Source of the DNA: Promethearchaeota archaeon
Lineage (GTDB): Archaea; Asgardarchaeota; Heimdallarchaeia; Hodarchaeales; Hodarchaeaceae
DNA length: 64,000 nt
Direction of reading: 5' to 3'
NCBI GenBank assembly: GCA_048938105.1
Contig: JBHLMN010000020.1
Span: 32,001 to 96,000 of the forward strand
Each line of letters opens with the position of its first letter. The stretch's first letter is position 1. Under the pieces are notes generated by a model. It was not told where the DNA came from. It did not search any database and saw only the letters and a program-made list of their open reading frames with translations. Both the position numbers and the translations under genes were made by a program. This document shows, piece after piece, positions 1 to 64,000 of the stretch.

Positions 1-95
1 GTTATTATCGGTGACGACATACAATAAATTGGTAGCAAAAAAAGGCATAAAATAAGAACAATCGTCCATATTTGATTTATTTCTCTGATTTTCAA
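1..95 (-). CDS. 5' part of a secreted/membrane protein running off the window edge (not in ORF track)
   Basis: Manual translation from TTG at 95: MKIREINQIWTIVLILCLFLLPIYCMSSPII..., signal-peptide-like; AAGGTGA RBS just upstream. Confidence 0.6.
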   Translation of the reverse strand, partial: MKIREINQIWTIVLILCLFLLPIYCMSSPII

Positions 96-448
96 AATAT
101 CACCTTAATATATTATTTTTTTAATGTGAATAGGTTCTATATTTCTTTCTATATAAAATAATCTAAATGAATTGACATTTACTTCAGCATAATTCGAGAA
201 TAATTGGGGATTCTTAACATCCTACTCTATTAAGACGATTAATTAAAATTGATTAGTTGTTATCACTTTCAAATGGTTGAGGAGTCGGTACCAATCCAAT
301 CTCGTAATTAACATTTTCAAGATCACTTTAATAAACTGATTAACAGTTTCACAAAGAATCTTCTTGGTTTTAGTGGAATAAAATAGAAAAATGTTTAAGA
401 TAGGTTTTTCTGCTTTGAAATTTACTGAAGCAGGAATAGGAACTAATC

Positions 449-1471
449 ATGTATGAGTTAAAATTCGATGAAAAAACATGTGAAACATGTCCAACTGCTG
501 ATTGCCTCTCTAGATGCCAATATATCGATATTGATAAAGACATAGCAAAGACAGAAATAAAGAAAATGATTTCTGGGGAAGATTCGTTTGTGTTACATGA
601 TTGTGTAACGTGTTATGCTTGCGAGGAGTACTGTAAGAGAGGTAATCACCCATTCTATTTAATCACTGATCTTCAGGAGGAAAGAGGGATTCTTCCTATG
701 CCTAAGCCCCTGAAGACCCAATTTGTCAACATATCAGTACCAACAAGAAGAGACATTATCCAATTTTATGGTGCTGAAGAACCAGTTATTTCTCTGTGCC
801 TTTTTCCTCAGTATACTCGGTTATTTAGCGAAGATAAATTCTTTGAGGAGCTCTCTATTATTATAGGACGTTACTTCTTTTGCCATCTTATGTACCTTCA
901 CTCTGGTAATCCCTCATTGATTCGAGAGAAGCTTCCAACAATAATAGAAAATATTGCAAATCACGGATTCAAAGAGGTAATTTTCTTCCATGATGAATGT
1001 TATTCAACATTAACTTCCTATGCAACAGCTTATGGTATTGAAGTTCCTTTCAAACCCATTCATTTTAATGATTTTCTTTACAATAGATTAAAGGAACAGC
1101 AAGAGAAGATACAGCCCTTAAACGCAAAAGTGGCTTTCCAACGAAATTGCTCTGCTCGTTTAACTCCAAATGTAGAGTATCTTGTTGATGACATCTTCAA
1201 TTTAATAGGAGTTGAGAGAGTGGAAAGAAAATACGACAGAGAGAATGCACTCTGTTGTGGGGGTGTGATTAGAGGCCAACAACGATATGACCTCTTTATT
1301 GATGTCCAAACGAGAAATGTTGACGATATGGTGAATGCTGGTGTTGAATATTGCGTATTTCAGTGCCCTGCTTGTTTTGATTATCTCTCGGAGAAGGTTG
1401 CGGAGAAAGGAATCAAACCGATTATGATGCATGAACTATGTCTACTTGCTTTACAAGGACGTGATAAATAA
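449..1471 (+). CDS. Fe-S binding CCG-domain protein (GlcF/HdrD-like)
   Basis: N-terminal Cys clusters (CETCPTADCLSRC, CVTCYACEEYC), CCGG and CPAC of a CCG domain; stop overlaps next start (TAATG). Confidence 0.85.
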   Translation: MYELKFDEKTCETCPTADCLSRCQYIDIDKDIAKTEIKKMISGEDSFVLHDCVTCYACEEYCKRGNHPFYLITDLQEERGILPMPKPLKTQFVNISVPTRRDIIQFYGAEEPVISLCLFPQYTRLFSEDKFFEELSIIIGRYFFCHLMYLHSGNPSLIREKLPTIIENIANHGFKEVIFFHDECYSTLTSYATAYGIEVPFKPIHFNDFLYNRLKEQQEKIQPLNAKVAFQRNCSARLTPNVEYLVDDIFNLIGVERVERKYDRENALCCGGVIRGQQRYDLFIDVQTRNVDDMVNAGVEYCVFQCPACFDYLSEKVAEKGIKPIMMHELCLLALQGRDK

Positions 1472-2850
1472 TGCAATCTATATACAATTCTTTGACCAAA
1501 ATTGTAGAGGAGGAGTTTGTTTCAAATCAAAAAGAAGAGCTTTACATCTACTCTCAAGATCCAGGAATGATGGAACCTCATGAACCAGATTTTGTTGTGA
1601 TGCCTAAAACTACAGAGGAGATCCAACAGATAGTTAAACTTGCGAACAAGGAAAAAATACCCATAGTTCCAGTGGGAGGTTCATTAAGTTTGTCTGGTTT
1701 GGTTATCCCTCATCAAGGAGGGATTGTAGTAGATTTAAGAAGAATGGATAAGGTGTTAGAGGTTAATGAAGAAAGTAGGTACATTGTATTTGAAGCTGGG
1801 TTAACTACTGGTAAATTAAAGGCTTATCTGGAAAAGCATCATCCCTTGTTACGTTTCTCGATACCTGATGCTCCTCCTTCCGCGACTGTAGTTGGAAATA
1901 TTGTAATTCATGGTCAAGGACGGTTAACTCAACAATATGGGTTTAATTCTGATCTGGTTACTGGATTGGAGGTTGTTTTGCCAACTGGAGAAGTCTGTAA
2001 GATTGGTTCTGCCTCTGTCAGTCCTTATTGGTTTTCACTTGCTCCTCTACCTGATCTGGCGGGACTTTTCTTAGGATGGTTTGGAACAACAGGTATAATT
2101 ACTAAAATGGGTCTAAAATTATTTCCTAAAAAGAAATTGAGAGACATTGAAGTATTTACAGTAGAGGATCCCAACCTAGTTCCAAATGTGATCCAAAGAG
2201 TGACTCATACTGAAATGAGCGAAGATATTTTTACTGGCGCTCAACCGTATCCACCCGTATTCAAAGATATCATAATGATAGGAATTCTTTTGACAGGAGA
2301 TTCGAAAAAGGAGTTAGAATTTAAAAGAAAGATGATTTGGAAGGCTCTCCAATGTCATATCGATAGTAAAGAGGGAGGTTTCATGATGATGACCCCAGAT
2401 GTAAAACAAGACTTGTTAGAGATGCCAACTAGTAGTACAACAAGATTTGCAGATGTAATGAAAGGGGGAGGATTTGAATACTGTGGGCCTATTATTCCAG
2501 TGGAAAAATATCCAGAAGCCTTCAGAAGATTACTTGAAATAACAAAGAAATATAGAATTACTTTTGGTAATGCAGGACGAGTCATTGGTCGAAGTCATTC
2601 CATGATGTTTTCTTTTGGTTATCCCTTCAATCGTGCTGATCCAGAAAATATTGAAAGAACGAAGAATGCGTTACATGATACAAATGTAGCAAGTTTGGAC
2701 ATCGGAGGTGTACCTTGGAAACCTGAGGTTCCTGCACAAAGAATGATCATGGAACGGATGGACAAAAATACGCTTGAACTGATGCAGCGGATAAAGAAGG
2801 TGCTTGATCCAAATGGAATCATGAATCCAGGTAATTGGGAGGTTAAATGA
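1471..2850 (+). CDS. FAD-linked oxidase/dehydrogenase, GlcD/D-lactate dehydrogenase family
   Basis: PDFVVMP..EEIQ, VPVGG.SLSG, GLEVVLPTGE, GTTGIIT, C-terminal LDPNGIMNPG. Confidence 0.9.
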   Translation: MQSIYNSLTKIVEEEFVSNQKEELYIYSQDPGMMEPHEPDFVVMPKTTEEIQQIVKLANKEKIPIVPVGGSLSLSGLVIPHQGGIVVDLRRMDKVLEVNEESRYIVFEAGLTTGKLKAYLEKHHPLLRFSIPDAPPSATVVGNIVIHGQGRLTQQYGFNSDLVTGLEVVLPTGEVCKIGSASVSPYWFSLAPLPDLAGLFLGWFGTTGIITKMGLKLFPKKKLRDIEVFTVEDPNLVPNVIQRVTHTEMSEDIFTGAQPYPPVFKDIIMIGILLTGDSKKELEFKRKMIWKALQCHIDSKEGGFMMMTPDVKQDLLEMPTSSTTRFADVMKGGGFEYCGPIIPVEKYPEAFRRLLEITKKYRITFGNAGRVIGRSHSMMFSFGYPFNRADPENIERTKNALHDTNVASLDIGGVPWKPEVPAQRMIMERMDKNTLELMQRIKKVLDPNGIMNPGNWEVK

Positions 2851-4007
2851 TGTTCAATTACGCTGATCAAATCCACAGATGTTTCAGATGCGGTTATTGT
2901 AAATTTCCTAATAATTTTAGTGATTTCAATTGTCCCTCTTATAACAGATTCCGATTTGAATCCTATTCTACAGGGGGAAGATTATGGTTGATTTGGGCTT
3001 GGGTAAAGGGGGAAATTGAGTGGTCAGAACATTTAGCAAATGTTGTATTCTCGTGTGCAGCATGTAGAAATTGTGTAGAACAGTGTCCTATGCGTTTTAA
3101 TGATGACATTGTTGATTGGATCATTAGTGCTCGAAGTGACATGGTTGAGAAGGGACTTATCCCCCCCTTAGTTGGAGAATTCTTAGATAATGTCTACAGA
3201 TATGGTAATCCTTGGGGGATGCCAAGAAATGATAGAGATTCTTGGGCTGACGGTATAAACCGATATCAGCCTGGTGATGAATACCTTTTCTATGTAGGGT
3301 GCGCTGGATCTTACGAACAACAAGGCCAGAGAATGGCTAAATCGGTTGCTGAATTTTTACAAACCGCAGGAGTTTCTTTTGGAATCCTTGGTTCAGATGA
3401 GGATTGTGATGGGAATGAAATGCTTTTCATTGGAGAGAAAGGTTTATTCCGAGAGTTAGCTGAAAAAAATGTCAAGAAATTTAGAGAACTTGGTGTAAAA
3501 AAGATCATTACACTTTCTCCTCATGCTTATAATGCAATGAAAAACAAGTATGGTAATCTTGGGGAAATCAAAGTATACCACTATACCCAGGTTTTCTCTG
3601 AAATTCTTAGAACTAGGAACCTAGAATTATATACAATCAACTCCAAAGTAACTTATCATGATCCCTGTTTCTTGGGAAGGTATAATGGGATTTATGATCC
3701 CCCAAGAAAGATAATCAAGGGTATCCCAGGAGTTGAACTCGTTGAAATGGAGAGAACTATGGAAAATTCTTTCTGTTGTGGTGGTGGAAGTGGAAATTTC
3801 GTTTTTGACCTTTTAGGAAAATCATCAGATAGCCCCAGTAGAATTCGGGTGAGAGAAGCTCATGAAACTGGAGCTGACCTCTTGATTGTGTCCTGTCCAA
3901 GTTGCTATTGTATGCTCGAAGAAGCGATAAAAACCGAAGGATTAGAGAATAAATTGATAATAAAAGATATTTCCGAGCTCGTGATAGAATCAATAAAAAA
4001 CAAATAA
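2847..4007 (+). CDS. Fe-S oxidoreductase, GlcF/HdrD family (4Fe-4S plus CCG domains)
   Basis: CFRCGYC, CAACRNCVEQCP, YVGC, TYHDPCFLGR, CCGGG, SCPSC. Confidence 0.9.
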   Translation: MMFNYADQIHRCFRCGYCKFPNNFSDFNCPSYNRFRFESYSTGGRLWLIWAWVKGEIEWSEHLANVVFSCAACRNCVEQCPMRFNDDIVDWIISARSDMVEKGLIPPLVGEFLDNVYRYGNPWGMPRNDRDSWADGINRYQPGDEYLFYVGCAGSYEQQGQRMAKSVAEFLQTAGVSFGILGSDEDCDGNEMLFIGEKGLFRELAEKNVKKFRELGVKKIITLSPHAYNAMKNKYGNLGEIKVYHYTQVFSEILRTRNLELYTINSKVTYHDPCFLGRYNGIYDPPRKIIKGIPGVELVEMERTMENSFCCGGGSGNFVFDLLGKSSDSPSRIRVREAHETGADLLIVSCPSCYCMLEEAIKTEGLENKLIIKDISELVIESIKNK

Positions 4008-4051
4008 GAAAATATTAGAATTGCAAGAATTTAGTCAAATGTGAATTTGTT

Positions 4052-5494
4052 ATGCTTCTCCAGAGAAAAAAAAAAGAATTGTCTGAAGATCCATGTCGGA
4101 ATTACAATGTCCTTTGCGGAATTGAGGAAGAATTTCTAATAATCAATGAAGATGGCACGCTAGTAAATGCTGCTGATGAATTGATGGTGAGAGCTGCTGA
4201 AATTCTGGAACGAGATTCCAAACGGTTAGATTTTCTCCAACTAAAAATTCGAGGATTGGATGCTGAACCGTCACCAAGCCAAATTGAGTATGTGACTCTT
4301 CCACTTCCACCTAAAGATATTGCAGAAGCAATGAAAGCTGGGAGGAAACTGCTTTCTGATGCAGCAACGAAATTAGGATATAGAATTTTCTCTCAGAGTA
4401 TGCATCCTATACAGAGCGATCCTCATCCCATGTGCGGAACTCATATTAACGTTTCAGCCCAAACAGGGGGATTCATGAATACGGAAGAGTTAGCTGCAGT
4501 CTATAACTATCTTTGGAATTATCTTCCTGAATTAATTGCGTTATCTGCAAACACTCCTATCTTTCAAGGATCTAAGACGAATGTCGCTAGTAATCGTATC
4601 AGTAATTCGACTGTTCTCAAACCCAATGGTCCATCTCAAATTCAGATTCCCAAACGAAATGCAGCATTAATTCCTATGCAGTACTATGGTCAAATGCGAT
4701 ATACTTTACGTATAGCAGGCGAAAACGTGAAAAAAATCATAACTAATCCGAGAGGTGAGAGGCTAGTAGATATTACTCCAAGAGGACCATTAACGAACAT
4801 AGGTGAAGATGAGGACTCCGCTCTCACAACAAACCGTGTAGAAGTGAGAATATTTGATGTTCAACAGGATCTTGAGTATCTCCTTGATCTTGTTTATCTT
4901 TGCTGTGTTTCTGCTTTACATGCGATTTACCTTTATACTACAGGAAAAATCGCTCTTGATCCTAATCACAGAACTAATGTAAAACAAGCGGTTTTTAATG
5001 GTGTTAACGCCCGATTCGTACGGAATGGTAGAGAGGAGTCCTTACAAGAAAGTGTATCTCGTTGGATAAATGAAACAGAAAAATATCAAGATATGTTAGG
5101 AATTAAGATTCGAAAACTCCCCACAATCAAGACTGATTTTCAACAGGGTGAATTAGATGTCGAATTTACGACAAGAAATATTGAAGAACTGCGACAACAA
5201 GGAAAAATGTTTGTAGTAGTTCAATTGAATAAATCACGGACGATCACTGACCAACGAGGGAGAAAATATGGTATTTCTCGTGGAACTCAGTTACAAGGAA
5301 TGTTAGATGTCGATTATAAGCTCACTTACCAAGAAAAAGATAATATCGTCACTGATTTCCAGGGAATTAAAATAATTAATACACTTGATGTCCAAGGAAT
5401 AAAAATCACCTTAGACAATAAAGATCGAGTTCTTGTTGCATTAAGTAGATCGGATTATCTGTCACGAAGCCTCTTTGGTGGATTTGGTTTTTAG
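4052..5494 (+). CDS. Glutamate--cysteine ligase family 2 (GCS2/YbdK-like carboxylate-amine ligase) with extra C-terminal domain
   Basis: GIEEEFLII, QIEYVT, GTHINVS, LIALSANTP, SNR, VEVRIFD; about 120 aa beta-rich tail; true start may be the TTG of MSEDP. Confidence 0.85.
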   Translation: MLLQRKKKELSEDPCRNYNVLCGIEEEFLIINEDGTLVNAADELMVRAAEILERDSKRLDFLQLKIRGLDAEPSPSQIEYVTLPLPPKDIAEAMKAGRKLLSDAATKLGYRIFSQSMHPIQSDPHPMCGTHINVSAQTGGFMNTEELAAVYNYLWNYLPELIALSANTPIFQGSKTNVASNRISNSTVLKPNGPSQIQIPKRNAALIPMQYYGQMRYTLRIAGENVKKIITNPRGERLVDITPRGPLTNIGEDEDSALTTNRVEVRIFDVQQDLEYLLDLVYLCCVSALHAIYLYTTGKIALDPNHRTNVKQAVFNGVNARFVRNGREESLQESVSRWINETEKYQDMLGIKIRKLPTIKTDFQQGELDVEFTTRNIEELRQQGKMFVVVQLNKSRTITDQRGRKYGISRGTQLQGMLDVDYKLTYQEKDNIVTDFQGIKIINTLDVQGIKITLDNKDRVLVALSRSDYLSRSLFGGFGF

Positions 5495-5531
5495 TAATAA
5501 AACCATTGTTAATAGAAGGTGTCACAGCGGA

Positions 5532-5912
5532 ATGAAAGAAGAGCAAAGAGAGGTTACTAACGAGAAATGTGACCAATTATTCACTTATGGAACCCTACAA
5601 TCTGGATATAGTCGAAATTATCTTCTTAGTGGATTAGAATATGAGAAAGCGATTTTAGAGGGCTATCGTAAGCTTACTCCTCCCACTCTAGGTTTTCCAT
5701 TCATACTCAAAGACAAAGAATCTAATGTTACTGGTGAAATTTATTTCCAGTTAACGCAATCTCATTGGACACAAATTGATTTAGTTGAAGGAGAAGGGTC
5801 TTTATATCATAGAGTTCTCGTAGAAGTGAAAACAATCTCAAAAGGGAGAAATTTATCGGCTTTTACTTATTACCCCTCAAAAAGGCTTATTGAGGAATAT
5901 AGTGAGAAATAA
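5532..5912 (+). CDS. Gamma-glutamylcyclotransferase (AIG2/GGACT-like)
   Basis: LFTYGTL, VTGEIY, IDLVEG (catalytic Glu), LYHR, AFTY; ATG at 5532 preferred to the track start at 5475. Confidence 0.88.
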   Translation: MKEEQREVTNEKCDQLFTYGTLQSGYSRNYLLSGLEYEKAILEGYRKLTPPTLGFPFILKDKESNVTGEIYFQLTQSHWTQIDLVEGEGSLYHRVLVEVKTISKGRNLSAFTYYPSKRLIEEYSEK

Positions 5913-5915
5913 ACA

Positions 5916-6821
5916 ATGTGCCGATTATTAAGTCTTTGGGCGAATCAAAATCACAAAAAAACTTCTAGACATTTATTGAAATATTGGTTTAATGCTTGGT
6001 TGGATTCTACGAAGAAGGATCATTACTTAAACAGAGTATATGGCGTTCCAGAAGGGAATTGTGTTCACAAGGATGGCTGGGGTATTGTAACTCTTGGAAC
6101 TGATCACGATTATAAGATAATATGGGAACACAAAAATCAAGATCTAAAACCTGCTTTCTCTTACAGAAAAAATAGTCTAGCTCGATTAGTCATAGGATCT
6201 CCTTTTCTTAGATCAACACATCAAATCTTGTTAGCTCATGCAAGAAGGGCAAGTGTAAATATGCCAGTATCCCTGCAACAAGTACAACCATTACTGATTC
6301 ATGATGAAACAAGTTCAAGAAAGGTCTTTCTTAGCCACAATGGTACCCTTAATTCAAAGATTCTCAACGATATATTATATACAGAATCACATCCAATCTC
6401 AGCTCAATTTAATAATTTCTCTGACACTCAATTGTTAAGCTGGTATATCAAACAAAATCTAGAAAATAACTCTAGTAAAAACAGTATTAAGGATTTTTGG
6501 ATTCCAATTTTTCTAGAAATTATTGATAAGCATCAAGAAGACAACGTAAATTACCAAATGCAATTAATAATTTTAGAAATAACTGAAAATAATCCACAAT
6601 TAATCATTTGTTCTGCATTAAGTGATAAATCAAAAAGATTCATGCCCTATTATCGGTTATTTTTTGGAAAGAAAGGGAAATTTAGAGTAATATGTTCTTC
6701 TACGATCGTTGATCACTTTAAAAGTAATCATAAATCTTCTAACTGGGATTTAGATCCAATATCTAACAAAACTCTTGTTAATATTACCTCTGAGGGCGAA
6801 TTCTATCATGAATTATCATAA
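5916..6821 (+). CDS. Class II glutamine amidotransferase / Ntn amidohydrolase (EgtC/DUG3/YafJ-like)
   Basis: MCRLL with Cys2 nucleophile, HKDGWG, LAHARRAS, SHNG, SDT. Confidence 0.88.
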   Translation: MCRLLSLWANQNHKKTSRHLLKYWFNAWLDSTKKDHYLNRVYGVPEGNCVHKDGWGIVTLGTDHDYKIIWEHKNQDLKPAFSYRKNSLARLVIGSPFLRSTHQILLAHARRASVNMPVSLQQVQPLLIHDETSSRKVFLSHNGTLNSKILNDILYTESHPISAQFNNFSDTQLLSWYIKQNLENNSSKNSIKDFWIPIFLEIIDKHQEDNVNYQMQLIILEITENNPQLIICSALSDKSKRFMPYYRLFFGKKGKFRVICSSTIVDHFKSNHKSSNWDLDPISNKTLVNITSEGEFYHELS

Positions 6822-6860
6822 TCAAGAGGTAAGATCCTAATTTTAAGAAAGTAGCGAATT

Positions 6861-7814
6861 TTATAGTGGAAATCTCTTCATTCGGCTGTCTACCATTTGG
6901 ATGCCATACTTAACCATTTTAGGAATCCTTCCCTCCAATCCAGTTTGAATATATATCAAACCAGCACGACAATAAAGAAATTTCATCCTGTTTTTAAAAT
7001 TCCGATCTTTAGCTCTGTTATAATTTACTAACAAATGATCCAAAAAGAATTCGCCTTCATCATAAAATATGAAGTCTCCTGCTGGATCATAAACCCCTGT
7101 TTCTTCAAAATCTATTATTCCTGTTACTTCAAACGTTTTAGGATTAACGAGAACATTCGATGTATCAAAATCTCCGTGGATAACTGTTGGTATGAAATCA
7201 AAGTTTTCTTTTTCACCTAAGAATTCGAGGAATATTTGGGATACCCAGTTTTTTTGTGTTGTATCTAGCAAGGGGTAAGCATCTTTTTGTACTTTTGTAA
7301 AATAATTTTGCCAATAACACTGATATTGAGAAGGACTATACTCCCGTTCCCTTTTCCAAGTTGTACAAATTTTCTGATAGACTTCTTCTGAATGAAGTTC
7401 TGAGAGAAATTTTCCAAGTTGCATTGCAATGCTCTCTTGATCGTTTCTAGTGGTTCTGTTAAAGCGTCTGGATAAAGATATTCCATCTATCTTTCTATAA
7501 CCGATGAAAGGATCATTTGGATCAGAAGATACGAATATAGGCTTAGGAATTTGTAGAGAAATATTCTCACTGATTAGATCTAAAATTTTTGATTCTCTCT
7601 CAATTAAATTAAGTCCTTTCTTACCACCAAAGAAAATCTTATCAGGAAATCGAAACATATACTCGCCTTTAACTTCGAACACATTATAACTTCCATGATA
7701 ATGAAATTTAACTTCATGGCGTCTAATATTCGGGAAACACGACCGTAAAATTCTCATTACTTCTGATAATGAAATATTTGGTGGATTAGTTTCTTCATAG
7801 AAATCCAAAATCAA
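6861..7814 (-). CDS. Aminoglycoside phosphotransferase (APH)/choline kinase family protein
   Basis: YMFRFP, RE..IL, IHGDFDTSNVL, GIIDFEE, DPAGDF. Confidence 0.88.
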   Translation of the reverse strand: MILDFYEETNPPNISLSEVMRILRSCFPNIRRHEVKFHYHGSYNVFEVKGEYMFRFPDKIFFGGKKGLNLIERESKILDLISENISLQIPKPIFVSSDPNDPFIGYRKIDGISLSRRFNRTTRNDQESIAMQLGKFLSELHSEEVYQKICTTWKREREYSPSQYQCYWQNYFTKVQKDAYPLLDTTQKNWVSQIFLEFLGEKENFDFIPTVIHGDFDTSNVLVNPKTFEVTGIIDFEETGVYDPAGDFIFYDEGEFFLDHLLVNYNRAKDRNFKNRMKFLYCRAGLIYIQTGLEGRIPKMVKYGIQMVDSRMKRFPL

Positions 7815-7969
7815 AACCTTTGAGAATCATAGTAAAAGTCCGATTTATATTCATACTGGTGAGACAGATAAATGAGTTATGGAATTATATTTTTTTTCGT
7901 AACATTTATATAACATAAAATTCTATAAATTTTAGTTGTTAATTTTATTTCTATCTAGGAGAAATAATT

Positions 7970-10591
7970 ATGAAACGAGTTATACTTATTTTTCTAGGAC
8001 TATTATTGCTTTTTTTGAATGTTGGGAGTGTCAATCCATATTTAGGCGAAATTAACTTAATAAACCAAGTAGAATTCAATTTGATAGACTCATCATTGAC
8101 TCAAATAAATCAAGGTGTTTACCAATTCAGTGCAATTGTCCAAAACTCTGGTGATCCCGCAACAACAGGAGTAGTCCCGATTTCATGGGAAGAGTACATG
8201 TACACAATTCCACTTACTAAGGGTGTTGGAACATTAGATGAAAGTGTTGTGGATTATGATATTAATGGTGATGATGACAAAGATGATACATTTACTGTAG
8301 AGTGGAACGATACAATCCGGCCTTGGGATGCTGAAATTGATGGTGTTTACGTTTACGCCCTCGCTGATCACTCTGAAAACCCAGGATTCAATAGAACTTA
8401 TTTTATTGATGGAAAATCCAAACTCTTTCAAATAGGGAATGAGATGCACACTCTTTACTATGCAGACAATTATACTGCATCATTCGGATTTGGGGACGCA
8501 TTCATTCTAAACTATCCAAGTCCTAACTTTGAATTCGTGGTATACTCAGATGTCAGTTTTATAGATATCACAATAAACGGAGAAGCTGTTGAAGTCAATT
8601 ACACCCGTAGAGGAATAGAGGTCTTTGTAGACGGAACAGAATCCGCATATACAATTTGTGTTGTACCTAATCAAGCAGCAGCAATTGGAACAGATGAAGC
8701 GATTGAATTTTCTTGTACAATAATCGCTCGTGAAACAAAATCTTGTGAGGTTGCACTCTTAGCAAACTGGTCCCCAGATAGGAATATCAGATACCGTTGG
8801 GTTCCCTTTGATCAGATAGATGTATCTTTTGAAGCGATTAATCGGCCTTTCTTCATTGACACTTCAATCGATGTTATTGATGTCAATACAGGTGTGAAAC
8901 AATTAGAGGCCACTATCAAAAATATTGGTGCGCCTGCTACAACTGGAGACATACCAATAGCTTGGGAAAGACATATATATGAGGTAGCACTTGATGCTGG
9001 TACTGGTACTCTTCTAGAAGCCGAGGCTAGCTTTGACCTGAATGGTGATGGAGACTTATTAGATTCTTTTGATATAACGTTGTACCCCAATGATGGCTGT
9101 CAATATGATGCCCTAATCAACAACGGAACTCATGATATCCATGCCTACTCCACTCTCGAGGAGTGGCTCTATCGTTCATCCAACCGGTCTTATTATATTG
9201 ATGGAAAACCCAAACTCTTCCAGTTAGGCAGTCGAACTCATTCTCTTTATTACACGGAAAACGATGTTGCTTTATTAGGACTTGATGCAGTTATCTTAAA
9301 GCATCCTAGTCCGCACTTTGAAGTAATAATAGAACATGAGGGTGCATTCTCATCTATACGTGCAACAGACTTTGAAATTAACGATTTACCTGTAAAATCT
9401 AATCTCACACGAGCTATACAATACAAATCCCCTTATTCAGCAGAATTAATGTCAGATATGGCGTACATCGTCCCAAACAATGAATTTGAAGTTAATCAAG
9501 ATGAAGAAGTAACCTTTTCGTGTACATTCACAGCTCACGAAGCGAAGATATGTGATATTTATCTCGTTATGAATTGGTCTCCAGATAGTAACATAAGATA
9601 CCTTTATGTTCCATTCTTGGAAGAGGTCACATTTAATCTCCCAAATTTCATTCTAGACGATTCAACCCTCGCCTCGAGTGCACCTGGAGAATATCAACTT
9701 ACCGTGGCCGTTAAGAACAATGGTGCACCTGCTACAGCTGGTACAGTCCCAATTTCTTGGGAGAAGTTATATTACGATCTTCCTCTTCTTGATGGTGAGG
9801 GGATTCTTGAAGAAAGCATTATTGACCATGATTTGAATGGTGACGGTGATATGGATGATACATTTGATGTGAAGTGGTTTCATAATGAAACACGGCAATG
9901 GGATGCTATTATTGACAATATTCACGTATACTCCCTCTGGGAGGGTCCCCCTGAAGATCCAAGGAGCCTTGAAATCCATTACATTAACGGCATGTCGAAG
10001 CAATTTAAATTAGGTAGTGAAACCCATTTTCTCCTCAGGGCTAATAGTGAGTATGCACATTTTGGTTTCTCCAATATCGATATCATTGACCATCCTAGTC
10101 CAAATTTTGAATTATACTTCAACACAACAGAGCTAAGTGCCAACAATTTCAAAATTGATGGAGTTTCTGTTAATGAGGATTATAAATGGAGTGGACGTGA
10201 ATTCTATCCGTCGTGGAGTGGAGACAAGTTTTCCACTGTATATCTCATTCCAAGCGATTCCTTTGCCATTGACACGGGAGAATTAGTAAAATTCTCTTGT
10301 AGAATCAGTGTACATAAAGAAACTACCTGTGATTTAGTACTTCTAATGAACTGGTCACCTAATGATAACATAAGGTTACGTTGGTTCCCATATGTAGTTA
10401 CTGAAACATTTGAAGCCCCATCCATGACATCTTCTACTCCAACTACAACACCCACTACCCCTGAAACTACCCCCACAACCTCTAAAACGACTTCGGAATC
10501 AGCTCCCACTATTCCAGGGTTTTCATTCCTAACGACATTGTTGATAACACTGCCTATCTTAGTTTTCATACATCGAAAGAAAAAGACTTGA
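7970..10591 (+). CDS. Secreted surface protein with three ~260-aa repeats, Thr-rich linker and PGF-type C-terminal anchor
   Basis: Signal peptide; PAT(T/A)G.(V/I)PI(S/A)WE, D.NGD.D, PSP.FE and NWSP..NIR each occur three times; ends IPGF-TM-RKKKT. Confidence 0.85.
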   Translation: MKRVILIFLGLLLLFLNVGSVNPYLGEINLINQVEFNLIDSSLTQINQGVYQFSAIVQNSGDPATTGVVPISWEEYMYTIPLTKGVGTLDESVVDYDINGDDDKDDTFTVEWNDTIRPWDAEIDGVYVYALADHSENPGFNRTYFIDGKSKLFQIGNEMHTLYYADNYTASFGFGDAFILNYPSPNFEFVVYSDVSFIDITINGEAVEVNYTRRGIEVFVDGTESAYTICVVPNQAAAIGTDEAIEFSCTIIARETKSCEVALLANWSPDRNIRYRWVPFDQIDVSFEAINRPFFIDTSIDVIDVNTGVKQLEATIKNIGAPATTGDIPIAWERHIYEVALDAGTGTLLEAEASFDLNGDGDLLDSFDITLYPNDGCQYDALINNGTHDIHAYSTLEEWLYRSSNRSYYIDGKPKLFQLGSRTHSLYYTENDVALLGLDAVILKHPSPHFEVIIEHEGAFSSIRATDFEINDLPVKSNLTRAIQYKSPYSAELMSDMAYIVPNNEFEVNQDEEVTFSCTFTAHEAKICDIYLVMNWSPDSNIRYLYVPFLEEVTFNLPNFILDDSTLASSAPGEYQLTVAVKNNGAPATAGTVPISWEKLYYDLPLLDGEGILEESIIDHDLNGDGDMDDTFDVKWFHNETRQWDAIIDNIHVYSLWEGPPEDPRSLEIHYINGMSKQFKLGSETHFLLRANSEYAHFGFSNIDIIDHPSPNFELYFNTTELSANNFKIDGVSVNEDYKWSGREFYPSWSGDKFSTVYLIPSDSFAIDTGELVKFSCRISVHKETTCDLVLLMNWSPNDNIRLRWFPYVVTETFEAPSMTSSTPTTTPTTPETTPTTSKTTSESAPTIPGFSFLTTLLITLPILVFIHRKKKT
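8075..10420 (+). repeat. Three tandem intragenic domain repeats starting near 8075, 8849 and 9647
   Basis: Colinear conserved motifs in the translation. Confidence 0.85.
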
Positions 10592-10620
10592 TTTTTTCTT
10601 CCCCCTTTTTTCTTTTTTTT
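10592..10620 (+). terminator. Oligo-T archaeal terminator
   Basis: Pyrimidine/T tracts directly after the stop; convergent gene follows. Confidence 0.5.
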
Positions 10621-10705
10621 CATGAAAATAACAATTTAGTCATAAGGTTTATGTGGAATCTCTGAGAGAAAAATAATTGCCCTATAATATAGGGTTTGTA
10701 AGGAT

Positions 10706-11398
10706 TTAAGGAATATATGTGAGAATAGGTGAAATTGCTAAGTATAATCCAAATCCAATCATAAATACGCTACATCCAATCAAGATCCCAAGATAGATCC
10801 TTTTTGTTAAGAATTTATTGGTAAAACCGAGTAGTGTTGCTATTGAAACATATGTTAAGAAATCTCCAAGTTCGTGGCCTAAAAAGAAACCCCAAAATTC
10901 CAGATTCAAAAAACCAACAGAGAATTGCGTCATGAAATTCAGTCCAATGACCGCCCACCAGATCCACCAATAAGGATTAGACATGGAAACCAATACACCT
11001 CCAAGAGTAGGCTGCTGGATCAAGTCGACTTCCTCACTTGTGCCTTCTCTTTCCTCAATGTTTTCATTTTTGGGTGTTATGAAATTCAAATCAATTTTAT
11101 TTAGCCAGATCTCTCTTAATAGACTCACTCCAAAAAATATTAGAACTATCCCTCCTAATAATCCTATTATGATAATTATCGATTTATCTGTTATAAATGG
11201 GGATAGTCCTATAAGTAATATTAACATCAATACAAATTCTAAAATTGCATGTCCAATCCAAATAAGTATTCCAACTAAGTAAGCTCTTCTTTTCGATTGA
11301 AGTGCTTTGTAGACCGTATAAGTGAGAAGAGGACCTGGAGACAAAGATCCTGATAAAGCAATGATAAAAGAAAGGATAAAGATTTCAAAAATACCCAT
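10706..11398 (-). CDS. LysE family translocator
   Basis: SLSPGP, GH..LE, SNPYWWIWW, GHELGD; about 6 TM. Confidence 0.88.
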   Translation of the reverse strand: MGIFEIFILSFIIALSGSLSPGPLLTYTVYKALQSKRRAYLVGILIWIGHAILEFVLMLILLIGLSPFITDKSIIIIIGLLGGIVLIFFGVSLLREIWLNKIDLNFITPKNENIEEREGTSEEVDLIQQPTLGGVLVSMSNPYWWIWWAVIGLNFMTQFSVGFLNLEFWGFFLGHELGDFLTYVSIATLLGFTNKFLTKRIYLGILIGCSVFMIGFGLYLAISPILTYIP

Positions 11399-11539
11399 GT
11401 CTCTGTTTTCCTATTATTAAAATCCTGCGATTTTACTTTAGATGAAGTACTTTTGTTGAAGAGAGTATTTAATGGAGATTTCTCAGTAAAGGATATATTT
11501 TTTTATGTTGAAGGAATCTTTCGACTAAGCTGAAATAAA

Positions 11540-12664
11540 ATGGAAGAGAAAGAAGGTCACTTATCTTATCGACGAACTCCGATCGAAAAAGAATCACCTG
11601 AGGAGTTTGGGTATGAGAGAATCAATTACAATCTTGCAGAAAGCTCGGTTCCAGATTTTGTACTTGGGAACCTTGATCTCGACTTAACTAACCTTGCTCT
11701 TAGCTATACTGATCATCTGGGCAATCCTCAACTTAGACAATATATTGCAGAAGAAGAAGTTAACCCAAAGCACGTTCTAGTTACAACTGGAGCTGCAGGG
11801 GCATTATTTATTATTGCTACGTCTCTTCTAAAGCCAAGTGATCATGTTGTGATTTTACATCCAAATTATGTTGCGAATCTTGAATCACCACGTGCTATTG
11901 GTTGTCAGGTGGATTATCTACGATTGACAATGGAGGACCAATTTCAATTTGACCTCAATCAGCTCGAAATGTTTATTCGACCTAATACGCGTCTTATTAG
12001 CCTCACATACCCCCAAAATCCCACTGGAACCATGATTACTAAATCTGTATTGAATGAGATCATTTCAATGATAGAATCCAAAGGTATTTACTTATTGTTT
12101 GATGAAACATATAGGGAGATGACTTCTAAGCCTCTTCCAATAGCTGGTTCATTAAGTGAAAATGTAATTAGTGTTTCCTCTTTTTCCAAGGCATATGGAC
12201 TACCTGGTATCCGATTAGGTTGGTTGATTAACCAGAATAAAGAATTGATGGAGACTTTCTTGGCTGGTAAAGAATTAATTTTTATTTGCAATTCTATTGT
12301 CGATGAGGAAATCGGAGCTCAATTCCTTGCGAGAAAAGCAGAATTTTTACCACAGATTCAAGCACATGTAAATACTAACTTAGAGATATTGAATAATTGG
12401 ATAGAAAATAACGATTATTTGGAATGTGTAAAACCAATTGGTGGTGTCATTTGTTTTCCGAGAATAAAACAAGATATCAATATCGACATTGAAAAGTTCT
12501 ATGAGATTCTAAAACACACTTACAAAACTTTTGTAGCCCCAGGTTATTGGTTTGAGATGAGTCAACGGTTTATGCGTATTGGGTACGGTTATCCCAGCAA
12601 GAAAGAACTTCAAAAAGGTCTTCAATGCATTACAGAAGCTATCAGGGACTGTATAATATCCTAA
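11540..12664 (+). CDS. PLP-dependent aminotransferase class I/II
   Basis: PQNPTG, FDETY, SFSKAYGLPGIRLGW, MRIGYG. Confidence 0.92.
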   Translation: MEEKEGHLSYRRTPIEKESPEEFGYERINYNLAESSVPDFVLGNLDLDLTNLALSYTDHLGNPQLRQYIAEEEVNPKHVLVTTGAAGALFIIATSLLKPSDHVVILHPNYVANLESPRAIGCQVDYLRLTMEDQFQFDLNQLEMFIRPNTRLISLTYPQNPTGTMITKSVLNEIISMIESKGIYLLFDETYREMTSKPLPIAGSLSENVISVSSFSKAYGLPGIRLGWLINQNKELMETFLAGKELIFICNSIVDEEIGAQFLARKAEFLPQIQAHVNTNLEILNNWIENNDYLECVKPIGGVICFPRIKQDINIDIEKFYEILKHTYKTFVAPGYWFEMSQRFMRIGYGYPSKKELQKGLQCITEAIRDCIIS

Positions 12665-12753
12665 AGATTATTTATATCTTCTTTACAATATAGCATTATT
12701 TTTCGTTTAGATTATCAAATAATAGATATATCAAACATTTTTCTCTGTCAATC

Positions 12754-14529
12754 ATGAAATACAATCGCCCTCTATTACAGTTAATTAATTATTCACGTTC
12801 GCATCGATTGACTATAGTAATGGCTACATTATTTTCCATTTTAAATAAATGGTTTGATTTAGCTCCCCCATTCCTCATCGCTGCTGCTGTTGACATTGCT
12901 GTTAGAAGGGAGAATTCTATCTTTGGATACCTTGGGATTGTTGATGTTCCATCCCAGTTAGTTTTCTTAGGATTATTAACATTCGTCATCTGGGCATTGG
13001 AATCATTATTTGAATATATTTACAAAATTCTCTGGAGGAATTTAGCCCAGAGAATTGAACATGAATTACGCCTTGACGCGTATAGTCATCTTCAGCGCTT
13101 AGATATGGAATACTTTGAGGATCGTCAAACAGGAGGTTTAATGTCTATTCTAAATGATGATATCAATCAACTTGAACGCTTCCTTGATATTGGGGCAAAC
13201 GATCTCATCCAAGTCACTGTGACCGCTATTACTATTTTAACTGCATTCTTTCTTCTTTCACCTGAAGTTGCTTGGATGGCCGCAGTTCCAATGCCATTTA
13301 TACTTCTTTTTTCGATAAAATTTCAGAAACGTCTTGAATCTCGATATGCTGATGTTAGAGAGAAGGTAGGTGTATTAAACGGCCAGCTGTCTAATAATTT
13401 GACAGGAATAGCGACCATCAAGAGTTATACAACTGAAGATTATGAAGAAAGTAGAATATTAAAATCCTCAAGCGAGTATAAAGAGAGTAATCGTGAAGCG
13501 ATCAAATTTAGTTCTGCTTTTTCCCCACTAATTAGAATGATTATTGTGGTTGGATTCACAGCGATGCTAATATTCGCGGGAATCCAGACAATTAATGGCC
13601 AATTAGAGGTTGCAGCTTATAGTGCTATGATATTTCTGACCCAAAGGCTTTTATGGCCTTTAACAAGAGTGGGTGAGACACTTGATCAGTACCAGCGTGC
13701 TATGGCTTCAACAACGAGAATAATGACTTTATTAGATACCCAGAGCAAAATATCTAATGGAAAGTACAAACTCTCATTAGCATCTATTTCTGGGGGAATT
13801 TCATTCCAAAATGTCCATTTTGGATATAAAGGGCGTAATTCGACCTTTAATGATCTAACCGTTGATATAGAACCAGGACAAACTGTCGCATTTGTTGGTA
13901 GTACAGGTGTTGGAAAATCAACTATTGTCAAGCTACTACTGCGGTTTTATGACCCACAAAAAGGGAGAATTTTACTTGATGGTATTGATATTAAAGACTT
14001 TGATCTCCAAGAATTACGTAAATCAATGGGATTAGTTAATCAGGATACATTCATTATCGACGGCACCGTTCGAGAAAATATTGCATATGGTAAGCCAGAT
14101 ACGCCAATTAAGGAGATCATTGAAGCTGCAAAGGTAGCTGAAGTGCATAACTTTATTGCTAGTTTACCAAATGGTTATGATACCCTTGTTGGTGAACGAG
14201 GCCAGAAATTAAGTGGGGGCCAGAGACAACGAATTGCTATTGCACGTGCTGTGTTGAAAAATCCCCCGATACTTATCTTGGATGAAGCTACTTCTAGTGT
14301 GGACAATGAAACTGAGGCTGCCATCCAAAGATCACTTGAAAAAATCATTGTTGGACGAACTACTATAATTATCGCTCACAGGCTATCAACCGTTCGATGT
14401 GCTGACAAAATTTTCGTCATAGAGAATGGAGAAATCATTGAACAAGGTACACATAACGAATTAGTAGAAGATAATCGATTATATGCATCATTATGGAAAG
14501 TTCAAACTGGAGAACGAACCTTAGCTTAG
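12754..14529 (+). CDS. ABC exporter, fused TMD plus NBD (MsbA/MdlB-like)
   Basis: N-terminal TM helices, GSTGVGKS, LSGGQRQR, ILDEATSSVD, IAHRLS. Confidence 0.95.
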   Translation: MKYNRPLLQLINYSRSHRLTIVMATLFSILNKWFDLAPPFLIAAAVDIAVRRENSIFGYLGIVDVPSQLVFLGLLTFVIWALESLFEYIYKILWRNLAQRIEHELRLDAYSHLQRLDMEYFEDRQTGGLMSILNDDINQLERFLDIGANDLIQVTVTAITILTAFFLLSPEVAWMAAVPMPFILLFSIKFQKRLESRYADVREKVGVLNGQLSNNLTGIATIKSYTTEDYEESRILKSSSEYKESNREAIKFSSAFSPLIRMIIVVGFTAMLIFAGIQTINGQLEVAAYSAMIFLTQRLLWPLTRVGETLDQYQRAMASTTRIMTLLDTQSKISNGKYKLSLASISGGISFQNVHFGYKGRNSTFNDLTVDIEPGQTVAFVGSTGVGKSTIVKLLLRFYDPQKGRILLDGIDIKDFDLQELRKSMGLVNQDTFIIDGTVRENIAYGKPDTPIKEIIEAAKVAEVHNFIASLPNGYDTLVGERGQKLSGGQRQRIAIARAVLKNPPILILDEATSSVDNETEAAIQRSLEKIIVGRTTIIIAHRLSTVRCADKIFVIENGEIIEQGTHNELVEDNRLYASLWKVQTGERTLA

Positions 14530-15329
14530 TTATTTGCCTTATTGACAACCATTTCTCGGTATTTAGTAAATAATCGTGTGACTGTTAAAACAAATAATGC
14601 AGAGAGAAGTAGTTCCAGTCCTGGCCAAAAAGTGGACTTAGGGATCGGAATGTCTGCTTCAATCGGGGAATAGTAAATTGGAAGAGAAATGTCAATATAT
14701 GGAGAATCATCATAACCATTACTTTCATAAAATCCCTGATAGTCCTTGGTTGTTACATTGATGTAAGCCAACCATTTAATCCATTTATAACCAAAAAAGC
14801 GTGGACAGACAAGACGAATAGGAAAACCATGTTTCTTTGGCAAAGGTTCTCCATTCATTTCATAAGCTAAGATAACATCACCCCAGAATGCTTCTTCTAG
14901 GGTTAAACTTGTGGAAAAAGCCCATGGATTTAAATCAGGTGTGTGAAACGAGATATCCACTGCTTTATCATAATTAATTTGTGATAGATTCAAAATATGA
15001 TATAATTGTATACCTGTCCAATTAGCTACCCCTGTTAATGATGTGTCTCCAAATTTGTAACCAATACATGTTAACCGCACAATTTCAGAAGTAGCTGGCA
15101 TTGCTCTAATATCTTTCAAAGTTAAGTTCAATGGATTAGCCACTTCTCCCATGACTACCAATCGATAAGTATCAGGGTCAATGTCAAAGAAATCGATCGC
15201 TTCCGTAAAGAACTCATCGTTTGAGGTAATTGGGATATCATCACTAGATGATACTTCAAGTAAAGCGTTACAAAATGCAAAACTGAGTAAGAAACTGAGT
15301 AGAATTGGATTGATTTTTTGCTTCGCCAT
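14526..15329 (-). CDS. Sulfite-oxidase-family molybdopterin oxidoreductase domain, secreted and C-terminally anchored
   Basis: LTCIG (Mo-ligand Cys), ANWTG, LAYEMNGEPLP..HGFPIRLVCP..FGYKWIKW; signal peptide; WPGL-TM tail. Confidence 0.88.
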   Translation of the reverse strand: MAKQKINPILLSFLLSFAFCNALLEVSSSDDIPITSNDEFFTEAIDFFDIDPDTYRLVVMGEVANPLNLTLKDIRAMPATSEIVRLTCIGYKFGDTSLTGVANWTGIQLYHILNLSQINYDKAVDISFHTPDLNPWAFSTSLTLEEAFWGDVILAYEMNGEPLPKKHGFPIRLVCPRFFGYKWIKWLAYINVTTKDYQGFYESNGYDDSPYIDISLPIYYSPIEADIPIPKSTFWPGLELLLSALFVLTVTRLFTKYREMVVNKANN

Positions 15330-15387
15330 TTCTTCCTAGACAAAAGATAAATACAATTAAAAGTCTTTTGCCAAGGTATTTTTCAAA

Positions 15388-15452
15388 TCACAATTGTGAA
15401 CTGACATTTGTACAAAAATAATCAAAATATTTTTAATCCACAATTGTGAACT
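15388..15452. promoter_or_regulatory. Tandem palindromic operator candidates CACAATTGTG
   Basis: CACAATTGTGAACT at 15389-15402 and 15439-15452, 50 bp apart, between divergent genes. Confidence 0.6.
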
Positions 15453-15471
15453 AATGTAAAGTTGGTTAAAC

Positions 15472-17697
15472 ATGATTGATTTCATCGCAATGATATACTA
15501 TTATTTAGATAGTTTAGGGATTCTAAACATTGAACAAATTTTAGCATCTATAGTGCTGTTAACACTTTGTAGAGGATTCTATATAATAACTTATTTCTTT
15601 AATTATTCTAAGGATTATAGTAAAGAACTTGAGGAAGGAATGAAGTTATTTACGCGAAATGAGACGATCCTATTTTGTTTAAAACAAGTTGCAGCTATAC
15701 TTGTAGGAACATTATATTTCCCAATCGCTGTTTTTATATCATTCTATTCACTGTTAGTAGGGGGAAGTTATCTTAAAGAAATTGGGATAAAAACAAGATC
15801 TGATCCTCTAAAAATCGCTGGAATGGTAGTCACTATTATAGGACCACTGATTGGAATTTTGGGGTATGTTATTGCAGAAGACTATTTATCAACTGCAGCT
15901 ATCGGAGTAAGTTTGTTTATTTTTCTTCATTATGGCCAAAAGACTTCATTCTTACCATTATCAACTGTTCTAGAAAGAGCTACACAACGCTTCTCTCGGA
16001 TTCCTAGAGTTCTTTATCTTGGCATTTTAATTATCTCATTAATTATCCCAACAATTGTTATTCTTGGAGCTGTAATATACACCCCCCCACCTAAGCAAAC
16101 TCATTTTATTGTGATGCGAGATGGAATAAAATTAGCTACAGATGTGTACTTAGCCCCTGGATCATTTGGAGGACCAAGACCAGTCATCCTTACACGAACT
16201 CCCTATGGAAAAGATGGGATGGGAGCAATGTATGGATTATTATATCTTACTCAAGGATATCATCTAGTTGTTCAAGATATTCGAGGATGTTTTGATTCAG
16301 AAGATCATGAAGATTTTATCATGTTTCAACAGGCATATCAAGATGGTGTTGATACTCTTGAATGGATATTAGATCAATCGTGGTGTAATGGGAAGATCGC
16401 TTCTGTAGGAGCTTCAGCATTAGCAATTAACGAATACTTTTATGCTGGTATGAATCCAACTGGTCTTATTTGCCAATCTTTAATGATTGGTACACCAGAT
16501 TTATATAAAATCTCTATGTGGCCAGGGGGGGTACTTAAGGAAAGCCTTGTTCTCGGATGGCTTGAAGGAACAGCTGATAATTACGAATATCAGCTTCAAC
16601 AAATTATAAGTCGTCCCAAAAAAGAGGATCTCTACTATAATTCAACATCCTTGTTCTTAGAAGAGGGGCCAAATTTCAGTAATGTTAACGTTCCTGCAAT
16701 TCATATTGGAGGGTGGTACGATGTTTTCCAGCAAGGAACCTTAGATGGTTTCATCGGTTATGATGATTTGAGCCTTGAGGGAGCTCGTGATCACCAATTA
16801 TTGATAATGGGTCCCTTTACTCATGGTTTTCCAGGTGAAGGGAAACAAGGAGAATTATTCTTTCCAACAAAAACCAAAAAAGGGTTTGATTTGTATCTTG
16901 AGTGGGAACGAAAACTTTTTGATCATGTTCTATTAGGGAAGGATTTTGATTGGGATAATGAGTATCGCGTAGCTTATTATATGATGGGGGATAACACATC
17001 AGATGACCCAGATGTAAATGACTATAGGTTTACTTATGATTGGCCTGTACCTCATGTTAATGATCGCTGGTATTTCAGTGCTAATAGTCAGTTAATTCTT
17101 GGAACAGATGATTTAACCAGTGCAAATTATTCTTATATATACGATCCTCGTGATCCTGTACCAACTGTTGGAGGGACTAATCTAATGATCCCTTCAGGGC
17201 CATACGATCAAGGTAAAATTGAAACTCGGGATGATGTACTTATTTTTGAAACCTCATCTCTGACTTCAAAGGTAGAAGTTGTGGGACAGATGTGGGCTCA
17301 TTTATGGGTTATGTCTAATTGTACAAATACTGACTTTACAGTTAAAATTAGTGATGTTTATCCAGATGGACGTTCTATGTTAATAACAGATGGAATCATC
17401 AATATGCTTAGGCGAGATGGCTTTGATCAAGATGCTCCTCCTTTAAATCCTGGTGAGCCTGTGAATGTTACTCTTGATCTCTGGTCAACAGCTTATCAGT
17501 TCGATGAAGGACATAGAATTAGGATAGCGATTTCTAGTTCGAATTACCCTCGATTTGCAATCAATCCAAACACAGGAGCTCCTCCTGAACTTTATTATTA
17601 TCAGTATTTAGATCAAAAAATCGCAAATAATTCAGTTTTAGTCGGACCAAGTTATCCATCTTATGTCATTCTTCCAAAACCTACTGAAACCGTTTAA
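15472..17697 (+). CDS. CocE/NonD (S15) family serine hydrolase with N-terminal multi-TM domain
   Basis: MRDGIKLATDVY, RTPY, QDIRG..DSE, GASA nucleophile, GWYD, GPFTH, PepX-type C-domain; about 200 aa hydrophobic N-terminus. Confidence 0.9.
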   Translation: MIDFIAMIYYYLDSLGILNIEQILASIVLLTLCRGFYIITYFFNYSKDYSKELEEGMKLFTRNETILFCLKQVAAILVGTLYFPIAVFISFYSLLVGGSYLKEIGIKTRSDPLKIAGMVVTIIGPLIGILGYVIAEDYLSTAAIGVSLFIFLHYGQKTSFLPLSTVLERATQRFSRIPRVLYLGILIISLIIPTIVILGAVIYTPPPKQTHFIVMRDGIKLATDVYLAPGSFGGPRPVILTRTPYGKDGMGAMYGLLYLTQGYHLVVQDIRGCFDSEDHEDFIMFQQAYQDGVDTLEWILDQSWCNGKIASVGASALAINEYFYAGMNPTGLICQSLMIGTPDLYKISMWPGGVLKESLVLGWLEGTADNYEYQLQQIISRPKKEDLYYNSTSLFLEEGPNFSNVNVPAIHIGGWYDVFQQGTLDGFIGYDDLSLEGARDHQLLIMGPFTHGFPGEGKQGELFFPTKTKKGFDLYLEWERKLFDHVLLGKDFDWDNEYRVAYYMMGDNTSDDPDVNDYRFTYDWPVPHVNDRWYFSANSQLILGTDDLTSANYSYIYDPRDPVPTVGGTNLMIPSGPYDQGKIETRDDVLIFETSSLTSKVEVVGQMWAHLWVMSNCTNTDFTVKISDVYPDGRSMLITDGIINMLRRDGFDQDAPPLNPGEPVNVTLDLWSTAYQFDEGHRIRIAISSSNYPRFAINPNTGAPPELYYYQYLDQKIANNSVLVGPSYPSYVILPKPTETV

Positions 17698-17726
17698 AGA
17701 AATGTATTTCTAATTGGGTTTGTAAG

Positions 17727-18011
17727 ATGTCAAGAATAAAGGTGACTGTTGAGAAAATTAATGGTTATTGCAATTTACCGATGCTTATAGGTGATCACTT
17801 TTTCATAGAAGGATCAAAATTAACAATTCCTGAGGGAAAACACATATGTATATGGGCTTTACAAAGTATGATGCCTATATTCCCAATTTTTTCTGAGAAA
17901 GAGAAGCTTGATGATGATCATTGGATAAAGAGGGTCAAACATTTTTCTTGTCCTGATCCTAAAGGTCTTGTTCAATATCGTTTGGAATTGATTGATGATG
18001 ATTCAACTTGA
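17727..18011 (+). CDS. TIGR04076-like small Cys protein
   Basis: VEKINGYC, ICIWAL, SCPDP. Confidence 0.75.
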   Translation: MSRIKVTVEKINGYCNLPMLIGDHFFIEGSKLTIPEGKHICIWALQSMMPIFPIFSEKEKLDDDHWIKRVKHFSCPDPKGLVQYRLELIDDDST

Positions 18012-18504
18012 TGTTAGCAAGTGTACAGGTTGTAGAATGTGTGAAACTACTTGTACAATGCTTCATACAGGCCGAGTTAACCGAAATATGGCTAGAATAC
18101 ACGTTGTGAATTTATTTCAAATTGGAATTGACGGTCCTGTTGTTTGTCTTCAATGTAAAGAAAGATATTGTATGGATTGTCCTTCAAATGCCATTACATT
18201 AGGGAATCAAGGACAAATAATAATATCTCCCACATTATGCACACTTTGTGGAAAATGTGAGAGGAATTGCCCTATAGGAGCGATACAGATCTTCAACAAA
18301 ATTGTATATGTCTGTGATCTCTGCGGAGGTTCTCCTAAATGTGTTGAAGTTTGTACCGAGGGTGCGATCAGCTACATTCCCGAGTTTGAAAAGACTTCGC
18401 TTGCTTACCTTAAAGAAGAAATGAAGAACATGAACCCTAGTGAAAGACAAATGCATTATGTTGAGACACTAGGGAGAGATGTAAGGAGAAATTGGAGGAG
18501 GTAA
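17992..18504 (+). CDS. 4Fe-4S dicluster electron-transfer subunit (DmsB/CooF-like)
   Basis: CTGCRMCETTC, CLQC, CTLCGKCERNCP, CDLCGGSPKCVEVC. Confidence 0.92.
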   Translation: MMMIQLDVSKCTGCRMCETTCTMLHTGRVNRNMARIHVVNLFQIGIDGPVVCLQCKERYCMDCPSNAITLGNQGQIIISPTLCTLCGKCERNCPIGAIQIFNKIVYVCDLCGGSPKCVEVCTEGAISYIPEFEKTSLAYLKEEMKNMNPSERQMHYVETLGRDVRRNWRR

Positions 18505-18509
18505 AGCAA

Positions 18510-20294
18510 ATGGATTATGGCTATGGAGGAAAAATATTACGAATAGATCTCTCCGAAAGAAGGTATAAAATTGACAAATTGAAGAAGAGTTGGATCAAAA
18601 ATGTGATAGGGGGCAGAGCGGCAAATTCTAAAAGGTTATTTGAGGAATTAGATCCGAACTGTGATCCACTTGGGCCTGATAATTTATTAATTTTTGGTAT
18701 TGGCCCCTTAACGGGCTCTTATCTACCCGCATCCGCTTATTTCACGATTTCTGCAAAATCCCCTTTAACAGGAATATTGGGTGACTCCGCTGCAGGGGGC
18801 CAATTTGGTTCCGAAATGAAATTAACTGGTTTTGATCAGATCATCATAACTGGTAAAGCAAGTAATCTACTTTATTTGTTGATTACTAACTCAGATGTTG
18901 ATTTCATAGATTGTTCCCAATATGTAGGGGATTTTGTACTGGATACAACTCATAAGATTCGGAAAGAGCAGAGAGATTATTCAATCCAAGTAGCAGCTAT
19001 TGGCCCCGCGGGGGAGAACATGGTTCTATACTCTTCTGTTATTTCAAGCGGAAACAGGGCAAGTGGAAGAACTGGAATGGGAGCAGTAATGGGAGCAAAG
19101 AATCTTAAAGCTATTGCAGTCCGTGGGGGTTGTTCTGTAGAATTGGCGGAACCACTCGCATTTTTATCAGAGGTAAAAAAAATCAAGAAAGAGATTTTCG
19201 ATCATAATGAATATTCCAAACGTTATAACCTAGGAACGACAATGTTAATGACTGATCTAAATGGTATTGGAATTCTACCTACAAATCATTTCCAGAAAGG
19301 GGTATGTAATTACCTCAATAAAGTCTCTGGAGAACATCTAGCTGCAAATTTCAAAGTAAAAAATAAGGGGTGTTTCAATTGTAATCTTCATTGTTCTAGA
19401 TATTACGTTTGTGGAGATTATGAGGCTGAAGGACCTGAATATGAAACATTATGTGGGTTTACCTCTCGAATTGGAGTTTCAGATCTAGAGTTTGCTTTGG
19501 AAATGAATTATTATCTCAATCAGGTAGGTTTGGACTCACTCTCCACCTGTGAAGTGATCGGATGGGTAATGGAATGTCAAGAAAAGGGATTGATCAGACC
19601 TGAAGAAGTTGGTGGAATAGAGATTTCTTGGGGCGATACAAATAAGATCAGAGAAATTGTTGAGATGATAACCTTCCGTAAGGGGATTGGTGATGAATTT
19701 GCAGAAGGAGCGACTAAATTTTCACAGAAATTTAGTGAGGAGGTAAGAAAACTTGTCATGCAGGTTAAGGGCCTTGATATTATCTGTGGTGATCCTCGTG
19801 GTTTGAAAGCATATGGTTTGACTTATGCCATTGCTTCCCGAGGGGGAGACCATCTAAGAGCTGAACCGTTTTTCGAGCTTACTGAGAGATGGGAAGAAGC
19901 TAAAAATAGATTTGGTACTGAAAAAGCTGCTGATAGACTTTCAGAGGAAGGTAAAGCAGCACTAGTCACCTATTCTGAGAAAATTGCGCTCCTAACGGAT
20001 AGTATGACGATGTGTAAAAACATTGGTCTCTGTATGGATATTTTAAACTTAGAGAATGCGTCAAATCTCTTGACTTATGGTACAGGGATTGAATACACAC
20101 CTGAATATTTAATAAAGATTCTTGAAGAGTCTATTGAAAGGGATTACAAGCTCAATCAAAAATTTGGAATGAAACTAGAGGATACTCTCCCAGAAAGGTT
20201 TACTTCTGAATCACTCAATGAAGGCCCGACTCAGGGATCTACAGTAAATATACAAAAAATGGTTAAAGAGTATAATAGATTACATAATCGCTAA
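18510..20294 (+). CDS. aor: Aldehyde:ferredoxin oxidoreductase family (tungstoenzyme)
   Basis: GYGGKILRIDLS, AKSPLTG, GRTGMGAVMGAKNLKAI, CFNCNLHC, EGPEYET, RGGDH, LPERF; ATG 18510 follows GGAGGAGG. Confidence 0.92.
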   Translation: MDYGYGGKILRIDLSERRYKIDKLKKSWIKNVIGGRAANSKRLFEELDPNCDPLGPDNLLIFGIGPLTGSYLPASAYFTISAKSPLTGILGDSAAGGQFGSEMKLTGFDQIIITGKASNLLYLLITNSDVDFIDCSQYVGDFVLDTTHKIRKEQRDYSIQVAAIGPAGENMVLYSSVISSGNRASGRTGMGAVMGAKNLKAIAVRGGCSVELAEPLAFLSEVKKIKKEIFDHNEYSKRYNLGTTMLMTDLNGIGILPTNHFQKGVCNYLNKVSGEHLAANFKVKNKGCFNCNLHCSRYYVCGDYEAEGPEYETLCGFTSRIGVSDLEFALEMNYYLNQVGLDSLSTCEVIGWVMECQEKGLIRPEEVGGIEISWGDTNKIREIVEMITFRKGIGDEFAEGATKFSQKFSEEVRKLVMQVKGLDIICGDPRGLKAYGLTYAIASRGGDHLRAEPFFELTERWEEAKNRFGTEKAADRLSEEGKAALVTYSEKIALLTDSMTMCKNIGLCMDILNLENASNLLTYGTGIEYTPEYLIKILEESIERDYKLNQKFGMKLEDTLPERFTSESLNEGPTQGSTVNIQKMVKEYNRLHNR

Positions 20295-20449
20295 TAGTTG
20301 CAGATTAATATAATCTAGCCATTTAATGAGAGAAATAACATATTCAACGAAGAAATTCATCCATATTTTATCAGACGTAAACAGAGGCGATTTTAATTGG
20401 AACTTTGGGGGAGTGGATGTTACAATTTTTACTTAGCTAGGTACAAATC

Positions 20450-21601
20450 TTATGGCCCTGGGGCTCTTTGATTCATCTTTACGAGTTTTAGAGCTTCTAG
20501 AAGATATTCATCTACTTGGGCTTGTTTTATTCGGATTTGAAACGATGCATTACTTTGGACTAAGGTTTCCCATTCATTAAATTGATCCTGTATCAGTTTT
20601 TTCTCCTCTACAACTCTGTCAACTAATTGATTTAGCTTTTTCTCCTTTGCGATTACTTCTGCTTGTTCTAAGAATTCAAACGCTTTTGTAAGATCACCTT
20701 CTATCATAGCGAATTTGGTTTGAATTATTAAAGCGTTAACAACTGAAGAATGAGATTGTTGCTGACGGGATAATTCTATTAGTTTATTTACAAGATTTTT
20801 AACATCATGAAGTATTGTTTCCTCTTCTGATACACTTAGTTCTATAAGAAGAAGTTCACACAAACTGATCATCGCATCAAAAGTATTAGGGAAAAATACC
20901 ATTCGTTCTTCAGCAATTTCTTTAAAAATTTCTTGTGCTTTCATTTTATCACGAAGACGTGGGCTATATTTCAGAATATGGCCTTCTGCTAATCGACATA
21001 GCTGATTGACATATTTCTTATATTCATGTGTTTTAATTTTGGTTAAAGATAAAATCTGTAATCGTTGAAAATAATCCTTTGCATCTTCAATCTCCTGAAT
21101 ATCAAGAGTTAAAGAAACAAGTCTATAAAGTACCTGACTAGCCAAAGCATAAAACTCTTCTTCTTCACATAATATTAAAGCTTGATTTGCATATTCGATT
21201 GCTCGAATGAAGTCTCCTTTAGCTTGATAGACATCTGCTAAGTGTGCAGGAGGGTACACTCTCCCAAAAGGTTTTCCTAAAGAATTGAATTCCCTCATAC
21301 TTTGATGAAAATAATCTTCAGCAAAGTCAAGTTCTCCTTTCATGTAATAAATAAAACCCACTGTATCTTTTGCATTAGCTACTCCAACTTTATGTCCAAT
21401 TCCTTCAAGAGTTGCTAAGCTTTTCAATCCATATTTTAATGCTTGATCTAATTCTCCTTGACATAAATAATAGGTTGAAATTTCATTAAGGGCTTCTCCT
21501 ACTTTATCTGTTCTTCCACTTTTTTCAAAGGATTTGACTACTCTCCAAGCTTCTTCGAACTTACCTTGGAACATGAGTTTTTCAATTCCCAGGCCAGTCA
21601 A
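20450..21601 (-). CDS. Tetratricopeptide repeat protein
   Basis: Repeated (Y)xxxGEL/DF..A..Y...L helical units; helical C-terminus. Confidence 0.8.
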   Translation of the reverse strand: MTGLGIEKLMFQGKFEEAWRVVKSFEKSGRTDKVGEALNEISTYYLCQGELDQALKYGLKSLATLEGIGHKVGVANAKDTVGFIYYMKGELDFAEDYFHQSMREFNSLGKPFGRVYPPAHLADVYQAKGDFIRAIEYANQALILCEEEEFYALASQVLYRLVSLTLDIQEIEDAKDYFQRLQILSLTKIKTHEYKKYVNQLCRLAEGHILKYSPRLRDKMKAQEIFKEIAEERMVFFPNTFDAMISLCELLLIELSVSEEETILHDVKNLVNKLIELSRQQQSHSSVVNALIIQTKFAMIEGDLTKAFEFLEQAEVIAKEKKLNQLVDRVVEEKKLIQDQFNEWETLVQSNASFQIRIKQAQVDEYLLEALKLVKMNQRAPGP

Positions 21602-21887
21602 GTTTCTCTACTCCATTCATTCTAACTATGGTTTAAATCTTTGATTTTTAATATTTAAGTAACTCTATCAAAATAATCCTTTTTATAGATTAATTTTTCT
21701 TTATTTTTTTTATCAGGGCAATAAACAATTTATAAAAGAATTTTGGTATCAATTAAAAGCAAAGAATTATATCTATAATTAAGCTAGTAAGATAGCAAAA
21801 CTGTAGTTAAATTTGATGGTTATTGCCCTTAAAAGAAACCCTACTTGGGATTATATTGTAAAGATTCAAAAAAAGGGCATATAATCG

Positions 21888-22892
21888 TTAACGGGTACAG
21901 ATTATCTCTTTTAACTGCTGAATACTGATATTCCCTCCACTAATAATTAAAATGACATTTTTTTCTTCAAAACGATCTGTTTCTTTCAGATATGCTGCAA
22001 CTGTGACCCCTGCTGCTCCTTCAATAACCATGTGGTGTTTTTCAAGCATGAATAAAATGGCATTAGCAATTTCCTCCTCATTTACAAGAATATAGTGATC
22101 TACATAACGTTGACACAGTTTAAAGGTAATAGCATTAGGTTCAATACCCCCTGCTGATCCATCACTCAGTGTTGGTTTACTTTTCATATCAATAATCTTT
22201 CCAGCCTTAATGGACTCATACATCACTGCGGAATTTAATGGAAGACATCCTACAATTTTAATTTTTGGATTTAGATCTTTCAAATAGCCTGCTATACCTG
22301 ATATTAATCCCCCACCTCCAATAGTAACTAGGACGATATCAATCTTATCTAGCTGTCTAGTAAGTTCTATTGCAATAGTACCCTGTCCTCCAATAATCTC
22401 TAGATCATTATATGGTGAAATAAAGACCTTATTTTCCCGTTCTGCAATTTCCTTGGCAAAAATCTCTGCTTCAACACTATCTGTGCCATAAAATTCCAAT
22501 GGGATGTTATAATTGCGTAATCTATCAATTTTCACTTGAGCTGTTATAGTGGGAAGATAAATAGTTCCAGTTCCACCAAGTTTGGTTAATGCGTAAGCGA
22601 CTGCTAATCCATGATTACCAGATGATGCTGTAGTGATTTCAATTTCTTTAGGAAGAGAAAGTATTTTGTTTATGGCTCCTCTAGCTTTGAATGATCCAGT
22701 CAATTGTACATTCTCCATTTTTAGATAAACTTTACTTCCTCTTCCCATTTTACTTAAATATGGGGAATATTCAAGAGGGGTTTCTCTGATATAGGCTCTG
22801 ATACGCTTCTCAGCTTCAAGAACTTCATTTCTTATTGTTTTTGAAATCTGATGATTATGTTTCTCTTCGATCTTCAAGAAGTACAACCTCAA
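21888..22892 (-). CDS. Threonine/serine dehydratase family PLP enzyme
   Basis: ETPL, KMENVQLTGSFKARGA, SSGNHG, IGGGGLISG, EGAAG, ISGGN. Confidence 0.92.
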   Translation of the reverse strand: MRLYFLKIEEKHNHQISKTIRNEVLEAEKRIRAYIRETPLEYSPYLSKMGRGSKVYLKMENVQLTGSFKARGAINKILSLPKEIEITTASSGNHGLAVAYALTKLGGTGTIYLPTITAQVKIDRLRNYNIPLEFYGTDSVEAEIFAKEIAERENKVFISPYNDLEIIGGQGTIAIELTRQLDKIDIVLVTIGGGGLISGIAGYLKDLNPKIKIVGCLPLNSAVMYESIKAGKIIDMKSKPTLSDGSAGGIEPNAITFKLCQRYVDHYILVNEEEIANAILFMLEKHHMVIEGAAGVTVAAYLKETDRFEEKNVILIISGGNISIQQLKEIICTR

Positions 22893-23036
22893 GTGTTAGT
22901 AATTTGGGTCTCATTATTAACCTATTGAAGAATAGAACTAATATTATATATACAAAATAATTGAGAATGGTATAATGTACGTACAAAATGATAGGTTATT
23001 AAAAGAATGGTACATAATACGAAGAAGGAATTAAGA

Positions 23037-23354
23037 ATGATAAGTCGTATTTGGCATGGATGGACAACATGCGGGAACGCTGATGCTTATGAATCACTTC
23101 TCAAGAGCGAAATTTTCTCAAGTATAGAGAACCAACGGATTGCTGGTTATAAAGGAATCCATCTTTTTCGTCGTAATATTGGAGATGAAGTAGAGTTCAT
23201 TACTATTATGTGGTTTGATTCATTAGAAGCCATTCACGCTTTTGCAGGAGAAGATTATGAGTTAGCAGTCGTTCCTCCTAAAGCAAGAGCTTTACTTTCT
23301 CGGTTTGACACGCGTTCTCAACATTATGAAGTTAGGGCCGAAGTAAAAGTATAA
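23037..23354 (+). CDS. Antibiotic biosynthesis monooxygenase-like dimeric alpha/beta barrel protein
   Basis: MISRIWHGWT, EFITIMWFDSLEAI.AFAGEDYE.AVVP, HYEV; track start is 23007. Confidence 0.82.
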   Translation: MISRIWHGWTTCGNADAYESLLKSEIFSSIENQRIAGYKGIHLFRRNIGDEVEFITIMWFDSLEAIHAFAGEDYELAVVPPKARALLSRFDTRSQHYEVRAEVKV

Positions 23355-23479
23355 CTCCGCTTTATTCCTCTAGAATGGCATAGAAGTTTACTCGCTACTG
23401 ATTTATTATATTAACTCCTAGATTTCTTTGTAGAATTGTTTAATTAAAGAAAATCCACAATCTATAGATACAAATCCAG

Positions 23480-24664
23480 TTGGGAAAAGCATTGGTTATT
23501 AACTTTAATGAAATTCAACCCAAATATTATTCCCTTCATCCTAATGAAATGTTTAATTATCAATTCAACAAGGGAATTTCTATTGGTTATGCCCGGGTTG
23601 AGGATTTAAAAGAAGTTGTTTCAAAAATTCACAGTCTTCATGATTGGGTACATGAAATGCGCTTATTAGCAGATCGAGCCAAATCTGAAAAGAGAATCCT
23701 AAATGCAGCTTATTATTATCGGATGACTGAATTTTATACTCTTCCATCTGATTCAGAAAAGAGTGTACTATACAATAAATTCAATAAATTGATCTATCAG
23801 GTTTTCAAAGGTAATCTTTTCAAGGATTATTCTGTTCCGTATGAAAGAGGATTTCTTCCCACATATCGCTTTAAATCAACAAAAAATAATTCTAAGGGTA
23901 CAATTATTGTCCATGGAGGATTTGATTCATTCATTGAAGAGTTTTTTCCTCTTGCGACATTCTTGGTTGAGAAAGGATATGAAGTATTTATGTTTGAAGG
24001 CCCAGGTCAAGGAAAAGCACTGTTCAAACATCAGCTCAATCTAATTCCAGAATGGGAGAAACCTGTGAGCACTATCCTTGATTTTTTCAACCTAACGGAT
24101 GTTATATTGATTGGTATTTCTTTAGGTGGTTATTTAGGACTTAGAGCTGCAGCATACGATCATCGAATAAGTAAAGTGGTGGTTTTTGGAGTCATCTATG
24201 ACTTCTATTCAGCAAGAATGAGTACATTATCACTGAGCTCACGAATCATATCTAAAATACTAATTTCTCTTCAGAAGGATAGGTTGTTCAATTCTCTTAT
24301 TCAAAAAGCAATGAAGAAAGACCCCTTCGTGAATTGGTCATATCAACAATCTATGTACGTTTTTGGAGTAAGTACGCCTTATGAAGTTATTAAACGGATG
24401 AAACAATTCAATCTCATAAAGATATCAAGATTAATCAAACAGGATATTTTACTCTTACATGGAGAAGAGGATAATTTTATTCCATTAAAGATGTATTTTA
24501 AGCAGAAGAAGGCATTAACCGCAGCAAAATCTACTTCGGGACGAATTTTTACTGCAGTGGAGAATGCATCACACCATTGTCAAATAGGAAATATTAAGCT
24601 TGCATTCGATACAATTTACGATTGGATAGAGGGTAGATGGTTAAATATTAAATTTGATGTTTAA
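23480..24664 (+). CDS. Alpha/beta hydrolase (FrsA/dihydropseudooxynicotine hydrolase-like)
   Basis: HGGFDS, EGPGQG, GISLGG, GEED, HCQIGN. Confidence 0.88.
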   Translation: MGKALVINFNEIQPKYYSLHPNEMFNYQFNKGISIGYARVEDLKEVVSKIHSLHDWVHEMRLLADRAKSEKRILNAAYYYRMTEFYTLPSDSEKSVLYNKFNKLIYQVFKGNLFKDYSVPYERGFLPTYRFKSTKNNSKGTIIVHGGFDSFIEEFFPLATFLVEKGYEVFMFEGPGQGKALFKHQLNLIPEWEKPVSTILDFFNLTDVILIGISLGGYLGLRAAAYDHRISKVVVFGVIYDFYSARMSTLSLSSRIISKILISLQKDRLFNSLIQKAMKKDPFVNWSYQQSMYVFGVSTPYEVIKRMKQFNLIKISRLIKQDILLLHGEEDNFIPLKMYFKQKKALTAAKSTSGRIFTAVENASHHCQIGNIKLAFDTIYDWIEGRWLNIKFDV

Positions 24665-24761
24665 TATGCTTGATGAGCCTCTCAAAAGATTTCTTTTTGT
24701 TGCTATATAGATATGGTTTTTTCAATGGTTAAACTGATAAAGGAATTTCATAAGATAATTT

Positions 24762-25622
24762 TTGGTGAATTTTTTGAAGGCGTTTATTTCAATTGATCTA
24801 GAGGGATTACCTTTTATTGTCATCCCAGGGCATTTAAGTCTAAAGGGAACATTATATTCTGAAGCTAGAAAAATCGCTACCAAAGTTGTTCTGATTGTTG
24901 CAGATGAGTTGAATAGGACTGGATTTGATAAAGTCATAATAGCTGATTCTCATGGCCCGATGGTTAACATTAAGGTTGATGATTTACCAGAGTACGTAGA
25001 AATCGTTAGAGGCATTCCTCGTCCCGTTAGTATGGTTTCAGGGGTAGAGGAATGTGATGTAGCTCTGTTTCTTGGTTATCATGCGAAATTTGGGACTGCA
25101 AAATCAACTTTCGATCACACTTATTCAGGAAGGAGTATTCATCGATTTGTTATCAATGGAATACCTGTTAGTGAATTTCTTCTCAATTCTTATGCTGCAG
25201 GTTTCTACGATGTCCCTGTTATTCTAGTTGCGGGGGATGCTCAACTTCTCGAAGATGATGCGGAAAAATTTACTCCATGGGTGGAAACTGTTGTTTTCAA
25301 AAAATCATTGAGTAGAGTTTCAGCAAAAAGTCCTAGTATGATTAAGATTGAAGCGGAGTTGAGAGAATCTGTTAATAAAGCAGTGATTAACTTCAAAGAA
25401 AACAATGTTCGGCCACTAAAGACTGAGGAACCAGTAAAAGCTAGAATTATCTTTAATGCGAGTCACTTTGCTGATGTTGCAGAACTATTACCTATTATTG
25501 ATAGAACAGATGGATTAACTGTAGAATACACAGCTAATAATATAATCGATGCTTATAAGATATTTCAATTGCTGGTTTTTGCTTCTTCTGGTGTTTCAGG
25601 CTTACTTGAATGGTTACAATAA
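24762..25622 (+). CDS. dppA: D-aminopeptidase, peptidase family M55
   Basis: ISIDLEG, ADSHG.M.N, FLGYHA, FDHTY, SEFLLN, AGD. Confidence 0.9.
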   Translation: MVNFLKAFISIDLEGLPFIVIPGHLSLKGTLYSEARKIATKVVLIVADELNRTGFDKVIIADSHGPMVNIKVDDLPEYVEIVRGIPRPVSMVSGVEECDVALFLGYHAKFGTAKSTFDHTYSGRSIHRFVINGIPVSEFLLNSYAAGFYDVPVILVAGDAQLLEDDAEKFTPWVETVVFKKSLSRVSAKSPSMIKIEAELRESVNKAVINFKENNVRPLKTEEPVKARIIFNASHFADVAELLPIIDRTDGLTVEYTANNIIDAYKIFQLLVFASSGVSGLLEWLQ

Positions 25623-26392
25623 ATCGGATGAATAAAATGAATCACCGTGTTGCGATAGTTAGAGAGCCTGGCAAAAGTTTTCCTCGATGTGTAACATCCC
25701 ATCCATTACAACATACAATAAACGTGGCTAATGCTAAGAAACAACATGCAATTTATTGTAACACGTTAAAAGAATTGGGCCTTGAGGTTATTTATTTGCC
25801 TATAGATGACACACATCCTGATTCATGTTTTGTTGAGGACAATGCCGTTATTCACAATAAAAAAGCGTTGATCACCCGTATGGGGGTCGCGACTCGTCGT
25901 GGAGAAGAAGTAATAGTTGAGAAAGCTCTGAATGATTTTTTAGAAACAAAAAGAACTTTAGCTCCAGGCACGATTGAAGGAGGAGATGTCATTCATCTCC
26001 CAGATCGCTTGATTTGCGGAGTAACCCAGCGAACAAATCATGATGGCGTTAATCAAATGATTAAATGGCTTGATGTGTCAGTAGAAATATGGGTTGATCC
26101 CAATATTGTACATCTTAAAAGTAATTTTACATATTTAGGAAAAGACACTGTTATTGCCGCTAAAGCTTATACTAATCATCCATTACTAAATAAGATGAAT
26201 ATTCTTGTTGTAGAGTCTGATGAAAGTTATGCAGCTAATACTTTAACAATAAACAATAGCGTATTAATGCCTAAAGGGTTTCCTAACTCCCGAACAATGG
26301 TTACCGAGGCTGGTTTTGAAGTAATACCTTTAGAAATGAGTGAGTTTCAAAAATGTGAAGGAGCATTAACATGTCTTTCACTGATCTTTTAA
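25610..26392 (+). CDS. Dimethylarginine dimethylaminohydrolase (amidinotransferase superfamily)
   Basis: PDSCFVED, RRGE, IEGGDV, RTN, HLKS, GALTCLS (catalytic Cys). Confidence 0.9.
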   Translation: MVTINRMNKMNHRVAIVREPGKSFPRCVTSHPLQHTINVANAKKQHAIYCNTLKELGLEVIYLPIDDTHPDSCFVEDNAVIHNKKALITRMGVATRRGEEVIVEKALNDFLETKRTLAPGTIEGGDVIHLPDRLICGVTQRTNHDGVNQMIKWLDVSVEIWVDPNIVHLKSNFTYLGKDTVIAAKAYTNHPLLNKMNILVVESDESYAANTLTINNSVLMPKGFPNSRTMVTEAGFEVIPLEMSEFQKCEGALTCLSLIF

Positions 26393-26414
26393 GCAAACAA
26401 ACATTGGTTTTAAA

Positions 26415-26975
26415 ATGATCATTGGAAAAAATGTGACTTTAAGAGGTCTAGAATTAAGTGATGTTAATGAATTATTGCTATATTATAATAACAAACAGTT
26501 TATGAATTATTTTGGTCGAATAACCATAATGTCACATGAAGAAGGCATAGAATGGATACGTAAAACCTGGGAAGAGAGAAAAAAGGGTGAAGCTTATACA
26601 TTTGGAATAATTACAAATGATAACACAAAATACATTGGTAATGTTCGTCTTAAAATCCTAAATAATGTAAGTAGAAGAGCTGATATAAGCATTGGAATCT
26701 TTAATCCAAAGTATCGAAATAAGGGTTTGGGAACAGAATCATTAGTTCTTCTTATTAATTTTGGTTTTGACACACTTAATTTACTTAGCATGGAATTAAG
26801 AGTTTTTTCAGACAACAACCGAGCTATTGCTGTTTATAAGACGCTAGGTTTTCGCGAAATTGGACTTCGTAGGAAAGCTGACTTTGTCGAAGGTAAATTC
26901 TTAGATGATTTAATGATGGACTTGCTAATAGAAGAATGGCGACCTAAGAGAATCGAAGAAGTATCCAGTAGTTGA
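26415..26975 (+). CDS. GNAT acetyltransferase, RimJ/RimL family
   Basis: LRGLE, YRNKGLGTE, N.RAIAVYKTLGFREIG. Confidence 0.9.
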   Translation: MIIGKNVTLRGLELSDVNELLLYYNNKQFMNYFGRITIMSHEEGIEWIRKTWEERKKGEAYTFGIITNDNTKYIGNVRLKILNNVSRRADISIGIFNPKYRNKGLGTESLVLLINFGFDTLNLLSMELRVFSDNNRAIAVYKTLGFREIGLRRKADFVEGKFLDDLMMDLLIEEWRPKRIEEVSSS

Positions 26976-26980
26976 TTATT

Positions 26981-28153
26981 TCACTGCTTCTTGATCGCTT
27001 CAGTAATCAATCTTTTTCTTTCGTTTAACAATTCTTTTTTAGTTTCTTCTACTTGTTGATTGAGAGCATTGAATTGATGGTTCACATCACTCAATTTATT
27101 TTCAAGCCACTGATTTGCCCTAGATGCGTCTTGTAATGCTTGACGAACAGATTCTCGTGATCTATGAATTTTATCTCGAGCAGCAAGATCTGAAAAAATA
27201 TTATCCATGAATCCATCCCAAAAAAATGACATTTCTTCAACATAAGCTTTGCTCAATGAAGATCTAATGTCTGGGTATTCGTGAATGGCTCGTTGGATGT
27301 TATTATGTGCATTATGAACACGATTGCGTGCATCGCTCATTCTAGAATGTTTAATGGAATCAGCGATGAGTCCCCCACCTAAGATATCCCAAGTCGAAAA
27401 ACCTGATGCACTTCTAAGTGCTTCTAATGCATAATTTAGATCTGCTATCGCATGCTCTAAATGATTTTTAGCACGAAATATTCGTGAGCGATTATCTGTG
27501 ATCGGTCCTATCTGATTTTCAAGGTTTGTCAATCGTTGTTCTATAGCATCTTCTATGGGATCAACGACCCCATGGCACACATTATGAATTAATTCCTTCA
27601 ATTCCGTTTCGAGTTTGGATTTTGTCTGAAAAAGATCTTCAAGTTGGTAGATTTGCTTTTCTGTCTGTGATATTAGAGATGTCAACTCTTGACATTCCCT
27701 AGCTGCGGCTTCTTCTTTATTGAGTACATTTAGGTATTCTACTTTCTCCTTTTCCAGTTGTTGATCTTTAGTGCCTTTTATTCTAGCCATAAGTGATGTT
27801 GTGCTTAATTTTTCGAGCTTTTCTACATCTTTATACTCTTTCTTTCGTTGTTCTATTAGAGAATCCAACAATGCTTGTGTATTAACCAATGAATTGCTTA
27901 AATTCCTAAGATACGCTCGTTGTTGATCAAGTTCATTTGGAATATTCTTTAAACCTTCGATTCGTTCTTCTAGTCCTTGATACCTTGTAATAGTATCAAC
28001 ATCTAAATCGATTAGCGGCTTTCCAATTGTTTCCTTAGCTTTCTCAACAATTGAGGAAGTCCTTAGATTAAAACCACAATAAGAACAGAAAATATCGCCA
28101 ATATCAACCATTTTCCCGCAATTAAGGCATTCAACCATCTTAAAACCAACCAA
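26981..28153 (-). CDS. Zinc-ribbon plus long coiled-coil hypothetical protein
   Basis: CLNCG...FCSYCG; heptad-rich helices; STWDILGGGLIAD and FFWDGFMDNIFSD segments. Confidence 0.75.
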   Translation of the reverse strand: MVGFKMVECLNCGKMVDIGDIFCSYCGFNLRTSSIVEKAKETIGKPLIDLDVDTITRYQGLEERIEGLKNIPNELDQQRAYLRNLSNSLVNTQALLDSLIEQRKKEYKDVEKLEKLSTTSLMARIKGTKDQQLEKEKVEYLNVLNKEEAAARECQELTSLISQTEKQIYQLEDLFQTKSKLETELKELIHNVCHGVVDPIEDAIEQRLTNLENQIGPITDNRSRIFRAKNHLEHAIADLNYALEALRSASGFSTWDILGGGLIADSIKHSRMSDARNRVHNAHNNIQRAIHEYPDIRSSLSKAYVEEMSFFWDGFMDNIFSDLAARDKIHRSRESVRQALQDASRANQWLENKLSDVNHQFNALNQQVEETKKELLNERKRLITEAIKKQ

Positions 28154-28268
28154 TTTCTATAAAAATCGATTATTTGAATGATAAAAGTTTAGAGTTACCT
28201 ATAATATTTGTTTTTTTTTGATTTTGGTAGGATCAGAAAAAGAATATTGAATTGAGTTAAAAGAAAAG

Positions 28269-28469
28269 GTGGATAAACAAATGGATTTGAGAAATAATTC
28301 CACACGATTAGGCTTAATTTCAATATTCCTGCTAGGATTTATGTTACTTATATTCTCACCTAAAATTTCACTGGCAAATGATGATCCATCTGGCATTAGT
28401 GTTGAATTTGGAGACGTTATTAGTCTTAATTATACTCTTTGGGTAGAAAACATCATGACTGATTTTTAA
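28269..28469 (+). pseudogene. Probable truncated remnant of a secreted FKBP-type peptidyl-prolyl isomerase
   Basis: Signal peptide, then VEFGDVISLNYTLWVE resembling the first FKBP strand, then a stop; no continuation before convergent xth. Confidence 0.45.
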
Positions 28470-28532
28470 GAATTACAAAAATATGAATAATATGATTCTA
28501 AAGATTAAAAATGAAACTCCTTAAAAGACTCC

Positions 28533-29291
28533 TTATCCATCTATTATTATTCCAATTGGCGCATGATCCGATCCCATCACATCTTTTAATATAAATGCGG
28601 ATTTTAACAGTTCTCGAAATTCCTTATTTATGATAAAATAATCAATTCGCCACCCAATGTTTCTAGATCTAGCATTGTATCGATAAGTCCACCAAGTATA
28701 TTGTTCGGGAGACTGATTAAATTCTCTAAATGTATCAATATAACCATGTTCCAGTAATTCAGTGAAAAAAGCCCGTTCCTGAGGTGAAAATCCTGCATTA
28801 TTTTGATTTTCTTTAGGATTCGTGAGATCAATCTCTTTATGAGCAACATTAAAATCTCCACAGACAATTAAAGCTTTCTTTTTTCTAAGATTTTCAAGAT
28901 ATTTTAACACTGCTTGATTAAATCGTAATTTAAAATCAATTCGTTTTAACTCCCGTTGAGCATTTGGAAAATACATATTTATTAAGTAGAATCTCTCATA
29001 TTCTAATTGCAGAAATCTACCCTCATCATCAAATTTCTTGTTTCCAAGTTCTTTAGATATTGAAAGTGGTTTCTGTTTAGAAAATGTTGCTACTCCACTA
29101 TACCCTTTCTTTTTTGCTGAACTCCAATAGATATTATATTCAGGAATATCAAAGGAAAAAGAAATTTGATTTGGTTGAGCTTTGGTTTCTTGAATGCATA
29201 GGATATCAGGATTTCTTTGTTTTATCCATTCTATGAATCCTTTGTTGATACAAGCTCTGATTCCATTAACATTCCATGAAAGAAGTTCCAT
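28533..29291 (-). CDS. xth: Exodeoxyribonuclease III / AP endonuclease
   Basis: SWNVNGIRA, IQETK, GYSGVA, GDFNVAH, GWRIDYF, SDHAP. Confidence 0.96.
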   Translation of the reverse strand: MELLSWNVNGIRACINKGFIEWIKQRNPDILCIQETKAQPNQISFSFDIPEYNIYWSSAKKKGYSGVATFSKQKPLSISKELGNKKFDDEGRFLQLEYERFYLINMYFPNAQRELKRIDFKLRFNQAVLKYLENLRKKKALIVCGDFNVAHKEIDLTNPKENQNNAGFSPQERAFFTELLEHGYIDTFREFNQSPEQYTWWTYRYNARSRNIGWRIDYFIINKEFRELLKSAFILKDVMGSDHAPIGIIIDG

Positions 29292-29338
29292 ATTTTAATT
29301 TCGTCCCTTATTTATTATTGAGACTTGATTTATTAAAT

Positions 29339-31147
29339 TTAGAGATCTCGATAGAAGTCTTTGAAAAATGAATGAACATATCTATAAATGATTAAAATCA
29401 TAACTAGAAACTCTATCCCGAGAACTACCCAAGCGTGAATGGATGGAAGTATTGGATCAGCAATTAGGAATGAATAGGCTAAGGTGAAGCCAAAAAGCAC
29501 AGCTAAGGGGGCTGCATATAGCAGCAGAATGATGTTTACCCATAAAATGACCCTCTTCAAAGTTTTCGGATTTGCGCCTAAGAGTTGAAGAATTCTTAGG
29601 TCTTTGATAAGTATAACTCTAGCTATCAATCCTGAATAAGCAACTAGAGAAAGTCCTGCAGAGATCATCGCTGGAATAAAGGCCGTTGTCGATATTACCC
29701 AAAAAGAATTACTGAAGGTAAAATATTTTTCTTTGTAGATATCTAAGAAAAAATATGTTAATGAAGATTCTTCAACTAGATTGATCATTTTTTCATCTGG
29801 TTTTTCAATGAATACCACATTCTTAACGGTTTTATCCTGAAGGTCTTTCATTTCAGCCAATTTGGTAGAATCCATATAGACACAATGTCCGCGAGCAAAT
29901 GGATCCATGATCACTCCCTCAATATTGAAACGATTTGTAATGAACTCACCTTTCGGAATGAAAGCTGCTACTATTTCTTGATTTAGATAAGATTGAAGCA
30001 TCCCATCACCTATTTGAGCATTCTTTTCTCTTGGAGGAGTGATATAGGCGCCATAATAGTCAAATATCGAGAATGTGGACTCACTAATTCCCCAATAATA
30101 AGTTTCCATTGTTTTATTTCCCCCTCCAAGTATTGTTCCGTTTGGTAGAGTTTTAATGTCAGTTATCATTCTGATTGTACCTTTTAATAATAGTCTGGCC
30201 TCGAATGTACAATTTTCTGGTAATTTTTCAACAAACGAAGGTGGAATAAAATAGCTAGAATCAATAAATGAAAATTGAAGTTCATTAGAGGGATCATAGA
30301 GTTCACGCAATATTGGTTCTAGCTCAGGTGGGGTAACAACACAAATATTTGTGCCATAACCTCGTTCAATATATGAATTCGTTGTGTTATTGATTATATT
30401 CCCCCCCAGAACTCCGAATGTGGTCAGAAATATAAGCATAAAAGTTCCTCCAATCATTACCCATGATAAAACTTTGGATCTTTTATTGAAGAGATAAGCT
30501 AGTCGAAAACCGATTTTTCCTCGCATTGACATCCCCCAAATCTTGTCTTGATCAACATCTATAACTTCAAACTGACCATCAATTATTTCACTGAATTTCT
30601 TTCTAATGAGTAGGTTGACAATGAATCCAGCAGCAAAATACGTACCAATGATTTGACAGCCAATATAAAGAAAGCCAAAAGATAAATTCAAAGTTTCTAC
30701 AATATTCACTGCTTCAAGTCTTAATATGACTGTTAAAATGGAAAGTCCAACGATACCTCCAATCCATCCTACTAATCCAGCAATGAGCGTCATTATGAAG
30801 ATTTGAGCCAAAGGGATCCTCTGAATTCGTTTGAATGTTCCACCTAATGCAAGTAAAATAGCCAAGTCATCCATTCTAGCTACAGTAAGTAAACTACTTA
30901 AAATGGCAGCGATTATCACACTGGTCACTACTGCAAAAGCCAATAGAAAATTAAGATAACCGTGGAAGATTTGGATGATCGAATTGTTAAAATATGCTTG
31001 CGATTTTCCTATTTGAGCTTGGATAACAACAGCTAGACCATACATAATCATTCCTGAAGCAGTTATGCAAGACTGTACAGTAATGAATAGTAAAGATCTT
31101 TGCTTTTGTCTCCAAATGTCTTTTAGAGCAAGATTAAGACTACCCAT
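29339..31147 (-). CDS. FtsX/MacB-like ABC permease
   Basis: LALKDIWRQKQRS start, two FtsX-like TM blocks (AILLALGG, ILQLLGA); downstream of LolD-like ATPase. Confidence 0.8.
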   Translation of the reverse strand: MGSLNLALKDIWRQKQRSLLFITVQSCITASGMIMYGLAVVIQAQIGKSQAYFNNSIIQIFHGYLNFLLAFAVVTSVIIAAILSSLLTVARMDDLAILLALGGTFKRIQRIPLAQIFIMTLIAGLVGWIGGIVGLSILTVILRLEAVNIVETLNLSFGFLYIGCQIIGTYFAAGFIVNLLIRKKFSEIIDGQFEVIDVDQDKIWGMSMRGKIGFRLAYLFNKRSKVLSWVMIGGTFMLIFLTTFGVLGGNIINNTTNSYIERGYGTNICVVTPPELEPILRELYDPSNELQFSFIDSSYFIPPSFVEKLPENCTFEARLLLKGTIRMITDIKTLPNGTILGGGNKTMETYYWGISESTFSIFDYYGAYITPPREKNAQIGDGMLQSYLNQEIVAAFIPKGEFITNRFNIEGVIMDPFARGHCVYMDSTKLAEMKDLQDKTVKNVVFIEKPDEKMINLVEESSLTYFFLDIYKEKYFTFSNSFWVISTTAFIPAMISAGLSLVAYSGLIARVILIKDLRILQLLGANPKTLKRVILWVNIILLLYAAPLAVLFGFTLAYSFLIADPILPSIHAWVVLGIEFLVMILIIYRYVHSFFKDFYRDL

Positions 31148-31153
31148 TTTGCC

Positions 31154-31864
31154 TCAATCCGCTTCATAAGGAACTAATTTTCCATTAATGGGAGTATAAA
31201 TTTTATCCGCTAAAGGAAAAAGTTTTCTTTCGTGCGTAACTACTATGAGGTTTTTTTGTCCTTTTAAGTTGGTTAATTTGTTAATAATGATGTTTGTAGT
31301 CTGTGTATCTTGATTCGAAGTTGGTTCATCAATAAGTAATAAGTCAGGATCCAAGACCAATGCTCGGATAAATGCTGTTCTCTGATACTCCCCTCCCGAT
31401 ATCATAACTGGTAGTGAATTGGCTCTTTCATCGAGTTTAAATTCTTCCAGAAGCTTCCAAGCTCTCTCATTATACTCTCCATCTAAATCTTTTTTTTCTG
31501 CAAGTTCAACTGGTAACATTACATTCTCTAGTACTGTCAATGATTCTATTAAATGACCCGTTTGAAAAACAAAACCAACGTACACAGATCTAAAAAGTGC
31601 TAGCGCTTCTTCTTCCATTGTATTTAAATTATGATTCAAAACTTCGATGTTTCCCTCGTCTACTCGAGTCAATCCCCCAATAACTGATAAAAATGTTGAT
31701 TTTCCTGATCCTGAGGGCCCAGAAATTATTGTAAATTCATTCTCATAACATTGAAAGTCTAATTCATCCAGAATAGTGATCTTTGTTTTGCCAATCGTAA
31801 AGACTTTTGTTACATTAGAAACTTGAATTGCAATCAGGTTTGTATTATTTGAGGTGATAGCCAT
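31154..31864 (-). CDS. ABC ATP-binding protein, LolD/MacB-type
   Basis: GPSGSGKS, VGFVFQ, ISGGEYQR, DEPTSN, VTHE. Confidence 0.93.
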   Translation of the reverse strand: MAITSNNTNLIAIQVSNVTKVFTIGKTKITILDELDFQCYENEFTIISGPSGSGKSTFLSVIGGLTRVDEGNIEVLNHNLNTMEEEALALFRSVYVGFVFQTGHLIESLTVLENVMLPVELAEKKDLDGEYNERAWKLLEEFKLDERANSLPVMISGGEYQRTAFIRALVLDPDLLLIDEPTSNQDTQTTNIIINKLTNLKGQKNLIVVTHERKLFPLADKIYTPINGKLVPYEAD

Positions 31865-32021
31865 TGCAATCTCTCATGAATTAGATTCCTTTTTAAGAAT
31901 ATTTTATTAATTGTGGTACAATTATTCTACTAAATTTAATTTTTTTATTCTAGTACAATCTTTTGACTGCACAATAGAAAAAAATTATAACATTAGGAAT
32001 TTAATTACGAATTGACAAGCA

Positions 32022-32918
32022 GTGAGTGTGATTCCTTCGAAAAAATCCCAGATAAAAGTAATTTATGTTTTTCTGGTTTTAATGCTGTTTTTCCATTCAA
32101 TTCAAGTTCTTTCTTTTAGAGATCCTCTCTCTCAAAATGGAGATGAAAATACTCCCTCTTGTAATACTGGTTCTGAGGTAGACATTCTGATCTTTATGAT
32201 GGGGAGAGAAATTAATTATGGTACTAGTAGTTGTATAGCTATTTCTCTTGAATCAATTTTGAATAATCAGATAACTAAACCAGATAATTATCTAATGACT
32301 TTTCATGAGTTACAATCATCAGTTAAAGCCCAACTTTCTCAAATAACATCATTTCTTTTAATAAGTGGAGAATTATTTGGATTAAAAGACCCAGTTCATG
32401 GTTTTCTATTAGTAATCGGTATAATATCAAGTGATATGCAAAAATATCAAGAAACAAAGAAGGAATCAATAAGAAACAGAAATCGTTACAATATCAAAAG
32501 AACGATTAATGAGAGTCCAGGTATCAGGCTTCGAGAAATCCAGCGAATCACCAATCTCGCCATGGGAGTAATTCAATATCATATCCGTTATCTTGAATCT
32601 GGAGAAATTGAATCGTTTAGATTAGGTAAGTGTAAACATTTCTTTGTAAGTGATGCTAAGTTTTCTCAGGAACAAAAAGTCTGGTTTTCTCTCAATAGGA
32701 ATCAGAATATCAGAAAAATTCTGGAATTTTTGGAGACCCCTACTGGCCAATGTTCTCAGAAAGATCTTTCTCAATTTACAGGGAATAGCAAATCTCTCAT
32801 TTCATATTATGTTAAAATTCTCCGATTTAACGGTATCATTGAAGTGAAAAATCATCAAATACAAATCTCTGAAGATTATATTGGAATAAATCATAAATTA
32901 TTTCGGGAGAAAATATGA
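32022..32918 (+). CDS. Membrane-anchored double winged-helix transcriptional regulator
   Basis: Hydrophobic N-terminal and internal segments; PGIRLREIQR..NLAMGVIQYHI and SQKDLSQF....KSLISYYVKIL. Confidence 0.75.
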   Translation: MSVIPSKKSQIKVIYVFLVLMLFFHSIQVLSFRDPLSQNGDENTPSCNTGSEVDILIFMMGREINYGTSSCIAISLESILNNQITKPDNYLMTFHELQSSVKAQLSQITSFLLISGELFGLKDPVHGFLLVIGIISSDMQKYQETKKESIRNRNRYNIKRTINESPGIRLREIQRITNLAMGVIQYHIRYLESGEIESFRLGKCKHFFVSDAKFSQEQKVWFSLNRNQNIRKILEFLETPTGQCSQKDLSQFTGNSKSLISYYVKILRFNGIIEVKNHQIQISEDYIGINHKLFREKI

Positions 32919-33094
32919 TTTTATCTTTCGAGAATTTCTAGCTATATCACGATTTCTTTACATTTTATCCAAAACCATTCTATTAGTTTCTCCCACAAAG
33001 TATTTTCTTAGAGAAAGTTTAGTCTGGCTTTAATAGTTGTATTGAACAAGCTTATTTTATAATAAAAACTATTGAGACTTTTCATTATTCATTC

Positions 33095-33820
33095 TTGGTG
33101 AAAAAAGTAATGCAAATTGTGAAGAAGGAAGAAGCTTGGATTGAAGAACACCCACCACAAAAAATCTATCCTGAAACATATACAATTCGCAATGTTTGGA
33201 CAGCTAATGTGGATTTGTTAAAAAATCTTTTGACTAATCCCAAACGTGCAATGGAATTCCCATTCTGGATTTATCTGACTTTATTCCTTTCGACTCTGAC
33301 AATTTTCTCGACCTTTCATTCCACCTTAGTGATCTTAACCTCAAAATTTGCATCTTATGAATTCATTACGTTCACAACTGGTTTGATTCGAATTTTTAGC
33401 GCTACAATTATAGCTATTCTAATAGCAATTCCTGGGGTTGTTCTATTATGGGTGGTTACTCCTCAGATTTCATTTGTGTCGACATTCAAACGATTTCTAT
33501 TCTATTACGAGACTGTGATTCTTTTTTCATTATTAGGAGAGATATTCTTCTGTAAATTCATTATCGATAGTTCAATGAAAATCCAACCTCTTGTTATCAT
33601 TCTAGCTGGAGCCTTAGCCATCAATAGTCTACAGAAAGGTCTCGAAAATGAACCCAATATTCAGTTAACTCGCTTTTTAATCATAGGAATCTTATTGTTT
33701 AGCTATTTACAAGCATTTCTAATTGTGGATGAACTAATACCTTATTATTTACAAGATAACATTGACAGTCCAATTACCATTATCATTAAGAAGATTTTTG
33801 AATTACTTTTTCAGAGTTGA
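33095..33820 (+). CDS. Hypothetical multi-pass membrane protein (possibly Yip1-like)
   Basis: About 5 TM; LLTNPKRAME before TM1. Confidence 0.6.
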   Translation: MVKKVMQIVKKEEAWIEEHPPQKIYPETYTIRNVWTANVDLLKNLLTNPKRAMEFPFWIYLTLFLSTLTIFSTFHSTLVILTSKFASYEFITFTTGLIRIFSATIIAILIAIPGVVLLWVVTPQISFVSTFKRFLFYYETVILFSLLGEIFFCKFIIDSSMKIQPLVIILAGALAINSLQKGLENEPNIQLTRFLIIGILLFSYLQAFLIVDELIPYYLQDNIDSPITIIIKKIFELLFQS

Positions 33821-33849
33821 ACGATTTCTGTGCTAAAAAGAAAATAAAA

Positions 33850-34656
33850 TTAGTCTATTTTAAAACCACAATCTTCTAGGAGTGTGATAAATGGTTTCTC
33901 CCCCCAGCGGCCTTGTACCATTTTTCGACTAATATGTTCTGACCAAGAGTATATATCATAATCGATTTTGTCGTCTCCTAATTCCTTTTTTAATGGTATC
34001 TTTGCCTTCTGTTTGATATAATATCCTTGCTCAAAATAACCCTTATCCATCTTTTCCATACATTCTTGAACTTCTTCTTCTGTTAGATCTTTATACTGGT
34101 CTTCAAATGCTATGTATTTCAATGGATATCGAGGTCTAATATCCATCAAGGCTGATGGGTCAGGATAACCAATACATAACCCTATTATTGGAAAAACTCT
34201 TGGAGGAACATTAAATAGCTCATTTATTTGTTTCCACTGATTAGGAACCGCTCCTAATAATACTGAGCCAAGACCAAGTGCTTCAGCAGTTAAAATTATA
34301 TTCTCTACGACTAACGTGGCATCTTGTATTGCTAACCAAATTAGGTTTATATCATCATAGTCATATGTGTATCCCCTTTGATTAATGATTTTCTCGATCT
34401 TTCTAGCGTCCACGAAGAAGAACATCAATAATTTTGTAGTCGGATACACCCCACACCGAATGTTTTTCTCTTTAATTATCTCAGGATTCCTAGTATAAAT
34501 TATACTGTATAATTGGGCTGCAAATGGTGCTCTAACCCCTGCTTTAAGGAGAGTCTCAAGAACTTCGTCCGAAATTGCTTTATCGGTGAATTTTCTTATT
34601 GAACGACGATTGTGAATAATTTTAAATATATCTTGAGTGCTATTCAGTCCATTCAA
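33850..34656 (-). CDS. Nitroreductase family (NfsA/Frp-like)
   Basis: NRRSIRKF, AEALGLGSV, GLCIGYP, RPRYP. Confidence 0.9.
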   Translation of the reverse strand: MNGLNSTQDIFKIIHNRRSIRKFTDKAISDEVLETLLKAGVRAPFAAQLYSIIYTRNPEIIKEKNIRCGVYPTTKLLMFFFVDARKIEKIINQRGYTYDYDDINLIWLAIQDATLVVENIILTAEALGLGSVLLGAVPNQWKQINELFNVPPRVFPIIGLCIGYPDPSALMDIRPRYPLKYIAFEDQYKDLTEEEVQECMEKMDKGYFEQGYYIKQKAKIPLKKELGDDKIDYDIYSWSEHISRKMVQGRWGEKPFITLLEDCGFKID

Positions 34657-34689
34657 TTTATCATCAACTCTAATACGTTATTTAGATAG

Positions 34690-35283
34690 TTAAGATACAA
34701 ATATACCACATTTAGTGCAGAAAGTTACTCCAGGAGGAAGAGATGACCCACACTTTTTACATACCAATTCAGTCGCGGATTCTGATGCAGCTTCATCAAT
34801 ACCCAAGTATTTCTTGAGTACTAAAATGAAGTTCATACTTGCGGGATAGGAAAAAGCATTTAAATCCAATTTCACTGTATCTTGATCTTTTAAATGGAGT
34901 TCTAACCATGTAATTGATACTGGTATTCCTCCTCGTGACGTACGAACTGCAATATTTCCAATACTAGCAATATTTTCAATGTAAATAGTTCTAGATCCTA
35001 AAAAGCCCTTAATCACTATCCTTTCTGATGAATAAATAAGTTTTCTACCTAACATACGCCATACAAATAAAATAGCAATAAGAAGAAAAATAATCCCTAA
35101 TAAGAAGTAAATTATTACGCCATTTACAGTTGTTTGTTCAAGACTGGTGAGAATCATAAATAATCCTATTAGTACAAATAAAAAACCAAAGATCAGAGTG
35201 AAAAGTTTTATTATTATACTAGTACCTTCCATTTGTTCCATGTTATTACCGATTCTTTGAGAATTGTTTTGTGTTTTTTTCAT
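34690..35283 (-). CDS. Two-TM membrane protein with PH-like domain and C-terminal zinc ribbon
   Basis: Two TM helices, beta-rich middle, CKKCG...FCTKCG. Confidence 0.7.
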   Translation of the reverse strand: MKKTQNNSQRIGNNMEQMEGTSIIIKLFTLIFGFLFVLIGLFMILTSLEQTTVNGVIIYFLLGIIFLLIAILFVWRMLGRKLIYSSERIVIKGFLGSRTIYIENIASIGNIAVRTSRGGIPVSITWLELHLKDQDTVKLDLNAFSYPASMNFILVLKKYLGIDEAASESATELVCKKCGSSLPPGVTFCTKCGIFVS

Positions 35284-35475
35284 TTATATTGACATCCTGA
35301 TTTCCTGGGTTCTTTATAATCATTGATTGCTTTAACCATAGGAATAATAGATAAAAATGAGTCAATTATTCTTTATAAAGCCTTTAGAGGATAATAGATT
35401 CCGATTTGACTATTTTAAAAGACAGAATCTATGTAAAAATAAAACCTTCGTAATGAAACAAGATTAAATCTCGGA

Positions 35476-36291
35476 TTATGATTTCATAGGAACACTCAAT
35501 TGGATTTTAAATCGGTCGTAAGAAATGAGTAAAATAGCAAGAGTACGTAAAATTGTTGTTAATTCTCTTTCTAACTCTAATGATTTAATAAAATGACATT
35601 TAATACCAAAACCATAGTTACCTCTTGTAATTGGAACTAAATTATCAATAAATGCTTGAACGGTTTTGTTTAATTCTTTTTCAGGCACAGTACCAGCAGT
35701 GATATTATTTTCTAGAACTACTATAACAAATGGAATTGGACCTAATCCGTTATAACTCCATAATTCAGATATATGTTTATTTATTATTGTGTGAATGTCA
35801 GTTGTATCTGCAAAGGGGGGAAGAATAATAATTCCAGCGTCGGAACCGCTTAATTCCATTTTCACTTCTTCAGAGTGTTTAGTGGTCACTACGGTTTTCA
35901 ACGAATATTCTAGTTGTCTACCTCCCACAGTTAAAGACTTCACTAAAGCTTTGAAGTTCTCAATTGAGGAATCGAGACTTATGATTGAAATTTGGTACTG
36001 ATGAACAGGTTCTTCAATTTCTTGGACTTCAGTGGGAGGTGTTGAAATTTTTTCAGAAATAATCTCCATAAGTTTTTCCTCCTTAGGAGATACCTGACGG
36101 GTTGCCCTAGTGAGGGATGTATGTTTTGAAAAACCATTAAGATCAATCCCTAATCGTTTTTCCCCATCTTCGTCTTCAATTAGGTTCCCCTGTTGAATTT
36201 TCATTAGCGTATTATAAATTGAAGAGGTACTTGATGTACTTAACAAATATTCGATTTTCTTCAAATTAAGCTGTTCATCTGAATTTGCCAT
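35476..36291 (-). CDS. Hypothetical protein with degenerate small-GTPase-like C-terminal domain
   Basis: SGSDAGIIIL...HISELWSYNGLGPIPFVIV resembles beta4-alpha3-beta5 of Rab-like GTPases; no P-loop; ATG 36291 follows GGTGA (track start 36345). Confidence 0.55.
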   Translation of the reverse strand: MANSDEQLNLKKIEYLLSTSSTSSIYNTLMKIQQGNLIEDEDGEKRLGIDLNGFSKHTSLTRATRQVSPKEEKLMEIISEKISTPPTEVQEIEEPVHQYQISIISLDSSIENFKALVKSLTVGGRQLEYSLKTVVTTKHSEEVKMELSGSDAGIIILPPFADTTDIHTIINKHISELWSYNGLGPIPFVIVVLENNITAGTVPEKELNKTVQAFIDNLVPITRGNYGFGIKCHFIKSLELERELTTILRTLAILLISYDRFKIQLSVPMKS

Positions 36292-36483
36292 GTTCATCAC
36301 CAAAGTAACACTCGTACTTTTATCTTTATGGATATTTTTACACAAAAGAGCTTGCCATTAATTACTATCTCATGTTAGAAATTTTACTTATATTTAAAAA
36401 GCTATTAATAAGAGAAAGTTTTTTTCTTTGAATAAATAAGCTAGAAGTATTCATCTGTAAGAAAACAGCAAGTGGAAATGTAG

Positions 36484-37011
36484 ATGAGCGAGTTCGGGTT
36501 ACAAGATGAATTTTCTTTAAGAATATCAGTTCTAAGTCACCCTGATGGCTATGCTAGTCAATTAATTAAGCTATTGCTAGAGAAATATTCCGATCAGTCC
36601 ACTCATGAAAATATATCCGTCATATCCGCGAATATTTCCACTATAAAGTTATTTATATTGAATAATCCTGTTAAAATCATCTTAATTCAACCAATAAGTC
36701 AATATTTCACAAATAAATTACATTCACGTTTTTACAAATCCCTAGCTGCAATGATTTTATTTTTTGACCATGATTCAGAAGTAGCTGCTAAAGTATTTTA
36801 TCAAATCTATAGAAAAATAGCTGGAACAACTAATCCAGTGGCTTTTGTGGAAGTCATAAATGATTCTAATAAGGAAATATTAATTAATGAACCAGAAATT
36901 TTGGAAAATGCTCCGTATGAGGCTTATCATAGCATCAAGAGTGATGATGTAAACTCTTTTCAACGAATTTTAGAATCTCTTGTTAATCAATGTTACAAAA
37001 AGGAACATTGA
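36484..37011 (+). CDS. Degenerate Rab/Ras-like small GTPase fold (pseudo-GTPase)
   Basis: 175 aa colinear with Rab fold (LRISVLS, VISANISTIKL, PVKIILIQ, RFYKSLAAMILFFD, NPVAFV); G1, G3 and G4 motifs absent. Confidence 0.65.
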   Translation: MSEFGLQDEFSLRISVLSHPDGYASQLIKLLLEKYSDQSTHENISVISANISTIKLFILNNPVKIILIQPISQYFTNKLHSRFYKSLAAMILFFDHDSEVAAKVFYQIYRKIAGTTNPVAFVEVINDSNKEILINEPEILENAPYEAYHSIKSDDVNSFQRILESLVNQCYKKEH

Positions 37012-37049
37012 ATATTATATCTTAATTCGTAGTTCTACGGTGTTTTAAG

Positions 37050-37850
37050 TTGAATGATTCGAAAACCTCTCCTGATACTAATTCTACTGTTTTATTTCAG
37101 ATTGAGGATCAAATTGCAACAATAACAATTAATCGGCCTGAAAAAAGGAATGCTTTGCGCATGAAAGAGTTTGAAGAGTTAATTGAAAGTATTAAAAAGG
37201 CTGATAACGATCCCAATGTTCATGTAATTCGTATACGTTCTTCAGGAAGCAATGCTTTCTCTGCAGGTTTAGATTTAAATATGTTACAACAATTAACTCT
37301 TGAAGAAGTTCCCAAACTTGTCCAATACGGTGAAAATTTAGCAAGAACCATATTGAAAGCGAAGAAACCAGTCATTAATCAAGTTCAAGGACCCGCTGTT
37401 GCATGGGGTACAATCTTGTGTTTGGCAGCTGATTTTGTCATAGCAGGAGAAAACCCTAAGACTTTCTTTTCATTACCTGAAATTGATATCAATCTTTTTC
37501 CAGCAACAGGGGCTCTCACGATGGTGTTGTTTAAGATTGGATACAAACATGCCAAAAAAATATTGATGGTTCCTGAAAGGTTGTTTATAGATCAAGCTAA
37601 AGAAATCGGATTAGTTACGTTAACCTGTCCACTAGAAACTCTAGAACAGACTACAATCGAATTTTGTCAAAATTTGTCAAATAAACCTCAAGGAATCCTC
37701 ATACCAATTAAGATATTGCTTAACAACTTTCTGATAAAGGATTTAGAGTCCTATTTGGAAGTAGAAAAGGAAGCTCTCGAATTGGCAATGACTGGTGATC
37801 TAGATAAGTTTGATGGCTTTATCAAAAACCTTTGGAGCTCTACTAAGTGA
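37050..37850 (+). CDS. Enoyl-CoA hydratase/isomerase (crotonase) family
   Basis: ITINRPEKRNAL, AFSAGLDL, KPVI..V.G.A, LAADF, LPE. Confidence 0.92.
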   Translation: MNDSKTSPDTNSTVLFQIEDQIATITINRPEKRNALRMKEFEELIESIKKADNDPNVHVIRIRSSGSNAFSAGLDLNMLQQLTLEEVPKLVQYGENLARTILKAKKPVINQVQGPAVAWGTILCLAADFVIAGENPKTFFSLPEIDINLFPATGALTMVLFKIGYKHAKKILMVPERLFIDQAKEIGLVTLTCPLETLEQTTIEFCQNLSNKPQGILIPIKILLNNFLIKDLESYLEVEKEALELAMTGDLDKFDGFIKNLWSSTK

Positions 37851-37906
37851 TGAGAGGAAAGCTTGATGAGGTTCAAATCTCTTTAGAGTTCTATTAATAG
37901 GTGTGA

Positions 37907-38920
37907 ATGGCTTTGATAAAGAGAAATGTTTCTGCTTTTTTGCTATCTTTCTCAATAATTATATTTCTAACAATAATTAATCCATTCACGACCTCTCTAT
38001 CTTTTATAGAACATGCTTTTATTGATAAAGAAAATCAAAATCTTAGTGATATTTCTGTGGCCTTTTATGATGGTGATGGAGCATGGGAGTATGGTAAGAT
38101 TGTTATGACAAGTGTTTTTGAATGGATGGGCTGTAATATCACAAAAATTCGTGGGGATGATATCAAAAACGGATGTTTGGACAAGTTTGATGTTCTGTAT
38201 TGGCCAGGAGGCCATTATCCAGCATACTGGGATGAAATGGGTTTAGAAGGAAAATCGAAAGTTCAGGAATTCATAAACGATGGAGGTGGTTATTTAGGGG
38301 TATGTGCTGGTGCATATTATGCCTGTGATTATATGGTTTGGATGGATGATGATGATTACCCCGCTCCTGAATATAAAGTGGAAGGAGATGAGTTGAATTT
38401 AGACCTATTTCCTGCGGTGGCATATGGCCCGATATTTGAGATAGTAGAGCGGCCTGATCCAGGATATGCTATGACTAGAATTGACATAATTGACCATACT
38501 CACCCTATTACTGACTCATTACCAGATTACATGCAAATACTATACTCTGGGGGGCCTTATTTTGAACTATATGAAAACGCAAATGCTACGATATTGGGTA
38601 GGTATAATATAACAGGAACACCTGCAATTACTGTATGCAATTATGGAGAAGGAAGGGTATTTTTGATAGGGCCTCATGCGGAAGTTGAAGAAAATAGCGA
38701 CAGAGATGGCCAAGAACCGATATCAGAGTTATCTGATGAAGGATCAGATTGGCCTTTGTTGTTAGAGGCAATGAAATGGCTAATAAACTATGAAACTGAA
38801 GAGTCACATGACTCTACTTCTTCTATTTCTGGTAAAAAATCCAAAATAACGCCAGGGTGGACATTAATTCTGATTATTTTTTCTATTGGAATACTAATCT
38901 TTAAAAAGGACAAAAATTGA
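37907..38920 (+). CDS. Secreted BPL-N / class I glutamine amidotransferase-like protein with C-terminal anchor
   Basis: LYWPGG, GGGYLGVCAGAYY, GPHAE; signal peptide; TPGW-TM-KKDKN tail. Confidence 0.85.
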   Translation: MALIKRNVSAFLLSFSIIIFLTIINPFTTSLSFIEHAFIDKENQNLSDISVAFYDGDGAWEYGKIVMTSVFEWMGCNITKIRGDDIKNGCLDKFDVLYWPGGHYPAYWDEMGLEGKSKVQEFINDGGGYLGVCAGAYYACDYMVWMDDDDYPAPEYKVEGDELNLDLFPAVAYGPIFEIVERPDPGYAMTRIDIIDHTHPITDSLPDYMQILYSGGPYFELYENANATILGRYNITGTPAITVCNYGEGRVFLIGPHAEVEENSDRDGQEPISELSDEGSDWPLLLEAMKWLINYETEESHDSTSSISGKKSKITPGWTLILIIFSIGILIFKKDKN

Positions 38921-38961
38921 TTTCTGGATATTCCTAGTCTTATATTCTTACTTTTTCAAGC

Positions 38962-39468
38962 CTAATCAGGTTTTAAGTGCTTCCTGAAAACAAAATCAAT
39001 TGTTTGTTTATGGAATAGAATAGTCAGTGCAAATACTCCCCAGAACATAATAACTATAATAGGAGAGGGGATAGCTGCGATAAGAAGCCAAGAGCTAAAG
39101 CTAGAATCGATTATTAGCATAATAAGTCGATAGAATATGTATAAACAGCTTATCACACCACTAGAATACAATCCTACAAGCATTAACCAACCAAAACGGC
39201 TTCTTATATAGGTTAACAATCCCCCAATCAATCCTACCGTTCCAAAAAAGGTAAAAATAAAACCAAAAAGTCGTAAAGTATATCTTATGCTTAGTTCATC
39301 ATATTCTCTTGTATCGTGTTCTAAACCTTCCATGGTGGGTAAATTTATATTTAATAGTAGCAAAGGTAAGCCTAATACAAGCCCTAAAACAGCAAATAAA
39401 AGGGTTAAGATAATTGTAATTCTCAGTTTTGAAGGGAGAACATATTCTGTTTTTCTTTGATTGATCAT
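38962..39468 (-). CDS. Hypothetical four-TM membrane protein
   Basis: Four hydrophobic helices. Confidence 0.7.
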   Translation of the reverse strand: MINQRKTEYVLPSKLRITIILTLLFAVLGLVLGLPLLLLNINLPTMEGLEHDTREYDELSIRYTLRLFGFIFTFFGTVGLIGGLLTYIRSRFGWLMLVGLYSSGVISCLYIFYRLIMLIIDSSFSSWLLIAAIPSPIIVIMFWGVFALTILFHKQTIDFVFRKHLKPD

Positions 39469-39723
39469 ATTTTATCAACTGCGGAATTTGTTAGTAATTA
39501 CTTTGATAAAAAGCTTTGGACACATGAACTAGTCCTTATCCAGTCATAAAAACTCGTTAGTGGAGTTTTAATATCTTTAATTATTATCTGAACTCAAATT
39601 CTTCTGAATAATCTTCGGAGAAATTCAAAGAAAACATTGACCTACTCTTCTGATAACAAAGTTGGGTGGTTAAATGATAGTAAGGGAGTCTTGAATTAAC
39701 TCAGATAATGGATGCAATAATAG

Positions 39724-40047
39724 ATGACCAAGAAAATGATATCAGCTAAAGTGTTGAAATCATCCCATCATGAATGTCTATTTCTAATCACATCCTACGA
39801 TGGCACAGTAACGAACTGTTTGACCCTAAAACTCTGGAACGAACCATGTCCACACCGCTGCCCATATTATAAAGCGGGACCTCCTGGGAGTCTGGAAGAA
39901 CTAGAAATGCAACAGTATCTCATCGATTGTAAAAAATTTAGTCGTAAATTGACCACCACAGGAAAAGCAATAGCCTATTGTAAGCTTCATCTGATGCGAG
40001 AACCACGCTGTCAGCAATGTAATTATCCAAATCAGTCTAGTGAATGA
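39724..40047 (+). CDS. Small Cys-rich putative metal-binding protein
   Basis: 8 Cys in two similar four-Cys units ending EPCPHRCPYY and EPRCQQCNYP. Confidence 0.7.
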   Translation: MTKKMISAKVLKSSHHECLFLITSYDGTVTNCLTLKLWNEPCPHRCPYYKAGPPGSLEELEMQQYLIDCKKFSRKLTTTGKAIAYCKLHLMREPRCQQCNYPNQSSE

Positions 40048-40201
40048 AAATTATGTTCCCAAATCTTTGACAGATTGTTCCATGGAGTAAAGTAGTAAAT
40101 TCAATTAATATGAGAGATTATAGTCTCTAAGTGAGATTGTTTAGTACAGTCACTACTGTCTCCTGATAAAACTATTAAGTATTTACTAGATTAGACAGGA
40201 A

Positions 40202-40795
40202 TTGGTGTGTGGTTTGACATTCCAAATGGATGCTTTTGAAGAATTAATGACAAATCCCACAAAAACAGCAATATGGGCAGAAATATTCCGAAAACCTGGA
40301 ATTACAGCAAAAGAACTCACTGAAATACTTAATTTCAAAAAAACTAAAACATACTACACATTGAAAGCGATGTTAAACTCTGGTTTAATCGAGGCTGAAA
40401 TAATTACTGTGAAAGAATCTTTCAGCCTAAAAAAATACAGGATTAGTAAGGGGTTCGAGGAATTCCTGAAAAATAAGGAATTCCCCAAAGAGAAACCTAG
40501 AGAAGCCCAATTATTCCAACTATTAATCATTCAATCATTGATAAATATTGAAATTAGAAAGATTTTAAATTCTACAAATGAGGAATTAAAGGAAAAAAAA
40601 GAGAAAATCTTGAAAAAAAATCGGCTTCCAACAGGAATTGGTGTAATACTTTATGCCATGGAGCGAGAACAAAAACTACTTAACGATTTTAACGAATTTT
40701 TAGAAACCAAAATCGATCTCAAGGATACTATAGATCCTGATACCTATGAAAAAATGTACGGATCATTCTTTTTTGGATTTGTTGGTTCTGAGTGA
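40202..40795 (+). CDS. Winged-helix transcriptional regulator (ArsR/TrmB-like)
   Basis: NPTKTAIW...PGITAKEL......TKTYYTLKAMLNSGLI. Confidence 0.8.
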   Translation: MVCGLTFQMDAFEELMTNPTKTAIWAEIFRKPGITAKELTEILNFKKTKTYYTLKAMLNSGLIEAEIITVKESFSLKKYRISKGFEEFLKNKEFPKEKPREAQLFQLLIIQSLINIEIRKILNSTNEELKEKKEKILKKNRLPTGIGVILYAMEREQKLLNDFNEFLETKIDLKDTIDPDTYEKMYGSFFFGFVGSE

Positions 40796-40997
40796 TCAGT
40801 GTCATCTTCGTGGTATTAGAATCTCTCAAATATTGATTATATAACTTATTTACATGAAAAGAACCACGAATTAATATTCTTGACTCCTTTATCTCATTAT
40901 TGCATGAAAAGCAAACTTTTTTAATTAATGTTCCGAAAAGTGATACGTTCCATGTTGTCGGAATATACTTTCAAATATAAGATATAGGGTATAAAAT

Positions 40998-41393
40998 ATG
41001 CCAGAAGACAAATTTAACGGTCAGGTAACCTTGTATGTTAGTAAAGTGGCCAAACCAGTACTAATTGAAAAGAATTGTAGTGAAGGACATTGTCATCAAC
41101 CTGTGGTTAATCGAAGACTTGCACAGATGACAAATAATCTAGAAGAAGAGTTCTATACAACTGAAACACAAAAAATAATAATTATTACAAAGAATTATTG
41201 TGAAAAACATAGGATCCCTCTGAAGATTCAAGATATAACTGGTCCTGGAAGGCGACTAAAATATATGTTATCAAAGAGAATTCTTAGAACCCCAGCATTA
41301 GAAGTTAATGGAATGAAAGAAAAGCTTAGGCTAAAATCATCCCCATCAATCAGCTCGAAAACCATAACAGAATTCTTGGATATGCTACTATAG
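40998..41393 (+). CDS. Hypothetical protein, possible thioredoxin/glutaredoxin-like fold
   Basis: VTLYVS, LKIQDI, RTPALEVNG cis-Pro-like motif; CSEGHCH insert. Confidence 0.55.
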   Translation: MPEDKFNGQVTLYVSKVAKPVLIEKNCSEGHCHQPVVNRRLAQMTNNLEEEFYTTETQKIIIITKNYCEKHRIPLKIQDITGPGRRLKYMLSKRILRTPALEVNGMKEKLRLKSSPSISSKTITEFLDMLL

Positions 41394-41505
41394 TAGAATA
41401 TTGTTTGTTTCGTCTTTCATCTAACTTTTCTTCTATTTACCAATTGTAAAGCTTCACTTGAATAGATGACAATACTTATAAGAATGGAAATAGTAGCTTA
41501 TACAA

Positions 41506-42222
41506 TTGCGAATGAGTTTTGTGATTACTAATATAGGCGTAACTACCTTAGAGTTTTTGCATCCACAATGGTTAGTACTCGTTTTTTCCTTCATTATTAT
41601 TTGTGAATTTCTCTTATTCCTCTTCTTATGGCATGACCTGAAGATTTCGTTCAAAGTTGCTTTTTTCGGTAATATTGGGTCAGCTCTAATAGGTCTTCTT
41701 ATTGCTCCTAGCCCTCTTTTCGAATATATATGGAAAGGGGTCATGAATGTAGGGTTCCTCTTTTCAATGCAATCTTATCATGAAATGATTAATAATATTT
41801 CTCTGTTAAGCATGTACATATTACTAGGTTTACTACTTGAAACAATAGCAGTTGAGTTTATTATTGCTCAACTGTTAAATGCACCAGAAATAGATTTACT
41901 CAAAAAAATTACCATTCCAAATATAGTAACTTATACCACGATTATTTGTCTCGCTTTGTTCATTGGAATGTCAGTAGAAACGTCTCCGATGGAGAATCTT
42001 CCACTAAATCTCTACTGGTTTATTAATACACCTGATACTCTCTGGTCTATAATAATTCTAATGTATTTCGAGTTGATCATCATTCTGATCATGCCAGTAA
42101 TGTTTGTTTATTATATTATAAAAGAATTAGATGTCCTCACTAATATTCGAAGGATTAAATCGAGAAAGAAAACTGTTCTTTCCAATAGACATGTTTTACG
42201 CCAAGAAAAAAGCCTTGATTAA
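41506..42222 (+). CDS. Hypothetical membrane protein
   Basis: Five to six TM helices, basic C-tail. Confidence 0.7.
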   Translation: MRMSFVITNIGVTTLEFLHPQWLVLVFSFIIICEFLLFLFLWHDLKISFKVAFFGNIGSALIGLLIAPSPLFEYIWKGVMNVGFLFSMQSYHEMINNISLLSMYILLGLLLETIAVEFIIAQLLNAPEIDLLKKITIPNIVTYTTIICLALFIGMSVETSPMENLPLNLYWFINTPDTLWSIIILMYFELIIILIMPVMFVYYIIKELDVLTNIRRIKSRKKTVLSNRHVLRQEKSLD

Positions 42223-42317
42223 ATACCTTCAAGTCATTTATTTTATTAGTTCAATTAAACAAAGCATAAGAACTATCATATAATTCCTAAATATTATAAT
42301 AAAAGCTTATGTGACTG

Positions 42318-43454
42318 CTAAACCGAATCCATGACTTTTCGTAATTCTGTCCTCATGGCTTCATGCAACGCGGTTGAAAATTTAATAAAAATTCTGTAAT
42401 AGTATATATTATCCTCAAAGAATTTCCTAAGTCTTTCTTTCTCTGTCTTATCTTTTTCTTCAATCACATTTACTTTTTCTAGATCAGGTAGAAACTTTTT
42501 TTGCATCATCATTTGGATTTGGGTATAATAACCTTGAACCCGACTCAATTTTCCCACGCCATAAGTTTCAAGATTCGCAGCTCCTTTATAATATTTTTTT
42601 CTATCCCCAGGTTTCTTCACTACTTGAACTACAGCTAATTCTTCCATCTTTGATAAGGCTTGAGACACATTGGTTCGATTGCTTTTAGTTATACCCATGA
42701 GCTCATCTTGGGTTACTGGTTCATATTCGAGAAACATTGCCAAGAAAACACTGATTAGATCTTCATTTCCTCCTATTAGCTCTGTACTTAAGTTAATCAT
42801 ATTAGAAATAAAATCTTGTTTAATATTTAACAGAGTATCCTCTTTAGGTGTAATTTCCTGAGAGATTAGAGGAAGATGAATCTCCTTTAGCAAAGTAGAA
42901 AAGTTTGGATTGAAATCTGGGTCTTCAAGCATTTGGTTAAGAAAGGGTTCAGATTTGCTAAAAACTTCTTTATAATAATAGATAGCGGTATAAAGATACA
43001 ATAAAGTGCTGCGAATATGTGAAATACTTGGTGTTTGAGGCGATAATCTATCCAATCGGGCTATTAGTTCTGGCATGAATTCCAGACTCATCTCAGAAGC
43101 AGCCATAACTGCAAGAAAGTTGTGTTTAATGTATGGCTCCAAAGATATTGGGCAATAATAGTATTTTTTTCGATTATGGGGCTTTTTAGTCTGAAGAATT
43201 GGGAATTCGCTTAAAATAATTGAAATACGTGACAGTGCTTTAGCAATCGTTGGTTTAGTAAAACCAGTAAGTACCTCTAAATCATCTGCAGTCAAATAAT
43301 TCTCAAGCATTAAAGCAAATATAATACCAGTGATTGTCTCATCATATGCCATAACACTGTAAATTTGCATCATATACTGAACATAATCGATTTTTACTTG
43401 AATAAAAGGATTATTGTCTTCCATTCGTTCCTTCACGTCACGAAAGGTGTTCAT
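42318..43454 (-). CDS. Tandem GbsR/MarR-type winged-helix regulator
   Basis: Two units: LTADDLEVLTGFTKPTIAKAL...RKKYYY and VTQDELMGITKSNRTNVSQAL...KPGDRKKYY. Confidence 0.82.
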   Translation of the reverse strand: MNTFRDVKERMEDNNPFIQVKIDYVQYMMQIYSVMAYDETITGIIFALMLENYLTADDLEVLTGFTKPTIAKALSRISIILSEFPILQTKKPHNRKKYYYCPISLEPYIKHNFLAVMAASEMSLEFMPELIARLDRLSPQTPSISHIRSTLLYLYTAIYYYKEVFSKSEPFLNQMLEDPDFNPNFSTLLKEIHLPLISQEITPKEDTLLNIKQDFISNMINLSTELIGGNEDLISVFLAMFLEYEPVTQDELMGITKSNRTNVSQALSKMEELAVVQVVKKPGDRKKYYKGAANLETYGVGKLSRVQGYYTQIQMMMQKKFLPDLEKVNVIEEKDKTEKERLRKFFEDNIYYYRIFIKFSTALHEAMRTELRKVMDSV

Positions 43455-43550
43455 TGCGTCGTTTTTAAATTTTTCGTTTTTTTCGAATTTTTGTCATTTT
43501 CAAAAGCTTTTTAAAGTATAATTTTGTTCACTCAAATAGAATCAAATTCA

Positions 43551-43575
43551 TTAGTTGCGTCAGTTACGCAATTAA
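43551..43575. promoter_or_regulatory. Inverted-repeat operator candidate TTGCGT-N5-ACGCAA
   Basis: ttagTTGCGTcagttACGCAAttaa between divergent regulator and ABC genes. Confidence 0.55.
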
Positions 43576-43630
43576 GAAAACTTTGGAAAAAAACTTTAAG
43601 AAAATAAAAATTCAAACGGAGTAAAAAGAA

Positions 43631-44572
43631 TTGAGTAAAAGTGTTGGTGAACCTGTTCTCCAAGTTTCTGACCTGACTAAAATCTATGGTCGGGAATTTA
43701 GTCTTGGGGACAGAAATTTCATGGGCCAGCGCGTCGTTGGCGCCCAAAATGTCTCTTTCTCGGTCAAAAAAGGCGAGATCTTCGGTTTTTTAGGTCCTAA
43801 TGGTGCAGGTAAAACCACAACTATGCGTGCTATCTTGGATTATTTGAAAATCCAAACTGGTGAAGTTACTATTTTTGGACTTGATCATCATCGCGATCGT
43901 CTTGCGATTCGGAAATGTATTGGGTATGTTCCTGGTGACATGGCATTATTTGAAAACTTTACGGGCAAAGAACTCCTTGAATATTTTGGTAAATTTCGAC
44001 CTATTAACGAAGATTTCCTCAATGAACTTCAAGCTAATTTTCGTGTTAAGCTCGAAAAGAAAATTAAGGCGTTATCTACAGGTAATCGTCAACAAGCAGG
44101 ACTGATTGCCGCTTTAGCCTCGAAACCTGACCTCCTCATTCTTGATGAACCTACAAGTGGCCTTGATCCGTTGATGACTGCTAATTTTCATCGAATTCTT
44201 AGAAAGCTTAGGGATGAAGGGTACACGATCTTTCTGAGTTCTCATGATCTCGCTGAAGTTCAAGCTGTCTGTGATCGTGTTGGGATCATCAAGGAAGGGA
44301 AAATGATTCTAGTAGAGGCGGTTGAAGACCTCAAAGCAAAATTTATGCAAAAAGTTACTGTGAGATTTAATGGTACATCTGTTCCAGAGGAAAATGACAT
44401 CAGACAATTAGAAACCGTTATTTCCGTTGAACGGACAAAAAATGATACCTTTGTTTTACAAATCAAAGAAGATGTGAATGAATTGATTAAATGGCTTTCA
44501 AATTATGAGATTAAACGTTTTACCTGTGAGGATGCCACTCTAGAAGAAATTTTCCTCCATTATTACGAATAG
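43631..44572 (+). CDS. ABC-2 type transporter ATP-binding protein
   Basis: GPNGAGKT, LSTGNRQ, ILDEPTSGLDP, SSH, LEEIF. Confidence 0.95.
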   Translation: MSKSVGEPVLQVSDLTKIYGREFSLGDRNFMGQRVVGAQNVSFSVKKGEIFGFLGPNGAGKTTTMRAILDYLKIQTGEVTIFGLDHHRDRLAIRKCIGYVPGDMALFENFTGKELLEYFGKFRPINEDFLNELQANFRVKLEKKIKALSTGNRQQAGLIAALASKPDLLILDEPTSGLDPLMTANFHRILRKLRDEGYTIFLSSHDLAEVQAVCDRVGIIKEGKMILVEAVEDLKAKFMQKVTVRFNGTSVPEENDIRQLETVISVERTKNDTFVLQIKEDVNELIKWLSNYEIKRFTCEDATLEEIFLHYYE

Positions 44573-44581
44573 GTGATGTGA

Positions 44582-45439
44582 ATGGTACATGTTTATTTGA
44601 AGAATTTACGTAAATCATGGTTGACAGGCATTGTGCCTCCCTTGTTTGTCGTTGGTTTTGTTGCGACAATAGCTATTGGTTTCCCCTCTTTACGAAAAAC
44701 AATACTTGATCGATTAGCACAAATGAGTAATCCGGTCTATCAAGCAATTCTAGGTGATCTAGGTCTTGAGGGCCTTGGATTGACTTGGCAAGGGGCTCTT
44801 TTCATGTATGCTGGAGGGACCATGAATATAATTCTCCTCTTTGTAGCTCTCTTTATACCAGCCCGACTTTTATCTACTGAGATCGATAAAAACACCCTGG
44901 ATGTTATGTTGAGTTATCCTATCCCTCGATGGCGCTATTTATTGGAAAAATTCAGTGTCTATCTTACTTACGGTCTTATCTTTCCGATTTCTCTTGGTGC
45001 AATTTTGATTGGATCAACGGAAGTTATGAAAATAGTGTATCCAGACGGTTTTGTATTTGAGGGTGAACCGTATAAGTATGAAATCGATAATAATCTTGTT
45101 TTAAATTACGCTATCGGCATTTTTTTGTTACTATTTGCGCTTGGGGCAATCTCTCTCCTTTGTGCGTCCATCTTCTTAGAATCGAATAAGTCCTTATCTG
45201 TTGCAGGTGCCTTAATCATAGGTCAATATTTCCTAGAAAGCTTAGGAGGATTACTGGCTGGAGTGTTGGAAGGATTTGTTGAAATTCAAGCTTTTTCCCT
45301 TTTCCACTACTTTAAAATTAATAGTATTTTGGAGACTGGAATGCTTCCATTCTTCGACATAGTCATTGTTGCTGGAGTTGGTATCATAGCACTCATCGGA
45401 GCCCTTGTTATCTTCCATAAAAGAGAATTTGCGATATAG
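44582..45439 (+). CDS. ABC-2 type transporter permease
   Basis: EIDKNTLDVMLSYPIPRWRY, SLFHYF, FHKREF end; about 6 TM. Confidence 0.9.
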   Translation: MVHVYLKNLRKSWLTGIVPPLFVVGFVATIAIGFPSLRKTILDRLAQMSNPVYQAILGDLGLEGLGLTWQGALFMYAGGTMNIILLFVALFIPARLLSTEIDKNTLDVMLSYPIPRWRYLLEKFSVYLTYGLIFPISLGAILIGSTEVMKIVYPDGFVFEGEPYKYEIDNNLVLNYAIGIFLLLFALGAISLLCASIFLESNKSLSVAGALIIGQYFLESLGGLLAGVLEGFVEIQAFSLFHYFKINSILETGMLPFFDIVIVAGVGIIALIGALVIFHKREFAI

Positions 45440-45566
45440 CGACATTAATTCTTTTCTTCTTTCCTTTTTTCTTAAAAATTGTTTAAATTGGACGTAAATC
45501 CTGGAAATATAAGTAGAAAATAGGATTTTTCTTTCTCCCATGAAGTCTATAGAAGAGTTCTGATTC
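45417..45566 (+). repeat. Degenerate direct repeat, copy 1 (includes permease 3' end)
   Basis: Matches 47957-48174, including exact TATAAGTAGAAAATAG at 45508-45523. Confidence 0.75.
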
Positions 45567-45635
45567 ATTGAAAATTTATAGATTATTGAAGTGTGTTGAG
45601 TAAAGAAAAAAAAGAAGAAAATAGTGGTTATTCAC

Positions 45636-47879
45636 TTATTTCTTGTATTTATATTTTCGATAAAAAATGACTCCAAGTGAAAGTAAGACAATTTCAAAAC
45701 CTGTCAGTGTAATTGGTGTATTCAAAGAAATTACGCTTTCTTCGCTAGATTCTGAACTCGTTGTTTTTTCTGATGTGGTTTCAGAGGTGGTGGTTGTTGT
45801 TTGTTCTGTGGTTGACTCTGGTGTAATGTAGATTGAATAATATTTTCCTTCATTGTCATTAGTAGCTTCATTTTTAGACTCGGATGCATCATATGCTTGG
45901 ATATAATACTCTATTTTTGTATCTGCGGCAAAAGATCCGATGTTTACCCGCCATGTTGTTCCAGATTGATACTCCATGGCCGTTGAAGTCCATCCTCCTC
46001 CATTAATTTGAATGTATGCATCTACGTTTGCTATTCCTGATTCATCTTCAATATCTGCATAAATAATTAGAGTATCCCCCTCGATGGGGTCAGAGGGAAA
46101 ATGATACACATTAGTTATCATTGGTTCAGTAGTATCTTCGACTTTAAATGAATAATAAGCACCGAAATTGTCATCAGTTACCATATTATGATCATCCGTA
46201 TCATCCATAGCAGTGATATAATACATAATTTCTTGCCCAAACATGAAGGGTCCTATTTCAGCTTGATACACATCATCAAATTGCCATATTAAAGCTTCAA
46301 CGACCCAACCAGTATTATCTATTTGATAGTACAAATCAGCTGAAAAGATTCCTGAACGATCTGTAATGTTTACGCTTATTGTGACATTTTCTCCCGCAGT
46401 GGGATTAACTGGAGACATTTCTACATTGGAAATAGCTGGAACATCTGGAGACACCACTGTTATAAAAACAGAATGAAAAACTTTATTCGTATCATCATCA
46501 ACTACTACCACTGTCAGATTATGAATACTTGGAGATTCTAACCGATAGTCCAGACTACACACTATCGGTACCCCTGAAAAGCATTCTTCCACAGCAATTG
46601 GATAACTATTCCAATATAAATAATATATCAGATTTTGTCGATCTATTGGTGTCCATGACACCTTATGACCGAGAGAATTCTGTTCAACCGTAATAGAGGA
46701 AGGTGGTGTGTCGATCAATGCAGGGGGAAGTATAATATCATCTTGGTAAACACGATCTGTAGCTGTTACTACTTCTAGGATGTAGTCTTCATCAAAATCG
46801 AATAATCGAAAGAAAAGGTTACAACTTAATGAATAATCTTTAGCAATTATAGTCCCATTTGATGCAAGTTCAACTATGGTGAATTGGGCACCATTACCTT
46901 CAAGTAATACTTCTGGCAATCCATCACCATCTACATCTCCTGCATGAGTATCAAAATGGGCTGAAGGGCTGTATGTAATGTTATATAGGTCGAGTCCAGT
47001 ACCATTCCATTCAAATTGTGTAATCGGATAATTTGGCACACCACCAACGTTTGCTAAACCACCAATAATTTCCAATTCCAGATCATTATCTATATCTACT
47101 ACTGAAAAAGCTGCATAATCTTTATTGGAATATGGACGTTGATATTCCTCTTCATATAAACCCCCATTATACCCGTACACATGTAAAACGGGAGTACTTG
47201 AAGTGATGATTTCATTTTCACCATCCCTATCAATGTCACCGATACCAACATCAAACCAAGCACCTCCAGAAAGAACTGCATCTTGTTGGAAATTTGTAAA
47301 ACCAGAATTCCACGAATAGATAAATGTGGACGTACGTGTGTTTGTAATCAATTCAGGATCCCCATCTCGATCAATATCGTAAACCTGAGGTGCACCATCA
47401 TAGAAATAGATGATATTTCCTTTAGTTTCCCACTTCCTAGAATATCCAGTACCATTCCATCCAATAAATACTCCGTGTCCTTGAAGATTCCCAAGAATTT
47501 CTGGAAGGCCATCCTCATCAAAATCGTAAACTAGATAAGGTACAAAAGTATCAGAAGAGTTGGGAGAGAGGAAAAGTTCAGCTTCTATTATATAACTTGC
47601 ACCTGAAGGTAAAAGGATTCTTACTGTTCCATTATAATAATTTCCAAGAATTATCCTTGATACACCATCAGGATGGCAATTCCCAACAGCAATACCGCTG
47701 CTAGAAGGAAAGCTCGTTATTGTATATAATTCAATAAAATTATGACTGATATTCGCATTATCGGTTGATTGAGCAACAACTGGGGAGAATTTGAGGGCTT
47801 GAGAAAATGAAACAAAAGCTAGAAATAAAGTAAATCCTAAAACCAAATATGAATTTGTCTTATTCCACAATTTTTTCAC
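45636..47879 (-). CDS. FG-GAP/VCBS-repeat surface protein with Ig-like repeats and C-terminal anchor
   Basis: DFDEDGLPEI, DIDRDGDPEL, DIDRDGENEI, DIDNDLELEI, DVDGDGLPEV; two D.SGI...YYI.A.D domains; Thr/Ser linker; TGF-TM-RKYKYKK. Confidence 0.88.
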   Translation of the reverse strand: MKKLWNKTNSYLVLGFTLFLAFVSFSQALKFSPVVAQSTDNANISHNFIELYTITSFPSSSGIAVGNCHPDGVSRIILGNYYNGTVRILLPSGASYIIEAELFLSPNSSDTFVPYLVYDFDEDGLPEILGNLQGHGVFIGWNGTGYSRKWETKGNIIYFYDGAPQVYDIDRDGDPELITNTRTSTFIYSWNSGFTNFQQDAVLSGGAWFDVGIGDIDRDGENEIITSSTPVLHVYGYNGGLYEEEYQRPYSNKDYAAFSVVDIDNDLELEIIGGLANVGGVPNYPITQFEWNGTGLDLYNITYSPSAHFDTHAGDVDGDGLPEVLLEGNGAQFTIVELASNGTIIAKDYSLSCNLFFRLFDFDEDYILEVVTATDRVYQDDIILPPALIDTPPSSITVEQNSLGHKVSWTPIDRQNLIYYLYWNSYPIAVEECFSGVPIVCSLDYRLESPSIHNLTVVVVDDDTNKVFHSVFITVVSPDVPAISNVEMSPVNPTAGENVTISVNITDRSGIFSADLYYQIDNTGWVVEALIWQFDDVYQAEIGPFMFGQEIMYYITAMDDTDDHNMVTDDNFGAYYSFKVEDTTEPMITNVYHFPSDPIEGDTLIIYADIEDESGIANVDAYIQINGGGWTSTAMEYQSGTTWRVNIGSFAADTKIEYYIQAYDASESKNEATNDNEGKYYSIYITPESTTEQTTTTTSETTSEKTTSSESSEESVISLNTPITLTGFEIVLLSLGVIFYRKYKYKK

Positions 47880-47956
47880 CTAGATGTGATTAAACTAAAT
47901 TCAATAATTCTTGTTAGTTTATTGATTCTAACTTAAATAATTAACCAAATATAGCA

Positions 47957-48174
47957 ATAAAAGAAGATTTTTCGATTTAGCGACACTAATTCTTCTTTTT
48001 TTTCTTTCAATCAATCTGGTTTAGTTATCGTTGATGTTTCTTGGTAATTTATAAAAGCTATTGCTAAAACATTGAGAAAAATCTGATTAATTTGGGCCTG
48101 AACCCAGAAATTATAAGTAGAAAATAGAATTTATTCTTTCTCCCCCATGAAACTTATAGAATAATTCAGATTCC
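47957..48174 (+). repeat. Degenerate direct repeat, copy 2 (about 70 bp internal insertion)
   Basis: Matches 45417-45566; exact TATAAGTAGAAAATAG at 48112-48127. Confidence 0.75.
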
Positions 48175-48304
48175 CGAAATAACTTTGGATAGTCTTTCTG
48201 CTCCATGTATTCTTCATTGAGTCTCTAGTTCCCTTGATGGATATCTTTTATTTTTGCCATAAAAATCACAGGACTAAACTAGATAGGATAATTCTTGTTG
48301 ATTT

Positions 48305-48574
48305 CTATTTTTCAAGTTTTTCTATTAATTTAATATATGCTTTCATAGCCTCTTCCTGTGACATTCCCTTTCTGGATGCCCATGCATCATACTTGTATCG
48401 TTCACGAATTTTTATTCGTCCTGGTCGTTTTCCTGTCACATCTCCTTTGAGTGCTTGCTTATATAATCCATACATTTCAAGTAAGACTTCTGGTGGTTGA
48501 TTTGGAAACTTATTTGCGCGTTGCACTACTTCTTCAAATTTTGTTTTTATAGAGGGGTCTATTTCTTCAGACAA
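48305..48574 (-). CDS. Acyl-CoA-binding protein (ACBP)
   Basis: LLEMYGLYKQALKGD, RPG, KYDAW...KGMSQEEAMKAYI. Confidence 0.93.
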   Translation of the reverse strand: MSEEIDPSIKTKFEEVVQRANKFPNQPPEVLLEMYGLYKQALKGDVTGKRPGRIKIRERYKYDAWASRKGMSQEEAMKAYIKLIEKLEK

Positions 48575-48607
48575 GGACTAAATCCTCCTAAATTTGTTAC
48601 AGTTAAA

Positions 48608-49363
48608 TCACATTCCAGGGAAAGGGGGTGGTAATTGTAGATTAACAGGAATAGGATATTTTATGAATCGTTGTGCTCTCATACCTTCAATAATGTTATC
48701 TGCTTCTACTGCTGGGATTGTAAACAACACTTCGTCATCGTTTGTAGCTGCAAAAACACGATCTCCATTTCCAGGAACAACAATCTGACACTCACCTGTG
48801 TTAAACGTTCGTATGATTCCTGCGGTGCAAGATGCCATAATTCCAATCAATTCACTCCTCAGTTTTTCTCCTTCCTTATACATTCTTCCCTGTATCAAAC
48901 GCATAATTTGAGCAGCATTTCCGTATACGAGGATAACATCTGGAATTATTTTTGTGCGGGTCAGAGGAGATATTACTATCCCACCATATTTTCCTGGTTC
49001 TAAGCGATCAGAATTATCCACAATTCTTTTCGCACTTTCTTCATTGGAGGCATATCCAGCCATCTGAAAGAACTGTGCTAAAGAGGCCTCATCGATGGGT
49101 GAAGTCCATCCATAAGTAAGACTAGCTCCTGGACATCCATGATCCTCCTCAGTAATTCCCATAGTCCAACCAAATTTCCGACTCATGGTTAAAGCTTGAC
49201 AGATAGCGATTTTCTGTTCTGGTCTCCTTGTTCTTTCAGGGAATTCAGATTCATCTTTCACTAGTTTTACTGCTAGTGGATAGGTTTGGGGTCGAAGTAT
49301 TTCTTCTAATGATTTTCCAATATTCATCCAATTTTCCATAATTTTCTCTCCAACAGTCTTCAT
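48608..49363 (-). CDS. DUF169 family protein
   Basis: PLAVKL, ICQA, GCPG, PDVILVYGNAAQIMRL, ASC, PGNGDR...DDE. Confidence 0.88.
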   Translation of the reverse strand: MKTVGEKIMENWMNIGKSLEEILRPQTYPLAVKLVKDESEFPERTRRPEQKIAICQALTMSRKFGWTMGITEEDHGCPGASLTYGWTSPIDEASLAQFFQMAGYASNEESAKRIVDNSDRLEPGKYGGIVISPLTRTKIIPDVILVYGNAAQIMRLIQGRMYKEGEKLRSELIGIMASCTAGIIRTFNTGECQIVVPGNGDRVFAATNDDEVLFTIPAVEADNIIEGMRAQRFIKYPIPVNLQLPPPFPGM

Positions 49364-49390
49364 TCTTTTAAAGTTATAGATTTAGTTTTT

Positions 49391-50089
49391 TTACCAGATT
49401 TTTGGTATTAATCGATAACGAACTTTTTGCATATATTCTTTATATCCTTCTAGTTCCTCAATCAATGATTTTTCTTCATAAATTGACCGAATCACTATAA
49501 GGATAATAACTAGTAATGCAGGAGGAAGTGCAAGAAAGGAGCCTAGTGCTATAGGAAAGCAAAGTGTCATTATAATGAACCCTATATACATAGGATGTCG
49601 AACATACGCATATGGCCCCGTATTTATGACTTTTTGACCTTCTTGAACATCTATTGCCTTCGATGCATATACATTTTCCCGCATGACAATGAATATAATG
49701 ATGAAAGTGACAAAAATCCCTCCAAATCCAATGATCTCTAAGGGCAAGGGAACTTTATAATCTGACCATTGAAATAAATCACTTAATGCAGGATTCACAC
49801 TAAAAGCAGTTATTAGGAACATTGAGAAAAAGGCTAATCCTGAAATTACTAAAAAAATTGTGTCGAAGCCTTTTTCAGGTTTGACTTTGCTTCGAGATGC
49901 TAAAATTGTTGGGTCTTTTCTCCAAAAATAAAACACAACTACCATCACATAGAGAAATGTAATAATAAGAAATATCCAAGCTTCCGTCCATTCTAAGGTA
50001 CCAGCTGGTACAAAAAACAAAATCCCATAAATGATGAATCCAACTATTACCTGCACAAGTAGACGTGGAAGAGATATTTGCTGAGACAT
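49391..50089 (-). CDS. Isoprenylcysteine carboxylmethyltransferase/PEMT family membrane methyltransferase
   Basis: EN.YAS, QKVINTGPYAYVRHPMY, EE..L...L.GY.EY..KVRYRLIP. Confidence 0.9.
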   Translation of the reverse strand: MSQQISLPRLLVQVIVGFIIYGILFFVPAGTLEWTEAWIFLIITFLYVMVVVFYFWRKDPTILASRSKVKPEKGFDTIFLVISGLAFFSMFLITAFSVNPALSDLFQWSDYKVPLPLEIIGFGGIFVTFIIIFIVMRENVYASKAIDVQEGQKVINTGPYAYVRHPMYIGFIIMTLCFPIALGSFLALPPALLVIILIVIRSIYEEKSLIEELEGYKEYMQKVRYRLIPKIW

Positions 50090-50182
50090 GAATAACCTTC
50101 CTTAATTTGTTTTTTCTATCTTAAATACTATTTTTGATAAATGGTTTGTGAACATATCTTCTTGAAATTTTCTTTAATTGTG

Positions 50183-52459
50183 TTATCTTCTCTGTAAAAA
50201 TATTACAAATAGGAGGACAATACCTATTCCTAATAAAAGAAGGATTCCAAATAAAACATTGGAATCAACAGTGGTATCAGGATCAGTGAGAGTAAGATCG
50301 ATGTCAATACTAACAACAAATGAATCCGCAAAACCGTTGTAAGTAGTATCATAAGAACTTGTTATAGGAAAATTTTCAGAATGAGTAATACCTGTTAAGT
50401 AGACCTTGCTTCTATCAGAATCTAAAGCTATAGATGTGCCTTGATCGAGCTCAGTTCCACCGAAATAGGTCGAATACAAAATAGAGGAACCGTTTACGGA
50501 TATTTTAATAAGAAATGCGTCACTTTCACCATTGAATGTCGAATCATAAGCATTTACAACAAAATAATCTTCTGAACTAGTTTCACCAGTTAATAAGATA
50601 TTATTTAAATTATCTAGTACAATGTCATAACCATAATCATCATTATTTCCCCCAATAAAGGTGGAGTATTGGAGAGAGCCATTTGTAGATAATTTAACAA
50701 GGAAGATATCCCATTCACCAGTAAGTGAGGAATCATACGCATTCAAGGTGGGAAAATCATTTGAATTAGTAGATCCTGTAATGTAGATGCCGTTTGAACC
50801 ATCCAAAACAATCTCGTTGCTAAAATCATCTAATCTTCCCCCAATAAAAGTCGACCATAAAAGTAACGAACCATTACTAGCAAATTTAACAAAGAAAGTA
50901 TCCCATCCCCCATTAAGCGATGAATCGTAAGCATTTACTGTTGGAAAATCCCTAGACCAAGTAGTACCAGTGATGTAGATGTTATCTGCATGATCCAGCG
51001 CGATATCCATATGTTTTACCATAAATTCGAGTGTTTCATCTCGGGAACCACCGATATATGTTGAGTACAGGAGTGAGGAGCCATTGGCAGATAGCTTGAC
51101 GATAAACGCATCACTACCACCATTTCGGGTTGGATCGTAAGCATTAACTACAGGAAAATCTAATGAGTTTGTATTCCCAATAATGTATGTATTATTTGAA
51201 CTGTCTAAAGCAAGAGAATCACCTGAATCAAAAGCACTTCCCCCAATGAAGGTAGAATAAAGGAGGGATCCGTTAGTAGATAATTTGAGGAGGAAGGCGT
51301 CTGAAAAACCTCCATGTGAAGAATCATAAGAATATAACATTGGAAAGTCCGCTGATCTGGTTGCTCCCGTGATATAAATATTATCGCCATTTAGCACAAT
51401 AGAATTTCCTGTATCGAAATCAATTCCGCCAATAAATGTGGTATATAGAAAAGAACCGTTTGATGATAATTTAGTTACAAATACATCTCTATTACCTATA
51501 TGTGTAGGACTAGATACATTTTGTGAAGGAAAATCAAGTGATTTTGTCCATCCAGTGATATAGATATTATTAAAACTATCCAGTGCTATATCATTAGCTA
51601 TATCATCTAAGCTGCCACCAATGTAGGTTGAATAGGTTAATATAAGTGGATCGATAATGATTGGCCTTGAATAATCATATGAAGGAGCAAATGAAAACTG
51701 AATTACTGTTGAGGGAGAAGGAAAATGAGAGGAAGTTAGAGATTGAAGAGGAGAACCTATAGAACAATAACTGTAGATGAATGAACTATCGATTTTTTGA
51801 CCGTTATCAGCATACCAAACATCCAACTTCTCATCAATGAATGAGTAATTAGATATGATGACCTCCACTTTAGCAGGATCCACTTGTACTTCATCGACAC
51901 CTAAATATACCATTTTGATCTGTTTAATATCGGTATAAGGGTCAACAAGAAATTCGTATTTCATCCCTTTGGAATTAATTCTGTACCTGAGACTGATCCC
52001 ATCGTATAAATTCTTATACACCACTTGTGAGAAGTGATTAACCTTATTAAAAACCTGTTCTCCGATGAAATAATTACTGAATCCTTGAAGTTCTTCAATC
52101 CCTGTCGGTTCCACTGAGTTCGCATCAATGAATGTTAATCCAAAAGAGGAGTCACCTACAAAAAAATAGACTTTAGAACATCCAAAACCCACCATTCCTT
52201 GAGGAATCACAGAGTAATATGAAAGATAATTAGGGACTTGTCCGTCATTCTCACGAAACACTGAATTTATTAAGTCTGTCGAATGATCTTCAACAAAAGC
52301 GGAGTTTCTCAACTTTTCAAGACTAAATGTGTTTGAAGATGTATTCATAGGAAGGGTACATTTGATTAACGATGTGAAATTGATGAAAGAGATTAATAGG
52401 ATGATCAAAAGAATAACTAGAAATGGGAGGAATGACCTTTTAATTCTTTGAGCCTCCAA
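50183..52459 (-). CDS. SBBP beta-propeller repeat surface protein
   Basis: FRENDGQ, KYEFLVDP, IIDPL, then about 7 YSTYIGG..D....IALD..NIYITG.T.S.DFP repeats; C-terminal TM plus RR. Confidence 0.9.
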   Translation of the reverse strand: MEAQRIKRSFLPFLVILLIILLISFINFTSLIKCTLPMNTSSNTFSLEKLRNSAFVEDHSTDLINSVFRENDGQVPNYLSYYSVIPQGMVGFGCSKVYFFVGDSSFGLTFIDANSVEPTGIEELQGFSNYFIGEQVFNKVNHFSQVVYKNLYDGISLRYRINSKGMKYEFLVDPYTDIKQIKMVYLGVDEVQVDPAKVEVIISNYSFIDEKLDVWYADNGQKIDSSFIYSYCSIGSPLQSLTSSHFPSPSTVIQFSFAPSYDYSRPIIIDPLILTYSTYIGGSLDDIANDIALDSFNNIYITGWTKSLDFPSQNVSSPTHIGNRDVFVTKLSSNGSFLYTTFIGGIDFDTGNSIVLNGDNIYITGATRSADFPMLYSYDSSHGGFSDAFLLKLSTNGSLLYSTFIGGSAFDSGDSLALDSSNNTYIIGNTNSLDFPVVNAYDPTRNGGSDAFIVKLSANGSSLLYSTYIGGSRDETLEFMVKHMDIALDHADNIYITGTTWSRDFPTVNAYDSSLNGGWDTFFVKFASNGSLLLWSTFIGGRLDDFSNEIVLDGSNGIYITGSTNSNDFPTLNAYDSSLTGEWDIFLVKLSTNGSLQYSTFIGGNNDDYGYDIVLDNLNNILLTGETSSEDYFVVNAYDSTFNGESDAFLIKISVNGSSILYSTYFGGTELDQGTSIALDSDRSKVYLTGITHSENFPITSSYDTTYNGFADSFVVSIDIDLTLTDPDTTVDSNVLFGILLLLGIGIVLLFVIFLQRR

Positions 52460-52619
52460 TACCTGTTAAAAGCCTAAACACAATATTAAAAGGTTTCTAA
52501 GTCGATCTAATAAAACTTAAATATTATTTCTAGCACTTTTTTTTGAAATCATTAAATACTTGATCCTTAAATATTAATTCTTAAATCAACACTTGTCAAA
52601 AAATATGGAACAATAAAAG

Positions 52620-52799
52620 ATGAATCAAAACAAGGGCCCCAATTTATGTGAATTGTGTGAAAAACGTAGGCCCATTAATATCTGTTCATTTTGCAAAGGA
52701 AATTTCTGTGAGAAATGTATTGTAGAAACGAGTAGTGGTGAATATTTCTGTAAAGCTTGTCAGCTTTCTGCAGTAAAAAGTGACCAAGCTTGTGATTAG
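52620..52799 (+). CDS. 59-aa four-CxxC zinc-finger protein (B-box-like), missed by ORF track
   Basis: Manual translation MNQNKGPNLCELCEKRRPINICSFCKGNFCEKCIVETSSGEYFCKACQLSAVKSDQACD*. Confidence 0.8.
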   Translation: MNQNKGPNLCELCEKRRPINICSFCKGNFCEKCIVETSSGEYFCKACQLSAVKSDQACD

Positions 52800-52907
52800 T
52801 CAGTGTAAATTCCGAGGAGAAGTACTTCAAATCATTAAAGGAAATTGTCTTGCCAGTACTTGAATCTTTGATGTAAAATGGACCAAGTCTTTGAACACTC
52901 TTATACA

Positions 52908-53768
52908 TTATACGTAAGTAAACTCTCGCTTTTGGAAGAATGGATTATCAAAGATAATTATTGTTAGAGCTATAACAGCGGCTGCAATTATAGCCATACC
53001 TAAAAATTCTTGAATTAAATTTGAAGTGAGTCCACCAGTCTCAATAACTTTATTCATGATCCTTCCACCATCTAGATAATGGTAAAAGGAAGCTTCTCGA
53101 AGTAGATTGGATAAATCTGGATCTGAGGCTGTAACTAATCCTCCTACAGTTTTAAGAAGGTAAGATCCTCCAACAAATAAACCTCCAAAAGCTAGAGTTT
53201 TTCCTGTATCCATAAAGATGACTGAGATTAAAATGACGACACAAGTCATGGTAAAGTAAAGAAGCCATTTTCCTATAAGAGCTAAGAAGAACGCTTCAGC
53301 TCCATAAGGTTGAAGTTCAACTCCTACAATTGCTGCCCCTACAATAGCTATACCAGCAGAAAGTACAGGGAACGAAAATGTAACAGTAATGAAAGCAAAG
53401 ACCTTTTCCAAGATAAAACGCCATCTAGGGACTGGGAAACTTAACATAAAGTCCATTGTTCCACTATCTACCTCTTGGTTGACTATTTGAATTCCAAAAA
53501 GCAAAATGAGTGCCATAAAAAAGATATCAGACACGGTAAAGATTTCCATTGCTAAAAATCCTTCAACCGATGTAAGATCAGCTCCCTCTGGGAGTAAAGC
53601 TTTATAAAAGGGTTGATCTAGTAGATCTCCAAAACCTGCTACATACTCTTCAAAAGATGGCCAAAGGACTACCATCAATAATGTTAAACCCGTTAAGGCA
53701 AGTATAGGTAAAAACCAAATGAGCCAATTTTTACGTATTTGTTTAATGTAAATTGATAACATATTCAT
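52908..53768 (-). CDS. ABC-2 type transporter permease (paralog of 44582-45439)
   Basis: EVDSGTMDFMLSFPVPRWRF, SFYHY, FQKREF. Confidence 0.9.
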   Translation of the reverse strand: MNMLSIYIKQIRKNWLIWFLPILALTGLTLLMVVLWPSFEEYVAGFGDLLDQPFYKALLPEGADLTSVEGFLAMEIFTVSDIFFMALILLFGIQIVNQEVDSGTMDFMLSFPVPRWRFILEKVFAFITVTFSFPVLSAGIAIVGAAIVGVELQPYGAEAFFLALIGKWLLYFTMTCVVILISVIFMDTGKTLAFGGLFVGGSYLLKTVGGLVTASDPDLSNLLREASFYHYLDGGRIMNKVIETGGLTSNLIQEFLGMAIIAAAVIALTIIIFDNPFFQKREFTYV

Positions 53769-54724
53769 TCCTCCTCTGCTAAATCAAATTCATCTTTATA
53801 ATAAGTAAGGAAGATTTCTTCTAAACTACTATCTTCTAAAGTCATCCTCTTAACACGCCGAGTAGTGACAAATTTAAGAAGATTGTTTACGTCCTTTTTC
53901 ACTCTTATGAGAAAATTCCCATCCTTCTTTTCAACACTAGTTACATGTGGAATAGCCTGGAATTCTGATATTTCTGGAACGTCCCCCTCAGCGAACTCAA
54001 CGTTCATTGTTTGTATAGCTTTTTTCCGAAGTTCTTTGACAGTTTCAACAACAACAATTTTTCCTTTCCTGATAATACCAACACGGTCACAGATAGCTTG
54101 TACCTCTGCTAGATTGTGACTTGATAGAAAGATTGTTTTACCATTATCTCTCATCTCACGGAGTAAACCATGAAACCTGTTGGTCATTAAGGGGTCCAGA
54201 CCACTAGATGGTTCATCAAGAATGAGAAGGTCAGGATTAGAAGAAAGAGCAACAATAATCACTACTTGCTGACGATTACCAGAAGATAAGTTTCTGAATC
54301 TCTGAGTGAGGTCTACTTTGAAAACAGATTTTAATTTTTTAAGGAATTTTTTATCAACAAGGCGAAACTTACCAAAATAGTTAATTAATTCATTTCCTGT
54401 GAAATTTCCATAAAGATCTACTTCACTAAGAACGTGACCAATATTTTTTTTAATTTTCACACCATCTTTGCGATAATCTAAACCATTAATCTTTATTGTT
54501 CCGGACTTGATGGTTAAATAACCAAGAATGGAACGGATGGTGGTAGTCTTCCCCGCGCCATTTGGTCCAAGAAACCCAAAGATTTCTCCCTTTTTAACGG
54601 AGAAATTTGCATTATCTACCGCAACGATACTGCGTCCAACTTTACGCGAACCCAGTTGAAACTCCCTTCCGTATATCTTTGTCAAGTTCTGAACTTGTAG
54701 GACAGTTTCAGCGGTTGTAGCCAT
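53765..54724 (-). CDS. ABC-2 type transporter ATP-binding protein (paralog of 43631-44572)
   Basis: GPNGAGKT, LSSGNRQ, ILDEPSSGLDP, SSH. Confidence 0.95.
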   Translation of the reverse strand: MATTAETVLQVQNLTKIYGREFQLGSRKVGRSIVAVDNANFSVKKGEIFGFLGPNGAGKTTTIRSILGYLTIKSGTIKINGLDYRKDGVKIKKNIGHVLSEVDLYGNFTGNELINYFGKFRLVDKKFLKKLKSVFKVDLTQRFRNLSSGNRQQVVIIVALSSNPDLLILDEPSSGLDPLMTNRFHGLLREMRDNGKTIFLSSHNLAEVQAICDRVGIIRKGKIVVVETVKELRKKAIQTMNVEFAEGDVPEISEFQAIPHVTSVEKKDGNFLIRVKKDVNNLLKFVTTRRVKRMTLEDSSLEEIFLTYYKDEFDLAEEE

Positions 54725-54784
54725 AATTAATCACATCTCTGTCGTGTATTCCCAGAATAAAAAACATGTTTTGTAAGTTGTTTT

Positions 54785-54802
54785 CTTGCATAGTTTGAAC
54801 AA
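54785..54802. promoter_or_regulatory. Operator candidate TTG-N11-CAA upstream of ABC operon
   Basis: CTTGCATAGTTTGAACAA, 15/18 identical to 57415-57432. Confidence 0.5.
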
Positions 54803-54931
54803 ATTGTGAAAAGTATTTAAGTTTTTGCAATTTAACCTTCAGAATGAAATTGAAGCTAGATTAAAATTGGTTAAATCAAGCCATTATTTTGTCTTCTATG
54901 TGTAAATCAACGATTTGAAAGTAATAATTGT

Positions 54932-55915
54932 TTACATAATTGCTGTTATTGCAATTAAATATCCAACCAACGACCCTACCAATGGAATGAGTGCGGAGAT
55001 GCGAACTATTTGAGGGATGGGGTACGAGTGCATTGACACAAGTCGCGTTAAGTTATTTTGATGCCTAATAATTGTTGTTTCATCACTCTTCTTAAGAATT
55101 AGTAGATGTATTACTTCTTGCTGATTAGATATCATTTTACTAAGGATTAAGTCATATTTTTTCCAACTTCGATAAATGGCAAGCCCACTCTGTGAAAAAC
55201 CAAAAAATATCAACACTAAAAGAAAACTGTTCAGAACAACAGTTAACAAATCAAATTGCATTAATGCAAAAAATAATGATATCGACGATGTCACAAGAAA
55301 AGGGAGGAGAAAAGAGAGCAATAGAAATTCGAATAATAATGGAGGAAACTCACTGAAGATAAAGGGATAAATCCATTCGATATTAAAATCAATTGAAACT
55401 TTAGTCAGTTGGAATCTTTTTTTTCCATTATCTTCATTGTAAGCGATAAATTCATTAAGTAAATCAACATTGTCCAATCTCCTGAAAAGAGACAGCATTT
55501 GTTCATGGTAATTAGACCAATTAGATTGACTGAAAAACGATTTGTATAGGATTGCTATTATAGAGAAAGAAATACCCAAGAAAGCAGCAATTCCAACAGC
55601 GATCAATAGACCAGCAGATATTTCAGAAGGAATGTTCTGTAATGGATTTATATAAATTCCTAAAAAGAAGTCGCTGATATTACTAATTGTGAATAATGCC
55701 GAACCTATCCCAAGGAATCCTAAAATAAGAGCAATAACCAGAGCGAGGATTTTTTGACGTTTAGGTCGATTCTGATCAAACATTTTCTTTTCTTTTTGTA
55801 AATAATCGACAAAGTTCTCAGATTTCTTATCATAAGGAATCTCTTTCCTTATCTTCCAACTAAGTGCTTCTTCCAAAACAATATTTTTCTCTAACTGGTT
55901 CATTGCTATCGCCAT
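54932..55915 (-). CDS. Hypothetical membrane protein
   Basis: About 5 TM helices with soluble linkers. Confidence 0.7.
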   Translation of the reverse strand: MAIAMNQLEKNIVLEEALSWKIRKEIPYDKKSENFVDYLQKEKKMFDQNRPKRQKILALVIALILGFLGIGSALFTISNISDFFLGIYINPLQNIPSEISAGLLIAVGIAAFLGISFSIIAILYKSFFSQSNWSNYHEQMLSLFRRLDNVDLLNEFIAYNEDNGKKRFQLTKVSIDFNIEWIYPFIFSEFPPLLFEFLLLSFLLPFLVTSSISLFFALMQFDLLTVVLNSFLLVLIFFGFSQSGLAIYRSWKKYDLILSKMISNQQEVIHLLILKKSDETTIIRHQNNLTRLVSMHSYPIPQIVRISALIPLVGSLVGYLIAITAIM

Positions 55916-56156
55916 TTTTCTAAAAGCTCTATATCCTTAGAAAGAAGTTGCATCCAAAGGCACTCTTAAATAATTTTCTTCTCTTTTACGAACAAATATT
56001 CCGCAATGAATGATATAATAAAAGCCTGCCTTAAGATTCAATACAAGGTTAAGTAAAGATGATTACTGCATCAAATACAACACATTCAATACATGATGGC
56101 TATTATTGGAATACATTTCAACAGATCTCTCATCTTAACAAATTCATATAATAAAA

Positions 56157-57404
56157 ATGGAAGGAATCAAGATGATGAAACTTCTCAAAACGAGAATTAT
56201 TGCTATCTTATTAATACTTCCTTTTCTACTACCTCTAAATTTCCAATGTTCTTCCAAGATTATGGAACTTCCGCATAATAGCCAAGAACCTGATTATTGG
56301 CCTACTAAAATGTGGAGATCCTCATCTCCTAAAGAACAAAATGTGAATTCTGAAAAATTACAAGAAATGTATGAGTACATTAATTCTACTCCTCTGGGGA
56401 CTGCGGGGATGCGTTCAATTCTTATTATCCGGAATGGATACATCATCTATGAGAACTATTTCAATAATGATTACAATGAGAATAGAAGTTACAATATTTA
56501 CTCGTGCACTAAAAGCATTACTTCAGCACTCATTGGAATTACAATCGAAGAGGAGTTTATTGGAAGCGTTGAAGATAGGGTTCTAGATTATTTCCCCAAT
56601 CAAGTATTTAAAAATCTTGATGCTCGCAAAAAAAATATGACTCTTGAAGATCTTCTTACAATGACATCAGGACTAAGTTGGGATGAAAAAAACTACAATG
56701 ATCCAGACAATGATTTCATCCTAATGTGCGGAGCTTCGGATGCTGTCCAATATGTTCTGGATAAACCAATGGTTGTTGATCCAGGGACAACTTGGGTATA
56801 TAATGGAGGTTGTTCCCATCTTCTTTCTACTATCATTAATAAGACAACTAGTATTGGAACACAAAAATATGCTCAAATCCGCCTGTTTGATCCCCTTGGT
56901 ATCGATGCTCCCTCTTGGACTGAAGATCAGAAAAATATTCCGAATGGTGCCGCTCATTTAAGATTGACAGCGCGTCAGATGGCCAAGTTTGGTTTTTTAT
57001 ACCTCAATAATGGAACCTGGGAAGGGAAGCAGATTGTTCCAGCTGACTGGGTTACTCGTTCGACTCAAGTAGCAACTTCTCTTCAAAATGAAGTATTAGG
57101 CTATGGTTATCAGTGGTGGATTTCGCCTTATCGCAATTCTTATAGTGCTCGGGGATACTTAGGACAATACATCCTTGTTATGCCTGATTATAACCTTATT
57201 ATTGTATTTACCGCCAGATCGAATACTGTAGGGTATGATACTTTAATCAATGAGTACATAATCCCTGCTCTAGGATTTACATCTCCCGCTCTTCTTTCAG
57301 ATCATTCGAAGAATGAGATTGTTTCATTTATTGATCTATCAATCTTTTTCATTCTTATCTTAGGCTTTTCTATTACAATCATGCTTTTCCATAAGAAATT
57401 GTAA
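56157..57404 (+). CDS. Serine hydrolase, class C beta-lactamase/NylB-like, secreted and C-terminally anchored
   Basis: SCTK (SxxK), LLTMTSGL, YNG, LFDPLGI, YGYQWW, ARGYLGQ; signal peptide and C-terminal TM. Confidence 0.9.
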   Translation: MEGIKMMKLLKTRIIAILLILPFLLPLNFQCSSKIMELPHNSQEPDYWPTKMWRSSSPKEQNVNSEKLQEMYEYINSTPLGTAGMRSILIIRNGYIIYENYFNNDYNENRSYNIYSCTKSITSALIGITIEEEFIGSVEDRVLDYFPNQVFKNLDARKKNMTLEDLLTMTSGLSWDEKNYNDPDNDFILMCGASDAVQYVLDKPMVVDPGTTWVYNGGCSHLLSTIINKTTSIGTQKYAQIRLFDPLGIDAPSWTEDQKNIPNGAAHLRLTARQMAKFGFLYLNNGTWEGKQIVPADWVTRSTQVATSLQNEVLGYGYQWWISPYRNSYSARGYLGQYILVMPDYNLIIVFTARSNTVGYDTLINEYIIPALGFTSPALLSDHSKNEIVSFIDLSIFFILILGFSITIMLFHKKL

Positions 57405-57412
57405 TACATTCA

Positions 57413-57435
57413 AACTTGCATTACTTGAACAAGTT
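57413..57435. promoter_or_regulatory. Operator candidate AACTTG-N11-CAAGTT
   Basis: 6-bp perfect inverted repeat just upstream of a BRE/TATA-like GGAAGGTTTAAAAA before the regulator gene. Confidence 0.55.
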
Positions 57436-57480
57436 ACGGAAGGTTTAAAAACCCACCACCACCAACCTTAGATAAAATAA

Positions 57481-58059
57481 TTGTCAGGTCGATTTATTAT
57501 GGCCGAATCTACTGATGATGACCAAAGTCAAGATATTTTGAAGTTAGAGGAGGAAATTTCTAATTTTTTCGAAGATTTCATGTATGATGAACGTGGTGGA
57601 TCCCCTCTTCTCGGACGTATTTATGCTTTATGTGTTTTATCTTCCCCTGAGAAACCTTTACTTCAAAAGGATCTTGTCGACAAATTTAAAGTGAACCCCT
57701 CTACAATTAGTCGGAATTTAAAAGAGCTTGAAAGCTGGAATCTAATTGCTCGAAGGCGTGAACCAGGAAGCCGTGAATGGAAGTATCAGGTTGAACCCAC
57801 CTCTTTCCGTGAACTTCTAATACAAACATATGATGACAATGCAAATACTTTACAAGAAAAAGCTGCTGAACTCAACAGAATCCGTGAACATTGGGGTATA
57901 TCACTTTCTAAGCAATCAAAAATAACAAAAAAAGGAGAACATACTCTTAATGTTCTGGATATTTTGATTGAATGGATTAGTATTGTAGAGAGAGAACTTG
58001 GATCTTTCATTGGTAATTTGCAGGAGCTCTTTTTAGAATTAGAAAAACGTCTCACATGA
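57481..58059 (+). CDS. GbsR/MarR family transcriptional regulator
   Basis: LLGRIYAL, LLQKDL......STISRNLKELE, EPGSREWKY. Confidence 0.88.
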   Translation: MSGRFIMAESTDDDQSQDILKLEEEISNFFEDFMYDERGGSPLLGRIYALCVLSSPEKPLLQKDLVDKFKVNPSTISRNLKELESWNLIARRREPGSREWKYQVEPTSFRELLIQTYDDNANTLQEKAAELNRIREHWGISLSKQSKITKKGEHTLNVLDILIEWISIVERELGSFIGNLQELFLELEKRLT

Positions 58060-58075
58060 ACTAAATCCGTTAGAT

Positions 58076-58984
58076 TTACTTTCTAGCATGCTGTACGATG
58101 GCTTTTATTATCTTTGGTGCTACTTCGGCTGGAATGCTATGTCCCATCCCTTCTATTATCATTAATTCCGCGTTTGGAATGACTTCAGCTGTTTCTTTTC
58201 CCCCCTCAATAGGAACTAATGGGTCAGCATTTCCATGAATGACGAGAGTTGGTACTTTTACGTTTTTCAAATCTTCTTTTCTACTGCCAGACGCTAATAT
58301 AGCTGCTAATTGCCTTGCTGATCCCTCTGGATAATAACTACGATCGTAAGCGCGACCTGCACGTTCTCGGACATAATCTTCATCAAATGATAGTATCCCA
58401 CCATTCAAAAATCTCCAGGTTTTCACCGAATCTTCGATATATTCAGCTCGATCTGATGGAGGAGGTGTAATTAGGATAGATATTGCCTCTGGTGATGGTT
58501 GTGGTAATTCTGTATTGCCTGTTGACGACATAATTGAAGTCATTGTTCGAACTCGTTTAGGATAGTGTATAGCTATGGTTTGAACAATCATACCTCCCAT
58601 GGATGCACCAACGATATGAGCAGTATCGACCCCCAAGGCATCAAGTAGTCCTATTGCATCAGCAGACATATCTAGCAAGGTGTATGGAGCCTCAACTGCC
58701 TCTCCTTGTTGAACTTTCATCATTAACTCCATTAAATTAGGAACACCTGCTTCTTCAAACTTTGTCGTGAGGCCAACGTCGCGATTATCAAAGCGAATAA
58801 CCCAATACCCCTGTGCTGCTAATTCTCGGCAAAAAGCTTCATCCCAATATATCATCTGCGAACTTAATCCCATGATAAGCAACATGGGAGGATTAACAGA
58901 ATCCCCGAAGGTATCGTAAGTAATTTCAACCTCACCGACCTTAACAGAAGTTTCTTCGCTTTGTGTTCCTTTTCCCATAATCAT
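58076..58984 (-). CDS. Alpha/beta hydrolase (RdmC-like esterase)
   Basis: LLIMGL, RFDNRDVG, GASMGG, HGNADPL, GMGH. Confidence 0.92.
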   Translation of the reverse strand: MIMGKGTQSEETSVKVGEVEITYDTFGDSVNPPMLLIMGLSSQMIYWDEAFCRELAAQGYWVIRFDNRDVGLTTKFEEAGVPNLMELMMKVQQGEAVEAPYTLLDMSADAIGLLDALGVDTAHIVGASMGGMIVQTIAIHYPKRVRTMTSIMSSTGNTELPQPSPEAISILITPPPSDRAEYIEDSVKTWRFLNGGILSFDEDYVRERAGRAYDRSYYPEGSARQLAAILASGSRKEDLKNVKVPTLVIHGNADPLVPIEGGKETAEVIPNAELMIIEGMGHSIPAEVAPKIIKAIVQHARK

Positions 58985-59239
58985 ATCTCCTTTTTCTATT
59001 GTTATTTCAAATAGACTTCCATAGACAAATAAAAATCTTTTGATGTCGTTCTAAACCATGGTCACAAGCTATTGATTTTGATGTAATCTTACTAGATATC
59101 TAATAAAGGAATTCTATGATAGTTTTAGTTATTGATTAAGGTTTCGTATAAGAAGAAAAAATAGGCATTGAGTGAGGAAGCGAGATAAATCTGTACAGAA
59201 ATCCAGTTCAAATGCAATAAAAAGGCTGATTAATTTCAA

Positions 59240-60499
59240 ATGGCTGCATTGAAGGGCTCTAATAAAACGATTTGGATAGCAGGGCTTGGAACAATTCTCA
59301 CTACTTTCCAATTAGTGATTATAGGGAATTATATTGTAATCTTTTTGAAAGAAGATTTACTCACCGCTATTATTCTAATTACACTTATTATTTCATTAAG
59401 GAATGCTCTACAACTCTTTTTACGAGTACCATTTGGGGATCTTTCTCAGATAATTGGTCGTAAACCTTTGATTTTAGGTGGTCATTTTAGTTTCACTATT
59501 TCATTATTCTTAATGTCTATTGCAACTAACTGGATCTGGGTTTTAATAGCGATTGTGTTCGTTGCAATTGGAATGAGTGCTTTTTGGCCTTGTATGTTGG
59601 CTTATATTTCAGACATTTCCTCCAATAATAACTCTGGAGGATCAATTGGTCGTATGTTTCAGCTGTCTGATATAGGGTCAATAGTGGGATTACTAATATC
59701 CAGTTTGATTTTGGATGAATACCAATTGACATTAACTGATCTTTTTAGTATTGCTGCAATTTTGGCATTCTTTTTTGGATTAATAAACATTATAATTCTA
59801 CCAGAAAGTCTAGATAAAATACATAGAAAACAAATTGTAAGTATTCCAAAAGCAATAATGACTTCATTTTCCTCCATGCTCTCCACATTAAAGCAGATGA
59901 CTTTAACAAAAGACCTGACGTTGGCATATATCTTCCAATTAATAGTGGCTTTTACTGAATTTACCGCAACAACATTTTTACCCTTACTTATTGTTCAAAA
60001 AGGATTTAGTCGTGGAGATGTCTCTGAAATTGGACTATGGGCAACTTTAGTGACTTTATGGTTCAAACCATTTCTAGGAAAATTAACTGATAGATTTCAT
60101 TTCATTTATGTCATTACTAGCACGGTGATGATCTATTCTCTAGCTTTGTTTGCTTTTACTATTATCAATGATTATCTTCTACTGATAATTCTCTTTGTCA
60201 TTATGAATGCGTCTTTAATAACAGCATATATGGCTGAAAACAATGAGGTGGCTAGAAGAGCTCCTTTTGCCCTTAGAGGTACAGCCCTTGGGAGTTTAGG
60301 CTTCTATGTAGCCTTAGGTCGTACCTCCTCAACTGTTATATCAGGTCCCATTTGGGAGATTTTCGGGTTAACAGGTGTCTTTAACATCATCATTCTCGGA
60401 GTTCTTGTCATTATACTAATTCTATTTTTCATGAATAGACCGAAAAGGGAACCATTGAGAATGAAAAGTAAGTCAGTTTCCTATGTTATACAGGATTAA
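59240..60499 (+). CDS. MFS transporter
   Basis: GDLSQIIGRKP and GKLTDRF motif A copies; about 12 TM. Confidence 0.9.
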   Translation: MAALKGSNKTIWIAGLGTILTTFQLVIIGNYIVIFLKEDLLTAIILITLIISLRNALQLFLRVPFGDLSQIIGRKPLILGGHFSFTISLFLMSIATNWIWVLIAIVFVAIGMSAFWPCMLAYISDISSNNNSGGSIGRMFQLSDIGSIVGLLISSLILDEYQLTLTDLFSIAAILAFFFGLINIIILPESLDKIHRKQIVSIPKAIMTSFSSMLSTLKQMTLTKDLTLAYIFQLIVAFTEFTATTFLPLLIVQKGFSRGDVSEIGLWATLVTLWFKPFLGKLTDRFHFIYVITSTVMIYSLALFAFTIINDYLLLIILFVIMNASLITAYMAENNEVARRAPFALRGTALGSLGFYVALGRTSSTVISGPIWEIFGLTGVFNIIILGVLVIILILFFMNRPKREPLRMKSKSVSYVIQD

Positions 60500-62691
60500 G
60501 ATTCATAAAAACTAATTTTAATATCATCTACTACTTTCTCTATCTCTTCTTTGATCTGAAGTGGTAAGAGAAGATCCTGTACATGTGGTTCGATCACATC
60601 TGATATATCTCGTGCTTTGGCAACTTCATATTCGTAGTCTAATTCAAGAGGATCAATGATTAGTTCAAACAACTTTGCTACTTTTCCAGGACGCGTTGCT
60701 CTCCCGATTCGTTGGATTTGTTCTCTCCTGTTTCGAGTTCCAGACACGATAATTATTGTATCTGCAGGTGCATCAAATCCTTCGTTAAGCATTTTAACAA
60801 GTACAAGAGTCCGTATCTTCCTCTCTCTAAATTGATCCAAAATTAAATTGAGCTCACGATCATTCATCACAGTATGCCCAGTCAATACTGTTGTTTCTAT
60901 TCCATGTTCCTTCAAATAAGAATTAATTTTCATTGCATGTTTAATACGGCTAGTAAAGATAAGGGTTTGAGAAGTTACTGGCGACTCTAAAAGCTTACGA
61001 ATTGCTATTAATTTATTCACTGCTTGTCTTGATACTTTTCCGTATGCACTCTTCCCTTTACGGTTTAAATAACCCTTTTCATCAGCAGTTAAGGGTATAT
61101 GAATCCGTTTAAAATAAATAGGGGCAATGAAACCTTCTCTAGCAAGAAGTCCATAAGATATCTTATGGATAATTGGCCCCATAGTAGCAATTACTAAACT
61201 ACTATGGACACTTTTCTCAATTGTGGCAGATAATGCTAATCGGCGTGGGATCTCTAGATCCACAGCAATTTGCCTGAATGTTTCAGCTTGGATATGATGA
61301 GATTCATCTGCTATCAAGAGCCCAAATTTATGCGTAAAGAATCCGATTGTGTCTTCTACTAAAATTTTTTCACGAAGAGGCTTAGTAGAACTGTCTTCAT
61401 TTTCAAAAGCGTGTAAATCCTGTAAATATTGACTTAAGAGCTGATAGGTTGAGACGACAATGGGGTATTCGCGAAATGCTTTTTTCTGGCCATTAAAGAT
61501 CCCTATTCGTTCTGCAGGAATTGATAGGAATTTTGAGGTTAAATCAACCCATTGATCCACAAGGGCAAGATTTGGGACTAAGATTAATGTTCTTTCATGG
61601 ATATGTCGAATTGCATCAATTCCAATGAGAGTTTTTCCAGCACCAGTAGGTAATTGAATAGAGCCAAAATAGTAATTTTCTTTCCATTTATCCATGGCTT
61701 CCTGTTGATAAGACCGAAGAGTATAATTTTGCTGTGTTGAGAAATCATATTTTTTTAGTGATGGCTGAAAAGTATGGAATTGAAGATCAAATAATGGAGG
61801 ATTATTTGAGTTATTCAGCGTTTGATGGACAACATACCAGAAGTGGTTTGCTCTAAAGGCTGCCCAGTATTGTACTTGGATCTCTTGGGGGCCAATTTGG
61901 CTGATACAGGGAATATAATCCGCTTGAGGATCATCCTCTGATCTGGTCGCCATAAACCGGGCAAAAACATTAAATAATGAGTGAAACCACTTATTAAATT
62001 CTTTATTCCATCGAATTCGTAAACGATCATCCGAATCGGTTTCAACTACGATGCTGAATTCTTTGCTAGCAACTTTCTCCAGTTTCTTGAGTTTTTGTTT
62101 AGCTTTCTGAGCGAATATAATTTTGCATCCAGCTTTCTGTAATATTTCCAGATCTTCTCGAGCTAATTGTGGAAATTTCAATTCAAATTTAGTTGCTCTA
62201 TGTGTTCTATTCTGCTTCCAATAACCATTATGTGTTTTCCAATTGCGCTGCCAAATGCTGAATTGTTCTTGTACCCAAGGAGAATAAAAAAACTTTCTAT
62301 CATAGTCTACAGAGTTAGATTCTTTTTCTAGGTACAGAAAAAGCTCTTCTACATTGATGGGCCTTGTTCGTTCCGCTTTGTAATGTGGGCGACGGGCAGG
62401 AATCCATGCATTTAACTGTGTAAAAGGGTGCCATGGAAATTCTACCAAAAATGTCAGATCATTCTGGACTTTTACTTGATATTTACCTTTTTTCTTAATA
62501 AACATTTCCCAAGCGGCTTTGGAAATGTCTGCACCTTCTCTACGGGGACTTTGTTTACCGCGTAACCCAAGTGTTGGTGAAGAACACACGTGAGTGCGTA
62601 TATTATGTCTACATAGGGGTGCGGAGCACTTACTGCATCGATAAATCCGCTCACCTTTTTCAGCGCAGTCATTGCAAATTTCTAAAGACAG
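60496..62691 (-). CDS. XPB/Rad25-like SF2 helicase with long N-terminal extension beginning with an AN1-like zinc finger
   Basis: LRSYQQEA, LPTGAGKT, DESHH, LSAT, EGFD, QRIGR; frame stays open 34 codons upstream of the track start (62589) to CTG at 62691. Confidence 0.85.
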   Translation of the reverse strand: MSLEICNDCAEKGERIYRCSKCSAPLCRHNIRTHVCSSPTLGLRGKQSPRREGADISKAAWEMFIKKKGKYQVKVQNDLTFLVEFPWHPFTQLNAWIPARRPHYKAERTRPINVEELFLYLEKESNSVDYDRKFFYSPWVQEQFSIWQRNWKTHNGYWKQNRTHRATKFELKFPQLAREDLEILQKAGCKIIFAQKAKQKLKKLEKVASKEFSIVVETDSDDRLRIRWNKEFNKWFHSLFNVFARFMATRSEDDPQADYIPCISQIGPQEIQVQYWAAFRANHFWYVVHQTLNNSNNPPLFDLQFHTFQPSLKKYDFSTQQNYTLRSYQQEAMDKWKENYYFGSIQLPTGAGKTLIGIDAIRHIHERTLILVPNLALVDQWVDLTSKFLSIPAERIGIFNGQKKAFREYPIVVSTYQLLSQYLQDLHAFENEDSSTKPLREKILVEDTIGFFTHKFGLLIADESHHIQAETFRQIAVDLEIPRRLALSATIEKSVHSSLVIATMGPIIHKISYGLLAREGFIAPIYFKRIHIPLTADEKGYLNRKGKSAYGKVSRQAVNKLIAIRKLLESPVTSQTLIFTSRIKHAMKINSYLKEHGIETTVLTGHTVMNDRELNLILDQFRERKIRTLVLVKMLNEGFDAPADTIIIVSGTRNRREQIQRIGRATRPGKVAKLFELIIDPLELDYEYEVAKARDISDVIEPHVQDLLLPLQIKEEIEKVVDDIKISFYES

Positions 62692-62897
62692 GGCTTATAC
62701 CCATCCTCGTAAAGAGTTCACACAGGTAATTATTCTCTCTTTTCTTTAAGAAAACTGTTTAGAGAGGAGTTTAGTTAAAAAAGCCTTTTTTAAGGCAAAA
62801 AAATTTCTGATCCAGTTAATTATCCATATAAATGGGAGTTTTCCCTCAAGAAGAACATCTCCCTTTTTTTCTAAAAAACCTTTTGTTATGATTTCTT

Positions 62898-63890
62898 TCA
62901 GAGTTCTTTTTCTAAGTGATGACCACAATTTTCACAGAAATTGTCGTCTCTAAGAATCATATCACCACAGTTAGAACAAAAACGAACATAATCGTTAATT
63001 TCAACAGGAGAAATATCGAGAAAACTTTCCAATGAATGTTGGGGAGCGTCTCCAACCCGTTTTCGGACATCAACCATCTTTACCTCTTCGGGCCTTTTTA
63101 AGGGTTGTTTTAGTAGAATAGCTAACTGCCTGGCATTCGCTGGGGCACTTCCGTGGGGGTGATTGTTAAAATAGGTGAAAATTTCTTTCAATCCTCTATT
63201 TCTTGTTAATGTTTGGATTTTTGACACCCAAGGGCTTAATTCCTTAAGAGAATATTGATAATTGTACCAAGGTTTAAGACCATGGCCATGGAATCTGATG
63301 TAAGTGAAATCTGCCGTTACTGGTGTTATCGGAGGTAGTAATGGTTCATCTACAATGCAGTAAGCGGCATTATATTGTGACAAAAGCTCAAGTGTCTGAT
63401 CCAGTCGTTTGTGTTCAACCCAAGATGTATGTCGAAATTCTACAGCTAACCTAATGTTGGTTGGCCAGTACTTCAAAAATATGCTAAGCTGTTTGAAATT
63501 ATCCGTGGAAAATTTTGGAGGTAATTGGAGTAGAGCTGGACCTGCTTTCTTATGTAATCCATTTTGAATAGTATCTAAAAATGGGCGTAATTCTTCCCAG
63601 TAACCTTGATTAAAATCGAGTTTTTTTCTATGAGTTATATGACGCGGGATTTTGTAGGAAAAAATGAAATTATTAGGAACATTCAGCCCCCATTTATTCA
63701 CAACAGCAGCTCTAGGAAAATGGTAAAAAGTCGTATTTATTTCTACTGTTGGGAATATTTCAGCATAAAAAGATAATCGATGCTGTGTGGTTAAACCTGG
63801 GGGATAAAAAGGGAGACGAGTTTTTTCTTGACGAGCCTGCCAGTCAGAGTACCCGAAACCACTTGTTCCTATTAAGATTTTTGCAGACAT
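62898..63890 (-). CDS. DUF72 (YecE-like) protein with C-terminal zinc ribbon
   Basis: IGTSGF, VEINTTFY, LLQLPP, AVEFRH.SW, YIRFHG, YFNN, A..NA; CSNCG...FCENCG. Confidence 0.92.
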   Translation of the reverse strand: MSAKILIGTSGFGYSDWQARQEKTRLPFYPPGLTTQHRLSFYAEIFPTVEINTTFYHFPRAAVVNKWGLNVPNNFIFSYKIPRHITHRKKLDFNQGYWEELRPFLDTIQNGLHKKAGPALLQLPPKFSTDNFKQLSIFLKYWPTNIRLAVEFRHTSWVEHKRLDQTLELLSQYNAAYCIVDEPLLPPITPVTADFTYIRFHGHGLKPWYNYQYSLKELSPWVSKIQTLTRNRGLKEIFTYFNNHPHGSAPANARQLAILLKQPLKRPEEVKMVDVRKRVGDAPQHSLESFLDISPVEINDYVRFCSNCGDMILRDDNFCENCGHHLEKEL

Positions 63891-64000
63891 AACTTCTCCT
63901 CTAAGATATACGAGGATATAATTAGAAATGTAACAATTTAAACCTTTTGAATTCGGTGATTCAAATCATGTCTATACTTGTAAACCTCTTCTGGTAATTT

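Follow-up and report, generated by a model that had tools for sequence, protein, structure and literature searches.

Transient gamma-glutamylation recurs in polyamine and arylamine catabolism, in the synthesis of ergothioneine and butirosin and in glutathione turnover. An amidoligase cassette of phiEco32-type phages was reportedly described by Iyer et al. in 2009. In bacteria, Iyer, Burroughs and Aravind predicted in 2008 gene neighbourhoods that combine a ligase with an amidotransferase-like thiol peptidase or with an Aig2 cyclotransferase (PMC2588565). The combination of ligase and remover that we describe here from an archaeon is thus not new in kind, and the preliminary description of the locus already mentioned that similar enzyme combinations have been proposed in bacteria. 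The parts list is the same (GCS2-like ligase, amidotransferase-like thiol peptidase, Aig2-type cyclotransferase and, sometimes, an ATP-grasp ligase), but the Asgard module has an archaeal host, only one ligase, which bears an additional domain, and a remover that is swapped among three folds. Nor is the locus recognized as a phiEco32-type cassette, since the Pfam scan of its ligase returned PF04107 only and neither the ligase nor the class II enzyme matched any PHROGs family; among the module proteins searched, only the cyclotransferase had such a match (phrog_2520).

Several characterized pathways follow a comparable logic. The PuuA/PuuD (putrescine), aniline and 1-naphthylamine systems couple ATP-dependent gamma-glutamylation of an amine to hydrolysis by an enzyme of the amidotransferase fold, and Loki-type relatives of the present locus have a class I, Peptidase_C26-like partner. 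The ligases of those systems, however, are of the glutamine synthetase type (PF00120) rather than GCS2, and they are served by dedicated oxidases or dioxygenases, none of which is universally linked here. In the butirosin pair BtrJ/BtrG, a cyclotransferase of the GGACT/AIG2 fold strips a transient gamma-glutamyl group as 5-oxoproline, as proposed for our module, although BtrJ, an ATP-grasp enzyme, works on an amine bound to a carrier protein, and the Asgard locus has neither a carrier protein nor an aminoglycoside cluster. EgtA (GCS2-type) and EgtC likewise combine a GCS2-fold ligase with a class II Ntn hydrolase, a stand-alone enzyme that takes off the gamma-glutamyl group added earlier. The Asgard module differs in having a cyclotransferase, in the other removers used by its relatives and in the EgtC score of its hydrolase (16.3 versus a cut-off of 218.65). 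EgtD (PF10017) had no match in the 99%-complete genome, in line with the earlier remark that egtD is missing from the window, and the profile searches do not support ergothioneine synthesis as the function of the module.

Gene layout and enzyme assignments

The locus occupies positions 4052–6821 of the window (the whole stretch of 64 000 nucleotides that was analysed) and consists of three intact, co-oriented open reading frames on the plus strand, mechanically called at 4052–5494, 5475–5912 and 5916–6821 (Table 1). The second of these opens at TTG 5475 and overlaps the ligase gene by 20 nt. Because the alignment with its relatives begins only at about residue 20 and ATG 5532 has GGTG just upstream, the true start of the cyclotransferase is probably that ATG, which would leave a gap of 37 nt after the ligase gene. 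The preliminary description had three co-oriented genes, the third starting 3 nt past the stop of the second, each with key catalytic motifs; strands and coordinates (5912/5916) agree with this, and the motifs were found in all three proteins and are conserved among their relatives. Pfam, fold and motif evidence also upholds its enzyme assignments. The oxidoreductase genes flanking the locus encode a GlcD-like FAD enzyme and CCG iron-sulfur proteins.

Table 1. Genes of the proposed gamma-glutamyl module, with window coordinates.
Product	Coordinates	Strand	Evidence
GCS2/YbdK-superfamily ATP-dependent carboxylate-amine ligase, long form, 480 aa	4052..5494	+	PF04107, fold, invariant residues
Gamma-glutamyl(amine) cyclotransferase, AIG2/GGACT family, 126 aa from the probable ATG start	5532..5912	+	PF06094, motifs, synteny
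Stand-alone class II (Ntn, N-terminal Cys) amidohydrolase, EgtC/PurF-N-domain fold, 301 aa, lineage-specific	5916..6821	+	Motifs, model

The ligase matches a single Pfam family, PF04107 (GCS2; E = 1.6e-10, 41.3 bits, cut-off 21), and this score, together with the GhExE and ExR motifs and the glutamine-synthetase-type ligase fold, places it in the GCS2 superfamily. Residues G23-x-E25-E26-E27, E72, Q77, E79, H118, H131, N133, R237, D240 and R262-x-E264-x-R266 are invariant in 25 aligned sequences. The structural model (pLDDT 81.5) matches 1tt4 and 1r8g in Foldseek (E = 3e-12) and aligns with the YbdK homologue 1tt4 at a VIA Z of 25.1 (rmsd 3.6, 302 aligned). YbdK and glutamate-cysteine ligases are its nearest fold neighbours (Z 25 to 15), followed by Dop/PafA (Z 14.8–17.6) and the glutamine synthetase-type gamma-glutamyl-amine synthetases; 1-naphthylamine GS and GmaS are also among the matches. 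While sharing its catalytic fold and motifs with YbdK of Escherichia coli (1r8g) and Salmonella (1tt4), the Asgard ligase is only ∼16–18% identical to it and ∼110 aa longer, with a basic/aromatic beta-hairpin inserted at residues ∼205–220 of the catalytic core (∼13–365), a C-terminal small beta-barrel (∼370–465) and a conserved hydrophobic tail (LFGGFGF). It falls below all curated NCBIfam cut-offs for YbdK and GshA (TIGR02050, NF010039-45), with 61.8 versus 176.4 bits in the best case and 22–48 versus 332–437 bits in the others.

The C-terminal part (residues 365–480) had no match in Pfam and no usable match in a protein atlas search. The weak likeness of its barrel to SH3b, WYL and BirA-C domains (Z 4.2–5.2) was attributed to the common small-barrel arrangement and not taken as kinship, and short proteins that match just this domain look like gene fragments rather than stand-alone domains. 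Among 1.84 billion representatives, full-length members of the ligase family score at least 314 bits, and the next proteins, GCS2-like and ∼360 aa long, reach at most 74 bits. The family is sharply bounded, nearly restricted to Asgard archaea and distinguished by the extra barrel.

The cyclotransferase matches PF06094 (GGACT; E = 6e-15, 56.3 bits, cut-off 22.8), which assigns it to the GGACT/AIG2 family, acting on gamma-glutamyl-amines, and not to ChaC; it also matches the AIG2-like structure 2jqv (E = 6e-4). Y19-G-T-L and the catalytic E86, the glutamate of IEGEG, are conserved across the ligase-linked cyclotransferases. The third protein has the motifs expected of a class II (Ntn) glutamine amidotransferase fold (Cys2, DGWG, AHARRAS, HNG and SDT), and Cys2, R110/R111, N142-G143 and D170 are invariant or nearly so, among them the positions that bind the alpha-amino-acid head of glutamine or of a gamma-glutamyl group. 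Although its sequence scores stay below threshold for GATase_6 (PF13522, 22.4 versus 27) and GATase_4 (PF13230, 18.3 versus 23), its model (pLDDT 74.9) matches PurF (1ao0, E = 3e-10) and EgtC (4zfk, E = 1e-9) in Foldseek.

Conservation and gene neighbourhoods

Analysis of the ligase genes of other species showed at least one glutamyl-amide-cleaving neighbour in 67 of 69 loci, the remaining two having short flanks. These 67 loci comprise five with class II enzyme and cyclotransferase, 31 with class I enzyme and cyclotransferase, 10 with class I enzyme only, 14 with FGase (one of them also with cyclotransferase) and seven with cyclotransferase only (three of them cut by contig ends). The cyclotransferase gene lies 3′ of the ligase gene in 44 of the 69 loci, usually at a distance of 20–40 nt. 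The class I partners retain the Cys-His-Glu triad and the FGase partners their metal motifs, and the trait shared by these unrelated removers is cleavage of an amide on glutamate. In the ligase tree the type of remover tracks the clades: FGase clades are basal, and above them a Loki-type clade (class I) stands opposite a Hodarchaeales clade that had the cyclotransferase only and gained the class II enzyme later. The ligase thus stays fixed while its remover is exchanged for unrelated folds, which argues that the two form a functional pair. The preliminary description had seen one ligase with chemically distinct removers; that logic holds, and analogous removers with different folds are found in other clades.

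As an alternative, the amidotransferases of both classes could act as glutaminase subunits. Such a subunit (class II here, class I in Loki-type loci) would feed ammonia to the ligase, which would amidate a carboxylate in the manner of GatCAB or GatDE. The two classes of amidotransferase have precisely this role in common, which makes their mutual replacement natural, GMP synthase subunit A is the best curated match of the class I partner (57–72 bits), and the ligase superfamily also includes GatB/GatE (PMC2588565). This reading nevertheless leaves the FGase partners (14 loci) and the cyclotransferase (44 loci) unexplained, four loci with full context have no amidotransferase at all, and in the known cases a class II glutaminase forms one chain with its synthase, while stand-alone enzymes such as EgtC hydrolyse gamma-glutamyl bonds. 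We consider it distinctly improbable.

The distribution of the ligase is patchy, with 43 positives among 300 Asgard genomes and 10 among the 21 of the genus, the window's own genome included; such a pattern fits an accessory metabolic module. Within the genus, all 10 ligase-positive genomes and none of the 11 ligase-negative ones have a linked cyclotransferase. Since all co-occurrence counts given here derive from related genomes, they are not independent. A search of 5.8 billion clusters yielded no more than 25 relatives of the class II enzyme, and those with a name come from Hodarchaeota/Hodarchaeales or Heimdallarchaeota. Names of close relatives (Hodarchaeota/Heimdallarchaeota) bear out the Asgard origin suggested earlier. 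The class II gene always lies immediately 3′ of the cyclotransferase gene and full-length copies occur solely beside the ligase, so that the trio is co-conserved and a lack of co-conservation, named at the outset as grounds for giving up the proposal, does not weigh against it. The class II enzyme is a late addition in one Hodarchaeales subclade, not a general component of the system.

That the class II gene is limited to closely related genomes, in which synteny is expected, might suggest that the genes are adjacent by descent alone and serve unrelated processes. However, across several Asgard classes the ligase–cyclotransferase pair is retained even where ligase identity falls to ∼50%, the remover slot has been refilled by unrelated folds, gaps within the module are 3 to ∼40 nt and several FGase–ligase pairs overlap by 4 nt; we regard the chance of mere inheritance of position as very slight.

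Other neighbours are less constant. A double-cubane/HGD-D pair with its activator flanks 25 of the 41 Loki-type loci, but flanking oxidoreductases vary by clade and may represent mere synteny. A downstream co-oriented SPFH/stomatin pair in Loki-type loci, as well as genes for TFIIB, inositol-phosphate synthase and a methyltransferase, were judged unrelated. Candidate fourth removers in cyclotransferase-only loci (266 aa upstream in L039 and L040, 380 aa downstream in L038) proved to be membrane proteins, and none of them is related to a hydrolase profile. In about four independent contexts the ligase has genes for Ras-family GTPases nearby, which we attribute to the abundance of these genes in Asgard genomes. 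No module protein or relative matched the PADLOC models of anti-phage defence.

Possible functions of the module

The trio is best explained as one operon-like module that forms and cleaves a gamma-glutamyl amide, the amine partner, X, most likely being a small metabolite; we give this reading somewhat better than even chances. The ligase would use ATP to activate a carboxylate, presumably the gamma-carboxylate of free L-glutamate by analogy with every characterized close structural relative, and couple it to X to yield gamma-Glu-X. The cyclotransferase would then cyclize the glutamyl group to 5-oxoproline and free X, and the Ntn hydrolase would release glutamate together with X or a modified X′, though which remover takes which form may differ from this assignment. 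The module may thereby serve a transient gamma-glutamylation, in which X is protected or activated, transformed and released, or may control the level of an X compound. A counterpoint is that no enzyme for the intermediate step is universally linked to it.

A rival to this reading is thiol metabolism: the ligase would be a GshA-like enzyme making gamma-Glu-Cys or a related gamma-glutamyl thiol peptide, and its partners would turn the product over as ChaC/GGCT and Dug3 do with glutathione in a gamma-glutamyl cycle. YbdK and glutamate-cysteine ligases are indeed its nearest folds, a weak gamma-Glu-Cys ligase activity is reported for YbdK (Lehmann 2004, as cited in PMC13674229), haloarchaeal GshA is of the GCS2 type (PMC7278568), and the ATP-grasp protein of GshB/RimK-like type linked to the ligase in the basal clade recalls the pairing of GshA with GshB. 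Against this, the ligase scores far under every curated GshA/YbdK cut-off (43–62 versus 176–437 bits), the cyclotransferase is of the GGACT/AIG2 type and not ChaC, the window's own genome has no ATP-grasp partner and merely weak GSH-S_ATP matches, and patchiness even inside one genus would be odd for a main redox buffer. A thiol product seems unlikely.

Several features could point to a macromolecular substrate instead: the extra SH3-like domain, an archaeal histone fold that five Sif/Borr species have fused to the FGase partner, and the RimK/TTL-like ATP-grasp protein of the basal clade. The ligase would then attach single gamma-glutamyl groups to lysine side chains or other protein amines, the Ntn hydrolase would erase the mark and the cyclotransferase would clear gamma-glutamyl-lysine after proteolysis. 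Pupylation offers the parallel, since PafA and Dop share both the ligase superfamily and the writer/eraser logic; the extra barrel is ancestral, the hairpin is basic and conserved, and the removers require just a free glutamyl head, which makes a protein-borne mark chemically possible. The erasers, however, are of different folds and need that free head, nor was any connection with proteasome genes observed. The gaps of 37 and 3 nt hold no Pup-like ORF, and neighbourhoods of 26 + 72 loci, screened with an ORF floor of 60–80 aa, contain neither a tag-like small ORF nor a conserved candidate target gene. Domain matches are weak, free gamma-glutamyl-amines are the substrates of known GGACT enzymes, and all known stand-alone class I and class II relatives of this kind have small-molecule substrates. 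A protein writer/eraser is accordingly an outside prospect, and we would put no higher the related proposal of a reversible Asgard modification in which the barrel docks the ligase on proteins, possibly chromatin or ribosomal ones, so that single gamma-glutamyl groups are added to lysines and erased by the linked hydrolases.

Biological implications

As a make-and-break system for a gamma-glutamyl amide, the module would be the first GCS2-based transient gamma-glutamylation in archaea, nearly confined to the prokaryotes most closely related to eukaryotes. A constant ligase whose remover is exchanged among three unrelated folds constitutes strong comparative evidence for a functional pair and provides a clean biochemical handle. 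Naming the amine X would define a new Asgard metabolite or modification. If the target were a protein, the modification would represent a reversible protein mark of a new kind, and the archaeal lineage nearest to eukaryotes would possess a writer/eraser pair unrelated to TTLL/CCP glutamylation.

Gene organization of the module

The window comes from a 5.85 Mb Asgard genome (99% complete), and the close relatives of its proteins carry the names Hodarchaeota/Hodarchaeales or Heimdallarchaeota. As the preliminary description had it, the ligase, cyclotransferase and class II (Ntn) hydrolase genes are co-oriented and tightly spaced: all three ORFs are on the forward strand and the hydrolase gene starts 3 nt past the cyclotransferase stop. 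The overlap between the ligase and cyclotransferase ORFs is, to judge from the sequence, an artefact of the TTG start at 5475. Homology of the cyclotransferase with its relatives begins ∼ 20 residues downstream and the alternative ATG is preceded by GGTG, so that the two gaps are probably 37 nt (ligase–cyclotransferase) and 3 nt (cyclotransferase–hydrolase). Since an AT-rich tract with the TATA-like AAATATTA lies 35–42 nt ahead of the ligase ATG, the trio may have its own promoter. Beyond the trio, the APH-family kinase gene keeps its position beside the class II gene site in four of six Hodarchaeales-type loci, one of them at 80% ligase identity. The 873-aa protein encoded after it has a weak C-terminal Heimdall-CTERM sorting signal (20.1 bits versus a cut-off of 24).

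Features of the module and of the compared loci (L, loci in other genomes or at other sites; G, genomes; C, their contigs; G000, the window's own genome)
Feature	Location	Strand	Remarks
CCG-domain protein, GlcD-like FAD oxidase, Fer4 + 2x CCG protein	window 449–4007	+	tightly packed, directly upstream of ligase
Ligase ORF, 480 aa	window 4052–5494	+	PF04107 GCS2
Cyclotransferase ORF as called	window 5475–5912	+	GGACT/AIG2; alternative start ATG 5532
Class II (Ntn) hydrolase ORF	window 5916–6821	+	sub-threshold class II amidotransferase matches; N-terminus Met-Cys
APH-family small-molecule kinase	window 6861–7814	-	convergent with class II gene, gap 39 nt
873-aa protein	window 7970–10591	+	no Pfam domain
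Second GCS2-like segment	L132:4681–7647 (G000:C53)	+	within 988-aa protein
GGACT paralogue	L133:6677–7048 (G000:C27)	+	31% identical to linked copy
Class II remnant, C-terminal, 176 aa	G240:C1:1174758–1175159	-	1.3 Mb away
Double-cubane/HGD-D pair + BcrAD-type activator	L042:9552–12960	-	same in 24 other Loki-type loci
GH77 4-alpha-glucanotransferase	L065:5496–7043; L109:5460–7043	+	between ligase and cyclotransferase
FGase + histone-fold fusion	L113:2970–3815	-	also L111, L112, L114, L115; Sif- and Borr-archaea
Basal-clade ATP-grasp, 365–420 aa	L121:1782–3035	+	also L122, L123, L124; Baldr-, Njord-archaeota, related MAGs
EMG1/NEP1 rRNA methyltransferase	L125:2278–2967	+	also L126, L128, L129

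The ligase family

The initial assignment of the three proteins as ligase, gamma-glutamylcyclotransferase and class II amidohydrolase with catalytic motifs agrees with their families, folds and motifs. With 41.3 bits, the ligase clears the cut-off of 21 for Pfam GCS2; it scores below the cut-off of every curated NCBIfam YbdK/GshA model (best, 61.8 versus 176.4). Conserved across 25 aligned ligases with identities as low as 35% are GhExE (G23, E25–E27), E72, Q77, E79, H118, H131, N133, R237, D240 and the R262-x-E264-x-R266 motif. Its AlphaFold model (pLDDT 81.5) superposes best on the Salmonella YbdK homologue 1tt4 (VIA Z 25.1, rmsd 3.6 Å, 302 residues), followed by plant and bacterial glutamate-cysteine ligases (Z 19.8–15.4), Dop (Z 17.6) and PafA (Z 14.8); further structures on which it superposes are of the glutamine synthetase type, among them gamma-glutamylmethylamide synthetase and 1-naphthylamine GS. 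In addition to the YbdK core, the ligase has a conserved basic/aromatic hairpin (residues ∼ 205–220), a beta-rich C-terminal domain (residues ∼ 370–465) and a conserved hydrophobic tail. A Pfam search with the C-terminal part gave no match, and the domain weakly resembles small SH3-like barrels (SH3b, WYL, BirA C-domain; Z 4.2–5.2).

When 1.84 billion representatives were searched with a profile, roughly a dozen full-length clusters of this family scored 314–819 bits and the next proteins, ordinary GCS2-like ones of 360 aa, at most 74 bits; it is because of this fall that, on sequence grounds, we count the long-form ligase as a discrete family. The second GCS2-like protein of the genome, preceded by an amidohydrolase-like protein and followed by a CDC48_N + VWA protein, looks like part of a separate uncharacterised system.

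Distribution and neighbourhoods

With each prokaryotic species represented by one genome, a scan yielded 71 ligase-family loci, nearly all from Asgard archaea (Hod-, Heimdall-, Loki/Prometh-, Thor-, Hermod-, Sif-, Borr-, Baldr- and Njord-archaeota), with a few in MAGs labelled Geothermarchaeota, Nitrososphaeria or Bathyarchaeota. The ligase is an accessory gene, present in 43 of 300 sampled Asgard genomes and in 9 of 19 other genomes of the window's genus. In all 10 ligase-positive genomes of this genus, a cyclotransferase of the linked type (≥ 55% identity) adjoins the ligase; all 11 ligase-negative ones lack it. Full-length class II copies occur in six genomes, each adjoining the ligase; one genome (G240) retains the ligase and cyclotransferase and has a distant class II remnant. 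These counts are descriptive, with no statistical test, because the genomes are related.

For the census, ORFs were called in the loci, profiles were made of recurrent neighbours and every locus was scored. Neighbourhood conservation, proposed earlier as a check, was found in 67 of the 69 loci with a ligase: the constant element is a long-form GCS2 ligase adjoining an enzyme, of whatever fold, that cleaves an amide on glutamate. This is a class I amidotransferase with (31 loci) or without (10) the cyclotransferase, an enzyme of the N-formylglutamate amidohydrolase family (FGase; 14 loci, one also with a cyclotransferase), the cyclotransferase only (7, three of them cut by a contig end) or, as in the window and its closest Hodarchaeales relatives only, the class II enzyme with the cyclotransferase (5). 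Flanks are short in both of the loci that lack a remover. Adjacency through synteny alone is in practice excluded, as the linkage is kept across Asgard classes and the remover position has been refilled. The two loci interrupted by a GH77 gene have no hydrolase within 4 kb. In Geothermarchaeota-labelled MAGs, the EMG1/NEP1 gene immediately precedes the FGase and ligase genes and has the same orientation.

On a ligase tree rooted with five GCS2-like outgroups, FGase-linked clades are basal. The next split (SH-aLRT 99) separates the class I-linked Loki-type clade from a Hodarchaeales clade with the cyclotransferase only in early branches and the class II enzyme later (support 95). The suggested order of replacement, FGase basal and class II enzyme late, is provisional because the tree is a quick one with some long branches.

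The removers and flanking genes

The class I partner matches PF00117 (E 5e-17) and, weakly, Peptidase_C26, with an intact Cys-His-Glu triad. The FGase partner matches PF05013 and, weakly, poly-gamma-glutamate hydrolase, with intact His/Asp/Glu motifs; its gene either is transcribed divergently from the ligase or immediately precedes it, then often with a 4-nt overlap. The cyclotransferase matches GGACT/AIG2 (E 6e-15) and has YGTL and the catalytic glutamate. Its paralogue, encoded after a TFIIS/RPB9-type zinc-ribbon gene, has HG for EG and so no catalytic glutamate. All sequence matches of the class II protein to class II amidotransferase families are sub-threshold; its Ntn residue set is complete (Cys2, DGWG, AHARRAS, HNG, SDT), and a Foldseek search with its predicted model (pLDDT 74.9) gave matches to the N-domains of PurF and to EgtC, the hydrolase of the ergothioneine pathway, at E 3e-10 to 1e-9. 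Among 5.8 billion clusters it has just 25 relatives; those with names come, at ≥ 50% identity, from Hodarchaeota/Hodarchaeales or Heimdallarchaeota. A search of five complete genomes from other clades did not find it.

The genes upstream of the trio have the layout of a split YdiJ/GlcDF-like 2-hydroxyacid dehydrogenase and are kept there in some close relatives only. In 25 of 41 Loki-type (class I) loci, a double-cubane/HGD-D-family pair with a BcrAD-type activator is immediately upstream of the ligase; four loci have an extra HGD-D copy after the class I gene, with a 4-nt overlap (translational coupling) in L084. As these redox genes vary from clade to clade and some close relatives lack them, we do not count them as module parts; by analogy with PuuB/C in the Puu pathway, they might supply an intermediate step.

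Proposed function

Known stand-alone enzymes of the class I/II amidotransferase fold (PuuD, EgtC) remove glutamyl groups, and members that do so are also known in the GGACT fold (GGACT, BtrG) and the FGase/PghP fold. The simplest account, by analogy, is that the ligase would make gamma-Glu-X, X being an amine, and its neighbours would then take the glutamyl group off by two routes, one yielding 5-oxoproline and the other glutamate. One remover of either kind seems to suffice, since some clades carry just one. If the class I/II enzyme were instead a glutaminase subunit, the class I/II exchange would be accounted for, but the FGase and cyclotransferase would be left unexplained.

Four points make a small amine the favoured X. 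Every characterised stand-alone relative of the removers has small-molecule substrates, and the cyclotransferase belongs to the gamma-glutamyl-amine type; the module is an accessory one with a patchy distribution, and neither a tag gene nor a target gene is linked to it. The special case X = Cys, a gamma-glutamylcysteine or other thiol pathway, is disfavoured by the ligase scores against GshA/YbdK models, the patchy distribution and the fact that neither EgtD nor a clear GshB was found in the window's own genome. The case for a protein-level writer/eraser of glutamyl groups is circumstantial: the ligase carries the extra C-terminal barrel, the FGase of five Sif/Borr species ends in a fused archaeal histone fold (PF00808; NF043032, 51 bits versus a cut-off of 50), an unusual domain for an amidohydrolase, and in four basal loci an ATP-grasp protein weakly resembling MptN, GshB, RimK and TTL is encoded on either side of, and co-oriented with, the FGase and ligase. 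The window's own genome has no FGase, and no homologue of this ATP-grasp was found there.

Similar neighbourhoods, with a GCS2-sized ligase family beside an amidotransferase-like thiol peptidase (proteobacteria) or an Aig2-type cyclotransferase (firmicutes), were described by Iyer, Burroughs and Aravind (2008), who proposed glutathione-like peptide synthesis, not protein tagging (PMC2588565). A review of archaeal thiols mentions Asgard archaea just as matches to GshA InterPro families (PMC7278568), and our literature search found no paper on an Asgard ligase–remover module. The module proteins matched no defence models and, the cyclotransferase excepted, no phage families. The module, which combines a distinct ligase family with a lineage-specific Ntn hydrolase, is real, intact and conserved in Asgard archaea, an uncharacterised system whose chemistry is, by analogy, ordinary.
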